Assembly: GCA_963790805.1 (NCBI GenBank)
Contig: CAWBPL010000002.1
Location: 770,696-823,813 of the forward strand
DNA length: 53,118 nt
Direction of reading: 5' to 3'
Source of the DNA: Candidatus Gottesmanbacteria bacterium
GTDB lineage: Bacteria > Patescibacteriota > Microgenomatia > UBA10105 > UBA927
Part shown: one piece after another, positions 1 to 53,118 of the stretch
How the letters are laid out: each line of letters opens with the position of its first letter
Position numbering within the stretch: position 1 is the stretch's first letter
Notes under the pieces: generated by a model
What the model saw: only the letters and a program-made list of their open reading frames with translations
Databases searched by the model: none
What the model was told of the DNA's origin: nothing
Program-made: the position numbers and the translations under genes

Positions 1-1
1 G

Positions 2-394
2 ATGCGAACAAATGGTGAACAATTAACCTATGTGCATACCGTTTGGGAAGAAGCTGTTGGCTACGATTTTTTTCGCAATTGGGAACGAGAGTATATCCAT
101 AGTGCAATAAAGAATCGAGAACTGCGCCACCCGAATTTATTACAAACACGGAATATAGCGAAGGGGCCGTTTATGGAGGAGTGGCCGAATCGGGAATGGA
201 GAAGTATTTCACCAAAAATATTAAATATTACCCACGGGATGGAGATCTATAATGACGTTGTGGCTATTTCGTATTGGCATAATGACGAAGCAATGGGAAT
301 TGAAATATATAACCAATATATTGTTGCCATGCAGAGAAGCATATTCGACCATTATTGGAAATTGGCAGGAAAAGTGACGCACGGTAAAAAATGA
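2..394 (+). CDS. TrmB-like transcriptional regulator, C-terminal part (5' truncated by window edge)
   Basis: Ends with IYNDVVAISYW...GIEIYNQYIVAMQRSIFDHYW, matching the 'IYxxKVAI...IExxxIAxxxxxIFxxxW' tail of TrmB-like regulators. Family recognised by eye. Confidence 0.6.
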   Translation: MRTNGEQLTYVHTVWEEAVGYDFFRNWEREYIHSAIKNRELRHPNLLQTRNIAKGPFMEEWPNREWRSISPKILNITHGMEIYNDVVAISYWHNDEAMGIEIYNQYIVAMQRSIFDHYWKLAGKVTHGKK

Positions 395-476
395 ATTGGA
401 TGAAAAAAAGATTGGCGTAATTTTCTTAAGAACATTGTTTTGGCTCAATGATTCGTGATTAAATGATAAGTAGGCT

Positions 477-1412
477 ATGCTTCGGAAACTCGCATATTTT
501 ATCTACTCCAATGAGCTTCTTTTAGGGTCTTTTGGCTTAATAGCGACCTTTTATTACTACATCATTGTTCCCGGACCGGTCACTTTTATTCGATTGCTAC
601 CGGGAATTTTGAGCTGGATTTGCGTATTTTTAATTGGCGATGCTGTAAATAGGCACTTAGGCGAGGGATCGATCTTTCCCCATCGGGCGAACCAATTAAA
701 CAAGTTACGGCGTCTGGCTGCGGCGGCACTCATTATGAATATCATAGCTGACGTGAGCGGCGGATGGCTGTTAAAGCTTTGGTATTACCCTTCGCTCAAT
801 AATCCCTATTTATATATTTTCGTTTTTGCACCTGTTGGATATATTCTATACGGACTACTTCTCTATGTGTATTATCGTTTATTTAAACGCCACTGGGATC
901 GTTTGGTCCGGCCGGGCAGGCCGAGTAAAAGTAAAAGGATCGTATTTTGGTGGCTCATTCACCTCGAACTGATAGTCGGAGCAATCGGTGTGGTCGTTAG
1001 CATCGTATATTATGAACATTTTATGAAATTGTACGGGATTGTGTGGTATGCGGTCAGCGTTCCCAGAGATGTATCCGTGAATATCTGGTACTTTTTTCTT
1101 TTATGGATGAGTTTATTCTTTCTTTTGGAATATGCGTGTTATTTTCTTAAGCGTGAGACGTTTACACGAGATTTGGTGCGCGGCAATATATTGCCGTTTA
1201 TTTCTATCCTTTTGGCCAGCGCCGTTGTTATCGTATTTTTCGAGTTTTACAACGCCCCGTTTCACATGTGGATATATTCTAATTGGCCGGATCAGCAGAT
1301 ACAATTTTTAGGTATTCCGCTGGTTGCGTATATTTTGTGGCCGACACAATATTTATTACTATTGCCAATTATCCGGCTTTTTGACGGAAAAAATGAAGAA
1401 AACGTCTGGTAA
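477..1412 (+). CDS. Polytopic membrane protein of unknown function
   Basis: 311-aa ORF with about 8-9 hydrophobic segments. Two similar W-x-Y...P-(V/L)-x-x-Y motifs suggest an internal duplication. Confidence 0.7.
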   Translation: MLRKLAYFIYSNELLLGSFGLIATFYYYIIVPGPVTFIRLLPGILSWICVFLIGDAVNRHLGEGSIFPHRANQLNKLRRLAAAALIMNIIADVSGGWLLKLWYYPSLNNPYLYIFVFAPVGYILYGLLLYVYYRLFKRHWDRLVRPGRPSKSKRIVFWWLIHLELIVGAIGVVVSIVYYEHFMKLYGIVWYAVSVPRDVSVNIWYFFLLWMSLFFLLEYACYFLKRETFTRDLVRGNILPFISILLASAVVIVFFEFYNAPFHMWIYSNWPDQQIQFLGIPLVAYILWPTQYLLLLPIIRLFDGKNEENVW

Positions 1413-1453
1413 GAAGCGCCCCTCCTATAGCGACCGGAAAAATGGATTAATGG

Positions 1454-2353
1454 TTAGGGGCTAGGGGACGGGACGAAGGGGTTCAGCGTAGTTTCTGTGA
1501 TAGTTCGCACGGGAATGGTAGGGAATCCCTCAATAAGCGCCTCAACATCTCCACTTTTTTTATCGATGGCAACTCCACCGCTTGCAGAATTTGTCGTAGC
1601 GTAATTGATCACAACGACGGGAGCGCCCGACTCACTGATAGATGTGCCTAGTACCGTTGAACATTGAGCAAAGATTTTGCGTCCGACAGCGGTAGGGCCT
1701 TGGATCATAACCACGTCTTGGCCCTGATACATCGGCGTCCGGCTTATGGTTATGTTCTGTTTGGTAAGGCGTCCGACGTCTGGTGGTTTGTGGATAGGAA
1801 TGGCTGTAATATTCGGCGTTAATTGTTGCAGTCCGACGGGAAGAATATACCACTGGTTGTTATCAATCGGTGGGCCTCCGGGAAGGCCCATATTTGGATT
1901 AAAGTCTATCGGGCTAAATTTCCCACCGGCGCTTTGTATTTCGAAGTCCTCCCACAGAGCTCCGGGATAAGCGACATGCTTGTCAGTAACAATTAAAACG
2001 GTGTCGTCAGTCTCTTCTATGATTAACCCCATTCCTTGAAAATCAGATTGCACTCCGCCTCCTTGAGGAGTTGACTCGATGCCTGTCCGCATATCTAAAA
2101 ATACGATTGCATCCTGTACGGACTCAGGGACATATTGCATATCGCTCTCATTTCCTTGTTCGGCTTGTGCTGTTGCAGCCATTTGGACGAGTTCATCTGA
2201 CGTTTTGAGCCCGGTATTACGCATGCTCATGAAAGCTGCAATAGTAAGAAATCCAAGCAACAGAATCGTTTCTTTTATGGGGAGACGGCGCGCAGTGCGG
2301 TGGGCAATGGCAGCGTCACTTGATCCAATGTAGACAGGTCCAGTTTCCCCCAT
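1454..2353 (-). CDS. Membrane-anchored trypsin-like (S1) serine peptidase-family protein, divergent
   Basis: N-terminal TM (ILLLGFLTIAAFM). GMGLII...IVTDKHVA resembles GSGFII...TNxHV, and TNSASGGVAID resembles GNSGGPL. Alternative ATG at 2380. Confidence 0.55.
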   Translation of the reverse strand: MGETGPVYIGSSDAAIAHRTARRLPIKETILLLGFLTIAAFMSMRNTGLKTSDELVQMAATAQAEQGNESDMQYVPESVQDAIVFLDMRTGIESTPQGGGVQSDFQGMGLIIEETDDTVLIVTDKHVAYPGALWEDFEIQSAGGKFSPIDFNPNMGLPGGPPIDNNQWYILPVGLQQLTPNITAIPIHKPPDVGRLTKQNITISRTPMYQGQDVVMIQGPTAVGRKIFAQCSTVLGTSISESGAPVVVINYATTNSASGGVAIDKKSGDVEALIEGFPTIPVRTITETTLNPFVPSPSP

Positions 2354-2416
2354 GCAATTACTATAGCATGGGGCGGGCATTGCTAAGTCTTCTTTAGTAG
2401 TTTACTCTAATAGTAG

Positions 2417-3406
2417 ATGATAAAAGCTTCTTGTGTGATGCCCGCGTTTCAGCGGGTAGATCAAACGTTGTTATCGCTTGACCTTATACTTCTTTCTGAT
2501 GGGTTAGGCTCGTCGTTTGAGCTGGAAATTATCGTTGCCGACAGTACGCCGGATGATACGCTCAAAAATGCGATTGCGAAAAAATTCGGTACGCGCATCG
2601 TGTATGTGAAGTCTGAAAAGCACGGTATTGCTGCCAATAAGAATTCTGGTGCGAAAGCTGCAACCAATCCCATACTTATCTTTTGCGATTCCGACATGGA
2701 GGTCGAAAAAAGCACGTTTTTTTCCGCTGTCAATTCGCTTCAGAATCATCCAAAAACCGCAGCGCTTGGGGGCACTGTCTTGTGGCGCGGCGGCCCTGAC
2801 AACGGCCAGAAAGACAGGCCGAGAATTGAAGACAGGTTGCTTATCAAAGACAACACTACGTTTATTGAAGCGTTGTATTCGCGGTTTTTGGCTACCTACA
2901 AAGACGTATTTTGGGCAGTCGGCGGGTACGATCAGGAAGTTTTTAATATGCGCGGGGAAGGATCGGATCTCTCATGCCGGTATTGGCGGGCGGGATTTCC
3001 TCTGGCATACGAAGAGGCTGTGGTCGTCAATCACGTCCATGACGTGCCGGATGCAGCTGCCGTACGCGTTGATCATCCCGAATGGGGAATAGCCAAGGAC
3101 CTGCTTGTTTTGGGATATAAATACGACATGTTTAACAACGGATTTAAAAATTTTCCGGCAACGGTTGATATTAATTTCTCGCCGCTTGGGGCTGAGGGCT
3201 ATTACCGGATGTTGCAGGGCATCGGGCGACATTATGAAGAGCTTATCGTCGCCAAACCGGCGTTAGACGCGTTCAGAGCACAAGATAAACCCGCATATGA
3301 TTTCAAGTTTCTTGAAGTATTCTCCAATAACGAGATGTTTAATGCGTGTGTTGACGAAGCGGGTCCCAGACTTGCCGACATACGGACAAGCGCGTTTGGG
3401 AGCTAG
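2417..3406 (+). CDS. Glycosyltransferase family 2
   Basis: IIVADSTPDDT, GIAANKNSGA and IFCDSD (DxD) motifs, plus GGYDQ...GEGSDLSCR. Confidence 0.85.
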   Translation: MIKASCVMPAFQRVDQTLLSLDLILLSDGLGSSFELEIIVADSTPDDTLKNAIAKKFGTRIVYVKSEKHGIAANKNSGAKAATNPILIFCDSDMEVEKSTFFSAVNSLQNHPKTAALGGTVLWRGGPDNGQKDRPRIEDRLLIKDNTTFIEALYSRFLATYKDVFWAVGGYDQEVFNMRGEGSDLSCRYWRAGFPLAYEEAVVVNHVHDVPDAAAVRVDHPEWGIAKDLLVLGYKYDMFNNGFKNFPATVDINFSPLGAEGYYRMLQGIGRHYEELIVAKPALDAFRAQDKPAYDFKFLEVFSNNEMFNACVDEAGPRLADIRTSAFGS

Positions 3407-3419
3407 TGGGTTCTGACCC

Positions 3420-3815
3420 AGTATTTCGTGCGCTGTTTCTTCGCAAACGAAAATTTAGATTCGTCTTCAGTTTCAAATTCATACCTTACCAGATACGCTA
3501 CCCTAAAGAGAAAGTGAAGCCGAACAAAATTTTGTTTGCTCGCACACATCGCTCTTGTCCTCTGCGTATGTTTCGCGCGCTCGCTCCTTAATAAAGATTT
3601 GTGAAGAGCGCGAGGGGAATGTATTTTGAAAGACAACTTGCGCGTTTGCGCACGTATTATTGGGAGAGCTATATCGCAAACGCGCACTTAGCGAAGATGG
3701 GAATAATCTGCATAATTCATCCAAGAGCACACCGAACGGGTCTTTCAAAATACATTCCCGAACGCTCTAACACAAAAAAATTGAGAGTAGAAAGGTTGCC
3801 GGCAGGACCCGTGTT
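3420..3815. repeat. Highly structured intergenic region with nested inverted repeats
   Basis: Perfect 20-bp IR 3615-3634/3740-3759, extended by 3598-3610/3763-3777. Perfect 12-bp IR 3639-3650/3675-3686. Imperfect IR ~3444-3464/3521-3539. Confidence 0.7.
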
Positions 3816-3818
3816 TTT

Positions 3819-4589
3819 TTATTCCATCGCCCGAATGGTCCAGAAATCGGAAGAAAGTTTGCTGTTGGTAAAATATCCGTAGGGCATAAAAAAGTAGCCT
3901 TTACTGCCCCAATTGCTCCCCCAGCTGTTTCGGACGATAAAATAGCCCTTTGTATCATCATAGCCCACCGCCATGACTGCGTGGCCGCCGACCACCCGCT
4001 CATTGGGCGCGGGCATGGGAACCATGCCGGTTGAAGACACTGACGGGGACTCAAAGCTTTCATAGACGGCAAAACCGAAGACAAAAGGGAATCCCAAGCT
4101 GAGCGTGTGTTTCATTTCATTTTGAGCGCTTAAGCGGTAGTATTTCGTAATTTCCATTCCCTGAGCCTCTTGGTAGGCCTTCAGTGGCGGTTTGACCGCA
4201 AATTTGGTTATATCATACGGCCATAAATTTTCCAGACAATCACCGGTTTTGACGAGCGTTTTTATGCCATCGCGAATTGACGAGCCGCTGTCGCTGTTTT
4301 GAGTGTGCCGGAGCACCCGTTCGTTGTAGTAGAGAAACAGCCGGCTGAAATTTATCGTCTGTTTGAGTTTCATCTTTTTAATAAACTCGAGGTTTCCGAC
4401 CAGTGCACAGGCCGTACAGCATCCGAGCTGGCCCTGATTTTCAACCGGCGTACACTGAGTCCGTAAATCTATGGCGGCAGGTAGCGACGGAATTGCACGC
4501 GCGAGCTGCGCGTAGGGGAAATCCCGCTGATCCGGCAAATCAGGAATCCAGCCGTATTTCGGATTGCGGGGGATGGGGGTCGTAAACAT
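3819..4589 (-). CDS. C1 (papain-family) cysteine peptidase
   Basis: YGWIPDLPDQRD N-terminus, IDLR, QGQLGCCTA (catalytic Cys), GGHAVMAVGY (His) and VRNSWG (Asn). Confidence 0.92.
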   Translation of the reverse strand: MFTTPIPRNPKYGWIPDLPDQRDFPYAQLARAIPSLPAAIDLRTQCTPVENQGQLGCCTACALVGNLEFIKKMKLKQTINFSRLFLYYNERVLRHTQNSDSGSSIRDGIKTLVKTGDCLENLWPYDITKFAVKPPLKAYQEAQGMEITKYYRLSAQNEMKHTLSLGFPFVFGFAVYESFESPSVSSTGMVPMPAPNERVVGGHAVMAVGYDDTKGYFIVRNSWGSNWGSKGYFFMPYGYFTNSKLSSDFWTIRAME

Positions 4590-4595
4590 ACGATT

Positions 4596-4604
4596 ATTGT
4601 ATCA
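4596..4604 (-). promoter_or_regulatory. Extended -10 promoter (TG-a-TACAAT) for the C1 peptidase, probably leaderless
   Basis: Minus strand reads TGATACAAT, then 6 nt, then ATG at 4589. Confidence 0.45.
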
Positions 4605-4688
4605 CGTGACCCTTCGTTCTTGACACGCACTTGCTGACCCCCGATACTTAAATTGTGAGGTTTCTTCGCCTTGTTCACCTGCGATGAT

Positions 4689-5867
4689 ATGAAAATCGGA
4701 TTACTGTTCCCATCTATTTACGCCTCGCCGGCCCTGTTTTCGGATAAAATCTTCGCGCCGCGTGAGCTTTTAACGGATTTATCCAGCGGCCTTGTCGATC
4801 GGGGCCATGAGGTAACGGTTTATAGCACCTCTGACGTGCCTACAAAGGCAAAAATTGTGTCATCAGACATAACACATATCCAGAAGCCGCTTCCATACTT
4901 TAAATTCCGGAATCTGGACGCAAACAAGCGGAAACTCCTTGAGGAAGAATTTGCCAAACACGAGTTTGAGATTGATTGCACTATGCGGGCGTTTGCCGCG
5001 GTAAAGGCCAAAGAAATCGACATTTTGCACTGTTATCACGATTCCAGCTTGTTTTATGGCCATTATATGAACGATATCGTGAGGGATGTGCCTGTTGTGT
5101 ACACGCTTCATGATCCGTTGCCGCCGGAGGGAACATTCGAATTTGAAGAATTGAAAAAGTTTGCCGGTCACAGCTATATATCGATAAGTAATGCATTCCG
5201 CCGGTCTTTACCGCCTCTTAACTATATTGAGACGATTTATCACGGTATCAATCTCAACGCATTTACGTTTGAAAAAGAAGCAGCTGATTATGTGTTGTTT
5301 ATGGGCAGACTGGTTCCTGATAAAGGTCTTCATAGCGCCATAGCTGCAGCAATTGCGACCAATATGCGCCTTGAAATCGGTACGCAATTCGGCGGTCACG
5401 AGGGCGATCCGTATTTTGAGACCAAAATCAAACCGTTTCTTGCGAATCCCTTTATCGGAGAACCGGGTATGGTGAATGATATAGAGAAAGTCAGGTTGTA
5501 TGGAGGTGCCAAAGCGCTTTTGTTCCCGATAGAGTGGGAAGAACCGTTTGGAATGGTGCTTATCGAGGCTATGGCATGCGGTACGCCGGTTATTGCGTAC
5601 AACCGCGGCTCGGTGCCTGAAATCGTCAAGGACGGCGTTACAGGCTTCATCATAGACCAAGATGATGCTGAGAGGTCCGGTAAAGGCACATGGACTATCA
5701 AAAAACAGGGTGTAGAGGGGATTATAGAGGCTATGGGTCTAATTTCTACGATTAGTCGCGATGCATGCCGCAAGCACATAGAAGAGCATTTTTCGGCGCA
5801 AAAAATGGTACTGGATCACGAAGCGTGTTACACAAAACTTCTTTCCCTACCCGCGGAATCGAAATAG
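4689..5867 (+). CDS. Glycosyltransferase family 4 (GT-B)
   Basis: MKIGLLFP start, LVDRGHEVTVY, FMGRLVPDKG and EPFGMVLIEAMACGTPVI motifs. Confidence 0.92.
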   Translation: MKIGLLFPSIYASPALFSDKIFAPRELLTDLSSGLVDRGHEVTVYSTSDVPTKAKIVSSDITHIQKPLPYFKFRNLDANKRKLLEEEFAKHEFEIDCTMRAFAAVKAKEIDILHCYHDSSLFYGHYMNDIVRDVPVVYTLHDPLPPEGTFEFEELKKFAGHSYISISNAFRRSLPPLNYIETIYHGINLNAFTFEKEAADYVLFMGRLVPDKGLHSAIAAAIATNMRLEIGTQFGGHEGDPYFETKIKPFLANPFIGEPGMVNDIEKVRLYGGAKALLFPIEWEEPFGMVLIEAMACGTPVIAYNRGSVPEIVKDGVTGFIIDQDDAERSGKGTWTIKKQGVEGIIEAMGLISTISRDACRKHIEEHFSAQKMVLDHEACYTKLLSLPAESK

Positions 5868-6038
5868 TTTACGAAAAAATCCATTCTGTCGTCAAAAATT
5901 TCCATTGATTGCTTTTACGTTAATAAACGTAAAATATTCAATTTAACAATTTAGTTATAGCCCGTTATTTAGATCCGTTATACGAAGGCGCTGAGCTTGT
6001 TAACTTAGGGGAATTTTTGGCTATTTTGGCCGTATTTT

Positions 6039-6074
6039 TTGTTAATTCTTGTACTATTTTGTAAATACTTGTAT
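6039..6074 (+). promoter_or_regulatory. 10-bp-phased TTGTA-type direct-repeat array A
   Basis: ttgtta 6039, ttgtac 6049, ttgtaa 6059, ttgtat 6069. Confidence 0.55.
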
Positions 6075-6261
6075 TTTCTTCATTAACGCATAAAGAAGTA
6101 TCCCAGTTTTTATCTGAAACGTCGACGTATATCGGTTTGTATATTTTCTTGGTGAATATTTTGATTATAGAAGAGTCATGGCACCTTACTATAAGCTAAA
6201 AGTATGTTCAAAGGAGCAAAATACTCCAAAACACTGTTTCGATATCTTGACAAATGGTAAA

Positions 6262-6959
6262 AAATTCGACAATATATGGATAGTGATTGTGAATGTCTAT
6301 ACAATGATGTAACAGTTTGATCTAAAGCTCTATGGCACGAAGGCGGCATAAACAACAAGACCTCTCTACGGACATAAAATTACCCAGTGATGAGACAATT
6401 ATCGGCATCGCAAAGTCGTTGATCGATAAAATTTCGACAGAATCATCCACTGACACTAAATATGCTCCAGTTCGTCACATTTTGGCCCTCATCGGTGCCG
6501 GTCAAGCGGTCGATGTAACGACACTTTCACAGTACAATCCATACTATATTAAACGGACATTAAAAAGACTCAAACGGCAGCAACTCGTCGAGCAACAGGG
6601 GAGTATTTACCTTTTAACTATTCGCGGAAAACGATGGATTTTAAAGTATACGCTTGAGGATTTAGAGATTCCGAAACCCCGCGGGTGGGACGGGAAATGG
6701 AGAATGGTCATTTACGACGTTGCACGACACAAAGCAGCCCTTCGAAATATCTTCCGGACCACCCTTCGACGACTGGGTTTTTATAACGTACAGGAGAGTG
6801 TCTGGTTATACCCATACCCCTGTGAGAAAGAAATCGGATTTCTTCGTGATTATTGCGGTATGGGAGGGGATGTTATCTATGTTATTGCCCATAAGATAGA
6901 AAACGACGGGATATACCGCTCACACTTCGGTTTAAAGTAGCCAAATTCGACAAATATAT
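6262..6959 (+). repeat. Direct repeat AAATTCGACAA(A)TATAT flanking the PaaX/Cas2-like gene
   Basis: aaattcgacaatatat at 6262-6277 and aaattcgacaaatatat at 6943-6959. Confidence 0.6.
6332..6940 (+). CDS. PaaX-like wHTH / Cas2-fold protein (orphan, CPR-type)
   Basis: wHTH-like segment (IKRTLKRLKRQQLV...YLLTIRGK), then WDGKWRMVIYDV...LRRLGFYNVQESVWLYP. No cas1 or array nearby. Confidence 0.75.
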   Translation: MARRRHKQQDLSTDIKLPSDETIIGIAKSLIDKISTESSTDTKYAPVRHILALIGAGQAVDVTTLSQYNPYYIKRTLKRLKRQQLVEQQGSIYLLTIRGKRWILKYTLEDLEIPKPRGWDGKWRMVIYDVARHKAALRNIFRTTLRRLGFYNVQESVWLYPYPCEKEIGFLRDYCGMGGDVIYVIAHKIENDGIYRSHFGLK

Positions 6960-7170
6960 TCTTCGATCGTCTATCAGTCATCTTTCGGAAGCGCCATTTT
7001 ACTTGTGGCTGTCTCGGCGGGCCGATTACAGAAGAATTACACGGACAAAAGCGGAAAATTTAGTCGGTTTAACGGTTAAAGAGTTAGTATTCCTTCATTA
7101 TATATCGCAGAAGTTGTTCCAAGGTTCTAGGATGACGTATGGCGGTCTTTTATGGTGTATGATGGTAAAC

Positions 7171-8598
7171 ATGCAGGTACTTTTTGTGACAAGCGAACTT
7201 GCAGGGGTTTTTAAACTCGGAGGGCTTGCGGATGTCAGCTCATCATTGCCGATAGCCCTTGCTAGGTTGGGGGTGGAGGTGACGATAGCGCTTCCGTTCT
7301 ATAGGACGATCGACATTTCTGGGGCAAAAGGAGTGGGCGAACTGGCAGTAGACTTTGCCGGAAAACGGGAATTGGTGTTTATTTTTTCGAAACAATCGGA
7401 CCATAAAAATATAACGCTTCTTCTTTTCCGTCATCCAAAACTTGAAGATTATCACGCAAAGCCTGTCGAGGAAACGTTTGCATTTTATTCCCGTGTTATT
7501 TCAACATTTTATTCATATAGTGTCAATTTGTCGAAACAGATTGACATCGTACACTGTCATGACTGGCATACAGCCCTTATACCCATGCTCATCGGTGAAC
7601 AGAATAAACTTTTGCATGCAAAAGAGACAATACAGTCTAAACAGGTGAAGACTGTCATCACCATTCACAACCTCCTGTATCAGGGTGTCGTCGATGAACA
7701 TATCGCAGATTATGTAAATGCCCCGCGTAACCAGTTCCATCAATTAGAGGGAAAAAGGAAAGGTAAAGTGAGTCTTTTTCGTGAGGGTTTGGAATACGCC
7801 GATTACATCACAACCGTGTCGCCGACATACGCCAAGGAAATTATAGAAGAATCGCATCATGATGCGCTGGGGGATGTATTAAAGCGGCGAAGAGAATCGG
7901 TTACAGGAATTCTCAACGGCATCGATACGCGTTTATGGAATCCTTTGACCGATGCCGCGCTGCCACACCGGTATGACGCTTCTTCTATATTTACTGTAAA
8001 ACCGCAGCTTTCAAAATTGTTGCAAAAAGAAGTCGGGCTGCCGGAAAGTGCGGTACCGGTGTTTGGCTTCGTCGGGCGCATAGAGCCGCGCCAAAAGGGG
8101 ATTGACATCGTTTTGGAGGCGCTGAAAAAATTATTGCCGACACTCTCTATGCAGGCTGTTTTTTTGGGTACCGGTGAGCCGAAGTCGGTTGCACTCCTTA
8201 AAAAACTCGCGAAAGAGCATCCTCAAAAAGTCGCATTCATCCATGCGTTTGACGAGGTACTGGCGCGGCGAATTTACGCGGGCTCTGATGCGCTTCTTGT
8301 GCCTTCGAAATTTGAGCCTTGCGGGCTGACACAGATGATTGCCATGCGCTATGGTACGGTGCCTGTGGTTAGGGCTACGGGCGGTCTTGCAGATAGCGTG
8401 AAAGACGGAATAAACGGCATTGTGTTTGGGCCGTACAGCGGTTATGCGCTTGCTCAGGCTATAGAGCGAACAAGTACGCTTTGGGCCGATACATCGATCT
8501 GGAAAAAGCTTGTTACTGCCGGTATGCGTGAGGATTTTTCATGGGACAAAAGTGCCAGACAATATCTCGCTCTTTATACAAAACTTCAAAATTCATAA
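7171..8598 (+). CDS. glgA: Glycogen/starch synthase (GT5)
   Basis: MQVLFVTSE...KLGGLADV, VHCHDWHTAL, TIHNLLYQG, TTVSPTYAKEI, GILNGID and EPCGLTQMIAMRYGT motifs. Start chosen by N-terminal similarity. Confidence 0.93.
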   Translation: MQVLFVTSELAGVFKLGGLADVSSSLPIALARLGVEVTIALPFYRTIDISGAKGVGELAVDFAGKRELVFIFSKQSDHKNITLLLFRHPKLEDYHAKPVEETFAFYSRVISTFYSYSVNLSKQIDIVHCHDWHTALIPMLIGEQNKLLHAKETIQSKQVKTVITIHNLLYQGVVDEHIADYVNAPRNQFHQLEGKRKGKVSLFREGLEYADYITTVSPTYAKEIIEESHHDALGDVLKRRRESVTGILNGIDTRLWNPLTDAALPHRYDASSIFTVKPQLSKLLQKEVGLPESAVPVFGFVGRIEPRQKGIDIVLEALKKLLPTLSMQAVFLGTGEPKSVALLKKLAKEHPQKVAFIHAFDEVLARRIYAGSDALLVPSKFEPCGLTQMIAMRYGTVPVVRATGGLADSVKDGINGIVFGPYSGYALAQAIERTSTLWADTSIWKKLVTAGMREDFSWDKSARQYLALYTKLQNS

Positions 8599-8660
8599 CG
8601 GCTATTCAGGCTGATTATTTATAACTTATAGTACATATCCGGACACAGTGGTAAAGAGTC

Positions 8661-8696
8661 TTGTACCAGCTTGTAAGAACTTGTAAATAATTGCTA
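8661..8696 (+). promoter_or_regulatory. 10-bp-phased TTGTA-type direct-repeat array B
   Basis: ttgtac 8661, ttgtaa 8671, ttgtaa 8681, ttgcta 8691. Confidence 0.55.
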
Positions 8697-8732
8697 AATA
8701 TAGCGTATTAACGGTATAATTTATGTACTCGT

Positions 8733-9686
8733 TTACGCTCTCGTGTAGGAAATTGATCTCCCTTTCCCATGTGGAAATAATAGTCCCAGAGTATTTAGTT
8801 TCGCCAAATCGCGTGATGCAGTAATCTGGGAAACGCCGAAAAGGTGCTGGACTTTTTTGTTCGTCATTGATGTCGTGGGGTCCGTTAGATGCTGCAATAC
8901 GGCTTTCTGTCTCTCGTTGAGTTCCCAAAACCTAGCCGGAAAGTCAGGATGGATTTTAGAATCCGCAATATCATTAAATCGTTCCTGCAGGTTGTCTTTC
9001 ATGGCCTGAACGTAGAACATCAGCCAGTGGTTCAGGTTTCCCTGTTTTTGAAAGCTTTCTATGGCGAGAGTATAGGATGATTCATTGGAAAGCCAGTGTT
9101 TTTCTACGGTCAGAAGTCCTCTGATATCGTAGCCGTATTTCGCCAAAAACATAGAAGAAGTAAGTCTGGCGATAACGCCGGGATCAGATGGTATTGTCGC
9201 GCTGTTGGAAAGAAGACATAAGGCAATTCCAGCCTGAATGATGGGGTGATCCGTCTGATTTTCCAAATATTCAAGAAGCGTTTTGATAGTGGGCTGCGCC
9301 GATTCAAAAGCGCGGTCGATGAGATCAATGGGGCTGGTAAGCGCAATTTCGGCTAAAGTTCTGACGGTCGCAAATGTAACGGGTTTTGTGCTTGCAGTCC
9401 ACGTTTCTTCTATATAATCCAGCGCCTTCTTATAGGCTAAAGCATCACGGTATTCGGTAGGGATGTGTTTTGTCTGGCTGGCAAGAATTTTTGCCACCTG
9501 CCCGCGGCTTAAGAGAGTATGGGAAAGCGCAAGAGAGCTGTAAATCCGCGTTGTTTTGGCCTCCCAGCGATATTTGCATTCCATGGCCGGTGACAGGGGA
9601 ATACAGAGAATTTGTTGTCGCAACCGGTCAATTTCACGAATTTGCTCTTTGAGTTCGACCGATTCCGTATACGCAAGTGGTAGCAT
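8733..9686 (-). CDS. Fic/DOC-family protein with C-terminal wHTH; catalytic motif degenerate
   Basis: Fic-like N-terminus (TTRIYSSLALS...LSRGQVAKIL), HPIIQAG helix and C-terminal ITASRDLAKL...GKGRSISY wHTH. The HPFxDGNGR motif is replaced by ATIPSDPGVIAR. Confidence 0.75.
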   Translation of the reverse strand: MLPLAYTESVELKEQIREIDRLRQQILCIPLSPAMECKYRWEAKTTRIYSSLALSHTLLSRGQVAKILASQTKHIPTEYRDALAYKKALDYIEETWTASTKPVTFATVRTLAEIALTSPIDLIDRAFESAQPTIKTLLEYLENQTDHPIIQAGIALCLLSNSATIPSDPGVIARLTSSMFLAKYGYDIRGLLTVEKHWLSNESSYTLAIESFQKQGNLNHWLMFYVQAMKDNLQERFNDIADSKIHPDFPARFWELNERQKAVLQHLTDPTTSMTNKKVQHLFGVSQITASRDLAKLNTLGLLFPHGKGRSISYTRA

Positions 9687-9728
9687 AGAAAAATTATTCC
9701 AATTTAGAAATTATTCCTCTAACACATT

Positions 9729-9829
9729 CTTATCATAACCTTATCATCGTTGTCAATGAATGAGCAATTGTTGTTTTTAGGGTAATTTTATAGGGAGATA
9801 TATTACATTTGATAAGATTTTGATAAGAT
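9729..9829. promoter_or_regulatory. Four TGATAAG sites in two inverted, 11-bp-spaced pairs
   Basis: cttatca at 9729 and 9740; tgataag at 9810 and 9821, within tandem TTTGATAAGAT x2 at 9808-9829. Confidence 0.6.
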
Positions 9830-9852
9830 TATTCCCTTTGGCATTCTACCTC

Positions 9853-9881
9853 TTGACAGCGTATTTCACGCTTTTCATAGT
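9853..9881 (+). promoter_or_regulatory. Sigma70-type promoter for the HTH-Cache gene
   Basis: TTGACA (9853-9858), 17-nt spacer, CATAGT (9876-9881). Confidence 0.5.
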
Positions 9882-9890
9882 AGATATAGT

Positions 9891-9949
9891 TTGTACTTAT
9901 TTGTAATAACGAGGTCAGAATTTTTGTACAAACTAGTAAAAACTTGAAA
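9891..9949 (+). promoter_or_regulatory. 10-bp-phased TTGTA-type direct-repeat array C
   Basis: ttgtac 9891 and ttgtaa 9901; ttgtac 9924, tagtaa 9934 and ttgaaa 9944. Confidence 0.55.
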
Positions 9950-9962
9950 AACTAAACCTGCC

Positions 9963-20052
<10,090 letters not shown>

Positions 20053-20056
20053 ATAC

Positions 20057-20306
20057 GTGCGCCCTTTGGCGTGTGCATTTTGTGCGCATCCGTCAAGAAG
20101 GCTTGAGTCTTTTGTGAAACTAAATGCGGTTCGCGTGGCGAGGAACAAAATTATTGCAGATCGCTTCCCGAGCTTAACACAACCATGTAACATTGGCGGA
20201 TGGATTATTGCGAGCAGCGGATCAAAATAATTTTGTTACGAGCCAAAGCAAGTTTGTGAAGATCCTGCGCGTGACGGTGCTGGCAAAATGCACGCGCCGC
20301 GAGCGC
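20057..20306 (+). repeat. Structured dispersed intergenic element, copy 1 (MITE/REP-like or ncRNA)
   Basis: Nested IRs 20069-20082/20284-20297, 20086-20094/20272-20280 and 20144-20155/20226-20237. Four shared sequence blocks with the reverse complement of 44788-44996. Confidence 0.8.
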
Positions 20307-20317
20307 AATAGTTTATT

Positions 20318-22057
20318 ATGCGAGGTTTATATTTTTGGCGGGGAATAGGAATTTCACTTCTCATCGTCGGCATTTTCCTTTATAGCTTTATACTTCATAT
20401 CGGCGAGCCGTTGTCACTCATCCATAACGATGCATTTCAGACGCAGTTTATCCTCAAACATTACGCTGATGTTGTAAAAACCGGTAACTGGAAGTCTATT
20501 ACAAATCTGCCGATGCTGTACGGGTATCCCGACGCACTTTTATTAAACGAACATTTCATCGTTCAGGCCGTTATTGCAGTGCCGATCTATCTGTTAAGCG
20601 GCAACGTCAACCTTATGTATAGCGTTACGGCCATAGCGGTTCTTATATTTTCCTTTTGGGCGATGTATCTTCTGGCTTTGCATGTCACGCATAACGTGTG
20701 GGCGGCTATCGTATCTTCGATTGTGTATGTTCTGAACCCCTTTGTCTTTGCGCGGTTTCCGGATCATCTCAATCTCGTTACACTCGGGTTTATTCCTCTT
20801 ATAATTCTGTTTATTGAAAAATCGTTTGAAAAGCCGACGGCAAAACGCGTGTTTTTAGTATTTTTGTTTATTACGTTCCAGATATTGTGCTCGTGGTATT
20901 ACGCCGCGTTTTTGACGGTTGTCCTTCCTATTTACATTGTGATCCGTCTATATCAGCGCCGTAGCGCAATCCTGCCATATATAAACAGGGGACTCATTGC
21001 GGGTGTCATCCTTCTGGGTCTGGTAAGCTTCGGAACGTGGAAGCTCTATACTCCTTTGCTGAACGGATATAAAGAGAATAGTCAGCAGGAACAGCTGTTT
21101 TATACCGTGTTTGCGGCATGGCCGACGGATTGGCTCTTTACGGCTCCGAACAATGTGATTTACGGTCAGGTCCGCCAAACCGTTGCAAGTAAATATCCGA
21201 ATTTGGTCCACAAAGGCAACGCTTCGGAGGAAAATCTTTTTTGGGGAATTGTGCCACTCATCCTGTTTCTTTTGAGTTTTTCAATCGTCCGTCAGTCAAA
21301 AAAATACCGGTCGATCTGGATTGTTGAGACGATCCTTCTTGTCTTGAGTTTCCTCCTTTCCTTCGGACCGGTCATTCGCTTCACATCTACCGTTTCGATC
21401 CCAAACATATATAATTTTTTTGAGCGGATTGATCCGATACTAAGCTTTACGCGTGTCACGGCACGCTGGGCTGTATTTGTATTTTTCTTTTTGGCGCTTA
21501 TTGTCGGGGAAACGGTTGAAGTGCTCGTAAACAACAAGCGGGTGAAAAAAGCGTGGGCGGTGGGGGCGCTTGTTGTTGTTGCAATTCTTCTGGATTATTG
21601 GAATAGTCCGATGACATTTATGACTATTGGGCAAAGTACGGTACAGTTCTATAACAAGGTAAAGAATGATGCCGCGATTCACGTACTTCTTGACCTTCCG
21701 ATCGGCAACAAACTGCCCGCAGGGTCGTCGGGAGCCCGCGCCGAGTATCTCGATGCGCACTATATGTTTTGGGCTTCCAGCTTGCACGGAAAAGCGCTTT
21801 TTAACGGATATACGGCATTTATGCCACTGACCTATTATGAAGTCGCCGATGAGCTTTCAACGGCTCCGCTGACCTCGGAATCTGTTTCTTGGCTGGCTTC
21901 AAACGGTATCGATGCGATTGTTCTTCATAGAGACGAATATCCCTATCAGGGAGACTATTTTACCCAGCGCGCGACGCTTCGTCTGCTTAAAGTTCCGATG
22001 AAATATTCAACAGACTCGCTTGCGCTTTTTGACATAACTTCGTACAAAGGGAAGTGA
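20318..22057 (+). CDS. GT-C-superfamily polytopic glycosyltransferase-like membrane protein (YfhO-like)
   Basis: About 11-12 TM. Acidic first loop (HNDAFQTQ...YPDALLLNEH), VYVLNPFVFAR, and a periplasmic tail with LFNGYTAF...IVLH. Confidence 0.65.
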   Translation: MRGLYFWRGIGISLLIVGIFLYSFILHIGEPLSLIHNDAFQTQFILKHYADVVKTGNWKSITNLPMLYGYPDALLLNEHFIVQAVIAVPIYLLSGNVNLMYSVTAIAVLIFSFWAMYLLALHVTHNVWAAIVSSIVYVLNPFVFARFPDHLNLVTLGFIPLIILFIEKSFEKPTAKRVFLVFLFITFQILCSWYYAAFLTVVLPIYIVIRLYQRRSAILPYINRGLIAGVILLGLVSFGTWKLYTPLLNGYKENSQQEQLFYTVFAAWPTDWLFTAPNNVIYGQVRQTVASKYPNLVHKGNASEENLFWGIVPLILFLLSFSIVRQSKKYRSIWIVETILLVLSFLLSFGPVIRFTSTVSIPNIYNFFERIDPILSFTRVTARWAVFVFFFLALIVGETVEVLVNNKRVKKAWAVGALVVVAILLDYWNSPMTFMTIGQSTVQFYNKVKNDAAIHVLLDLPIGNKLPAGSSGARAEYLDAHYMFWASSLHGKALFNGYTAFMPLTYYEVADELSTAPLTSESVSWLASNGIDAIVLHRDEYPYQGDYFTQRATLRLLKVPMKYSTDSLALFDITSYKGK

Positions 22058-22094
22058 AAAGCATTTTTGTTAATCGGGTTTATACCTGTGCATT

Positions 22095-24095
22095 TTATGT
22101 TTGAATTGATCTTTTTGGTTGCACCAGAGCGATGACGTAAAATAGAATCACAAGTCCCGTGAGCGCCTGATAGCCTACCGCAAGCGACAGGTATTCCAGA
22201 AATCCTCCTGTAAGGGATCCCAAAAGATTTATGCCGAAGGCAATTTGCGGATGGTCAGAGGTTTTGAAGAGTTGAGAAAAAATAACATTTGCGAAGAATA
22301 TCGGGCAAAAATAGAAAGAGCTTGCGGCAATGAGTCTGGGCCAAAAGGCAAGTTGTATGAACCACGACGGCGGGACGAACCATTGGAAGGCAAGCATGAT
22401 GAATAAAAGTCCATAGAAGAGGGCAATACGGGTGATTTTATAGCGGGAATTAAGGAGGTTTGCGAGCAAAACAAATACAAGAAGCGTCGAGATAACAAGC
22501 GCATTGACGAGCCACGTTGACCCGAAAAAGAGTGCGAACGTCGCAAGACTTTTGGTTTCCAAAAGCAGGAAGCCAGCGCCAAAACAGAAGAACCGGAGAT
22601 CAAATCTCAGATGTTTTTTGCCCCAATTGCTTATGGTGACCATGGCGATTGATGAGACAGCCAGAAGCGCGATGAATGAACTGTACAGCGGCGGGATCGA
22701 GGGTTGTTTGAGGTATAAAAACGGCCAGTTGTCGCTTGCGGGCGGGATGTTCGACTTCGGCGTGTATCGGGGAAATTCTCTTCCGAGTTCCTGCGTTTTC
22801 GGACCGGTCATGATGACGGCGGCGTTTTTGGGGCCGCCATAGCGCATAACAACGGGCGGGTTGCCGAAAACCTGCGTGGTCATCGCGGCTATTTTATCGA
22901 TCAGCCAGTCTTCACGATAGTAATTGTAGAGTGCAAACAGGCCATGTCCGGTGAGATGATTTTTTACGAGGCGGAACGCGTCGGTGGTAAAAATAAAACT
23001 TTCCAAGCGGATGTTCGAGCTTTTGGCTGTGAGAGCCAGTGAATCTGTCAGCGCATAGACAATAAGATCGTAGTGCTCGTTGGAATTTTGCAGAAAACTT
23101 CTGCCGTCATCAATGTGCACGCTGACGCGCGGGTCGTCAAAGGGCTTATCAGGATTCAGCGTTTTACCGAGTTTTACCATAGCGGGATCAATTTCGACGG
23201 CGTCTATTTTTTGCACATCCGGATCCAGCCCCAACGCCGTTGCCGTATCGGCTCCCGTACCGGCGCCGATAATTAATATTTTTTTAAATGTTTGTGAGGG
23301 AAACAGCTGATACGGTACGTAGTAGAACGGTTCCCGCGTACTGTAACGACTTATATACTGGTTCGGGATATTGTTGACCTCGACGGCGTACGTTGGATTG
23401 AGCGATGCGTCCGCCCCGACGTTGGTTACGGTGATTTTATAATACGGGCTCCATACCGCCCCCTTTTCGGTAAACAGGACAAGGGCAAGACACCCGATAC
23501 ATGCAGCGATTCCTATGGCGAATCCAGTTGATTTATGAAACGTGAGATAGCTATAGACGGTAATAATAAGAAGAAACCAGATGATGGCTGAAACAGAGAG
23601 AAACGAAAGAGCGGTGAAAAGGACAATTCCGCTCAGACTTCCGAGAATATCAAAGGTGTATGCCTCAAGAGGAGGAATCGTTGCAAAAAGTTGTCCTAAT
23701 CCTAGGGATAGCGGAATATTTACTAAAGCAACGAGAAGGAAAACAAGCGGCAGGATATATTGCGGTTCAACACGTACGAATGTATCCGAGACTGCAGTAA
23801 AAAAAACGGCGTCCGGTGATGAAACGGTAACTTCCAGTTTAAAAACAACGACGATGACGAGAAGACAAAGCAGAATATACGGAAAAAATGTTTGAAAACG
23901 ATACCGGCGTCCTGCCAGCAGCATGCCGCACCCCATGCCTAAAAATGTGGCCAAAAGGATAATGTTGGAGAAATATCCGATGAATCTGATGTTGGCAGGG
24001 ATAAACCGGATAAGGGAAAGTTCCAGAAACAGAATGAGGAAACTGTATAAAAACAACCTGATGCGCGAATTTTTATGGCTCGGATGTAACGGCAT
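22095..24095 (-). CDS. Polytopic membrane protein with central spermidine-synthase-like SAM-binding domain
   Basis: LFLELSLIR N-terminus, ILIIGAGTGAD, AVEIDP, IDDGRSFL...YDLIV and ASDNWPFLYL motifs, with TM blocks on both sides. Confidence 0.8.
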   Translation of the reverse strand: MPLHPSHKNSRIRLFLYSFLILFLELSLIRFIPANIRFIGYFSNIILLATFLGMGCGMLLAGRRYRFQTFFPYILLCLLVIVVVFKLEVTVSSPDAVFFTAVSDTFVRVEPQYILPLVFLLVALVNIPLSLGLGQLFATIPPLEAYTFDILGSLSGIVLFTALSFLSVSAIIWFLLIITVYSYLTFHKSTGFAIGIAACIGCLALVLFTEKGAVWSPYYKITVTNVGADASLNPTYAVEVNNIPNQYISRYSTREPFYYVPYQLFPSQTFKKILIIGAGTGADTATALGLDPDVQKIDAVEIDPAMVKLGKTLNPDKPFDDPRVSVHIDDGRSFLQNSNEHYDLIVYALTDSLALTAKSSNIRLESFIFTTDAFRLVKNHLTGHGLFALYNYYREDWLIDKIAAMTTQVFGNPPVVMRYGGPKNAAVIMTGPKTQELGREFPRYTPKSNIPPASDNWPFLYLKQPSIPPLYSSFIALLAVSSIAMVTISNWGKKHLRFDLRFFCFGAGFLLLETKSLATFALFFGSTWLVNALVISTLLVFVLLANLLNSRYKITRIALFYGLLFIMLAFQWFVPPSWFIQLAFWPRLIAASSFYFCPIFFANVIFSQLFKTSDHPQIAFGINLLGSLTGGFLEYLSLAVGYQALTGLVILFYVIALVQPKRSIQT

Positions 24096-24151
24096 TCTTC
24101 TTATGACTATATGATGAAAAACGGGACAGGACAAGCGATCATCCCATCGGG

Positions 24152-26110
24152 CTACAGGTGCGAAAGGAGTTTAGTGAGTTGCGTTTTTGCGTCCGTATCG
24201 ACGGTATTTTTCACTCCCCGTTGCCAAAGCGCACGTACTTCATCACGTTTATCCGGTGACATCTCAAGTGTGAGTTGCCCGAGCCGGATATAAATAAGCC
24301 CGCGATCCGGAGCGAGGGAAAGCGCTTTTTGGTAGAGAGAAATAGCGGCGGGAATGTTTCCGTCATGTGCTGCAATTTCGCCAAGATTCATATAGGGAGA
24401 TTCGAAGGTCGGATCTTCTGTCGTTGCTTCCACAAAACGACTTTTCGCCTGATCCAGATTGCCCTCAAGTTCATAAATATATCCCAGAGCATTGCTTGTA
24501 CGGGCTGATTTGGCAATACCATCCATGCGCTCGTATTCAAATTGTGCCTGATCGACTTTGTCAGAAGGGAACGGATCGCGAAGATAGGGTGTAGCTGCTT
24601 TTGTTTCAAATTCTTTAATAACCCCGTCATTTTTCCCGTTCCTTCGGACAAATATCTCACTGTCATCATCCCAGAATACGAGTGCCCAGTTCGGATCGGT
24701 ACTCAAAAGGCTGCCGATTCTTCGCATGACGACGTGTTTTTGAACACCAATAATAACAAAGTCGAATGCATATTTGTCCCAGAAGGTATTTAAAAACCGT
24801 CTGTATTGTGGATCTGGAAGATATTTGTGTGCGGAAAGCTGCAGGTAGTCGCGCATTTCGTGAAGATGATAGACCTCCGCGCGTCCGTCCAGAAAAATTT
24901 GCAGCTTCGGGTATACGCTGTAGAGCATATATCCGCCATAGGTATATTCATTAAACATCCGGCCGGTCAGATACTGTTTTGCGAATGCAGCCGCGTCGAT
25001 TGGATAGTACAGCCGTTGGCCGTTCACGCTCTGGTGTTTGAGGGTATACAGGAACAGTTGAGAAGAAATAAGAAGAATGAAAAGGATTCCCCAGAGGGTT
25101 TTTTTTATCCGTGACGGGGTACGCGCGACAAGCTGCGGGATCACCCAGCCCAAAAGAAACATGCTGCTGTAGAGGCCTAAAAAAACGTTTCTGGTTGCGC
25201 TGAAGCCCACAAATGCTGTGATAAGGAAAGGGACGGTCCACAGGTTTTCTATCCATCGCCGGTTCTTTATGGATATCCACACGGCGCCGAGAGTGGACAG
25301 ACCGACAAAGCCTGTATAGATAATGAATCCCATGAGGAAATTATCAAAGGGCGGTGCCCATTCCTGAATAAAATCAGCGAGGAATTTTCTGTCGAGGAAG
25401 AACGACCAGAGCAGCCGGTAATCGCGTATACCCATTGGCGGCAGGATTGTCACAACGGCACAAATGACGCCGGCAAGAACAAAATCCCTGATAATAGAGA
25501 GATACGTTTTGTTTTTTGTCACGAGATACTGGAAGCCGGCTATCACGGCATACGAAGCGAGCATGCCCCACGAGAGAAACGCGGTTGAATGAATATTGTT
25601 CCAAACGAGGACCAGAAGCGGAAAATACAATATCCAGCGTTTTCCTTTGAAAATTCTATATAAGATAAGAGAAAGTTCCAAAAATAAAAGGGTATATGCC
25701 GCCATATAAGGACGTGCGGTCATAAATTCGTAGCCGTTGACGATAAAAAGGAGGAGGGTACTGAGTCGGATGATAAGCGGTACTTTGAATATGTCTTTAA
25801 GCGTCCGCAGATATATATACGATATGGCAACGACAAATAGGCTGATAAACGGCGGAATAATCCAGAGTCCGATCCGCGAGAGTTCATAGGCAATAATCTG
25901 GAAGAGCCATTCAAACGCGATCCATTCGCGTCCCTGTGCGGCAAACGAGAACGGTTCAACGAATGTTAATCCGTGCTGGACGAAATATTCACCCGCTTTT
26001 ATGTGGAACCAGATATCAAAGTCCCGAAGGGGGAGCTGCGTCGCCCAAAAAATTATAAAAAGAGAGAGCGGTTCCGAAAATTGTTCGAAGAGGCGTTTCA
26101 TCTTGTTCAT
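24152..26110 (-). CDS. GT-C-like membrane protein with C-terminal TPR repeats
   Basis: RDFDIWFHIKAGE...PFSF...WIAFEWL, ARPY and FLDGRAEVY motifs. TPR-like ALGYIYELEGNLDQAKSRF and YMNLGEI...AISLYQKAL. Confidence 0.7.
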   Translation of the reverse strand: MNKMKRLFEQFSEPLSLFIIFWATQLPLRDFDIWFHIKAGEYFVQHGLTFVEPFSFAAQGREWIAFEWLFQIIAYELSRIGLWIIPPFISLFVVAISYIYLRTLKDIFKVPLIIRLSTLLLFIVNGYEFMTARPYMAAYTLLFLELSLILYRIFKGKRWILYFPLLVLVWNNIHSTAFLSWGMLASYAVIAGFQYLVTKNKTYLSIIRDFVLAGVICAVVTILPPMGIRDYRLLWSFFLDRKFLADFIQEWAPPFDNFLMGFIIYTGFVGLSTLGAVWISIKNRRWIENLWTVPFLITAFVGFSATRNVFLGLYSSMFLLGWVIPQLVARTPSRIKKTLWGILFILLISSQLFLYTLKHQSVNGQRLYYPIDAAAFAKQYLTGRMFNEYTYGGYMLYSVYPKLQIFLDGRAEVYHLHEMRDYLQLSAHKYLPDPQYRRFLNTFWDKYAFDFVIIGVQKHVVMRRIGSLLSTDPNWALVFWDDDSEIFVRRNGKNDGVIKEFETKAATPYLRDPFPSDKVDQAQFEYERMDGIAKSARTSNALGYIYELEGNLDQAKSRFVEATTEDPTFESPYMNLGEIAAHDGNIPAAISLYQKALSLAPDRGLIYIRLGQLTLEMSPDKRDEVRALWQRGVKNTVDTDAKTQLTKLLSHL

Positions 26111-26124
26111 TTACCCCCATCATA

Positions 26125-27165
26125 TCATGGGTGTTTTGTCTGAAGTAGAGAGATTTTGAGAAAGGGTTTTTCAATATATCGGTAGGTGAGTGCCGCAAGA
26201 AGCATGGTCAGTGTGAAGACGAGCGGGATTTTTATAAGCGCGGGAATTATCATGCCATGTTCGCCTGCGATATCAAACCAAAGAAATATGCTCATATGCC
26301 AGAGATAGGCACTGAAGCTGACGCGACCGACTATCCGTAAATACCTGTTTTCGAAGATTTTTGTCAGCGGGTTAGAAAGGTGAACAAGAATATAGATGAT
26401 GAAAGACCAGAATGCGCTGTAAAGCATAAGCCAGAGATAGTAGCTCAATGTATAATCTCCAAACATAAATACATCGTAGCTCAATAGTGAAGACAGGAGA
26501 AACAGGAACAGGAGGGTAAAGAATAGTTCCATATGATATGTCTCGATCATGCGACGCCATCGCCCTTTAAGCTGCGGCACAAAGCTTGTCGCTGAACCCA
26601 TGATAAATGCCGGTAAATAAAGCCAAATGCTCAATTCGTTGGTGAGTTGTCTTGGTGCGACAGCGGCCGAAATATTTTGGTACATAAAGCCATAGATAAG
26701 GAAAAAAAGGCAGAGGACAGCAAAGAACAACTGTCTGTTTTTCCTTACCAGTACATACAAGAGAAGCGCTACAAAAGGAAGGAGGGCGTAATATTTTAAT
26801 TCAACGGCGATGCTCCAGAAATGCTCGAGACCAATTTGGAGCGAGAGGTGCTTCCATATAAGTTCAAGTGGTTTGCCGCTTTTCGTTATTGCCGGTAAGA
26901 AAAGGAGGGCGACTATATACATAGGGTATATCCGAAAAACTCGTCGGGTAACATAATTAATGATAACGAGCGGTTTGTCGGCATAGTGTTCCATGGAATA
27001 GACCAAGCTTTTGGTTACAAGATATCCTGAGAGAACAAAAAATAAAAATAGACCTTCTTTGCCGGATAATTGATACGGGGTGTTAACAAACTGGCTTGCG
27101 TGAGCGACAAAAACCAGTAAAAATGCAATTCCCCGCAATCCCTCAAGCGCAGCAATAAACGGCAT
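26125..27165 (-). CDS. Acyltransferase-3 (OafA-like) membrane O-acyltransferase
   Basis: LEGLRGIA, LFFVLSGYL, RRVFRIYP, HFWSIAVE.KYY, GRVSFSAYLWH and YRYIEKP motifs. Confidence 0.9.
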   Translation of the reverse strand: MPFIAALEGLRGIAFLLVFVAHASQFVNTPYQLSGKEGLFLFFVLSGYLVTKSLVYSMEHYADKPLVIINYVTRRVFRIYPMYIVALLFLPAITKSGKPLELIWKHLSLQIGLEHFWSIAVELKYYALLPFVALLLYVLVRKNRQLFFAVLCLFFLIYGFMYQNISAAVAPRQLTNELSIWLYLPAFIMGSATSFVPQLKGRWRRMIETYHMELFFTLLFLFLLSSLLSYDVFMFGDYTLSYYLWLMLYSAFWSFIIYILVHLSNPLTKIFENRYLRIVGRVSFSAYLWHMSIFLWFDIAGEHGMIIPALIKIPLVFTLTMLLAALTYRYIEKPFLKISLLQTKHP

Positions 27166-27184
27166 AATTTATGATTATGATATC

Positions 27185-28660
27185 ATGTCCATGATGATAA
27201 ACAGGTGGCTTTTATTGGGCACAATCATTATTCTCCTCTGCCTTTTTATCCATCCCATTGACGTTGATGGTGATTTTTATCAGCATGTCAATATCGGACG
27301 ATATGTCATAATCCATAATGCGCTTCCGCACGTTGACGATTTGACGTTTACGGCGGCTGGTAAGCCATATACAGCCTACGCATGGCTTGCCGGAGTCATT
27401 TTTTATTCTATTTATCGTACTGTTGGAGCCATCGGAATTAATGCACTCGTTATCGGGACGGCGATGATAACGTTTTGGCTGTTGTACCGGTATTTGCGAT
27501 CCTTAAACATACCGTCCAAACTGTCGCTTCTTACTATTTGCCTTATTGCTCCAGTTGTTGCCACCCGCTGGCCGACGAGGCCGGAAATCTTTATGTACCC
27601 GATTTTTTTGGGCTTTCTTCTTATTGATGAAACAAAAAGAAAACGTCCGTGGATTGTGAGCCTGAATCCATTCCTTATGCTCATGCTTGTAAATCTCTAC
27701 GGCTCCAGTTTTCCGATGGCGGCGGGAATTTTAGTTCTTCTTCTGGTGAAAAATCTGATGGCGGGGGACAGGTCGTGGCGCCAGTATGCGATTTCGGTTC
27801 TCGTAAGTTTATTTGCCGCTTTTTTCAACGGCTATGGCGTCCAATCGCTCTTTTTTATTATACGTATTCCCCATATGACGCAGTTGTGGGGTGACTGGAT
27901 CGGCCTTTGGGACATCATACGAAGACCCGAGCTTCATTTTGCATGGGAAATCAGCATCATCTATTGTTTGTTTACCGGTTATGTACTTTTTCTTGCGCTT
28001 TGGCGCTTTAAAAAGCTAAAGATTTATCCCGTTTTCGTACTTTTAGCCTGTACGGTGTTTTTGCCGTTTGCGGCAGTCAGGATGCGTTCGCTTGCGGCTA
28101 TCATTTCGGCGCCGCTCATTGCACTGCTATTAACGAATGTCCGATCGAGGTGGATTGTGTATCTTACCGGACTTATCGCAATCACTACAACGGTACTGTT
28201 TGTCGTTACCAATCCGCCGGCACTCGGAGAAAATACGGACATATTTCCGCCGGCGCTTATTCAATTTATTAAAACAAACAGACTTTCAGGAAACGTTTTC
28301 AATACGCCCCGTATCGGGTCATTCCTTTCTTATTATCTCTATCCGCAGGTGCGTACGTTTTCCGATACCAGAGATGATCTTTTTATCGGAACCGGCGTTT
28401 TGGAGGCGACCCAAGCCTTTCTTTCAGCGAACGCAAGTCCGCAATATCTTCTCAGGAGGTATCACGTTGACTTTGCCGTCATCAGTCTTGCCGATGGAAA
28501 TTCCTTTCGGGATCTGATATATGATGACCAGTGGGCGCTGGTATATGTTAAAAACGGGTATTTGATTTTTGTTCCGAGGGCGGTTGCAGCAGCCAGACAT
28601 GTGCCGACTTTTGATACTGTTGATCCGTATTCGCCGATGGGCGTTAAAACGAGTTTATGA
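27185..28660 (+). CDS. GT-C-like membrane protein (paralog family of 24152-26110, no TPR)
   Basis: DVDGDFYQHVNIGR...DDLTFT...AYAWL, TRPE and FSDTRDDLF motifs. Confidence 0.7.
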   Translation: MSMMINRWLLLGTIIILLCLFIHPIDVDGDFYQHVNIGRYVIIHNALPHVDDLTFTAAGKPYTAYAWLAGVIFYSIYRTVGAIGINALVIGTAMITFWLLYRYLRSLNIPSKLSLLTICLIAPVVATRWPTRPEIFMYPIFLGFLLIDETKRKRPWIVSLNPFLMLMLVNLYGSSFPMAAGILVLLLVKNLMAGDRSWRQYAISVLVSLFAAFFNGYGVQSLFFIIRIPHMTQLWGDWIGLWDIIRRPELHFAWEISIIYCLFTGYVLFLALWRFKKLKIYPVFVLLACTVFLPFAAVRMRSLAAIISAPLIALLLTNVRSRWIVYLTGLIAITTTVLFVVTNPPALGENTDIFPPALIQFIKTNRLSGNVFNTPRIGSFLSYYLYPQVRTFSDTRDDLFIGTGVLEATQAFLSANASPQYLLRRYHVDFAVISLADGNSFRDLIYDDQWALVYVKNGYLIFVPRAVAAARHVPTFDTVDPYSPMGVKTSL

Positions 28661-30297
28661 ATACCGTAATTCGCACTATACGTTCACATCCGTGGATACT
28701 TCCCTGTATTATCGCAGCGGTACTTGTTGTCGGCGCGGCGCACATGCATGAATTGTGGGGAGATGAAGCGGAAACTGCTCTGTTTGCCCGCAATATCCTC
28801 AAATACGGCGTACCGCGCGGATGGGATGGCGACAATATCATGGGGATAAATAATGGTGTCGTTCTTGACAAGAATCTTTTGAACCACACGTCTCCGTGGG
28901 CGCAATATTATATGGTTGCTGCGTCGTTTAAATTGTTTGGGCAGTCGAGTTTTACCGCACGGTTACCTTCTATTATATTATATATCATTTCAATTCCGCT
29001 CATGTATTATTTTGTCGTTTTTGTAACCGGAAAGAAGCGTGTCGGCACACTTACAGCCCTTATCGCGGCATTATCGGCGCAGGGAATATTGTACGGCTAT
29101 CAGGCACGATATTACGAACTTACCAGCGTTGCGGGGCTTTTGTTTGCATGGGCCTCAGTATCGCTTGTCGATGGTGCAGTTATGCCGTCTGTTGTCTTTG
29201 TTCTTTCAGGGATCCTTTTTTATTATGCCAATTACGTCTCGTGGAGTGCGTTTTATGCGGCAACACTGGTGGCTGTGGGGGGTTATGTGCGGATGAGAAA
29301 GGGGGGTATTGCTTTCAAGCGATTTATCAGCCGGTTTTTTTTGCTGACAATACCTATCGTACTTGCTGCACTTCCATGGTATATACTCATGCAACCGTTC
29401 GGAGACAGAGGAGTTATTACGATTTATTCCATTTCGGAAACCCTTCTTTGGTTTCGGTATCTGAGTCTTAGCGCGTGGGGATCATTTAACACAAGCGGTG
29501 TATTTCCCGTCGGGCTGTTAGCGGTTCTCCTTGTCGTTATCGTGCGCCTGCGAGGGAAATGGGAGAGAATCCGGCCGCTTGTTGTATTCGGAGGTATTCC
29601 CGGCGTCTTTCTCATCATAATGGCGTTATACGCCACGCTTGCATATGTCGATACGATATTTTCAAGCCCCAGATATACGACGGCGGCAATTCCATTTTTT
29701 TTCATTGTTGTGGCGCTTCTTGTGGATGAAATACTGTCATGGCGGCGTTGGGTGGGGGTCGGGCTTCTCGTTATCTATCTTGCGACGAATCTGTTGACGT
29801 TTGGTCCGCCAAGAAGCCTCCTCGCGTCACTTTTTTATGAAATAGTCCATCCGTATCAGACGCCCGAGATATTGGTTGCGGATTTTCTTAAAGCCCACGC
29901 CGCAAAAGGGCAAACTGCTTTTGTAAACTTTGATCGTGAGCATGAACCGCTCATTTTTTTGCTGGGAGATCATACGCTTCATTTTGTGAATCGGGTGGAT
30001 TTGGTAAATACCCACATTTTTCCGAAAAATCGTGCTATTATACCCCGGTACATCTATGATTTTCGTGATGAGCCGGATTGGGTCATACTGTACAGCAAGA
30101 GAACGCCAGACGGCACGTTATTTACCGTAGACTATAAACCGCTCTGGCCGGAGGTAGATTTGACGCATGATTACATAGAGCATGTAATTCCCGTCTTTTT
30201 TGCCGACATGTCCCGACCCGAAATTGAGTTACGATTATTTTACCCTGTCGCAAATCCTGCCCCCACAGATTATGTCTATATCTACCAGAAAAAGTAA
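28657..30297 (+). CDS. GT-C glycosyltransferase (PMT/ArnT-like, GT39/83)
   Basis: LWGDEAETALFARNILKYG, FGQSSFTARLPS and QARYY motifs; multiple TM. Confidence 0.85.
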   Translation: MNTVIRTIRSHPWILPCIIAAVLVVGAAHMHELWGDEAETALFARNILKYGVPRGWDGDNIMGINNGVVLDKNLLNHTSPWAQYYMVAASFKLFGQSSFTARLPSIILYIISIPLMYYFVVFVTGKKRVGTLTALIAALSAQGILYGYQARYYELTSVAGLLFAWASVSLVDGAVMPSVVFVLSGILFYYANYVSWSAFYAATLVAVGGYVRMRKGGIAFKRFISRFFLLTIPIVLAALPWYILMQPFGDRGVITIYSISETLLWFRYLSLSAWGSFNTSGVFPVGLLAVLLVVIVRLRGKWERIRPLVVFGGIPGVFLIIMALYATLAYVDTIFSSPRYTTAAIPFFFIVVALLVDEILSWRRWVGVGLLVIYLATNLLTFGPPRSLLASLFYEIVHPYQTPEILVADFLKAHAAKGQTAFVNFDREHEPLIFLLGDHTLHFVNRVDLVNTHIFPKNRAIIPRYIYDFRDEPDWVILYSKRTPDGTLFTVDYKPLWPEVDLTHDYIEHVIPVFFADMSRPEIELRLFYPVANPAPTDYVYIYQKK

Positions 30298-31879
30298 GGT
30301 AACGATAGTAGCCATCTTACCCGCCTACAATGCTGCCAAAACGCTCACATCGGTCATTGAGAGCCTTCCAGCTGGCGTGTTTTCGGCGGTTATACTTTCT
30401 GATGACTGCTCGCGGGATAAAACCGTTGAAGTGGCCAAAAAGGTAAAAGGCGTGACGGTTATTCAAACTCCGAGGAATTTAGGGTACGGCGGAAATCTCA
30501 AGTATTCTTTATCCTTTGCAATGGAAATGGGTGCCGATATTATGGTGGAAATTCATCCGGACGGGGAGTATGGAGCAGATGGAATCCTGCCAGCATTGAG
30601 AGCGATACAAAACGGAGCACTTCTTGTACTCGGAAACAGGTTATCTTCACGAATTAACGGAATGTACTGGTGGAAGTATTTGGGCACCAGACTGCTCACG
30701 CGGTTTGACAATATAGCCTTGGAAACAAACATTCCTGACCTACATCAGGGGTTTCGGGTGTACACAAGAAAGCTGTTAACGACCGTCGATTACCGCAACA
30801 CGAGTAACGGCTATCTTTTCAGTTTTGAAATAATAGTAAAAGCATGGTTTGCGGGACTTCCGATCGGTAGTGTGCCGGTATCGGCCTCGTATAAAGGCAA
30901 AAAGAGAGGAGCCCCAACTAGCGCGTCTTTACGCTACGTATTAGGCACTTTGGGAGTGCTTTATCGTTATTTTATAGCAAGTTTGGGTTTTAAAGTCGCT
31001 TTATTTGGCAAAAATAACGACAAAATACCTTCATGCCCAAGTTGTCGTGTCAATTGGTTATCAGTTTTACATTTTAAACAAGATAAGTGGAAATTATATC
31101 ATTGCGGCATCTGTACTAATGACTATTTAGCTCCGATTTCCGGCAGCGTAAGCCGGCAGTATCGACAATCATATTACTTATCAAATACTGTCGCCGGAAA
31201 AGTCAAAAATTTTGTCTATAATTATTTTCAGAGCAGAAGAATGCGCTGGGTGCAACGATATTTTTCCGGTGGATTGGTACTTGATGTCGGTTCAGGGGAG
31301 GGGAATTTCGGCAAAAATATTGGCAAAAATTTTACCGTTGTCGACATCGAAGCACCATTTGCTCACATTGTAAATTCGCAGGTTGTAAAAACGGATTTTT
31401 TGTCGTGGAATACGAAAAAAAGGTTTGATTGCGCTGTGTTTTGGCAAAGCCTTGAACATGTACCGGATCCGAAGGCCTACATAGAGCACGCACGAGATCT
31501 ACTAAAAAAACACGGGTATATTTTTGTCGAATTTCCGAGATTTTCCAGCTTCGAATCGAGGCTATTTGGAAAACACTGGTATCACCTCGATTTACCCCGT
31601 CATATTTCACAGTTTTCTGATAGCGGTTTAGCCCACTTATTTACATCAAGTAGCTTCACAATTGTTGAAACGCACTCTGTAGTGGCTTTGGAGTACCAGA
31701 TTATCGGGGGAGCGGCCAACCTAATGAACGCACATGCTGATGAATTAGCACCTCACATGCGGTCTTTATGGTTTTGGGTGAGATTCATACCAGCGCTTTT
31801 TGTCTCTTGCCTCATGGAGGGGATATTTATTATAGTTGGTCAGTCACCTATTGGCATGATTGTTGCTCGAAAGAAATGA
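30272..31879 (+). CDS. Fusion of DPM-synthase-like GT2 and class I SAM methyltransferase with CxxC-CxxC zinc site
   Basis: ILPAYNAA, DDCSRDKT, NLGYGG, HPDGEY, VLGNR and DLHQGFRVY (GT2). CPSC/CGIC, VLDVGSGEG, WQSLEHVPDP and WYHLDLPRH (methyltransferase). Confidence 0.85.
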   Translation: MSISTRKSKVTIVAILPAYNAAKTLTSVIESLPAGVFSAVILSDDCSRDKTVEVAKKVKGVTVIQTPRNLGYGGNLKYSLSFAMEMGADIMVEIHPDGEYGADGILPALRAIQNGALLVLGNRLSSRINGMYWWKYLGTRLLTRFDNIALETNIPDLHQGFRVYTRKLLTTVDYRNTSNGYLFSFEIIVKAWFAGLPIGSVPVSASYKGKKRGAPTSASLRYVLGTLGVLYRYFIASLGFKVALFGKNNDKIPSCPSCRVNWLSVLHFKQDKWKLYHCGICTNDYLAPISGSVSRQYRQSYYLSNTVAGKVKNFVYNYFQSRRMRWVQRYFSGGLVLDVGSGEGNFGKNIGKNFTVVDIEAPFAHIVNSQVVKTDFLSWNTKKRFDCAVFWQSLEHVPDPKAYIEHARDLLKKHGYIFVEFPRFSSFESRLFGKHWYHLDLPRHISQFSDSGLAHLFTSSSFTIVETHSVVALEYQIIGGAANLMNAHADELAPHMRSLWFWVRFIPALFVSCLMEGIFIIVGQSPIGMIVARKK

Positions 31880-33069
31880 AAATTACTCATTGTAGGTATT
31901 GCGGGGCTAAATTACGGGAAATAATTTCTTTGGGAAATTTGCCTCTGGTTAATTATTTTCCGAAAAAATCAGCGGGTTTGCGGGAAAAACGCTACCCGCT
32001 TACCTTGGTTACATGTGACAGTTGCGGTTTAGCTCAAGTTGACTACATAGTGTCGCCCAAAGACATATTTTTGCATTATTACTATGTGACCGGCGCTTCC
32101 CAGCCGCTCGTTGATCAATTAAAAGAGCTGGCCAGTGATACGCTCAAGCGCTTCACACTCACGAACAAGCACCACGTGCTGGACATCGGCAGCAACGATG
32201 GCACGCTGCTTTCGAATTTTGCCAAGCGTCATATAGGCGTATTAGGCGTCGAACCATCCCGCTATCTTGCACGTGTCGCGGACCGGCGGGGCGTGCCGAC
32301 GATAAAAGGCTTTTTTACACGCAAAATGGCACATAAAATTGTGCGGCGGTACGGTCAGTTTGACCTCGTTTTTGTAACGCACGTCCTTGCCAATATCGTC
32401 GATATCCGCGATTTTTTTCATGGTTTGAATGACGTTGTGGCTTCCGACGGCGTGTGTATTATTGAAGTAGGTTATTTGGGAAGCATGCTTGAAAAAGGCC
32501 AGTTTGACGCAATATATCACGAGCACTACTCGTATTTTTCGCTTACGGCACTTGCCCGAATTTGTGCTGATCATGGATTTTCCCTTATCGACGCGACGTT
32601 TCCGAGCACTCAAGGCGGGTCGCTTCGCATATACATCAAGCATTCCGAGGCGGTAAAACATCCGTTTACTATGCATGAGCATATTTCCAAAAGCGATTTT
32701 GCCGGTTTTGCGAAGAAAGTTGACGTTTTTCGCGATGAATTTAATAAAATTTTCGCTTCATACAAAGGGAAAACGATTGTCGGTTTCGGCGCGCCGGCAA
32801 AATGCATCACGCTGCTTTCGTACTGTAACATCCAAAGCGGTGCAATCGCCTATATTGTTGATTCCACACCGGTAAAGCAGGGGCGTGTATTGCCGTATAT
32901 TGGCGTTCCGGTTGTTCCCGAGAGCCATATGAAGAAAAAGAAACCGGATGTCGTCGTTCTGTTAGCATGGAATTATCAGGAAGCCATACTTCCCCGATTG
33001 AAGCGGATTTTGCCTCGCGGGACGCCTGTTGTTATTCCATTTCCGTCGCTTAAGGTGAAGAAGACGTAA
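31876..33069 (+). CDS. NDP-sugar C-methyltransferase-like protein
   Basis: CRYCG...LGNLPLVN...CDSCGL, VLDIGSNDGTLL, FDAIYHEHYSYFS, GGSLR and GFGAPAK motifs. ATGA overlap with the upstream gene. Confidence 0.88.
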   Translation: MKITHCRYCGAKLREIISLGNLPLVNYFPKKSAGLREKRYPLTLVTCDSCGLAQVDYIVSPKDIFLHYYYVTGASQPLVDQLKELASDTLKRFTLTNKHHVLDIGSNDGTLLSNFAKRHIGVLGVEPSRYLARVADRRGVPTIKGFFTRKMAHKIVRRYGQFDLVFVTHVLANIVDIRDFFHGLNDVVASDGVCIIEVGYLGSMLEKGQFDAIYHEHYSYFSLTALARICADHGFSLIDATFPSTQGGSLRIYIKHSEAVKHPFTMHEHISKSDFAGFAKKVDVFRDEFNKIFASYKGKTIVGFGAPAKCITLLSYCNIQSGAIAYIVDSTPVKQGRVLPYIGVPVVPESHMKKKKPDVVVLLAWNYQEAILPRLKRILPRGTPVVIPFPSLKVKKT

Positions 33070-33186
33070 GTATCTGAGGTAAAAAATCAACTATGCCACC
33101 TTGTTGTCAGAGGGTGACCGGCTATCGATGGCGCGTGTTGTTTTAGGCATATAAACCCAGTATAGTAAAAGAAGAAAGATTGATCT

Positions 33187-35430
33187 ATGTCGAACCTGCC
33201 TAAGCCGGCGAGGATTTTTTGCGTATTTGTCCTTGCCGCCGGATTTTTTGCGATTCACCCACAGGCGCGCGCCGCCATTGATTCCTGCACCGCGAGCGTC
33301 GATGCGCATTCTGTTGCACCCAACAGCACAAATTCGATGAATTTTACCGTAACAAACGGCGGACCGGATAGTGCGAGTTGGGTAAAAATTCACGTACCCC
33401 AGAATTTTACATTTGCTGCAGGAAGTCAATCGGCGCCGGATGGATGGTCGGCATCGATAAACGGTGATAACACGGAAATGACCGTGTCAGGCAGTTCTTT
33501 TGGCACAGGCACTGATCTTCCGGTTGGCGTTCAGGCAACATCGGCCAATGTTACAGCGGGATCGGCTAATTGGTCTATCCAGATTTCCGAGGATGGCGGG
33601 ACTACAACTGTTGATTGTGGCGGTGATTCGCGGGGTACAGCCATTGAAGGAACAGTGTCCATGCCGCCGCCACAAATTTCCAACATTGTCGTATCGGGCA
33701 TTTCGGATTCGCAGGCGACAGTTTCGTGGGACACTGATTTATCGACAAATTCCGTTATCAATTACGGCACAACGACCGATTATGGACAGAATAAATCCGA
33801 TTCGTCGTATGTTCAGTCTCACAGTTTAACGATAAGCGGGCTTACTGCCAATACGACGTATCATTATGACGTTTCAGGCGCTGATTCATCGGGAAACGGA
33901 TCAGACGCCGGAGATAATACATTTGTTACTGCAGCGGCAGGATCAACGACGACTTCAACGACCGGAACCGTTACGACGACAACAACACAGACTGTCATTG
34001 TTCGCATTCCGACGCCCGTGCCGGATACGAGTCCGCCGGAGCTAAGCGTTTCAACAAAATTTACGAAGCCATTCAGCGTTTCTCCGACAATTCAGGGATC
34101 AGCGTCTGACAAAAGCGGTGTGGCAACGATTGAATATTCGCTGGATGACGGGAAAACATGGCTGCCGGTCGATGCGCTTTCATCGCCCGGGGCTAAATCA
34201 ACAACATTTGAATTTACCCCTCCGCCGCTTCTTGATGACAATTATACCCTGCGTATGCGGTCAACCGATATAAAGGGAAATACGGGAACGGTTGCCATAG
34301 GGACACTCATTATCGACCGCCTGCCCCCGAGAATCGGCGGCACTATGGCTTCGATCGGGCCGCAGGTACTCTCACCGTCTCAGGACGGTTCCTATATTAT
34401 TCCGACGGGAATCGACGTGAAGTTGACAATATCTGCAGTTGGAGGACCGACAAACATTGACCTCGGGTATACCAATAAGCACGGAGTTTTCCAAAAAGTT
34501 TCCTTAGATAAAAATACGGATAACGGATTATGGTCGACAATGTTTAATTTCGATACTCCCGGAACGTATACGTTGAGCGCCCATGCGGTCGACGGAGCGA
34601 ATAACGTTGCAGATCGGGATATCGGATCATTCATCGTGGTGCCCAACGGGTCTGTTACAAGCGGGAAGTCCGTCGTCAATCATGGTACTGTAACCGCGTA
34701 TTATCTGGACAGCGTTTTACAAAAATTTGTCCTGTGGAACGGGGAAACGTACGGTCAAACAAATCCACAGCCGATCGATGCCAACGGCAGCTATGCTTTC
34801 TATCTTCCGTCCGGAACGTATTACCTGAATGTGACGTCTGGAGGATATAAATCGCTGAAAACTTCAATTTTTACGCTTACTGATGCGCGTCCGATTGTTA
34901 CGAATTTTTTACTTGTTCGGGCGCGTGCGATCAAATTTGGCCCATGGATTATACCGCTTCCGGATTTTCGCCAGACGACAGCCCGCGTGAACATAGATAC
35001 ATCCTTGTCATCATCTCAAAGCATCATCTCGCCTCTTGTCGGGAAAGAAGTACCGTATTTCAGTTTGCTTTCAGAGGGCAAGCCGGTTACGAGTTTTGAT
35101 TTGATGGGGAAGCCATCCGTCATTACGTTTCTGAACACTTGGCTTCCGACGGCGACCGTACAATTATCGATCCTTAATGAGTTAGCCAAAAACACATCGC
35201 TTAACGTTCTCGTCATTATCCCGCAGGAGACGGTTTCCAGCGTGGCGATATATAAAGCCAGAGGGGGGTATACGATCCCAATCGTTGCGGATCCTGACGG
35301 CAACCTCGTTGATCCTCTCAATCTCCACTCGCTGCCTATTCATGTGATTGTCGACAGAAAAGGCACAATACAGTCCATTCGTTCAGGGGTATTTAATAAT
35401 AGTGAGTTGTTCGATATGATAATACCGTAA
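33187..35430 (+). CDS. Secreted multi-Ig/Fn3 protein with C-terminal Cys-less TlpA/redoxin-fold domain
   Basis: Signal peptide. Fn3-like ATVSWDTD...YGTT...HSLTISGLTANTTYHY. Carboxypeptidase-regulatory-like segment. Redoxin-like GKPSVITFLNTWLPTA...PIVADPDG...LPIHVIVDRKG. Confidence 0.75.
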   Translation: MSNLPKPARIFCVFVLAAGFFAIHPQARAAIDSCTASVDAHSVAPNSTNSMNFTVTNGGPDSASWVKIHVPQNFTFAAGSQSAPDGWSASINGDNTEMTVSGSSFGTGTDLPVGVQATSANVTAGSANWSIQISEDGGTTTVDCGGDSRGTAIEGTVSMPPPQISNIVVSGISDSQATVSWDTDLSTNSVINYGTTTDYGQNKSDSSYVQSHSLTISGLTANTTYHYDVSGADSSGNGSDAGDNTFVTAAAGSTTTSTTGTVTTTTTQTVIVRIPTPVPDTSPPELSVSTKFTKPFSVSPTIQGSASDKSGVATIEYSLDDGKTWLPVDALSSPGAKSTTFEFTPPPLLDDNYTLRMRSTDIKGNTGTVAIGTLIIDRLPPRIGGTMASIGPQVLSPSQDGSYIIPTGIDVKLTISAVGGPTNIDLGYTNKHGVFQKVSLDKNTDNGLWSTMFNFDTPGTYTLSAHAVDGANNVADRDIGSFIVVPNGSVTSGKSVVNHGTVTAYYLDSVLQKFVLWNGETYGQTNPQPIDANGSYAFYLPSGTYYLNVTSGGYKSLKTSIFTLTDARPIVTNFLLVRARAIKFGPWIIPLPDFRQTTARVNIDTSLSSSQSIISPLVGKEVPYFSLLSEGKPVTSFDLMGKPSVITFLNTWLPTATVQLSILNELAKNTSLNVLVIIPQETVSSVAIYKARGGYTIPIVADPDGNLVDPLNLHSLPIHVIVDRKGTIQSIRSGVFNNSELFDMIIP

Positions 35431-35449
35431 GCGTTTTTATTCTGCCCAT

Positions 35450-37048
35450 ATGTGGTTACAGTTTTTATTAGAGAATGCACACTTTGCGATAAACCTCTTT
35501 TTCGCACTGGTGCTTTTTGCCGTATTCTGGCTGTATTACGACGCGTGGACACAACGGAAACACGCCAAAGACGTTATTAAGCTCGCGGGATATTTTTTCC
35601 TTTCGGTGTCATTTGTTGTTCAGGCGATATATATAGAGAGTTCTATTTTAACGACGTCATTTATAAATGCATCCGTCCAGACATGGGCGCTGGCGAGCCT
35701 ACGGATAGCGGGGTTTGTCTGTATAATCATCGGCCTTCTTACCGAACGCATTGAGCCCACTCCGACGCGACAAGCCGGCACTGCGCCTCAATCGTTGGCC
35801 CTCCTTCCGGTCGTTGCCGTACCGGTTATCATCTGGCCGAGTCTTTTGTATCCGATTTTGGCGGCAGTCATTGCTCTTTTGTATTTACGGCGGGCAACGG
35901 TAGGTCTTGAGGACCATTTAAAACCGGTGGCATGGTCGTTTTATTTACTGGCAATCGGAGAATTTATCGCGATGGCGGCACTGTTCCGGCAAAGCGATAA
36001 CGTGACGGTGTATCAGCTGGTAGCCCCGTTCGGACCATTCTGGATAGCAGAACACGCGTTTTATCTTTTTTCCGCTTGTATATTCGGGCGTTGGGTGTTT
36101 GGCTACCTTCTCAAGCAGTTTGAAACGCAGATGTTTATGATTTTTACCGTGACGACGCTCATTATCTTTCTTATTACGACGGTTTCGTTTACCGGATTGC
36201 TTCTTAAAAATATGCAGGATGAAACGCTAAGGCAACTGGGAACCGACGTCAATGTGCTGGATTTTTCGATAAAAAGTAAGAAATCGGAATTACTTTCCGA
36301 TGCAAGCGTTATCGCCCAGAACCCGCAGGTTGTGGCGGCAGTAGGAAGTGGCACGCGAAATGATCTTACTACCATTGCCCAAACATTTCTTTTAACCAAA
36401 AAAGAAAGCAGCCTTATTATCACAAGCGACGCCGGTCAGGTTTTGATGCGCGGGGAGGATAAAGACAGGGCAGGAGATTCACTGTCGGATAATCCCCTTA
36501 TACGGCGGGCGCTTTTAGGTGGTGCCACTGCATCAGTCGTCACCAAAGACGGCGTATTGGCGCCGGAAATTTCAGTGCAGGCCGCAACGCCGATTCAGGA
36601 TCAGGGGAAAGTCATTGGTACTGTACTTGTAGGGAGCGTTATTGATAACGCATTTGTGGACGGTCTCAAGGTGACGACAGGGCTTGAAAGCTCCATTTAC
36701 GGCAATAATCAGGTGTCCGCAAGCACCCTCACGTCGCCCGACGGCAAGTCGCGGCTTATCGGTATCAAAGAGGAAAATGCGGCGATAAAATCAACTGTTC
36801 TGGGTCAGGGGGAAAGTTACAGCGGGTCGGTGACTCTTCTTCAAACGCCGTATTTCGGTGCCTATGTGCCGCTTACCAACGTGGATAACAATCCCGTCGG
36901 CATGCTTTTTGTCGGACGGCCGCAGTATTCGGTTATCGCGGCGGCAGGGAAATCCATCGAATTAACGTTTGTTATCACAGCCCTGCTTCTTGTTCTTTCC
37001 GTCATCCCTTCGTATTTTATTGCGAAATATATCACGTCCCAATTATAA
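35450..37048 (+). CDS. Multi-TM + Cache-domain sensor protein without a cytoplasmic output domain
   Basis: About 7 N-terminal TM. Cache-like LIITSDAGQVLMR...VQAATPI...IGTVLVG...YFGAYVPL...VGMLFVG. Stops right after the last TM (IAKYITSQL*). Confidence 0.75.
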   Translation: MWLQFLLENAHFAINLFFALVLFAVFWLYYDAWTQRKHAKDVIKLAGYFFLSVSFVVQAIYIESSILTTSFINASVQTWALASLRIAGFVCIIIGLLTERIEPTPTRQAGTAPQSLALLPVVAVPVIIWPSLLYPILAAVIALLYLRRATVGLEDHLKPVAWSFYLLAIGEFIAMAALFRQSDNVTVYQLVAPFGPFWIAEHAFYLFSACIFGRWVFGYLLKQFETQMFMIFTVTTLIIFLITTVSFTGLLLKNMQDETLRQLGTDVNVLDFSIKSKKSELLSDASVIAQNPQVVAAVGSGTRNDLTTIAQTFLLTKKESSLIITSDAGQVLMRGEDKDRAGDSLSDNPLIRRALLGGATASVVTKDGVLAPEISVQAATPIQDQGKVIGTVLVGSVIDNAFVDGLKVTTGLESSIYGNNQVSASTLTSPDGKSRLIGIKEENAAIKSTVLGQGESYSGSVTLLQTPYFGAYVPLTNVDNNPVGMLFVGRPQYSVIAAAGKSIELTFVITALLLVLSVIPSYFIAKYITSQL

Positions 37049-37052
37049 CGCT

Positions 37053-38636
37053 ATGTCGATTAGAACAAGAACGTTACTCATGGCAGGTGTTACCATCCTC
37101 GGTCTTCTGTTGACGGTGTCCTTTATTTCCGCTCGGATCCTACTGGATGGTGTCAACAGGTTAGAAGCGAAATGGGTTGAAACGAATACACAACGAGTGA
37201 ATGAAGCGATACGTTCTCAATTAGAGTATTTTCGGACGAAAACGGCGGATTGGGCCTATTGGGACGATTCGTATAACTTTATACTCACCCATGATCCGAC
37301 ATACGTTTCGACAAATCTAGTGCCGGTTTCATTTGTGAACATGAAAGTTGACAGCATTATCTATCTCGATAATAAAAATCGTACTGTGTATGCAAAATCA
37401 TATGATCCGGAAACACAATCTACGTCCACAGTGTCGGCCAATTTAATTGAGGATGCGCGGCAAATAAACAACCAGTTGTTGGCGGCTCCCATGGGGACCG
37501 ATGTGACGGGGCTTATTCTTCTTCCTGAAGGACCCACGTATATTTCAGCGCGCCAGATATTACATAGCGACAACACAGGGCCAGCCGTCGGGATCTTATT
37601 GTTCTCTGAAAGTATAGATAAAGAAGAAATAAAGCGTCTTGCCAGTGTAACCAAGACACAACTTGAAGCATACCGGCTGGATGAACCGATGCCTCCTTCT
37701 GATCAGCACATGGTTCAGGTATTGAAGAGTAAACCATTTGCTTTAATGGATCTCAGTGGGACTCAGGTTGCCGGTTTTACCATGCAAAAAGATGTAAACA
37801 GTAAAAACATAATGCTTTTAGACGTTATCCAGAGCCGTGATTACTACACGGAAGGCGTCCGTGATGTAAAAATTTTACTGGTTGGATTCGGGGCTGTCGG
37901 CTTGGTCTTTTTGATCATTGTATTGATTGCGCTTGAGCGTTTTGTTCTTTCGCCTCTCGTGAGACTTCGGGTTGATGTTGATCGAATATCGGAAAGCGGA
38001 GATTTGCGCGAGCGGCTCACGGATGAAGGATCAAACGATGAATTTGGGGTGCTCACGCGGGACCTCAATAAAATGCTTCAATCGCTGGAATATTCCCAGC
38101 GGTTACTGAAAACCGAACGCGAACGTTCGAAGACGTATGTGAACGTTGTTGGGGTCATTATGATAACACTTTCACCCTCAGGTACTGTGACATTTATAAA
38201 CAAACGGGCATCAGAGGTTCTTGAAGTATCCCAAACTGATGCGATGGGGAAAAACTGGTTTGATACATTTATTCCTGAAAACGAGCGGGCAAAGATGAAA
38301 GACATTTTTGCTCATGTGCTGCAGACGAAAACCGATGAGTATATCCTGCATGAAAATGAAGTCATCACCAAAAGCGGGAAACTGCGCCTGATTCCTTGGC
38401 GCAACGTCGTGATCCGAAATGAAAGCGGAGTGGTTATTGAGGTCTTAAGTAGCGGCGAGGACATCACGGATACGAAAGAGTCTCGGGAAAAAGCTTTTGC
38501 GCATGCACAGGAACTGGAACAACTGAACCAGATGATGGTCGGCCGCGAGCTGAAGATGACGGAGCTTAAAAGTCAGATTAGCGCAAAGGAGAAAGAGATC
38601 AGTGAATTAAAAGCAAAACTGGGAATTACATCATAA
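37053..38636 (+). CDS. CHASE4-HAMP-PAS sensor lacking a kinase domain
   Basis: DWAYWDDSYNF (CHASE4), PLVRL...DEFGVLTRDLNKML (HAMP), a PAS domain, then a VGRELKM coiled coil and stop. Confidence 0.85.
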   Translation: MSIRTRTLLMAGVTILGLLLTVSFISARILLDGVNRLEAKWVETNTQRVNEAIRSQLEYFRTKTADWAYWDDSYNFILTHDPTYVSTNLVPVSFVNMKVDSIIYLDNKNRTVYAKSYDPETQSTSTVSANLIEDARQINNQLLAAPMGTDVTGLILLPEGPTYISARQILHSDNTGPAVGILLFSESIDKEEIKRLASVTKTQLEAYRLDEPMPPSDQHMVQVLKSKPFALMDLSGTQVAGFTMQKDVNSKNIMLLDVIQSRDYYTEGVRDVKILLVGFGAVGLVFLIIVLIALERFVLSPLVRLRVDVDRISESGDLRERLTDEGSNDEFGVLTRDLNKMLQSLEYSQRLLKTERERSKTYVNVVGVIMITLSPSGTVTFINKRASEVLEVSQTDAMGKNWFDTFIPENERAKMKDIFAHVLQTKTDEYILHENEVITKSGKLRLIPWRNVVIRNESGVVIEVLSSGEDITDTKESREKAFAHAQELEQLNQMMVGRELKMTELKSQISAKEKEISELKAKLGITS

Positions 38637-38638
38637 GT

Positions 38639-40258
38639 ATGGATACCGTTCGATTTCAGGAAATTATTGCTCACATTCCGGATGTCATAACGATCATAAG
38701 TCCCGAAGGAAAAATTTTGTTTGACAGCGATGCTGTCACGGCTGTATACGGGTATGCAAAAGATGAACAGCTTGGAAAAAACGTATTAAACTATGTTCAT
38801 CCTCTTGATTTGCCGAACATCGTAACGCTCCTTTCCGAAGTGCTGCAAAATCCCGCCAAGGTATATACCGTACAGTTGCGGTATAAACACAAAAACGGTT
38901 CGTGGCTACTTATCGAGATTAACGCATCGTATTTGTCGAGTATAGCCGGTTTTAACGGACTTTTGATTGTTTCGCGCGACATTTCTTCGACCCGGCGCGT
39001 TGACAACACAACGCTGATGCTTGAAAAAGCTGTTGAATCGGCAGGGGAAGTCATATTTATTACGGATGTCAAGGGCACATTTACGTACGTCAATCCGCAA
39101 TTCAGCGCAGTGTACGGGTTTACGTCAGAAGAGGTCTGCGGCAAGGTTACCCCTCGCGTCATAAAAAGCGGGAAGCATGCGAAAGAAGTATACGAACAAT
39201 TTTGGAAAACGCTCCTCAACAAAAAAATTGTTTCGGGAGAAATTGTGAACAAACAGAAATCCGGAACGCTTGTGACGGTTGAAGGATCATCAAGTGCGAT
39301 CGTAGATGATAAAGGCAATATATTAGGGTTTTTAGCCATCCAACGGGATATTTCAGCCCGCAAAAAACTGGAGCAGGATTTGATGACGTATAAATTGGCT
39401 CTTGAACATGCGACGAATCATATTGTAATTACCGATCCAGACGGGACGATTCTGTTCGCCAACAAAGGTGTTGAGAACATTACGGGATTTTCCAAGGAGG
39501 AAGTGATTGGTAAGACGCCGCGGTTGTGGGGCCGTCAGATGGATAAAGAGTTTTATGAAGCTTTCTGGCACATGATCAAAGACGAGCGCAAACCGTTTAC
39601 AGGGGAGCTGCGCAATAAAAGGAAAAACGGAGAAGTGTATTGGGCCACCGCTTCGGTGTCTCCGATTGTAGACAACGGTGAGCTTAAGGGATTTGTCGGC
39701 GTTGAAGAGGACATTACTGAGCGAAAAAATGCCCTAAAAGCGCTTGAGGACAGCGAAGAGCGATTTGAGGCTTTCATGCAAAAAAGTCCTTCACATGCAT
39801 GGATGAAAGATACAACATCCCGGCATGTTTATGTCAATGAAACATACTGTAAATTTTTTCAAGTCACTCCTGAATATATGAAAACGAAAACAGATTATGA
39901 TCTCTATCCAAAAGATACTGCAGACATTCTGCACGCGCATGATTTACAGGTTATTGCAGCCGGTAAGCCGATGGAATTTGAGGAATGGAAGCCGTCTCCA
40001 AGCGGCGAAAAGCACGTATGGTCGGTGTATAAATTTCCCTTTACGGATGCTTCAGGACAGGAAATGGTGGGTGGTTTGGCAATAGATATCACAGAGAGAA
40101 AGAAATCAGAGCAGGCGTTTCAGGAACACAGGGAGGAATTAGAGAAGATGAATGCGCTTATGGTCGGACGTGAATTGAAGATGGTAGAACTCAAAAATCA
40201 GATGGAAGCCCAAGCCAAAGAAATCAGCGAGTTGAAATCGAAGCTTCGGCAGACGTAA
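38639..40258 (+). CDS. Cytoplasmic 4xPAS/PAC protein lacking a kinase domain
   Basis: Four PAS repeats ending RDIS/EDITE/DITE, then a VGRELKM coiled coil and stop. Confidence 0.85.
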   Translation: MDTVRFQEIIAHIPDVITIISPEGKILFDSDAVTAVYGYAKDEQLGKNVLNYVHPLDLPNIVTLLSEVLQNPAKVYTVQLRYKHKNGSWLLIEINASYLSSIAGFNGLLIVSRDISSTRRVDNTTLMLEKAVESAGEVIFITDVKGTFTYVNPQFSAVYGFTSEEVCGKVTPRVIKSGKHAKEVYEQFWKTLLNKKIVSGEIVNKQKSGTLVTVEGSSSAIVDDKGNILGFLAIQRDISARKKLEQDLMTYKLALEHATNHIVITDPDGTILFANKGVENITGFSKEEVIGKTPRLWGRQMDKEFYEAFWHMIKDERKPFTGELRNKRKNGEVYWATASVSPIVDNGELKGFVGVEEDITERKNALKALEDSEERFEAFMQKSPSHAWMKDTTSRHVYVNETYCKFFQVTPEYMKTKTDYDLYPKDTADILHAHDLQVIAAGKPMEFEEWKPSPSGEKHVWSVYKFPFTDASGQEMVGGLAIDITERKKSEQAFQEHREELEKMNALMVGRELKMVELKNQMEAQAKEISELKSKLRQT

Positions 40259-40273
40259 CGCAGCATAGACAAT

Positions 40274-42964
40274 ATGGATACACTACTCAACATTTTTCCT
40301 AACCCCTACGCAATCGTATTTTTTGCGATATTCGTCGCCAATGTCCTCTTTGCGGGTTACGTGTATTCCAAGAGAGGATCATCTAACGAACGCACTATTT
40401 TCTGGTTTTCATTCATGATGCTTGTAAGCAGCGGTTGGGCGCTCGGGCAATTCGGCATGTCTTTTGCAACAACCGCAGCACCATACGGACTTTGGTATTC
40501 GTTCACGGAATTAGCGGTGGCCTTTCTTATGCCGGTGTATGTGTGTTTTGTGCTGTCGTTCGTCGGAAAGGGAAAGGTGATCGCGCGGTTTGATTTTATG
40601 GCATTCGTTTTAGGGACGACTGCCGCGTTACTCTATGTCTATTGGAGAACTGACATTATCACCATCCACAATTTTGCGCTTGCTATCAAAATGCCGTGGG
40701 GGTATGAGTACCCGCGCGGTCCGGTTCCATGGGATCTCTTCGTTATCGGGTCGTATGTCTGTTATATGCTTTTTGAACTTTTCTCCTATTACGCCGGCGT
40801 GAAAGATCCGGTAAAAAAGCATCAGATCGGGCTTATCACCTTGGCGATCATGATTCCCAGTGTTGGTGGTATTATTTTTCAGGGAGTCCTCCCTGTGTTT
40901 TTTAAAGTCGCGGAGTTACCGGTTACGCCGCCACTTATTTTTCTGACAAGTATTATTGTGGGGTATACGCTTATTCGCTATGGTACAGGAGTTTTTTCTC
41001 TCACTGAAGCGTCCGTGGATATATTGCAAATGATTCCGGATTCGCTTTTCATATTGGATCCTTCCTTGCATATTCAGATGGCAAATCCCTCAGCTGCGAA
41101 ACTTTTGGGGGTTCGCGTTGAAGAACTCAGCGGAAGAACGCTTGATAGTTTTCTCGGTTCTGATGCTGATAAAGTTTTTTGGCGGGAAAAAATTGTTGAT
41201 CCGCTGACCCACTGGCGTGAGGTCAAAAACGTAGAAATAACGTTTCCGGGTGCGGCAGGCGTCACCTCTCCGGTGAGAATTCATGCTATTGCCCATCGTG
41301 AGAAAGATAAAGTTGTGAGCATTATTATGCTTCTTACTGATATTTCCGTCATAAAAGAAAATGAACAGAAAGTGTTAACAACGGTGCAGCGTACGCAGGA
41401 GCAAAACGTGCTTTTGGAGCAAAACAAAAAAGCGATGCTTAATCTTCTTGAGGATTCGCGGGAGCTTGAGGGCGAACTAAAGTCGGAGCGCGATCGGGCC
41501 AATACAATTGTTAACTCTATGAGTGAGGGGCTGTTTGTGGTTGACAAGAATTACCGCATTACACTGATCAATCCGACGGCGGAGAGAATTTTTGAACTAT
41601 CTGGTAAAAATGCGGTCGGTCAGACTCTACCGTCTGTTACGACTGTTTTAAAGGAAGGAAAAGTATTGCCAGATGCGGAGCGGCCGGTCATGCGGACGCT
41701 TACCACAGGAGAGTCCATGGTTCTCGGTCTGGAGGATGATTACCAGCTTAAGTCCGTAAGCGGAAGGGTGTTTCCTGCGTCTATATCGACCGCCGCACTC
41801 AAGCAGGGAGATAAAATAATCGGTGCGCTTGTGACATTTCACGATATTTCAAAAGACAAAGAGGTGAAAGAGACTATAGAAAAAACCGTCGATGAGCGTA
41901 CCCGCGAGCTGAAAGAGGAACAGGCGCGGCTCACGGCTTCCATCAACAGCTTGGAGCTCGGATTTATGCTGACAGACGCGAGCGGCCGTATTTTCTCGAA
42001 AAATCCGGCTCTCGGGAGCATCCTCAACTTACCGTGGGGTGTCAAAACTCTGGAAGAGATAGATGCATCTCTAAAAGCCTCGTTTTCATTTACGGCAATG
42101 TACAATCAGGCGCGCAACGAGCATCGACCTGTTGATTTAAAAAACTTAGCGTTCGAAGCGAAAAATATCGCCGTATTCGCGGCACCGATTTATGTGGGCG
42201 GAAGAGATGAAGACTTCATCGGTTTGGTTATTCTTGTTCAGGATCAGACTGAGGCAAAGGTATTGGAGCGTTCGCGCGATGAATTTTTCTCTATAGCGTC
42301 GCATGAATTGCGAACGCCTTTAACCGCCATCCGCGGCAACACGTCGCTTATTCAGGAGCACTACAGCGATAAACTGGATCCCGAGCTCAAGGAGATGGTA
42401 AACGACATTTATGAAAGCAGCGTCAGGCTTATCGATATCGTGAACGACTTTTTGAATATGGGTAGGCTTGAGCAGCAGCGGTTTACCTTTAAAAATGAAG
42501 CGTTCGGTATGGAAGATCTCATTTCTGATGCTCTGAAAGAATATCAGGTGACGGGATCCCGGCAACACCTGTCACTCGATTTTGAGAAACCTTCTGAGTC
42601 GCTTCCGAAGGCATTCGCTGATAAAGAGCGCATCCGGCAAGTTGTTGTGAATCTTATCGGAAACAGTCTGAAGTTTACCGAGAACGGCGGAGTGAAGGTT
42701 AAAACAAAGCAGAATAACGGGATGATTGAGGTGTATGTATCCGATACCGGTCGGGGAATACCATTGCAAAATCAGTCGCTCTTATTTCATAAATTCCAGC
42801 AGGCGGGAGAGAGTCTATTCACCCGTGACACAACAAGAGGAACGGGTCTGGGGTTATATATTTCAAAACTCATGATAGAGGCTATGGGCGGAAAAATCTG
42901 GTTAGTGAGTTCCGAGGAAGGTAAAGGATCAACGTTCGCATTTAGTATACCGGTTGCCCGATAA
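40274..42964 (+). CDS. 7TM-PAS-PAS sensor histidine kinase
   Basis: About 7 TM N-terminus, PAS domains, H-box FFSIASHELRTPL, N-box NLIGNSLKFT, and DTGRGI / GTGLGL G-boxes. Confidence 0.95.
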   Translation: MDTLLNIFPNPYAIVFFAIFVANVLFAGYVYSKRGSSNERTIFWFSFMMLVSSGWALGQFGMSFATTAAPYGLWYSFTELAVAFLMPVYVCFVLSFVGKGKVIARFDFMAFVLGTTAALLYVYWRTDIITIHNFALAIKMPWGYEYPRGPVPWDLFVIGSYVCYMLFELFSYYAGVKDPVKKHQIGLITLAIMIPSVGGIIFQGVLPVFFKVAELPVTPPLIFLTSIIVGYTLIRYGTGVFSLTEASVDILQMIPDSLFILDPSLHIQMANPSAAKLLGVRVEELSGRTLDSFLGSDADKVFWREKIVDPLTHWREVKNVEITFPGAAGVTSPVRIHAIAHREKDKVVSIIMLLTDISVIKENEQKVLTTVQRTQEQNVLLEQNKKAMLNLLEDSRELEGELKSERDRANTIVNSMSEGLFVVDKNYRITLINPTAERIFELSGKNAVGQTLPSVTTVLKEGKVLPDAERPVMRTLTTGESMVLGLEDDYQLKSVSGRVFPASISTAALKQGDKIIGALVTFHDISKDKEVKETIEKTVDERTRELKEEQARLTASINSLELGFMLTDASGRIFSKNPALGSILNLPWGVKTLEEIDASLKASFSFTAMYNQARNEHRPVDLKNLAFEAKNIAVFAAPIYVGGRDEDFIGLVILVQDQTEAKVLERSRDEFFSIASHELRTPLTAIRGNTSLIQEHYSDKLDPELKEMVNDIYESSVRLIDIVNDFLNMGRLEQQRFTFKNEAFGMEDLISDALKEYQVTGSRQHLSLDFEKPSESLPKAFADKERIRQVVVNLIGNSLKFTENGGVKVKTKQNNGMIEVYVSDTGRGIPLQNQSLLFHKFQQAGESLFTRDTTRGTGLGLYISKLMIEAMGGKIWLVSSEEGKGSTFAFSIPVAR

Positions 42965-43017
42965 AGGGTAAGGGCCCTTGCAAGAGGGGGCGGAAGGTAT
43001 TAATGTAGGATTATACA

Positions 43018-43428
43018 ATGAATAAAACACTTCTTATCATCGAAGACGATCCGTATGTTCAGCGGTATTTTAAGCGGTTGTTTGAAGCAGAGCATTATGT
43101 ATTTGAGATTGTCGGCAGTGGAGAAGAGGGGATAACCCGTGCCAAAGCGCTGCAACCGGCTCTGATTCTTTTGGATGTTATGATGCCGGTCGTGAACGGT
43201 TTTCAGGTACTTGCGATGCTGAAAAACAATCCGAATACCAAGGATTTACACATTGTGATGTTGTCTAATTTTGGTGATGATGAAGCTGTTGCCAAGGCAA
43301 AAGCGCTTGGAGCGCGTGATTTTCTTATCAAATCCGATACTCCGCCGGAAGAACTGGTGCGCCGAATTGAAACATACTTGAAGGAGTCCGACAAGAACGA
43401 TATACTCAAGACAGCAGAGAATTCATAA
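43018..43428 (+). CDS. Single-domain response regulator (REC)
   Basis: LLIIEDD, ILLDVMMP..NG, MLSN and FLIKS motifs. Confidence 0.93.
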   Translation: MNKTLLIIEDDPYVQRYFKRLFEAEHYVFEIVGSGEEGITRAKALQPALILLDVMMPVVNGFQVLAMLKNNPNTKDLHIVMLSNFGDDEAVAKAKALGARDFLIKSDTPPEELVRRIETYLKESDKNDILKTAENS

Positions 43429-43437
43429 TTATTTTTT

Positions 43438-43836
43438 ATGGCAAAAACAATTCTCATCGTCGAAGATGATCCCCTGATGAACAGGATGTATCAGAAAATT
43501 TTTAAGTTTGAACAGTATGACGTTCAGACAGCAACAAACGGGGAAGAGGGCTTAGATAAGGTTCGACAGCTAAAGCCAACCGTTATACTTCTTGACATCA
43601 TGATGCCCAAAATGAACGGTCTTCAGGTTTTGGATAAGCTTAAAAGCGATCCGGAAGTTAAAAATATTCCTGTTATCATGCTTACCAACTTAGCCGGCGA
43701 AAAAGATGCTGAGACGGCGCTTCTCAAAGGTGCGGTAAAGTATATCGTCAAAAGCGAGCACGACCCTAAACAGGTTGTCAACGTGGTTAAAGAGATTATA
43801 GCGGCACACTCCAGGGATGATGTGCCGGGGAGTTAG
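43438..43836 (+). CDS. Single-domain response regulator (REC)
   Basis: ILIVEDD, LLDIMMPKMNG, MLTN and YIVKS motifs. Confidence 0.93.
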   Translation: MAKTILIVEDDPLMNRMYQKIFKFEQYDVQTATNGEEGLDKVRQLKPTVILLDIMMPKMNGLQVLDKLKSDPEVKNIPVIMLTNLAGEKDAETALLKGAVKYIVKSEHDPKQVVNVVKEIIAAHSRDDVPGS

Positions 43837-43842
43837 ATATTC

Positions 43843-44526
43843 ATGCCTGCCAAAGCACCATCCAAGAAGTCATCCAAGCGAACGGTTAAAAAGATTGTTA
43901 AACCGCAGCCGGAGGTATCAGTACAGCCGGAAACACAAGCTCCTCAACCTCCTCCAGTGGAAGCCGCTCCTTCGCCTCATGTCGTAGAGCCGCCTCACCC
44001 GCCGGTCGCTGCGCCGGTAGCGGTTACGTCGACCGCGCAGGATCTGGAGCAATTTTTAGCCAGTGAACCGGAAGATGAAAAAGCAAATCGCGCCAACACA
44101 GTTCTTTTAGTTTTTGGAGCTCTTTTTGCCGGCATTATCATCGTTGCCTCCATTGCGGTTTTTATTATTTACACGCATTCATCAACGATTTTTGTTCCGA
44201 CGCTTTCCAACAAACCGGTGCCTACTCTCAGCCCGACGCCAACTGTATCGAAGTCGTCGATAACATTTGAAGTATTTAATGCAACCGGAGTATCGGGTCT
44301 CGCGGCAAAGGATGCGCAAGAGCTGACCAGTGCAGGGTATACCGTGTTAACTGTCGGGAGCAAAAAAAGACAGACTGCGACACAATTATTTGTTGCGGGT
44401 TCAGTTCCGGCGGCTTCGCTGAACGAGCTGCTTGCTGACACGAGCTCTCTCTTTTCGATCGCGAGCGTTACCGGAGTCCTCACGGATTCCACTGCCTCTG
44501 CCCGACTCATTTTGGGTGCCAAGTAA
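43843..44526 (+). CDS. Single-TM protein with LytR C-terminal domain
   Basis: Pro-rich N-terminus, one TM, PT linker, EVFNATGVSGLAAK...AGY and LILG motifs. Confidence 0.8.
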   Translation: MPAKAPSKKSSKRTVKKIVKPQPEVSVQPETQAPQPPPVEAAPSPHVVEPPHPPVAAPVAVTSTAQDLEQFLASEPEDEKANRANTVLLVFGALFAGIIIVASIAVFIIYTHSSTIFVPTLSNKPVPTLSPTPTVSKSSITFEVFNATGVSGLAAKDAQELTSAGYTVLTVGSKKRQTATQLFVAGSVPAASLNELLADTSSLFSIASVTGVLTDSTASARLILGAK

Positions 44527-44557
44527 CAAGATGCCCCAAACAGAGTATACTAGCCAC

Positions 44558-44785
44558 ATGATGAAGCGGATCATTTATGTTTTACAAAATGGATATGCAC
44601 GGTTAAAGAAAGTAAGCTATTTCGTCGGCAACCTTGTCTCGACCGTCATTTTTTCTTTGATATATATCCTCATTCTTCCGTGGTTTGCCTTTTTTGCAAA
44701 AAAATCCAAGCGGTCGAAGTTGACAAATTGGCACGCATGGTCGTTTCGGGAAGATACGGTTGAGGATTTGAGGAAACAATATTGA
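44558..44785 (+). CDS. SxtJ-like small membrane protein
   Basis: VGNLVSTVIFSLIYILILPW...DLRKQY* pattern, position before a carbamoyltransferase, and TATACT 6 nt upstream of the ATG. Confidence 0.6.
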   Translation: MMKRIIYVLQNGYARLKKVSYFVGNLVSTVIFSLIYILILPWFAFFAKKSKRSKLTNWHAWSFREDTVEDLRKQY

Positions 44786-44787
44786 GT

Positions 44788-44996
44788 TTGGTGCGCGGGA
44801 AGCTTTGCATTTTGCCCAGCACCGTCATTGCGCCGATCGCAATGAAATTGTTTTGTTCCGCTGCTCGCAATAGGCTGAACTGTTATTCGCCATATATTGT
44901 TTAGCTCGATCAAGCGAACTGCAACAATTTCACTCCGCTCGTCGCTGGAAGCACTGACGGATGCGCACAAACTGCAAAGCGACCAAAGCGCACCAA
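44788..44996 (-). repeat. Structured dispersed intergenic element, copy 2, with 9-bp terminal IR
   Basis: TTGGTGCGC 44788-44796 / GCGCACCAA 44988-44996, nested IRs, and homology to 20057-20306 in the opposite orientation. Confidence 0.8.
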
Positions 44997-45011
44997 GTAA
45001 AAGAGAAGTAT

Positions 45012-46679
45012 ATGAACATTTTGGGAATTTCCTGCCACTATCATGAGGCCGCGGCAGCTCTTCTTACCGACGGAAAAATCGTCGCGGCGGCGGCCGAGGA
45101 GCGGTTCACCCGAAAGAAACACGACCCTTCGTTTCCCGACCGAGCGATAGATTTTTGTTTAGCTCAGGCGAAACTTAGTGCAAAAGACACTGATTACGTC
45201 GCTTTTTATGAAAAGCCGCTCATCAAGTTTGAGCGCACTCTCACAGTCAGCATGACCGAATTTCCCCGCGGCCTCGGATTTTTTGTTGAGGGGATGAAAA
45301 ACGCATTCGCGGAAAAATTATGGATTCAATCGGCGATTATCAATAAACTGGATATACCGGCCCAGCGGATTTTTTTTGTTCCGCAGCACCTTTCACACGC
45401 AGCCGCCGCGTATTACCCTTCGCCGTTTCGCAAAAGTGCGTATGTGACGCTTGATGCGGTCGGAGAATGGACGACGGGAAGTTGGGGAGTGGGTAACGGT
45501 ATAAAACTTACTCCCAAAGCAGAGCTCAGATTTCCTCATTCCGTGGGGCTCCTGTACTCGACGTTCACTGCATATCTGGGGTTTGAAGTAAACGACGGAG
45601 AATTTAAAGTCATGGGCATGGCGGCCTATGGCAGACCAAAATACGCCGATCGCATTAAAAAACTGTACCGTCAATTCCCCGACGGATCGATTGAACTCAA
45701 TCTTCGTTATTTTGCATTTCACCATAGCAACAAACGCATGTATACGAAAGACTTTGAAGATCTGTTTGCCGGTTGCGACCGGTACGATTTGGGAGCCAGC
45801 ATTCAGAAATGCACCGAGGAAATCATTCTTCGCATGATGCGATATGTTCATACGCAAACGCATGAAGATAATCTGGTTTTTGGCGGAGGAGTGGCGTTAA
45901 ACAGCGTTGTGAATGGCTTAGTGACGCGGGAAACGCCGTTTAAACATCTGTTTATTTTTCCGGCTGCGGGGGATGACGGCGGGTCGGCCGGCGCCGCACT
46001 GTATGCGTATCACCACGTGTTGGAGAATGTCAATCGATGCCCGTTAACGCATGTATTTTTCGGGCCTCACTATACCAACGATACGATTCGTCAATATCTG
46101 GAAAATACGCACCTTCGCTATCGGCGCATGAGTGACACGATCCTTATAGATTTCATAGCAAACCAGTTAGCGCACGGAAAGATTGTCGGATGGTTTGAGG
46201 GACGATCGGAATTTGGTCCCAGAGCGCTTGGACACCGGTCGATTCTTGCTGATCCAAGAACCAAAGAAATGAAGGATATCGTGAATGCCCGGATAAAATT
46301 TCGGGAGGAATTTCGCCCGTTTGCACCGGTCGTATTGTCGCGATTTGCAAAGAAGTATTTTGATGTTACGGAAGATGCTCTTTCGCCCTATATGGTCGGG
46401 ACATTTAATGCCCTGCCAATCGCCCGAAAACAGGCGCCGGCAGTCGTTCATGAAGACGGAACGAGCCGGATTCAAACGGTAGACAAAAAAAAATACCCAG
46501 GCAGATATGCCAGACTTCTTGAGTCGTTTTACAAAAAAACCCGAGTTCCTGTTCTTTTGAATACTTCATTTAACCTGAAAGGCGAGCCGATCGTCGAGAC
46601 GCCTCATGATGCAATTTCAACCTTCGTGAGAAGCGGGCTGGATATACTTGTACTTGAAAATTTTATTCTGTCGAAGTAG
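45012..46679 (+). CDS. Carbamoyltransferase (NodU/CmcH/SxtI family)
   Basis: MNILGIS..HEAAAAL...EERFTRKKH, HLSHAAAAYY, GGVALN, EFGPRALGHRS, FRPFAP and LNTSFN motifs. Confidence 0.93.
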   Translation: MNILGISCHYHEAAAALLTDGKIVAAAAEERFTRKKHDPSFPDRAIDFCLAQAKLSAKDTDYVAFYEKPLIKFERTLTVSMTEFPRGLGFFVEGMKNAFAEKLWIQSAIINKLDIPAQRIFFVPQHLSHAAAAYYPSPFRKSAYVTLDAVGEWTTGSWGVGNGIKLTPKAELRFPHSVGLLYSTFTAYLGFEVNDGEFKVMGMAAYGRPKYADRIKKLYRQFPDGSIELNLRYFAFHHSNKRMYTKDFEDLFAGCDRYDLGASIQKCTEEIILRMMRYVHTQTHEDNLVFGGGVALNSVVNGLVTRETPFKHLFIFPAAGDDGGSAGAALYAYHHVLENVNRCPLTHVFFGPHYTNDTIRQYLENTHLRYRRMSDTILIDFIANQLAHGKIVGWFEGRSEFGPRALGHRSILADPRTKEMKDIVNARIKFREEFRPFAPVVLSRFAKKYFDVTEDALSPYMVGTFNALPIARKQAPAVVHEDGTSRIQTVDKKKYPGRYARLLESFYKKTRVPVLLNTSFNLKGEPIVETPHDAISTFVRSGLDILVLENFILSK

Positions 46680-46688
46680 TCTTCAAGT

Positions 46689-46871
46689 ATGAAGAAATTT
46701 GTGGCATCCTTAAAAAGCAAAGGCGGCACCATCAATGAGCTGTTCGCTTTTTTGTGGGAAAACAGGCTGTGGTGGATTATTCCGTTCGTCGTCATCATTA
46801 TTGCCGTTGGTATCCTTGTTGTATTAGCCCAAGCGTCACCAGTATCACCGTTTATTTATGCATTATTTTAA
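46689..46871 (+). CDS. DUF5989 / SxtK-like small membrane protein
   Basis: ELFAFLWENRLWWIIP...SPFIYALF*. Confidence 0.85.
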   Translation: MKKFVASLKSKGGTINELFAFLWENRLWWIIPFVVIIIAVGILVVLAQASPVSPFIYALF

Positions 46872-46925
46872 GAAGAGTCGTATAGCCACTTGCGTGACAG
46901 TCCAAACTGGCTATAATTGAATTCT

Positions 46926-47648
46926 ATGGCACTTGAAGCACCTGAAATGCCCAATGTATCGAATAAAAAAGTTCAATATATTATTGGTGCCGCGTTTGTA
47001 GTTCTCGCAATTATTCCTTCAATATATTTTTATAGTCAGTATCAGCAGGCGCAGGCCCGCTTAAATAACCCGACATTGTTTGCGGCTCAGGAGGCGAAAA
47101 AATATATCGATGAAGTGGGTAAACTTATGGTGCTGCCTTCTGATGAAACACCGACTGTGGCAACGGTAAACGATAAGGACAAACTCAAAAATCAGCCGTT
47201 TTTTGCCAACGCCGAAAATGGCGATAAAGTGCTCATCTACACGAGTGCCAAAAAAGCCATTCTCTTCCGGCCGTCGATAGACAAAATTATCGAAGTGGCG
47301 CCTATCAATATCGGATCGACCGCGACCGCTTCTGCGACACAGGCTTCTGCAAGCCCGACACCGGCACAGATTACTTTTGTCCTTCGAAACGGAACAAGCA
47401 CGATCGGTTTGACGAGAAAATACGAGGTAGAACTTAAGTCGAAAGTGCAGGGAGCTACCGTTGTCGATGCGGATAATGCGAAAAATAAGGATTACACCAA
47501 ATCGTTTCTTGTTGATGTAACAGGTACCAAGGCGGATCAGGCTTCACAAATCGCTCAAGAACTTGGCCTTACGGTAAGTCCGCTTCCCTCAGGAGAATCC
47601 ACGCCATCGGCCGATTTCCTCATCATTCTAGGTGCGGATAAGAAATAA
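46926..47648 (+). CDS. Single-TM protein with LytR C-terminal domain
   Basis: One TM, VGKLMVLPSDETPTVATV...NGDKVLIY domain, then VLRNGTSTIGL...DFLIILG. Confidence 0.8.
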   Translation: MALEAPEMPNVSNKKVQYIIGAAFVVLAIIPSIYFYSQYQQAQARLNNPTLFAAQEAKKYIDEVGKLMVLPSDETPTVATVNDKDKLKNQPFFANAENGDKVLIYTSAKKAILFRPSIDKIIEVAPINIGSTATASATQASASPTPAQITFVLRNGTSTIGLTRKYEVELKSKVQGATVVDADNAKNKDYTKSFLVDVTGTKADQASQIAQELGLTVSPLPSGESTPSADFLIILGADKK

Positions 47649-47651
47649 CGA

Positions 47652-48680
47652 TTAGACAAATATGATTCTTCCTGAGCCCTCTGTTTGGAATAGTGCCCGA
47701 TAGCGCTCATCAGCCATTCTAAACATTTCATCCAGCTCATTGCGCGGACGATTCAAGAGCGGTTGAATACCTCTATATACCGGTTGAATGAATGCTAACA
47801 AACCACGTATCGGATGCTCTGGCGCTCCGGCAAAATAGGATTTCATCGAGTCTATAAGTTTTCCTTCTATTATCATCTCTTTCGTGTTCCCCAATGTTCC
47901 GGAAGAAGTTAATCGTACAGGAATGCGCGTATCAATAACGGTATGCCTGATATCATCGTCAACACAGTCTAGGGCTCCGGCAACATCAAGTACGTGATTG
48001 CCCTCCCTATCAATAAGATCATTTGCCGTTTTTTCATTGAACCATTTGAAGGTATAGGAAAGCTTGATGTCAGATATCAACCGGATTGCTCGTCTGCATT
48101 TCGTCGGAATCACCGTAACGACAGAGTTCCATTGGGTGACCCGTTCGCCTGACAACGCCATCATGAGAGAAAACGCATCAGTCAGGCTTTTTGGCTTTTC
48201 GATGATTTTGTCTCTGTGGTGTAACGTTGTATCGGCTGCAATGGTCGTCATTGTTGTAATACCATCACCCATTTTCCCTTCAGCAACACGCCACCCGTAG
48301 TCTTCTTGGCTGTCACCGTCCGCCAACCTGCCGATTCCAAGTTTTATGTCTGCTTCATCTTCCATAGGGTATTCTGGGTGAGGCGAGAGTCTGGCTTCAT
48401 TAATCAGGTTAACAATAATATCTCGCCTTCGTCGGGCACTCGTAACAACTTTGATGTCCATAACGGTATTTTTTCTGCGTGGTCCCTTTTGGTCACGCGA
48501 TTCAATTCTGGCTAATTCGCCGTGATTATAAATAAAATCACATTTCCAGAGATCAGCTTCATATTGAAGTTTTTTAAGCATCGCGTCTGGGTTGTGAATT
48601 TGGAAAAGGTCGTTGAGCGCGCTATCCGCATCTCCCGTTATGAGGATCGGTTTTTCGCGTTCCAATTCGTTCGTGATCAT
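47652..48680 (-). CDS. Divergent Maf-like nucleoside-triphosphate pyrophosphatase with N-terminal extension
   Basis: TSARRRRDII (compare SxSPRRxxLL), AEGK, IAADT...IIEKP...LSG and VAGA motifs. Confidence 0.6.
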   Translation of the reverse strand: MITNELEREKPILITGDADSALNDLFQIHNPDAMLKKLQYEADLWKCDFIYNHGELARIESRDQKGPRRKNTVMDIKVVTSARRRRDIIVNLINEARLSPHPEYPMEDEADIKLGIGRLADGDSQEDYGWRVAEGKMGDGITTMTTIAADTTLHHRDKIIEKPKSLTDAFSLMMALSGERVTQWNSVVTVIPTKCRRAIRLISDIKLSYTFKWFNEKTANDLIDREGNHVLDVAGALDCVDDDIRHTVIDTRIPVRLTSSGTLGNTKEMIIEGKLIDSMKSYFAGAPEHPIRGLLAFIQPVYRGIQPLLNRPRNELDEMFRMADERYRALFQTEGSGRIIFV

Positions 48681-48754
48681 AGCAAAAGGCCATTATACTG
48701 CACTGGTGCGAAATTCTCTTGTTCAACAGCTCTCACCGTGATAGAGTGTATCTT

Positions 48755-50281
48755 ATGTCACAAACTTCACCACTGGTCATGGTAATCTTCGGCGCAACCG
48801 GCGACCTTATGCACCGGAAGCTCATGCCGGCGCTCTATCATCTTATCCGCGACGGGGCGGTATCGAAGGATATATATATAGTAGGTGTAGGACGGCGGGA
48901 AATTACGACCGACCAGTTCCGCGAGCTTATGGCCCGCTCGATTCACGAGATGCTGGACGGCGAATTTGACCTTACGCTTTGGAAGCACATTATCGAGCGC
49001 ATGCACTATAGTCAGGGAAAATTTGAAGATGCGGCGCTTTACAACAATTTGACAAAGCTCCTTGAAGAGTTTGATGAAGAAATTCACGCGTGCGTCCCAA
49101 GATTTTTTTACCTTGCGACGCCGCCTGCTCATTACGAAACAATTCTCACGCATTTGCAAAAAAGCAAACTGTCTGAAGGGTGCCTGCCCGCCAGCGCGTA
49201 CGCGCAGGCGTTGCGGGCGGGCGGGCAGGGGTTTGCGCAATACACCCGTCTTCTTATCGAAAAGCCGTTCGGGAAAGATCTGACGACCGCGCGAAGTCTC
49301 GATGTATTATTAGGGAAAATTTTTGAAGAGCGCCAGATTTACCGGATAGACCATTATTTAGGGAAAGAAACGGTGCAAAACCTTTTGAGTTTCCGCTTTG
49401 CCAACGGAATATTCGAGCCGACGTGGAATAAAGAGTTTATCGATCACATCCAGTTTACCCTCGCCGAAGACGTGGGGGTTGGTACACGCGGTGAGTTTTA
49501 TGACGGCGTCGGAACTCTTCGCGATGTCGTGCAAAATCACATGCTGGAAATGCTCTCCGTTACCGCCATGGGTCAGCCGCGCGCGTTTGATGCCCAGTCG
49601 ATCCGGGACCAGCGGGTAAAAGTGGCAGAGGCGATTAATTGTATTGAGCCCGCCGACGTCGGCAAGATGGTCGTTCGCGGGCAGTATGAAGGCTATACCA
49701 AAGAGCGCAATGTGGATGTGCATTCGACAACGGAAACATTCGTGGCACTGAAACTTACCCTGAATACGCCGCGCTGGCGGGGCGTGCCGTTTTATCTGCG
49801 GGCCGGTAAAATGCTCGGTAAAAAAACGACGGAAATTTCCATCCATTATAAAAAGCCGATTGTCTGTACCGGAGACGTGTGCCTGTTTCCCGAGCCGGAC
49901 GTCATGCGAAATGTTTTGGCGATTAGGATTGATCCCCATGAAGGGATTGCGCTTAGGCTTATGGCTAAAAAACCCGGGTTTGGGATGAAGCTGGCGCCGG
50001 TTACGATGAATTTTACCTACAAAGAGTCGTTTGCAGATGAAGACCAGCCTATGGCCTATGAACGCTTGCTTCTGGATGCCATTCGCGGTGATCAGACGCT
50101 CTTTTCCCGTACGGATGAAATTGAAGCATCATGGTCGTTTGTCACGAAAATTCTTGAGGGATGGAGGGATCATGCGAAAAAAACGCCTCTTCATATTTAT
50201 ACAAAAGGTACGTGGGGACCGATAGAATCAGATGGATTCATGAAAAAGGACGGCAGGCATTGGTATTTGGAAGAAGATTAA
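48755..50281 (+). CDS. zwf: Glucose-6-phosphate 1-dehydrogenase
   Basis: IFGATGDL, YLATPP, IEKPFG, YRIDHYLGKETVQN, RDVVQNH and WRGVPFYLRAGK motifs. Confidence 0.97.
   Translation: MSQTSPLVMVIFGATGDLMHRKLMPALYHLIRDGAVSKDIYIVGVGRREITTDQFRELMARSIHEMLDGEFDLTLWKHIIERMHYSQGKFEDAALYNNLTKLLEEFDEEIHACVPRFFYLATPPAHYETILTHLQKSKLSEGCLPASAYAQALRAGGQGFAQYTRLLIEKPFGKDLTTARSLDVLLGKIFEERQIYRIDHYLGKETVQNLLSFRFANGIFEPTWNKEFIDHIQFTLAEDVGVGTRGEFYDGVGTLRDVVQNHMLEMLSVTAMGQPRAFDAQSIRDQRVKVAEAINCIEPADVGKMVVRGQYEGYTKERNVDVHSTTETFVALKLTLNTPRWRGVPFYLRAGKMLGKKTTEISIHYKKPIVCTGDVCLFPEPDVMRNVLAIRIDPHEGIALRLMAKKPGFGMKLAPVTMNFTYKESFADEDQPMAYERLLLDAIRGDQTLFSRTDEIEASWSFVTKILEGWRDHAKKTPLHIYTKGTWGPIESDGFMKKDGRHWYLEED
49183..49229. 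repeat. In-frame palindromic element inside zwf
   Basis: CCTGCCCGCC 49183-49192 / GGCGGGCAGG 49220-49229, enclosing the perfect palindrome GCGCGTACGCGC (49194-49205). Confidence 0.8.
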
Positions 50282-50320
50282 GGTACAATAAAAAAACTAT
50301 TTTCGGAAAAAGGAGATTCT

Positions 50321-50635
50321 ATGGCAACATTTCATGACGATAAGCTTTGGCAGGAAGCATATACGGCTATTTTGGACCTCTGTGATGCCGCAGGAGACGA
50401 TGATATACTCGCACGCGCAAAGAGGATGGGCCTCAAAGCGCTCGCGACGATTGCCGACGGTGTTTCACGCCGTGACCGACGGGAGAGGGATATGAAACTT
50501 CGCGATGCAATGGGCCAAGTGGCTGGAGTGCGAAGTCTCCTTTCCGTTGCGTGGGCGCAGGAAGCGCTTGATGATGATACGTTTGCCAAACTCGATGGCG
50601 CGTATGAGACATTGTTTAATAAGCTTCCACGATAA
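50321..50635 (+). CDS. Four-helix-bundle protein (23S rRNA IVP/bAvd-like), divergent
   Basis: FHDDKLWQEA N-terminus, IADGVSR and AMGQVAGVRSLL patterns; 104 aa, helical. Confidence 0.7.
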   Translation: MATFHDDKLWQEAYTAILDLCDAAGDDDILARAKRMGLKALATIADGVSRRDRRERDMKLRDAMGQVAGVRSLLSVAWAQEALDDDTFAKLDGAYETLFNKLPR

Positions 50636-50792
50636 ATTTGGGCTGAAATCCCGCGTAATCGCCGGATGAGGCCTTGTTTAATACGTTGCCCCGATAATTC
50701 GCTCTAGCTATATTTCCAAGAATACAGTATGATAGGGTACATATCGTTTCTTTCCGTGTTTACGCGGAGAGTTTTTATAGGAGGGTGAGTCT

Positions 50793-51173
50793 ATGGCAGC
50801 TAAGTTATTTGTAGGAAGCTTATCATGGGATACGACCGATGCGTCGCTTCATGATTTTTTTGCGACTGTCGGAACGGTAGTTTCCGCAACAGTCATTAAA
50901 GATAAATACACGGGTAGATCACGTGGATTTGGATTTGTCGAAATGTCATCTGATCAGGAAGCTGCAGATGCCATAACCAAATTAAACGGTCAGACACTCG
51001 ATGGAAGACCAATTGTAGTGAATGAAGCCAAACCGATGGCACCCCGAGATAACTCTTTCGGTGGTGGCGGCGGCGGATTCCGAGGCGGCGGTCGCGGTGA
51101 CCGGCGTGGAGGATTCGGCGGCGGACATGGCGGTCACGATCGGGATCGTGGAGACCGTGGAGATCGCTATTAA
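50793..51173 (+). CDS. RRM RNA-binding protein with Gly/Arg-rich tail
   Basis: KLFVGSL (RNP2), RSRGFGFVEM (RNP1), an RGG tail and an upstream GGAGG Shine-Dalgarno. Confidence 0.95.
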   Translation: MAAKLFVGSLSWDTTDASLHDFFATVGTVVSATVIKDKYTGRSRGFGFVEMSSDQEAADAITKLNGQTLDGRPIVVNEAKPMAPRDNSFGGGGGGFRGGGRGDRRGGFGGGHGGHDRDRGDRGDRY

Positions 51174-51193
51174 ACTTTGCAAAAAAGTATATA

Positions 51194-51225
51194 AAAAAAG
51201 CTCTGCAGCAATGCGGAGCTTTTTT
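51194..51225 (+). terminator. Rho-independent terminator
   Basis: aaaaaagctctgca-gcaa-tgcggagctttttt: stem-loop with flanking A and T tracts. Confidence 0.8.
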
Positions 51226-51276
51226 ATGGGATAACAGGCCCTTGATTGTTCCAGTGAATTTCTCTACGATAAATAA

Positions 51277-52212
51277 ATGAACCATCAGATTGGATTTGTG
51301 GGTCTTGGTCGCATGGGGAGTAATATGGTGCTTCATGCGCTTGAGGCCGGCATAAACGTCGTAGCATATAATCGCACGCGAGGAAAACTGGATGATTTGA
51401 TTACTGAAGTAGGCTCACTTTCAAAAAATACATCTTTAGGAACTCTCACTCCTGCATATGATATTGAATCTCTCGTTTCTACTTTGAAGCCTCCCCGCAT
51501 TATCTGGCTTATGATTCCGAACGGCCAGCCGATTGATGATATTCTCAAACAGCTGATATCGTTTGGTATTGAAATCGGTGATATTGTTATAGATGGAGGC
51601 AATACTTACTACAAAGATACTGTTAAGCGCTACTCTGATCTCCTTTCGAAAAAAATTCATTACATCGACTGCGGCACAAGCGGCGGACTTACGGGAGCCA
51701 GAAACGGCGCGTGTCTGATGATTGGCGGGGAGGAATCAGTGGTAAAAAGCCTTGAATGGCTCTGGAACGCATTTGCCGTTCCCGACGGATGGGCTCATTT
51801 CGGGCCCTCCGGCGCCGGACATTTTGTGAAAATGGTTCATAACGGCATTGAGTATGGCATGAACGAGGCAATCGGCGAGGGGTTTGAAATTTTATCCAAA
51901 GGTCCGTATTTGCTGAATTTTGCCAAGATCGCGCATACGTGGACTCATGGAAGCGTCGTCCGAAGCTGGCTTGTGGAATTGTTAGCCAAAGCGTTTGATA
52001 ACGATCCGAAACTTGATGCATTTACCGGCCGCGTGGGCGGAGGAGAAACAGGGAAATGGACGACGTCTGCGGCACAGGAATTCGGCGTCGATGCCGTGGT
52101 AATAGAAGACTCGATAAAAGCGCGTGAACACTCTATGGATCACCCGACGTTTAAAGGCAAGGTCGTCAGCGCCTTACGCGCCGGATACGGTGGTCATAAA
52201 GAACCAAAATAG
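51277..52212 (+). CDS. gnd: 6-phosphogluconate dehydrogenase (decarboxylating, short form)
   Basis: IGFVGLGRMG, IDGGN, DCGTSGG, GHFVKMVHNGIEYG and GYGGH motifs. Confidence 0.95.
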   Translation: MNHQIGFVGLGRMGSNMVLHALEAGINVVAYNRTRGKLDDLITEVGSLSKNTSLGTLTPAYDIESLVSTLKPPRIIWLMIPNGQPIDDILKQLISFGIEIGDIVIDGGNTYYKDTVKRYSDLLSKKIHYIDCGTSGGLTGARNGACLMIGGEESVVKSLEWLWNAFAVPDGWAHFGPSGAGHFVKMVHNGIEYGMNEAIGEGFEILSKGPYLLNFAKIAHTWTHGSVVRSWLVELLAKAFDNDPKLDAFTGRVGGGETGKWTTSAAQEFGVDAVVIEDSIKAREHSMDHPTFKGKVVSALRAGYGGHKEPK

Positions 52213-52236
52213 ATCGACAAATGTTGACATATTTAT

Positions 52237-52968
52237 ATGGTAAACGTACATACATATTCTGATACAGCTACTGCCCAGAGGATGGCCGCGGAGGCCGTGC
52301 AGCAAACGTTATCCGAATTTAATTCGGTTCCAATCCTGTTTATGGTATCCGGCGGATCGGCGCTTCATGTATTAAATGCGCTTCCGGGTGAACTTTTTGG
52401 CTCGCGGTTTACTCTTTCCGTCGTTGATGAGCGTTTTACCACAGATCCAGCAATTAATAATTACCTGCAACTTACCAATACCGATTTTTACCATAAGGCT
52501 GTTGCTCAGGGCGTATCGGTTATTGAAACGGTTCCGCAGGAGAAAGAAGCGATTGAAGAATTGGCAAAACGGTTTGAAGGGGAACTTAAAGCGTGGCGCA
52601 TGAGTCATCCCGATGGCGTCATTGTCACCCTTATCGGTATCGGAAAAGACGGGCATACGGCAGGTATGATGGGCTATCCTGATGATGTGCGGACATTTCA
52701 ATTTATGTTTGAAGATGCGGATGTTTGGGTAGCGGGATACGATGCAAAATGGAGAAACATGTACCCCTTACGGGTTACCGTGACTATGCCGTTTTTGCGG
52801 AAAGCAAATGCAACGATTGTGTATGCAGTAGGCGGTGAAAAAAAGAAAGCCATAAATTTGATTTTGGCGCCGTCAGGTGAATTGTACCGGACTCCCGGAC
52901 GCATCATTAATGAGCTGCAACATTGCCACTTGTACACCGATCAGTCAGTTGATACAGTTGGGGTATAG
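52237..52968 (+). CDS. pgl: 6-phosphogluconolactonase (glucosamine/galactosamine-6-P isomerase family)
   Basis: SGGSA, VDERF, GIGKDGHTAG, RVTVT and GGEK motifs, plus context after gnd. Confidence 0.75.
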   Translation: MVNVHTYSDTATAQRMAAEAVQQTLSEFNSVPILFMVSGGSALHVLNALPGELFGSRFTLSVVDERFTTDPAINNYLQLTNTDFYHKAVAQGVSVIETVPQEKEAIEELAKRFEGELKAWRMSHPDGVIVTLIGIGKDGHTAGMMGYPDDVRTFQFMFEDADVWVAGYDAKWRNMYPLRVTVTMPFLRKANATIVYAVGGEKKKAINLILAPSGELYRTPGRIINELQHCHLYTDQSVDTVGV

Positions 52969-52976
52969 TGAAAGGA

Positions 52977-53070
52977 TGTCATTGCGAGACCGTTCTGACG
53001 GCGAAGCAATCTTAATTTCATAGGGATTGCCGCGTCGTCCGACGAAACGTCGAGATTCCTCACAATGACA
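52977..53070. repeat. GTCATTGCGAG-type palindromic (REP/RPE-like) element
   Basis: tgtcattgcgag 52977-52988 / ctcacaatgaca 53059-53070, with inner gcaatc/gattgc and gacg/cgtc hairpins. Confidence 0.7.
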
Positions 53071-53078
53071 ATAAAAAT

Positions 53079-53118
53079 ATGACAATCTACATAGGTGCGG
53101 ATCACAGGGGGTTTCATC
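53079..53118 (+). CDS. rpiB: RpiB/LacA/LacB ribose-5-phosphate isomerase, N-terminal fragment (runs off window)
   Basis: Translates MTIYIGADHRGFI, matching the 'IxIGxDHxG' RpiB start; pentose phosphate context. Confidence 0.75.
   Translation, partial: MTIYIGADHRGFH

Follow-up and report, generated by a model that had tools for sequence, protein, structure and literature searches.

The two copies of a dispersed element in the window (the whole analysed stretch of 53,118 nucleotides, C2:770696-823813 of a 1.25-Mb, two-contig assembly that is 84% complete) are probably, at about 60% by our estimate, composites of non-autonomous, structure-defined hairpin elements that act as single-stranded DNA at the replication fork and not as RNA. 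Single-stranded DNA at the fork is suggested because the polarity of the elements ignores transcription and tracks replication. They behave as selfish elements rather than as RNA genes, and an RNA gene or a riboswitch is unlikely. A preliminary description of the two copies had reported sequence blocks shared in the same order and paired differences in the stems. The blocks are present as described, the paired differences are real in both the outer and the inner stems, and the similarity between the copies is far beyond chance. The hairpin family is larger and more modular than that two-copy description.

Copy 1 (20057-20308, + strand) occupies the entire spacer between the stop codon (20050-20052) of a collagen-like fibre gene and an ATG at 20318. 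Copy 2 (44790-44994, - strand) is located in the spacer between a LytR_C gene (43843-44526) and a carbamoyltransferase gene (ATG at 45012); both neighbours are on the + strand, and copy 2 is antisense to both. The nhmmer E-values are 1.5e-83 for copy 1 and 7.1e-58 for copy 2, both of which were among the four copies used to build the profile. Each copy folds into a single long interrupted hairpin, with z-scores of -2.95 (copy 1) and -5.88 (copy 2) on the given strand and -4.84 and -4.96 on the opposite strand. The outer module, here called the frame, was delimited in copy 1 by alignment and pair counts. Its 5' arm (20057-20095, + strand) consists of P0 (GTGCGC, 20057-62), the loop CCTTTGG, S1 (CGTGTGCATTTTG, 20070-82), the loop TGCGCAT and S2 (CCGTCA, 20090-95), and its 3' arm (20272-20308) of S2' (TGACGG, 20272-77), the loop TGCTGG, S1' (CAAAATGCACGCG, 20284-96), the loop CCGCGA and P0' (GCGCA(A)). 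On the - strand, the frame of copy 2 has the 5' arm GGTGCGC-TTTGGTC-GCTTTGCAGTTTG-TGCGCAT-CCGTCA (44955-44994) and the 3' arm TGACGG-TGCTGGG-CAAAATGCAAAGC-TTCCC-GCGCACC (44790-44827). Copy 1 thus has the outer stem CGTGTGCATTTTG/CAAAATGCACGCG and the inner stem ACAAAATTATT/AATAATTTTGT; the corresponding stems of copy 2 are GCTTTGCAGTTTG/CAAAATGCAAAGC (outer) and GTGAAATTGTT/AACAATTTCAT (inner). The inner module, core A, spans 20133-20251 (+ strand) in copy 1 including a foot of its own, as judged from the covariance model, the covariation and the foot, with the layout GCGT-GGCGA-[P1 ...] ... [... P1']-GAGCCAAA-GC; the covariance-model match itself covers 20137-20244 (115.3 bits). Core A of copy 2 is matched at 44834-44941 (- strand, 98 bits), and its fold with DNA parameters is stabler on that strand (-23.6 kcal/mol) than on the complementary one (-17.7).

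Two further features of the window were recorded. The fibre gene upstream of copy 1 is an open reading frame of 2,652 codons (12094-20052, + strand) with ~4.3 kb of 9-nt-periodic Gly-X-Y repeats followed by terminal H_lectin and SH3_3 domains, and it dominates the repeat-finder output for the window. A perfect 20-nt inverted repeat (GGGAATGTATTTTGAAAGAC) at 3615-3634 and 3740-3759, with a 105-nt spacer, is unrelated to the hairpin family.

Further copies, for which the preliminary description had proposed a search, do exist: BLAST, nhmmer (with a profile from four full copies) and covariance models reveal ~16 loci in the 1.25-Mb genome from which the window comes (the home genome). They comprise four composites of frame and core A, among them copies 1 and 2, six core A units alone, and six frames alone or with other cargo. 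Three of these six frames stand alone (~115-135 nt). The other three are located at C2:640640-640916, 571018-571298 and 699937-700220 and enclose either core B (~170 nt; two copies) or core C (the copy in ComEC). A frame model later added two frame copies to the ~16 loci. The core A covariance model, built from ten copies of the home genome, has exactly ten matches there, the E-values of such home-made models being rough. A composite consists of an outer frame of ~118 nt that encloses a core A of ~108 nt in opposite orientation, and each of the two modules also occurs alone. All units form hairpins and are 108-250 nt long. In the frame, the P0 helix and a 7-nt/5-nt loop are followed by the 13-bp S1, of which the first 8 bp vary between copies; the TGCGCAT/TGCTGG loop beyond it is conserved, and the CCGTCA/TGACGG stem comes last. 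In core A, P1 (12 bp, A/T-rich) is joined by a GATC-GC/GC-G-GATC helix in which one G is bulged, a tandem G.A step (CGAG/CGAG) and an apex that varies. Similarity among the four composites is 78-85%, so the composite itself was copied. The best copy pairs of the home genome are 85-92% identical; none are near-identical, so there is no sign of recent movement.

Frame and core A share a foot with the consensus 5' GCGC-GRGGA-[stem] ... [stem]-GACCAAA-GCGC 3', defined by inspection and column consensus. It consists of a GCGC/GCGC helix and an asymmetric loop, followed by a long A/T-rich stem. Because a GA on each strand abuts the stem, the two could form a tandem G.A. For core A of relatives and metagenomes, the sequences just outside P1 are 5' GCGC-G(R)(N)GA and 3' GA(N)C(N)AAA-GCGC. 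The frame arms of copy 1 show the foot on the reverse complement, as 5' GCGC-...-[stem] ... [stem]-...AAAGG-GCGC, and two other frames read in the same way are GAGCGC-GAGGA-GGTGTACG...CGTACACC-GACCAAA-GCAC and CGCG-GGGA-GGCTCAC...GCGCC-GACCAAA-GCG. As frame and core A carry the same foot, a composite can be described as an outer foot-bearing hairpin with an oppositely oriented foot-bearing hairpin inside. A third foot-bearing hairpin module at C2:169803-169920 (- strand), TAGCGC-GGGGA-GGCTTGCCGT...ACGGCAAGAC-GACCGACA-GCGCTA, has an interior that is unrelated to frame or core A. A regular-expression scan for the foot was too degenerate (5 matches vs 2 in shuffles), and the 9-mer GACCAAAGC is not over-represented genome-wide (10 vs ~9 expected), with 4 of the 10 occurrences within known copies. 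A likeness of the foot to a K-turn is not claimed, the unpaired bases being on the wrong side for a simple K-turn.

The earlier proposal that structure is maintained holds for both modules, in which the stems covary to a degree that 0 of 500 shuffles reach. In 43 core A sequences, 96.5% of the cells are paired and both-sided changes occur in 21 of 22 pairs; ten frames give 93.9% and 14 of 25, respectively, and since the alignments were fitted to or derived from the same sequences, the paired percentages are biased towards the model structure. Slid-register controls are only 33-53% paired, thus the covariation signal is register-specific. The tandem G.A step of core A is replaced by CGCG/CGCG (C-G/G-C) in one copy and by CGAA/TGAG in another, which indicates that these positions face each other. 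Outermost helices of the frames differ freely among copies (GCGC, GATAC, GACGC, TTGCAC) yet stay paired. The basal stems and loops are far better conserved across genera, at non-orthologous loci, than the variable apex. A tree of the 43 inner modules was poorly resolved, with the sister family as the sole supported clade (98) and weak clustering by genome.

Wobble pairs distinguish the two strands of core A. G.U outnumbers A.C by 41 to 9 in the first set and by 28 to 4 in an independent metagenome set (32 copies, 30 distinct, recovered by sequence pattern without the stems), or 69 to 13 combined. Because G.U so far exceeds A.C, one strand is the folding strand. This strand is also the stabler one, with -33.6 vs -30.4 kcal/mol and the difference in its favour in 49 of 70 copies (p = 1.5e-6, RNA parameters), and with DNA parameters in 8 of the 10 copies tried. 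For the frames, the counts on the foot-orientation strand (G.U 24 vs A.C 16) are not decisive.

Such features are shared with structured non-coding RNAs, and a new family of this kind was one of the two alternatives in the preliminary description. The elements would then be small RNA genes or cis-regulatory leaders of downstream genes, in line with the covariation, the G.U tolerance of one strand, the tandem G.A motifs, the conserved internal loops and the position of copy 1 immediately upstream of a same-strand gene. However, the position of copy 2, antisense to both neighbours, does not fit, and the neighbour genes of the copies are unrelated to each other. Rfam 15 has no match at the gathering threshold across the window, with chance-level matches only at E up to 10 for copy 1; the absence of a described family had been noted before and is borne out here. 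Promoter and terminator scans at the copies gave weak and inconsistent matches only. Moreover, many copies are translated in frame (see below), and orientation to host genes is random: 26 copies are sense and 23 antisense, made up of 16 and 15 where the flanking genes are co-directional and of 10 and 8 where the copy is intragenic. This even distribution rules out leaders and riboswitches and speaks against roles that need transcription within the host mRNA. A replication-tracking polarity has no obvious RNA rationale either. Therefore, the RNA explanation is not upheld and we consider it very improbable.

In the home genome, cumulative GC skew has its minimum at ~415 kb and its maximum at ~1,125 kb, dnaA is located at 422 kb and the gene-strand bias switches at the skew extremes. 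Skew minimum, dnaA and gene-strand bias together fix the origin. The leading strand is the G-rich strand, as is usual. GC skew on the folding strand, taken over as much as 4 kb to either side without the element itself, is negative around 67 of 73 distinct core A copies (mean -0.087; sign test p = 4e-14). Of the coding bases in these flanks, only 48% have the same orientation as the folding strand, and skew is negative within co-oriented genes (44/52, mean -0.077) as well as within opposite ones (53/57, mean -0.084). Thus, the polarity of core A is not a transcription effect. For the frames, 34 of 41 copies have a positive skew on the strand that corresponds to that of copy 1 (p = 2.5e-5), so that frames read in foot orientation obey the core A rule. 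In copy 1 the frame has the regular orientation and core A is reversed; in copy 2 it is vice versa. The folding, foot-oriented strand is the C-rich strand, i.e., the leading-strand template, and has the sequence of the nascent lagging strand, with replication direction in relatives read from local GC skew only. The third foot-bearing module does not follow the orientation rule (flank skew +0.075).

For the preferred reading, hairpins acting as single-stranded DNA at the fork, we infer the following course of events. The propagating machinery would recognise the foot, that is, the GCGC/GCGC helix and the asymmetric loop with the tandem G.A beside the stem. The orientation bias could then arise in either of two ways: the hairpin strand may come in together with the nascent lagging strand or be inserted into it; alternatively, copies with the stable hairpin on the lagging-strand template may be excised or deleted, so that only the 'quiet' orientation survives. 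Trinh and Sinden reportedly found in 1991 that asymmetric palindromes are preferentially deleted when the stabler hairpin is on the lagging-strand template. Insertion might occur anywhere, and intragenic copies would persist only when they are in frame and add a tolerated loop. Covariation would result from selection among copies for propagating or persisting as a hairpin, and a host function would not be needed.

Polarity of this kind also invites comparison with integron attC sites. Like these elements, attC sites are defined by structure and not by sequence, fold on one strand and have unpaired or extrahelical features. In sedentary chromosomal integrons, the reactive attC strand belongs to the leading-strand template in 25 of 30 integrons, where it folds less often and cassettes are stabler (PMC5371416). 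However, attC sites form cassette arrays beside an integrase gene and have R and L boxes, whereas the elements described here are dispersed single units, also within genes, and have a different foot.

Single-strand transposons are the second comparison. IS200/IS605 and REP/BIME-RAYT elements resemble the hairpins in their strand-specific fold and in the fork-coupled, genome-wide orientation bias, with folded single-stranded DNA as the form that would be common to all (PMC5027513, PMC3333891). A Y1 (HUH) transposase or RAYT encoded elsewhere might thus act on the hairpins as its non-autonomous substrates and move them by single-strand peel-and-paste at the fork. Strand-specific folding and replication-coupled orientation are as in IS608 (PMC5027513), and Y1_Tnp is common in the class: 62 of 81 Microgenomatia-type genomes contain Y1_Tnp-like genes (~200-270 residues), and as many as 14 copies are present in a ~1-Mb genome. 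Nevertheless, Y1_Tnp (PF01797) is absent from the three genomes of the genus (G000, which is the home genome, G001 and G002) and from G033 and G080, all of which carry the elements. Across the 81 genomes Y1_Tnp is not associated with core A (15 of 20 genomes with core A vs 47 of 61 without), and no core A was found within ~1.5 kb of any of the 24 Y1 loci examined in element-bearing genomes. The polarity is also the opposite one. IS200/IS605 elements excise from and insert into the lagging-strand template (PMC5027513), on which their active strand lies, whereas the folding strand of the hairpins is on the leading-strand template. Finally, the hairpins consist of one long hairpin with a foot, unlike the subterminal hairpins of IS200/IS605 or the 20-40-nt REPs. 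On this evidence a Y1-driven explanation is rather improbable.

The preliminary description had suggested a non-autonomous element moved by an HUH/REP-type or DDE transposase. Its first part agrees with the many copies, their presence or absence at orthologous sites, the nesting and the patchy distribution, but the enzymes proposed were not found among the families searched: no co-occurring transposase was detected, as Y1/HUH, rve and DDE_Tnp_1, and likewise TnpB and RVT_1, are absent from all three genomes of the genus. For the home genome alone this absence is weak evidence because the assembly is 84% complete; it is strengthened by the agreement of three genomes. An autonomous partner with the same ends was not seen either, since all profile and model matches in the home genome are complete short units and none of them are paired around a longer, gene-sized insert.

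These results also bear on a TIR-type MITE, mobilised as double-stranded DNA by cut-and-paste of a DDE transposase, in which the 'compensatory' changes would reflect both repeats tracking the specificity of one transposase. Terminal inverted complementarity, small size, many copies and nesting are all reminiscent of MITEs, for which insertion of one into another is known (PMC10969869). However, no target-site duplication is visible at 10 frames, the outermost helices vary freely while staying paired, and an excess of G.U over A.C is not expected from recognition of a duplex. Neither rve nor DDE_Tnp_1 occurs in the genus, a longer element with the same ends was not found, and strong replication polarity is atypical of cut-and-paste DDE elements. 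We regard this as the least probable of the explanations weighed here. Correia, ERIC and BOX/RUP/SPRITE MITEs, which form RNA/DNA hairpins, are, like the present elements, non-autonomous, ~100-200-bp imperfect palindromes that are mostly intergenic, now and then intragenic, and nest (PMC10969869). In such MITEs the TIRs are defined, duplications are usual, a cognate IS is known in several cases, and effects have been documented at the promoter, RNase III or RNase E level, whereas no duplication, cognate IS or transcription-linked orientation was found for the hairpins.

Insertions are found within genes as well as between them. In total, 18 of 74 copies are intragenic. Among relatives, 13 of 33 copies are inside long ORFs, in either orientation and with a fixed single frame per orientation, and encode, depending on the sense, either the peptide K[IF]FA[DA]RF[SP]SL...ASSGAKKF or NF[LF]DPLL...AK.EKRSAKILS. 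Alignment to orthologues of the home genome, which have no insert, shows clean in-frame inserts of ~27-36 residues in LeuRS, a Glu/Leu-dehydrogenase-type enzyme and several membrane proteins of the relatives. The home genome itself has one core A copy in frame within an Amino_oxidase flavoenzyme gene and one frame-plus-cargo copy in ComEC, which splits the ComEC Pfam match. In a six-frame check, intergenic copies have stops in all frames; the element is therefore not intrinsically open. Empty sites, which the preliminary description had listed among its checks, were found for several intergenic copies of relatives, where the home genome has a short empty spacer between the same two genes. G003, which is syntenic at both window loci, has neither frame nor core A; its spacers orthologous to those of copies 1 and 2 are unalignable and hence give no exact boundaries. 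A precise empty/filled pair at nucleotide resolution was not obtained, and target-site duplications were not seen by eye at the ends of 10 frames or of core A copies, where short ones may escape. At the place of the home-genome composite upstream of the carbamoyltransferase gene, G003 has a ~5x tandem CTACAAC that abuts the start codon (L210, G003:C4). An extra ~37 residues in the carbamoyltransferase of G001 and G002 are not a hairpin module.

In this behaviour, the elements are closest to the Rickettsia palindromic elements (RPEs), in the sense that they work like RPEs and not that they belong to them. RPEs are short (100-150 bp) palindromic repeats of several families, which are intergenic and often in frame in unrelated housekeeping genes (PMC10969869). 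Both groups are palindromic, are located between genes or in frame where they add a peptide loop, have no transposase so far and occur in small genomes (PMC10969869). The likeness is one of behaviour, with RPEs in Alphaproteobacteria and the present elements in CPR bacteria, and the latter differ by a defined common foot, nesting, a strand-specific fold and replication polarity. We know of no report of a common foot or nesting, a strand-specific fold or replication polarity for RPEs. By the features tested, the elements are not members of the RPEs, the nesting MITEs, the single-strand transposons or the attC sites.

In LeuRS, the dehydrogenase-type gene and one membrane protein, the same sites are filled in distant genomes of two families. 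This fits ancient vertical inheritance with maintained structure, a site preference, or repeated transposition equally. Third-position identity of same-site copies (0.42-0.57) is slightly above that of the flanks (0.34-0.49), and because it barely exceeds them, ancient orthology and re-insertion are not separable by this comparison. Basal conservation together with the shared sites leaves room for a role that could be host-level or very long-lived. One such role would be that of polar DNA sites, polar like Chi or KOPS, which serve the host, e.g., in fork processing, recombination or chromosome organisation, and have spread secondarily. Extreme replication-linked polarity, basal stems and loops that are conserved across genera under a variable apex, and occupation of the same sites in two families are what such sites would show. 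However, the distribution is patchy (20/81 genomes for core A and 15/81 for the frame), with only 1-15 copies per genome, copies within essential genes, like the empty sites in orthologous positions, sit uneasily with a site that is required, and one orthologous site of the home genome has an apparent decayed remnant of the element peptide. A host-serving site is thus distinctly improbable.

Several loci deserve separate mention. The genes for a 633- and an 877-residue membrane protein (C2:635096-639836 in the home genome; orthologues L037, L038, L049 and L086) form a hot spot with elements at at least four places across genomes, namely in the spacer and in protein loops (two in the 877-residue and one in the 633-residue protein). 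In the home genome, the frame model detects a further copy inside the 877-residue gene (636924-637045). At C2:646150-646290, where a relative has an insertion in a membrane protein, the home genome encodes RGDKNISDSLPAG...AKQSLRI, which resembles a decayed element peptide and suggests, as far as sequence likeness can tell, that old insertions decay in place. The LeuRS gene of the home genome (C2:696121-698587) is split into pieces in different frames; these apparent frameshifts are probably assembly indels rather than biology.

A bolder version of the single-stranded DNA reading is a previously unrecognised replicator, in which a single-stranded hairpin held at its foot is joined into the nascent lagging strand at the fork, either by a dedicated enzyme that binds the foot or even by nothing more than host ligation and repair. 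Excision, or uptake of single-stranded DNA through ComEC, might supply the single strands. If true, this would account for the lack of both a transposase and target duplications, for a near-universal polarity in which the hairpin strand has the lagging-strand sequence, for the nesting of modules with nothing in common but the foot, and for a steady supply of new loops in CPR proteins. At present, we see it as a doubtful possibility.

CPR/Patescibacteria have genomes of ~1 Mb, and to our knowledge no transposable-element families have been described in them; a literature search for palindromic elements and MITEs in CPR bacteria found nothing relevant. The present data indicate that CPR genomes carry structure-defined hairpin families which write extra loops into housekeeping proteins and are a possible source of unexplained insertions in CPR proteins. 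The shared foot provides a concrete handle for finding the machinery. Replication polarity (92% for core A and 83% for the frame) is a quantitative signature that separates explanations at the DNA level from those at the RNA level, and it offers a way to look again at how RPE-like elements in general move, a long-unsolved question. For annotation, the genuine covariation makes it easy to take the elements for riboswitches or small RNAs.

The elements are confined to Gottesmanbacteria-like CPR bacteria. With the covariance model, core A was detected in 20 of 81 related genomes at 1-10 copies each (14/49 of the same family, 6/6 of the sister family and 2/26 other genomes of the class). The frame occurs in 15 of the 81, with up to 15 copies of typically 115-122 nt. 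The two distributions overlap only partly; G032 and G035, for example, have frames without core A. Viral contigs had no match to the core pattern. A further 32 core A copies were found in metagenome contigs. The contigs that carry the element are labelled Candidatus Gottesmanbacteria or "Patescibacteria group" MAGs, with a few labelled Gammaproteobacteria. The latter are MAGs named 'uncultured Gammaproteobacteria bacterium' (L051, L052, L076, L081 and L086). L076 and L081 share their contig coordinates with matches in G002, which belongs to the same genus as the window, and the Gammaproteobacteria labels on these element-bearing MAGs are probably wrong.

Follow-up and report, generated by a model that had tools for sequence, protein, structure and literature searches.

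Background

Auxiliary regulators of histidine kinases, the partners in so-called three-component systems, include Sda and KipI acting on KinA, LuxP on LuxQ, and FixT on FixL. Short LOV/PAS proteins, such as PpSB1-LOV and RsLOV, are effector-less and end in a C-terminal J-alpha helix that is thought to mediate protein-protein signaling; we know of no conserved GRELKM core in these proteins and of no conserved receptor motif for them. In modular polyketide and non-ribosomal peptide synthases, docking domains are short helices at the C-terminus of one polypeptide that bind helices at the N-terminus of the following one, which the next gene usually encodes. Accessory proteins of histidine kinases have been reviewed (PMC12471899). 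The signaling helix (S-helix) is a parallel heptad coiled coil, nearly always found between two domains of the same protein, whose central heptad bears an 'ERT' signature at positions c, d and e (Anantharaman, Balaji and Aravind 2006, PMC1592074). In split histidine kinases (PMC3591291; Hik36-Hik43, PMC7656254), the catalytic machinery is reportedly divided between polypeptides.

Here we describe a gene cluster in a 53,118-nucleotide stretch (the window) of the genome of an uncultured Candidatus Gottesmanbacteria bacterium, in which two kinase-less sensors end in a common helix (the tail) and are followed by a histidine kinase with an internal helix of its own (LN). An earlier note on this DNA had proposed that the tail docks in trans on the kinase, possibly at that helix. 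Literature searches on split, docking or accessory sensors found nothing relevant to the tail or LN motifs, no Pfam or NCBIfam family model covers either one, and no PDB chain does so. This suggests that the proposed tail-LN route, by which separate sensors would connect to a single kinase, is undescribed in the papers and databases searched.

Results

Gene cluster

The features of the cluster are as follows.

35450..37048, + strand: gene of a multi-TM protein, start of the cluster (Pfam dCache_3 2.3e-14, sCache_3_3 4.7e-20)
37053..38636, + strand: sensor 1, kinase-less, TM-CHASE4-TM-HAMP-PAS-tail, 527 aa (Pfam)
38460..38621, + strand: tail of sensor 1, from the PAS 'DIT' motif through the end of the conserved helix (translation)
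38639..40258, + strand: sensor 2, kinase-less, 4xPAS plus C-terminal tail, 539 aa (Pfam, four PAS stretches)
40085..40246, + strand: tail of sensor 2 (translation)
40274..42964, + strand: histidine kinase, 896 aa (Pfam)
41426..41482, + strand: LN helix KKAMLNLLEDSRELEGELK, proposed socket, kinase residues 385-403 (translation)
43018..43428, + strand: single-domain response regulator 1, 136 aa (Pfam Response_reg 9.4e-22)
43438..43836, + strand: single-domain response regulator 2, 132 aa (Pfam Response_reg 7.3e-27)

The cluster is tightly packed, with a gap of 4 nt between the first gene and that of sensor 1 and with the start of sensor 2 lying 2 nt past the sensor 1 stop. The first protein ends shortly past its last TM helix and has neither an output domain nor a tail, which makes it a possible further input to the system. 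Sensor 1 scored against CHASE4 (5.5e-31), HAMP (9.9e-9) and PAS_4 (9.9e-9). In sensors 1 and 2, Pfam and NCBIfam give CHASE4, HAMP and PAS domains alone, not the HisKA and HATPase_c pair of a histidine kinase, and neither GGDEF nor another output domain was found, in agreement with the earlier note. That note also took the next gene to be the only kinase gene, which is correct for the window. Its product (40274-42964) is a sensor histidine kinase in the order HisKA_7TM, PAS, LN helix, PAS, PAS-like region, HisKA (2.3e-19) and HATPase_c (2.4e-25; both Pfam). The internal helix reported between its PAS domains is placed by translation at the coordinates listed above, between PAS 255-358 and PAS 411-525; its motif is also conserved in the database, and in a profile search of the bacterium's own genome the helix matched the LN profile at E=1.2e-8. 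An Rfam scan of the window gave no matches. The 4xPAS and kinase genes share a reading frame with one TAA and five codons between them, and read-through would tether the tail to the first TM helix of the kinase.

The 37-aa tails of sensors 1 and 2 are identical at 26 of 37 positions (38511-38621 versus 40136-40246), and this value, like the open reading frames and domains first described for the two proteins, was reproduced here. A BLASTP comparison of the sensors gave significance for the tail segment alone (32/54 identical, E=2e-15), a similarity that goes far beyond chance. To call the proteins otherwise unrelated, as the original description did, is only nearly right: both tails are preceded by PAS domains, and these are about 21% identical. 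By translation, the tail core reads GRELKMTELK in sensor 1 (38541-38570) and GRELKMVELK in sensor 2 (40166-40195).

A third tail protein, of HAMP-tail type, is encoded by an unlinked gene elsewhere in the same 1.25-Mb genome. The genome has three tail proteins and three kinases, of which only the window kinase carries LN, and tail-gene linkage is to this kinase and not to the other two. The two output-less sensors adjoin the LN kinase, in keeping with the general arrangement in which that kinase is usually the next gene, and the tally fits the earlier suggestion that many sensors share one transmitter.

Tail family and LN motif

The tail consensus, ELEkfNklmVGRELKMvELKkeI, comprises about 30 C-terminal residues. 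With the sensor 2 tail as the query, the family retrieved at E<=1e-3 comprised 15,363 cluster representatives (clustering at 50% identity), and 1,498 scored at E<=1e-10. The G-R-E-L-K-M-x-E-L-K core was invariant in 80/80 database relatives and lay 9-41 aa from the C-terminus in each; HisKA, HATPase and GGDEF were absent from all 80. In a set of 205 proteins, about 95% had the tail 5-35 aa from the C-terminus; the median motif-to-end distance in the family was 20 aa. A kinase core was found in none of 223 tail proteins examined, and a receiver domain in 21 of them (~9%). The sensor architectures that bear the tail are highly diverse.

LN is an 'xxA[ILVM]LN[ILM][LM]ED' helix, represented in the window kinase by KKAMLNLLED. 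It is present either as one copy or in tandem arrays of 2-5 copies with a period of exactly 21 residues. Some tail genes lie beside 'naked' kinases, which consist of 2-5 LN repeats (21 aa in 18/18 spacings) followed by HisKA and HATPase. The kinases downstream of tail genes are complete and have their own N-termini.

Three other descriptions of the motifs were considered and rejected. Likening the tail (RELKMVEL) to a pseudo-DHp with the H-box HELRTPL gave an hhalign probability of 0.1% against DHp; the tail has no His, Pfam HisKA did not match at E<=10, and the RELKM/HELRT alignment puts the Arg one residue off the heptad phase of the His. Treating the tail and LN as homologous repeats gave an hhalign probability of 0.3%. 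By inspection, the conserved Asn/Arg spacing misfits the signature of a bZIP basic region, and the segment is not basic.

Neighborhood and genome co-occurrence

An LN helix was present in the adjoining kinase in the window and in each of the first three other contexts. A kinase gene lay on the same strand within 3 kb downstream of the tail gene in 51 of 72 evaluable GTDB loci, with a gap of less than 60 nt or an overlap in 26 of these 51, and 15 of the 72 had no HisKA-type kinase within 3 kb. LN was found in about 46 of the 51 downstream kinases, the remaining five or so being without a recognizable LN, and was rare in kinases located elsewhere in tail loci. Most tail loci contain one to three single-domain receivers, and several tail proteins often occur per locus. 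The arrangement on separate proteins was also seen in a MAG of Draconibacterium orientale.

Co-occurrence of the tail with the 'A.LN.LED' helix had been proposed as a check, and by genome it proved near-perfect. Among 301 genomes of the phylum, 30 had both motifs and 262 had neither; seven carried the tail without LN, and two LN without the tail (Fisher p=2.5e-32). In two of the seven, the adjoining kinase has a divergent form of LN, IAAQNV[LF]ED, and one of the two LN-only matches lies at a contig edge. In an archaeal class of 151 genomes, four had the tail and the same four had LN (p=4.8e-8). Across bacteria and archaea, the tail is almost confined to genomes or neighborhoods with an LN kinase.

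Heptad register, covariation and natural fusions

The tail Gly followed the PAS DIT motif at a spacing of 27 in 201 cases, including sensor 1 (D to G), 34 in 11, 20 in six and 13 in one. In HAMP-type tail proteins with an upstream S-helix ERT motif, the ERT Arg-to-tail Arg spacing was 21, 14, 28, 35 or 42. These heptad-quantized spacings support a predicted helical continuity of the tail with the domain before it. On the kinase side, the LN Asn lay 28, 35, 42 or 56 residues from the phospho-accepting His in 14/14 cases, and the covalent PAS DIT-to-His spacing was 20 in 37/43 cases. By these spacings, the tail Gly, LN Asn and His fall in one heptad phase.

The strongest tail-LN covariation linked tail position -2 with LN position -2. 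Thr was found at tail -2 in all 10 distinct pairs with multi-repeat kinases, which come from 8 loci in at least five phyla, versus 3/57 other pairs (p=1e-9). The tails include an 'LTVGRELKM' and an 'LMVGRELKM' class. Co-occurrence and covariation could alternatively come from two genes traveling as one cassette, and the shuffling controls ignore phylogeny.

In two lineages, represented by a Patescibacteria kinase and a 12-cluster family of Methylomonas, a single polypeptide runs from the tail through a Pro-rich linker to LN; the linker varies and both motifs are conserved. In Methylomonas sp. LL1, three tails stand against a single LN. This LN lies within a non-kinase protein, and the kinase downstream of that protein is without LN. 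A homologue search with the natural fusion P0224 retrieved only P0224 itself. Its single-sequence AlphaFold2 model was poor (pLDDT 45), with helices at 2-101 and 120-140 and a loop at 102-119.

Discussion

The predictions of the earlier note that lend themselves to a sequence check were all borne out. The best reading of these data, and one that we consider reasonably probable from the sequence comparisons, is that kinase-less sensors couple non-covalently to one kinase, as plugs to a socket. The tail would be the output element of sensors that have no enzymatic output, acting as a rigid extension of the sensor's own output helix, and would dock non-covalently on LN, within the coiled-coil stalk of the kinase that is usually encoded just downstream. 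Such docking predicts a direct tail-LN contact in a parallel, in-register geometry, with an effect on kinase activity. A ligand-driven change in the sensor helix would cross the tail-LN interface into the kinase stalk and from there reach the phospho-acceptor helix. In this genome, the CHASE4-HAMP-PAS sensor, the 4xPAS sensor and the unlinked HAMP-tail protein may all feed the single LN-bearing 7TM-PAS kinase, which would phosphorylate the two single-domain receivers.

It is unlikely that the tail is a mere coiled-coil cap that homodimerizes or joins one sensor to another and so stabilizes PAS/HAMP sensors that have no output, with the signal leaving by a different route and LN an unrelated stalk feature of the kinases in the same operon cassette. 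The tail is heptad-periodic and extends the dimeric output helix of a PAS domain or S-helix, and such a cap would suit the loci with several tail proteins and the three tails against one LN in Methylomonas. It fits poorly with the invariance of 10 consecutive residues, that is, of every helix face. Our own heptad assignment places an Arg at core position d and invariant Lys residues at g and e', an unusual pattern if the tail were just a homodimer cap; moreover, unlinked tail genes are still confined to LN-bearing genomes, and both motifs are under selection in the fusions. We likewise give little credence to a tail that binds the DHp/CA core of the kinase, in the manner of the anti-kinases Sda and KipI, or binds the single-domain response regulators, with LN not being the contact. 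The receivers in most loci, those within the 21 tail proteins, and the adjoining kinases from which LN is missing would all suit such a partner. However, kinases and receivers are common in tail-less genomes, whereas the tail tracks LN specifically; in this genome the tail genes are linked to the LN kinase and not to the other two, and the tail shows no profile similarity to DHp helix 1.

The earlier note had named one outcome as fatal to its proposal, that the tails are functionless, decaying remnants of kinases truncated after a linker helix. Tail genes do lie directly upstream of kinase genes, and the 4xPAS and kinase genes of the window stand in one frame, a single TAA and five codons apart. 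This origin nevertheless appears extremely improbable, and we reject it, given the thousands of cluster representatives in which an invariant core is always C-terminal, the total lack of kinase cores among the 223 proteins, the great diversity of tail-bearing sensors and the intact downstream kinases.

Docking of the tail on LN invites a broader reading, which we advance with somewhat less than even confidence: the tail and the 21-residue LNxLED repeat may together form a non-covalent connector that is portable and universal in prokaryotic two-component signaling, each motif being one half of it. Any tail-ended chassis, whether a PAS array, CHASE4/Cache-HAMP, GAF or receiver-PAS, would dock on LN in parallel and in register, so that the PAS domain of a docked sensor would have the heptad phase, relative to the phospho-acceptor His, that a covalent fusion would give it. 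Tandem LN units (1-5) could load several sensors on one kinase and integrate their signals, and adaptors with LN plus a tail, as in Methylomonas, could permit daisy-chaining.

If such coupling is real, thousands of output-less sensors annotated as 'PAS domain S-box protein' or hypothetical would gain an output and a partner, and tail-LN matching would allow the signaling networks of Patescibacteria, DPANN archaea and numerous further phyla to be wired from sequence alone. It would represent a new two-component principle, in which the signal passes through a non-covalent coiled-coil joint held in helical register, and would offer synthetic biology a small natural plug-and-socket by which any chosen sensor could be joined to a kinase.

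Among described systems, the docking domains of polyketide and non-ribosomal peptide synthases would work in the same way as the tail and LN; pathway and sequences are unrelated, and the likeness is one of analogy only. The tail sensors resemble short LOV/PAS proteins as effector-less PAS sensors ending in a helix. With split histidine kinases, as reported, the likeness is a kinase function carried on two polypeptides; the difference is that HisKA and HATPase are here on one chain, both within the window kinase, and the split is between sensor and transmitter. The tail is like an S-helix in being a heptad segment that conveys sensor output, putatively so here, with a conserved Arg at core position d. 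It differs in having G-R-E at the positions equivalent to ERT, with the Arg alone in common, and in terminating its protein rather than lying between two domains, and its occurrence is tied to that of a motif on a different protein. As with the auxiliary histidine kinase regulators, a separate protein would modulate the kinase by binding; whereas those regulators are individual, system-specific partners, the tail and LN are one portable motif pair found with many sensor and kinase types in bacteria and archaea.

Sensor and kinase cluster

The genes at 35450-43836 lie tightly packed on the same strand, separated by gaps of 4, 2, 15, 53 and 9 nt, and no terminator signals above chance level were detected among them.

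Genes of the cluster (same strand; architectures from Pfam)
35450-37048, multi-TM dCache protein
37053-38636, CHASE4-HAMP-PAS protein
38639-40258, 4xPAS protein
40274-42964, HisKA_7TM-PAS-PAS-HisKA-HATPase kinase
43018-43428, single-domain receiver
43438-43836, single-domain receiver

Pfam identified no output domain in the CHASE4-HAMP-PAS and 4xPAS proteins. Their PAS domains are ~21% identical, and BLASTP aligns the two proteins significantly over a single segment, the last 54 residues (32 identical, E=2e-15). An earlier note had described a common terminal helix, here called the tail, and a helix between the PAS domains of the kinase; the 26/37 tail identity and the tail positions were confirmed on re-checking, as was the kinase helix, KKAMLNLLEDSRELEGELK at 41426-41482. 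The latter belongs to a conserved 'LNxLED'-type class (LN). The dCache protein that opens the cluster stops just past its last TM helix, with neither a cytoplasmic output nor a tail, and may couple through the membrane to the kinase 7TM domain or the CHASE4 sensor. Only a TAA and five sense codons (RSIDN; 40256-40273) lie between the 4xPAS and kinase genes, which share a reading frame.

The host genome (1.25 Mb, two contigs) encodes five receivers and three histidine kinases, of which the window kinase alone has an LN helix. A six-frame scan placed one further tail protein, the third, beyond the window (C2:565434-566474, minus strand; TM-sensor-TM-HAMP-S-helix-tail), with no kinase nearby. The relatives retrieved were mostly Patescibacteria.

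Elsewhere in the window, a 2652-aa ORF (12094-20052) has many collagen triple-helix repeats (Pfam Collagen, 1.2e-139) and a C-terminal H-type lectin domain, and accounts for a GC-rich stretch (0.52-0.58 versus ~0.46). The protein at 9963-12020 combines a dCache_1 sensor with an N-terminal HTH_17 domain and is possibly a membrane-bound one-component regulator. A 747-aa secreted protein (33187-35430) contains fn3 and Big-like domains and ends in an AhpC/TSA (redoxin) domain.

The tail family

With the C-terminal 60 residues of the 4xPAS protein as query, a word-indexed search retrieved 80 proteins, each with an invariant G-R-E-L-K-M-[VI]-E-L-K located 9-41 residues from the C-terminus. Their other domains were exclusively sensor or receiver types (PAS, GAF, CHASE, CHASE4, Cache, REC); none of the 80 had HisKA, HATPase or GGDEF, and kinases of matching length were eligible candidates. 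A tail profile searched against 1.84 billion cluster representatives matched 15,363 at E<=1e-3, of which 1,498 also passed E<=1e-10. Among the matches listed, the motif lay a median of 20 residues from the C-terminus, and core variants included GRELRM, GRELDM and GREEKM. Among 223 tail proteins, 21 had a receiver domain and none a kinase core. No Pfam or NCBIfam model or PDB chain covers the motif, and no description was found in the literature searched. In one subgroup (L014, L018, L020, L024, L040, L047; P0115, P0138, P0196), the tail is followed by ~80 further conserved residues (…DLEE..V..L.G.Y…D…RHE.L…), for which there was no Pfam match.

Gene neighborhood and co-occurrence

The first three contexts came from Nomurabacteria, Pacearchaeota and an Aenigmarchaeota genome. 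In each, the tail gene(s) were followed by a kinase gene, whose product has K.A[IV]LN[IM][LM][ED]D immediately before a PAS domain or the phospho-acceptor helix domain (DHp). One of these loci also encodes a PorA-CHASE protein with a terminal tail. In GTDB representative genomes, at least 458 stretches were confirmed as matches to the tail pattern; 80 loci were fetched, 72 with adequate downstream sequence. A same-strand kinase occurred <=3 kb downstream of the tail in 51 of the 72, with a gap of <60 nt or gene overlap in 26 of these, and ~46 of the 51 kinases had LN. Six further loci had a kinase in another orientation (LN in 5/6), and the remaining 15 had no HisKA-type kinase near the tail. 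Two of these 15 were inspected: one encodes a kinase with LN and a degenerate H-box (L036), and in the other (L068, 260-1816) LN repeats precede a HisKA_2-type core (…REIHHRVKNNLQ…), so LN is not confined to HisKA (PF00512) kinases. Several 'naked' kinases are made up of 2-5 tandem LN units that run straight into HisKA and HATPase, and the unit length was exactly 21 residues in 18/18 spacings. At L019, a dCache-HAMP protein (7820-9157) has an LN-like helix, KFAMMNILQDLKDE, at its C-terminus; the next gene encodes a tail protein, with no kinase <=3 kb away. Archaeal loci L003 (11689-12168) and L004 (7269-7904) encode small DUF835/DUF7090/DUF7504 proteins with a common FIDCVT motif.

Co-occurrence of tail and LN, a check put forward in the earlier note, was borne out. 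Among 301 genomes sampled from the phylum, the tail was present in 37 and LN in 32 (30 both, 7 tail only, 2 LN only, 262 neither; odds ratio ~560, Fisher p=2.5e-32, phylogeny ignored). Three tail-only genomes were weak matches, and in two the adjacent kinase had a divergent LN, IAAQNV[LF]ED; of the LN-only matches, one is weak and in a 37-aa frame, and one begins at a contig edge. In ~24 of the 30 genomes with both motifs, LN lay 0.2-2.5 kb downstream of a same-strand tail, and there were about twice as many tails as LN loci. Within an archaeal class, sampled around a Methanotrichaceae locus, both motifs occurred in the same 4 of 151 genomes and neither in 147 (p=4.8e-8, phylogeny ignored).

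Helical register, covariation and fusions

The distance from the Asp of the PAS 'DIT' motif to the tail Gly was 27 (201 cases), 34 (11), 20 (6) or 13 (1) residues, and that from the Arg of the S-helix 'ERT' signature to the tail Arg was 21, 14, 28, 35 or 42. Where LN directly precedes DHp, its Asn lies 28, 35, 42 or 56 residues ahead of the phospho-acceptor His (14/14, about seven independent groups); where these kinases have a PAS joined covalently to DHp, DIT Asp to His is 20 in 37/43 cases. These spacings put the tail Gly, the LN Asn and the His in a single heptad phase. If the tail docked on LN in parallel and in register, the PAS attached to it would have the helical phase relative to the His that a fused PAS has. 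Under this assignment the invariant tail Arg is a predicted core 'd' residue, and conservation on all faces of the helix suggests enclosure by partners.

Kinases with multiple 'TQRALLNILED[FY]' repeats contributed 10 distinct tail-LN pairs from 8 loci (archaea, Desulfobacterota, Actinomycetota, Acidobacteriota, Bacteroidota), with F[QR][KR]LTVGRELKM in every tail. Thr occupied tail position -2 in 10/10 of these versus 3/57 other pairs (p=1e-9), and mutual information was highest between tail -2 and LN -2, equivalent core positions in the proposed register. This covariation is consistent with contact but falls short of proof because tail and LN genes are inherited and transferred together.

Tail and LN occur within one chain in two lineages. 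A 487-aa Patescibacteria kinase, for which no close relatives were found, has a TM, a coiled coil, 'VERELRLAELKK', an 18-residue Pro-containing loop, 'AMLNILED', PAS and HisKA. The second is a 12-cluster family (sensor-PAS, 'GRELDM' tail, linker, 'LAM[IL]NLLED', PAS-PAS, second C-terminal tail) in which the 20-28-residue linker drifts and both motifs are conserved. It includes a protein of the cultured methanotroph Methylomonas sp. LL1:

Locus L093 (CP064653.1 1659862-1678699), encoding a fusion protein of 945 aa with internal tail, linker, LN, two PAS and a second C-terminal tail

Retention of both motifs across a variable linker fits packing of the two helices together. A complication is that this organism has three tails, including a further tail protein at ~2.08 Mb, yet its sole LN is in the fusion protein and the downstream kinase lacks one.

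Discussion

The earlier proposal that the tail would dock in trans on the kinase, possibly at its internal helix, is supported by all available comparative tests of sequence. That tail proteins signal via the co-encoded kinase is likely; the narrower claim of direct tail-LN docking, with exceptions, is somewhat favored. Other identities were considered. Profile comparison showed no homology of the tail to LN or to DHp helix 1, and both were rejected, as was a reading of the window kinase as a split DHp/CA kinase. The S-helix has an Arg at a core 'd' position (PMC1592074), as predicted for the tail, but is defined by its ERT signature and its inter-domain position, two features that the tail does not share.
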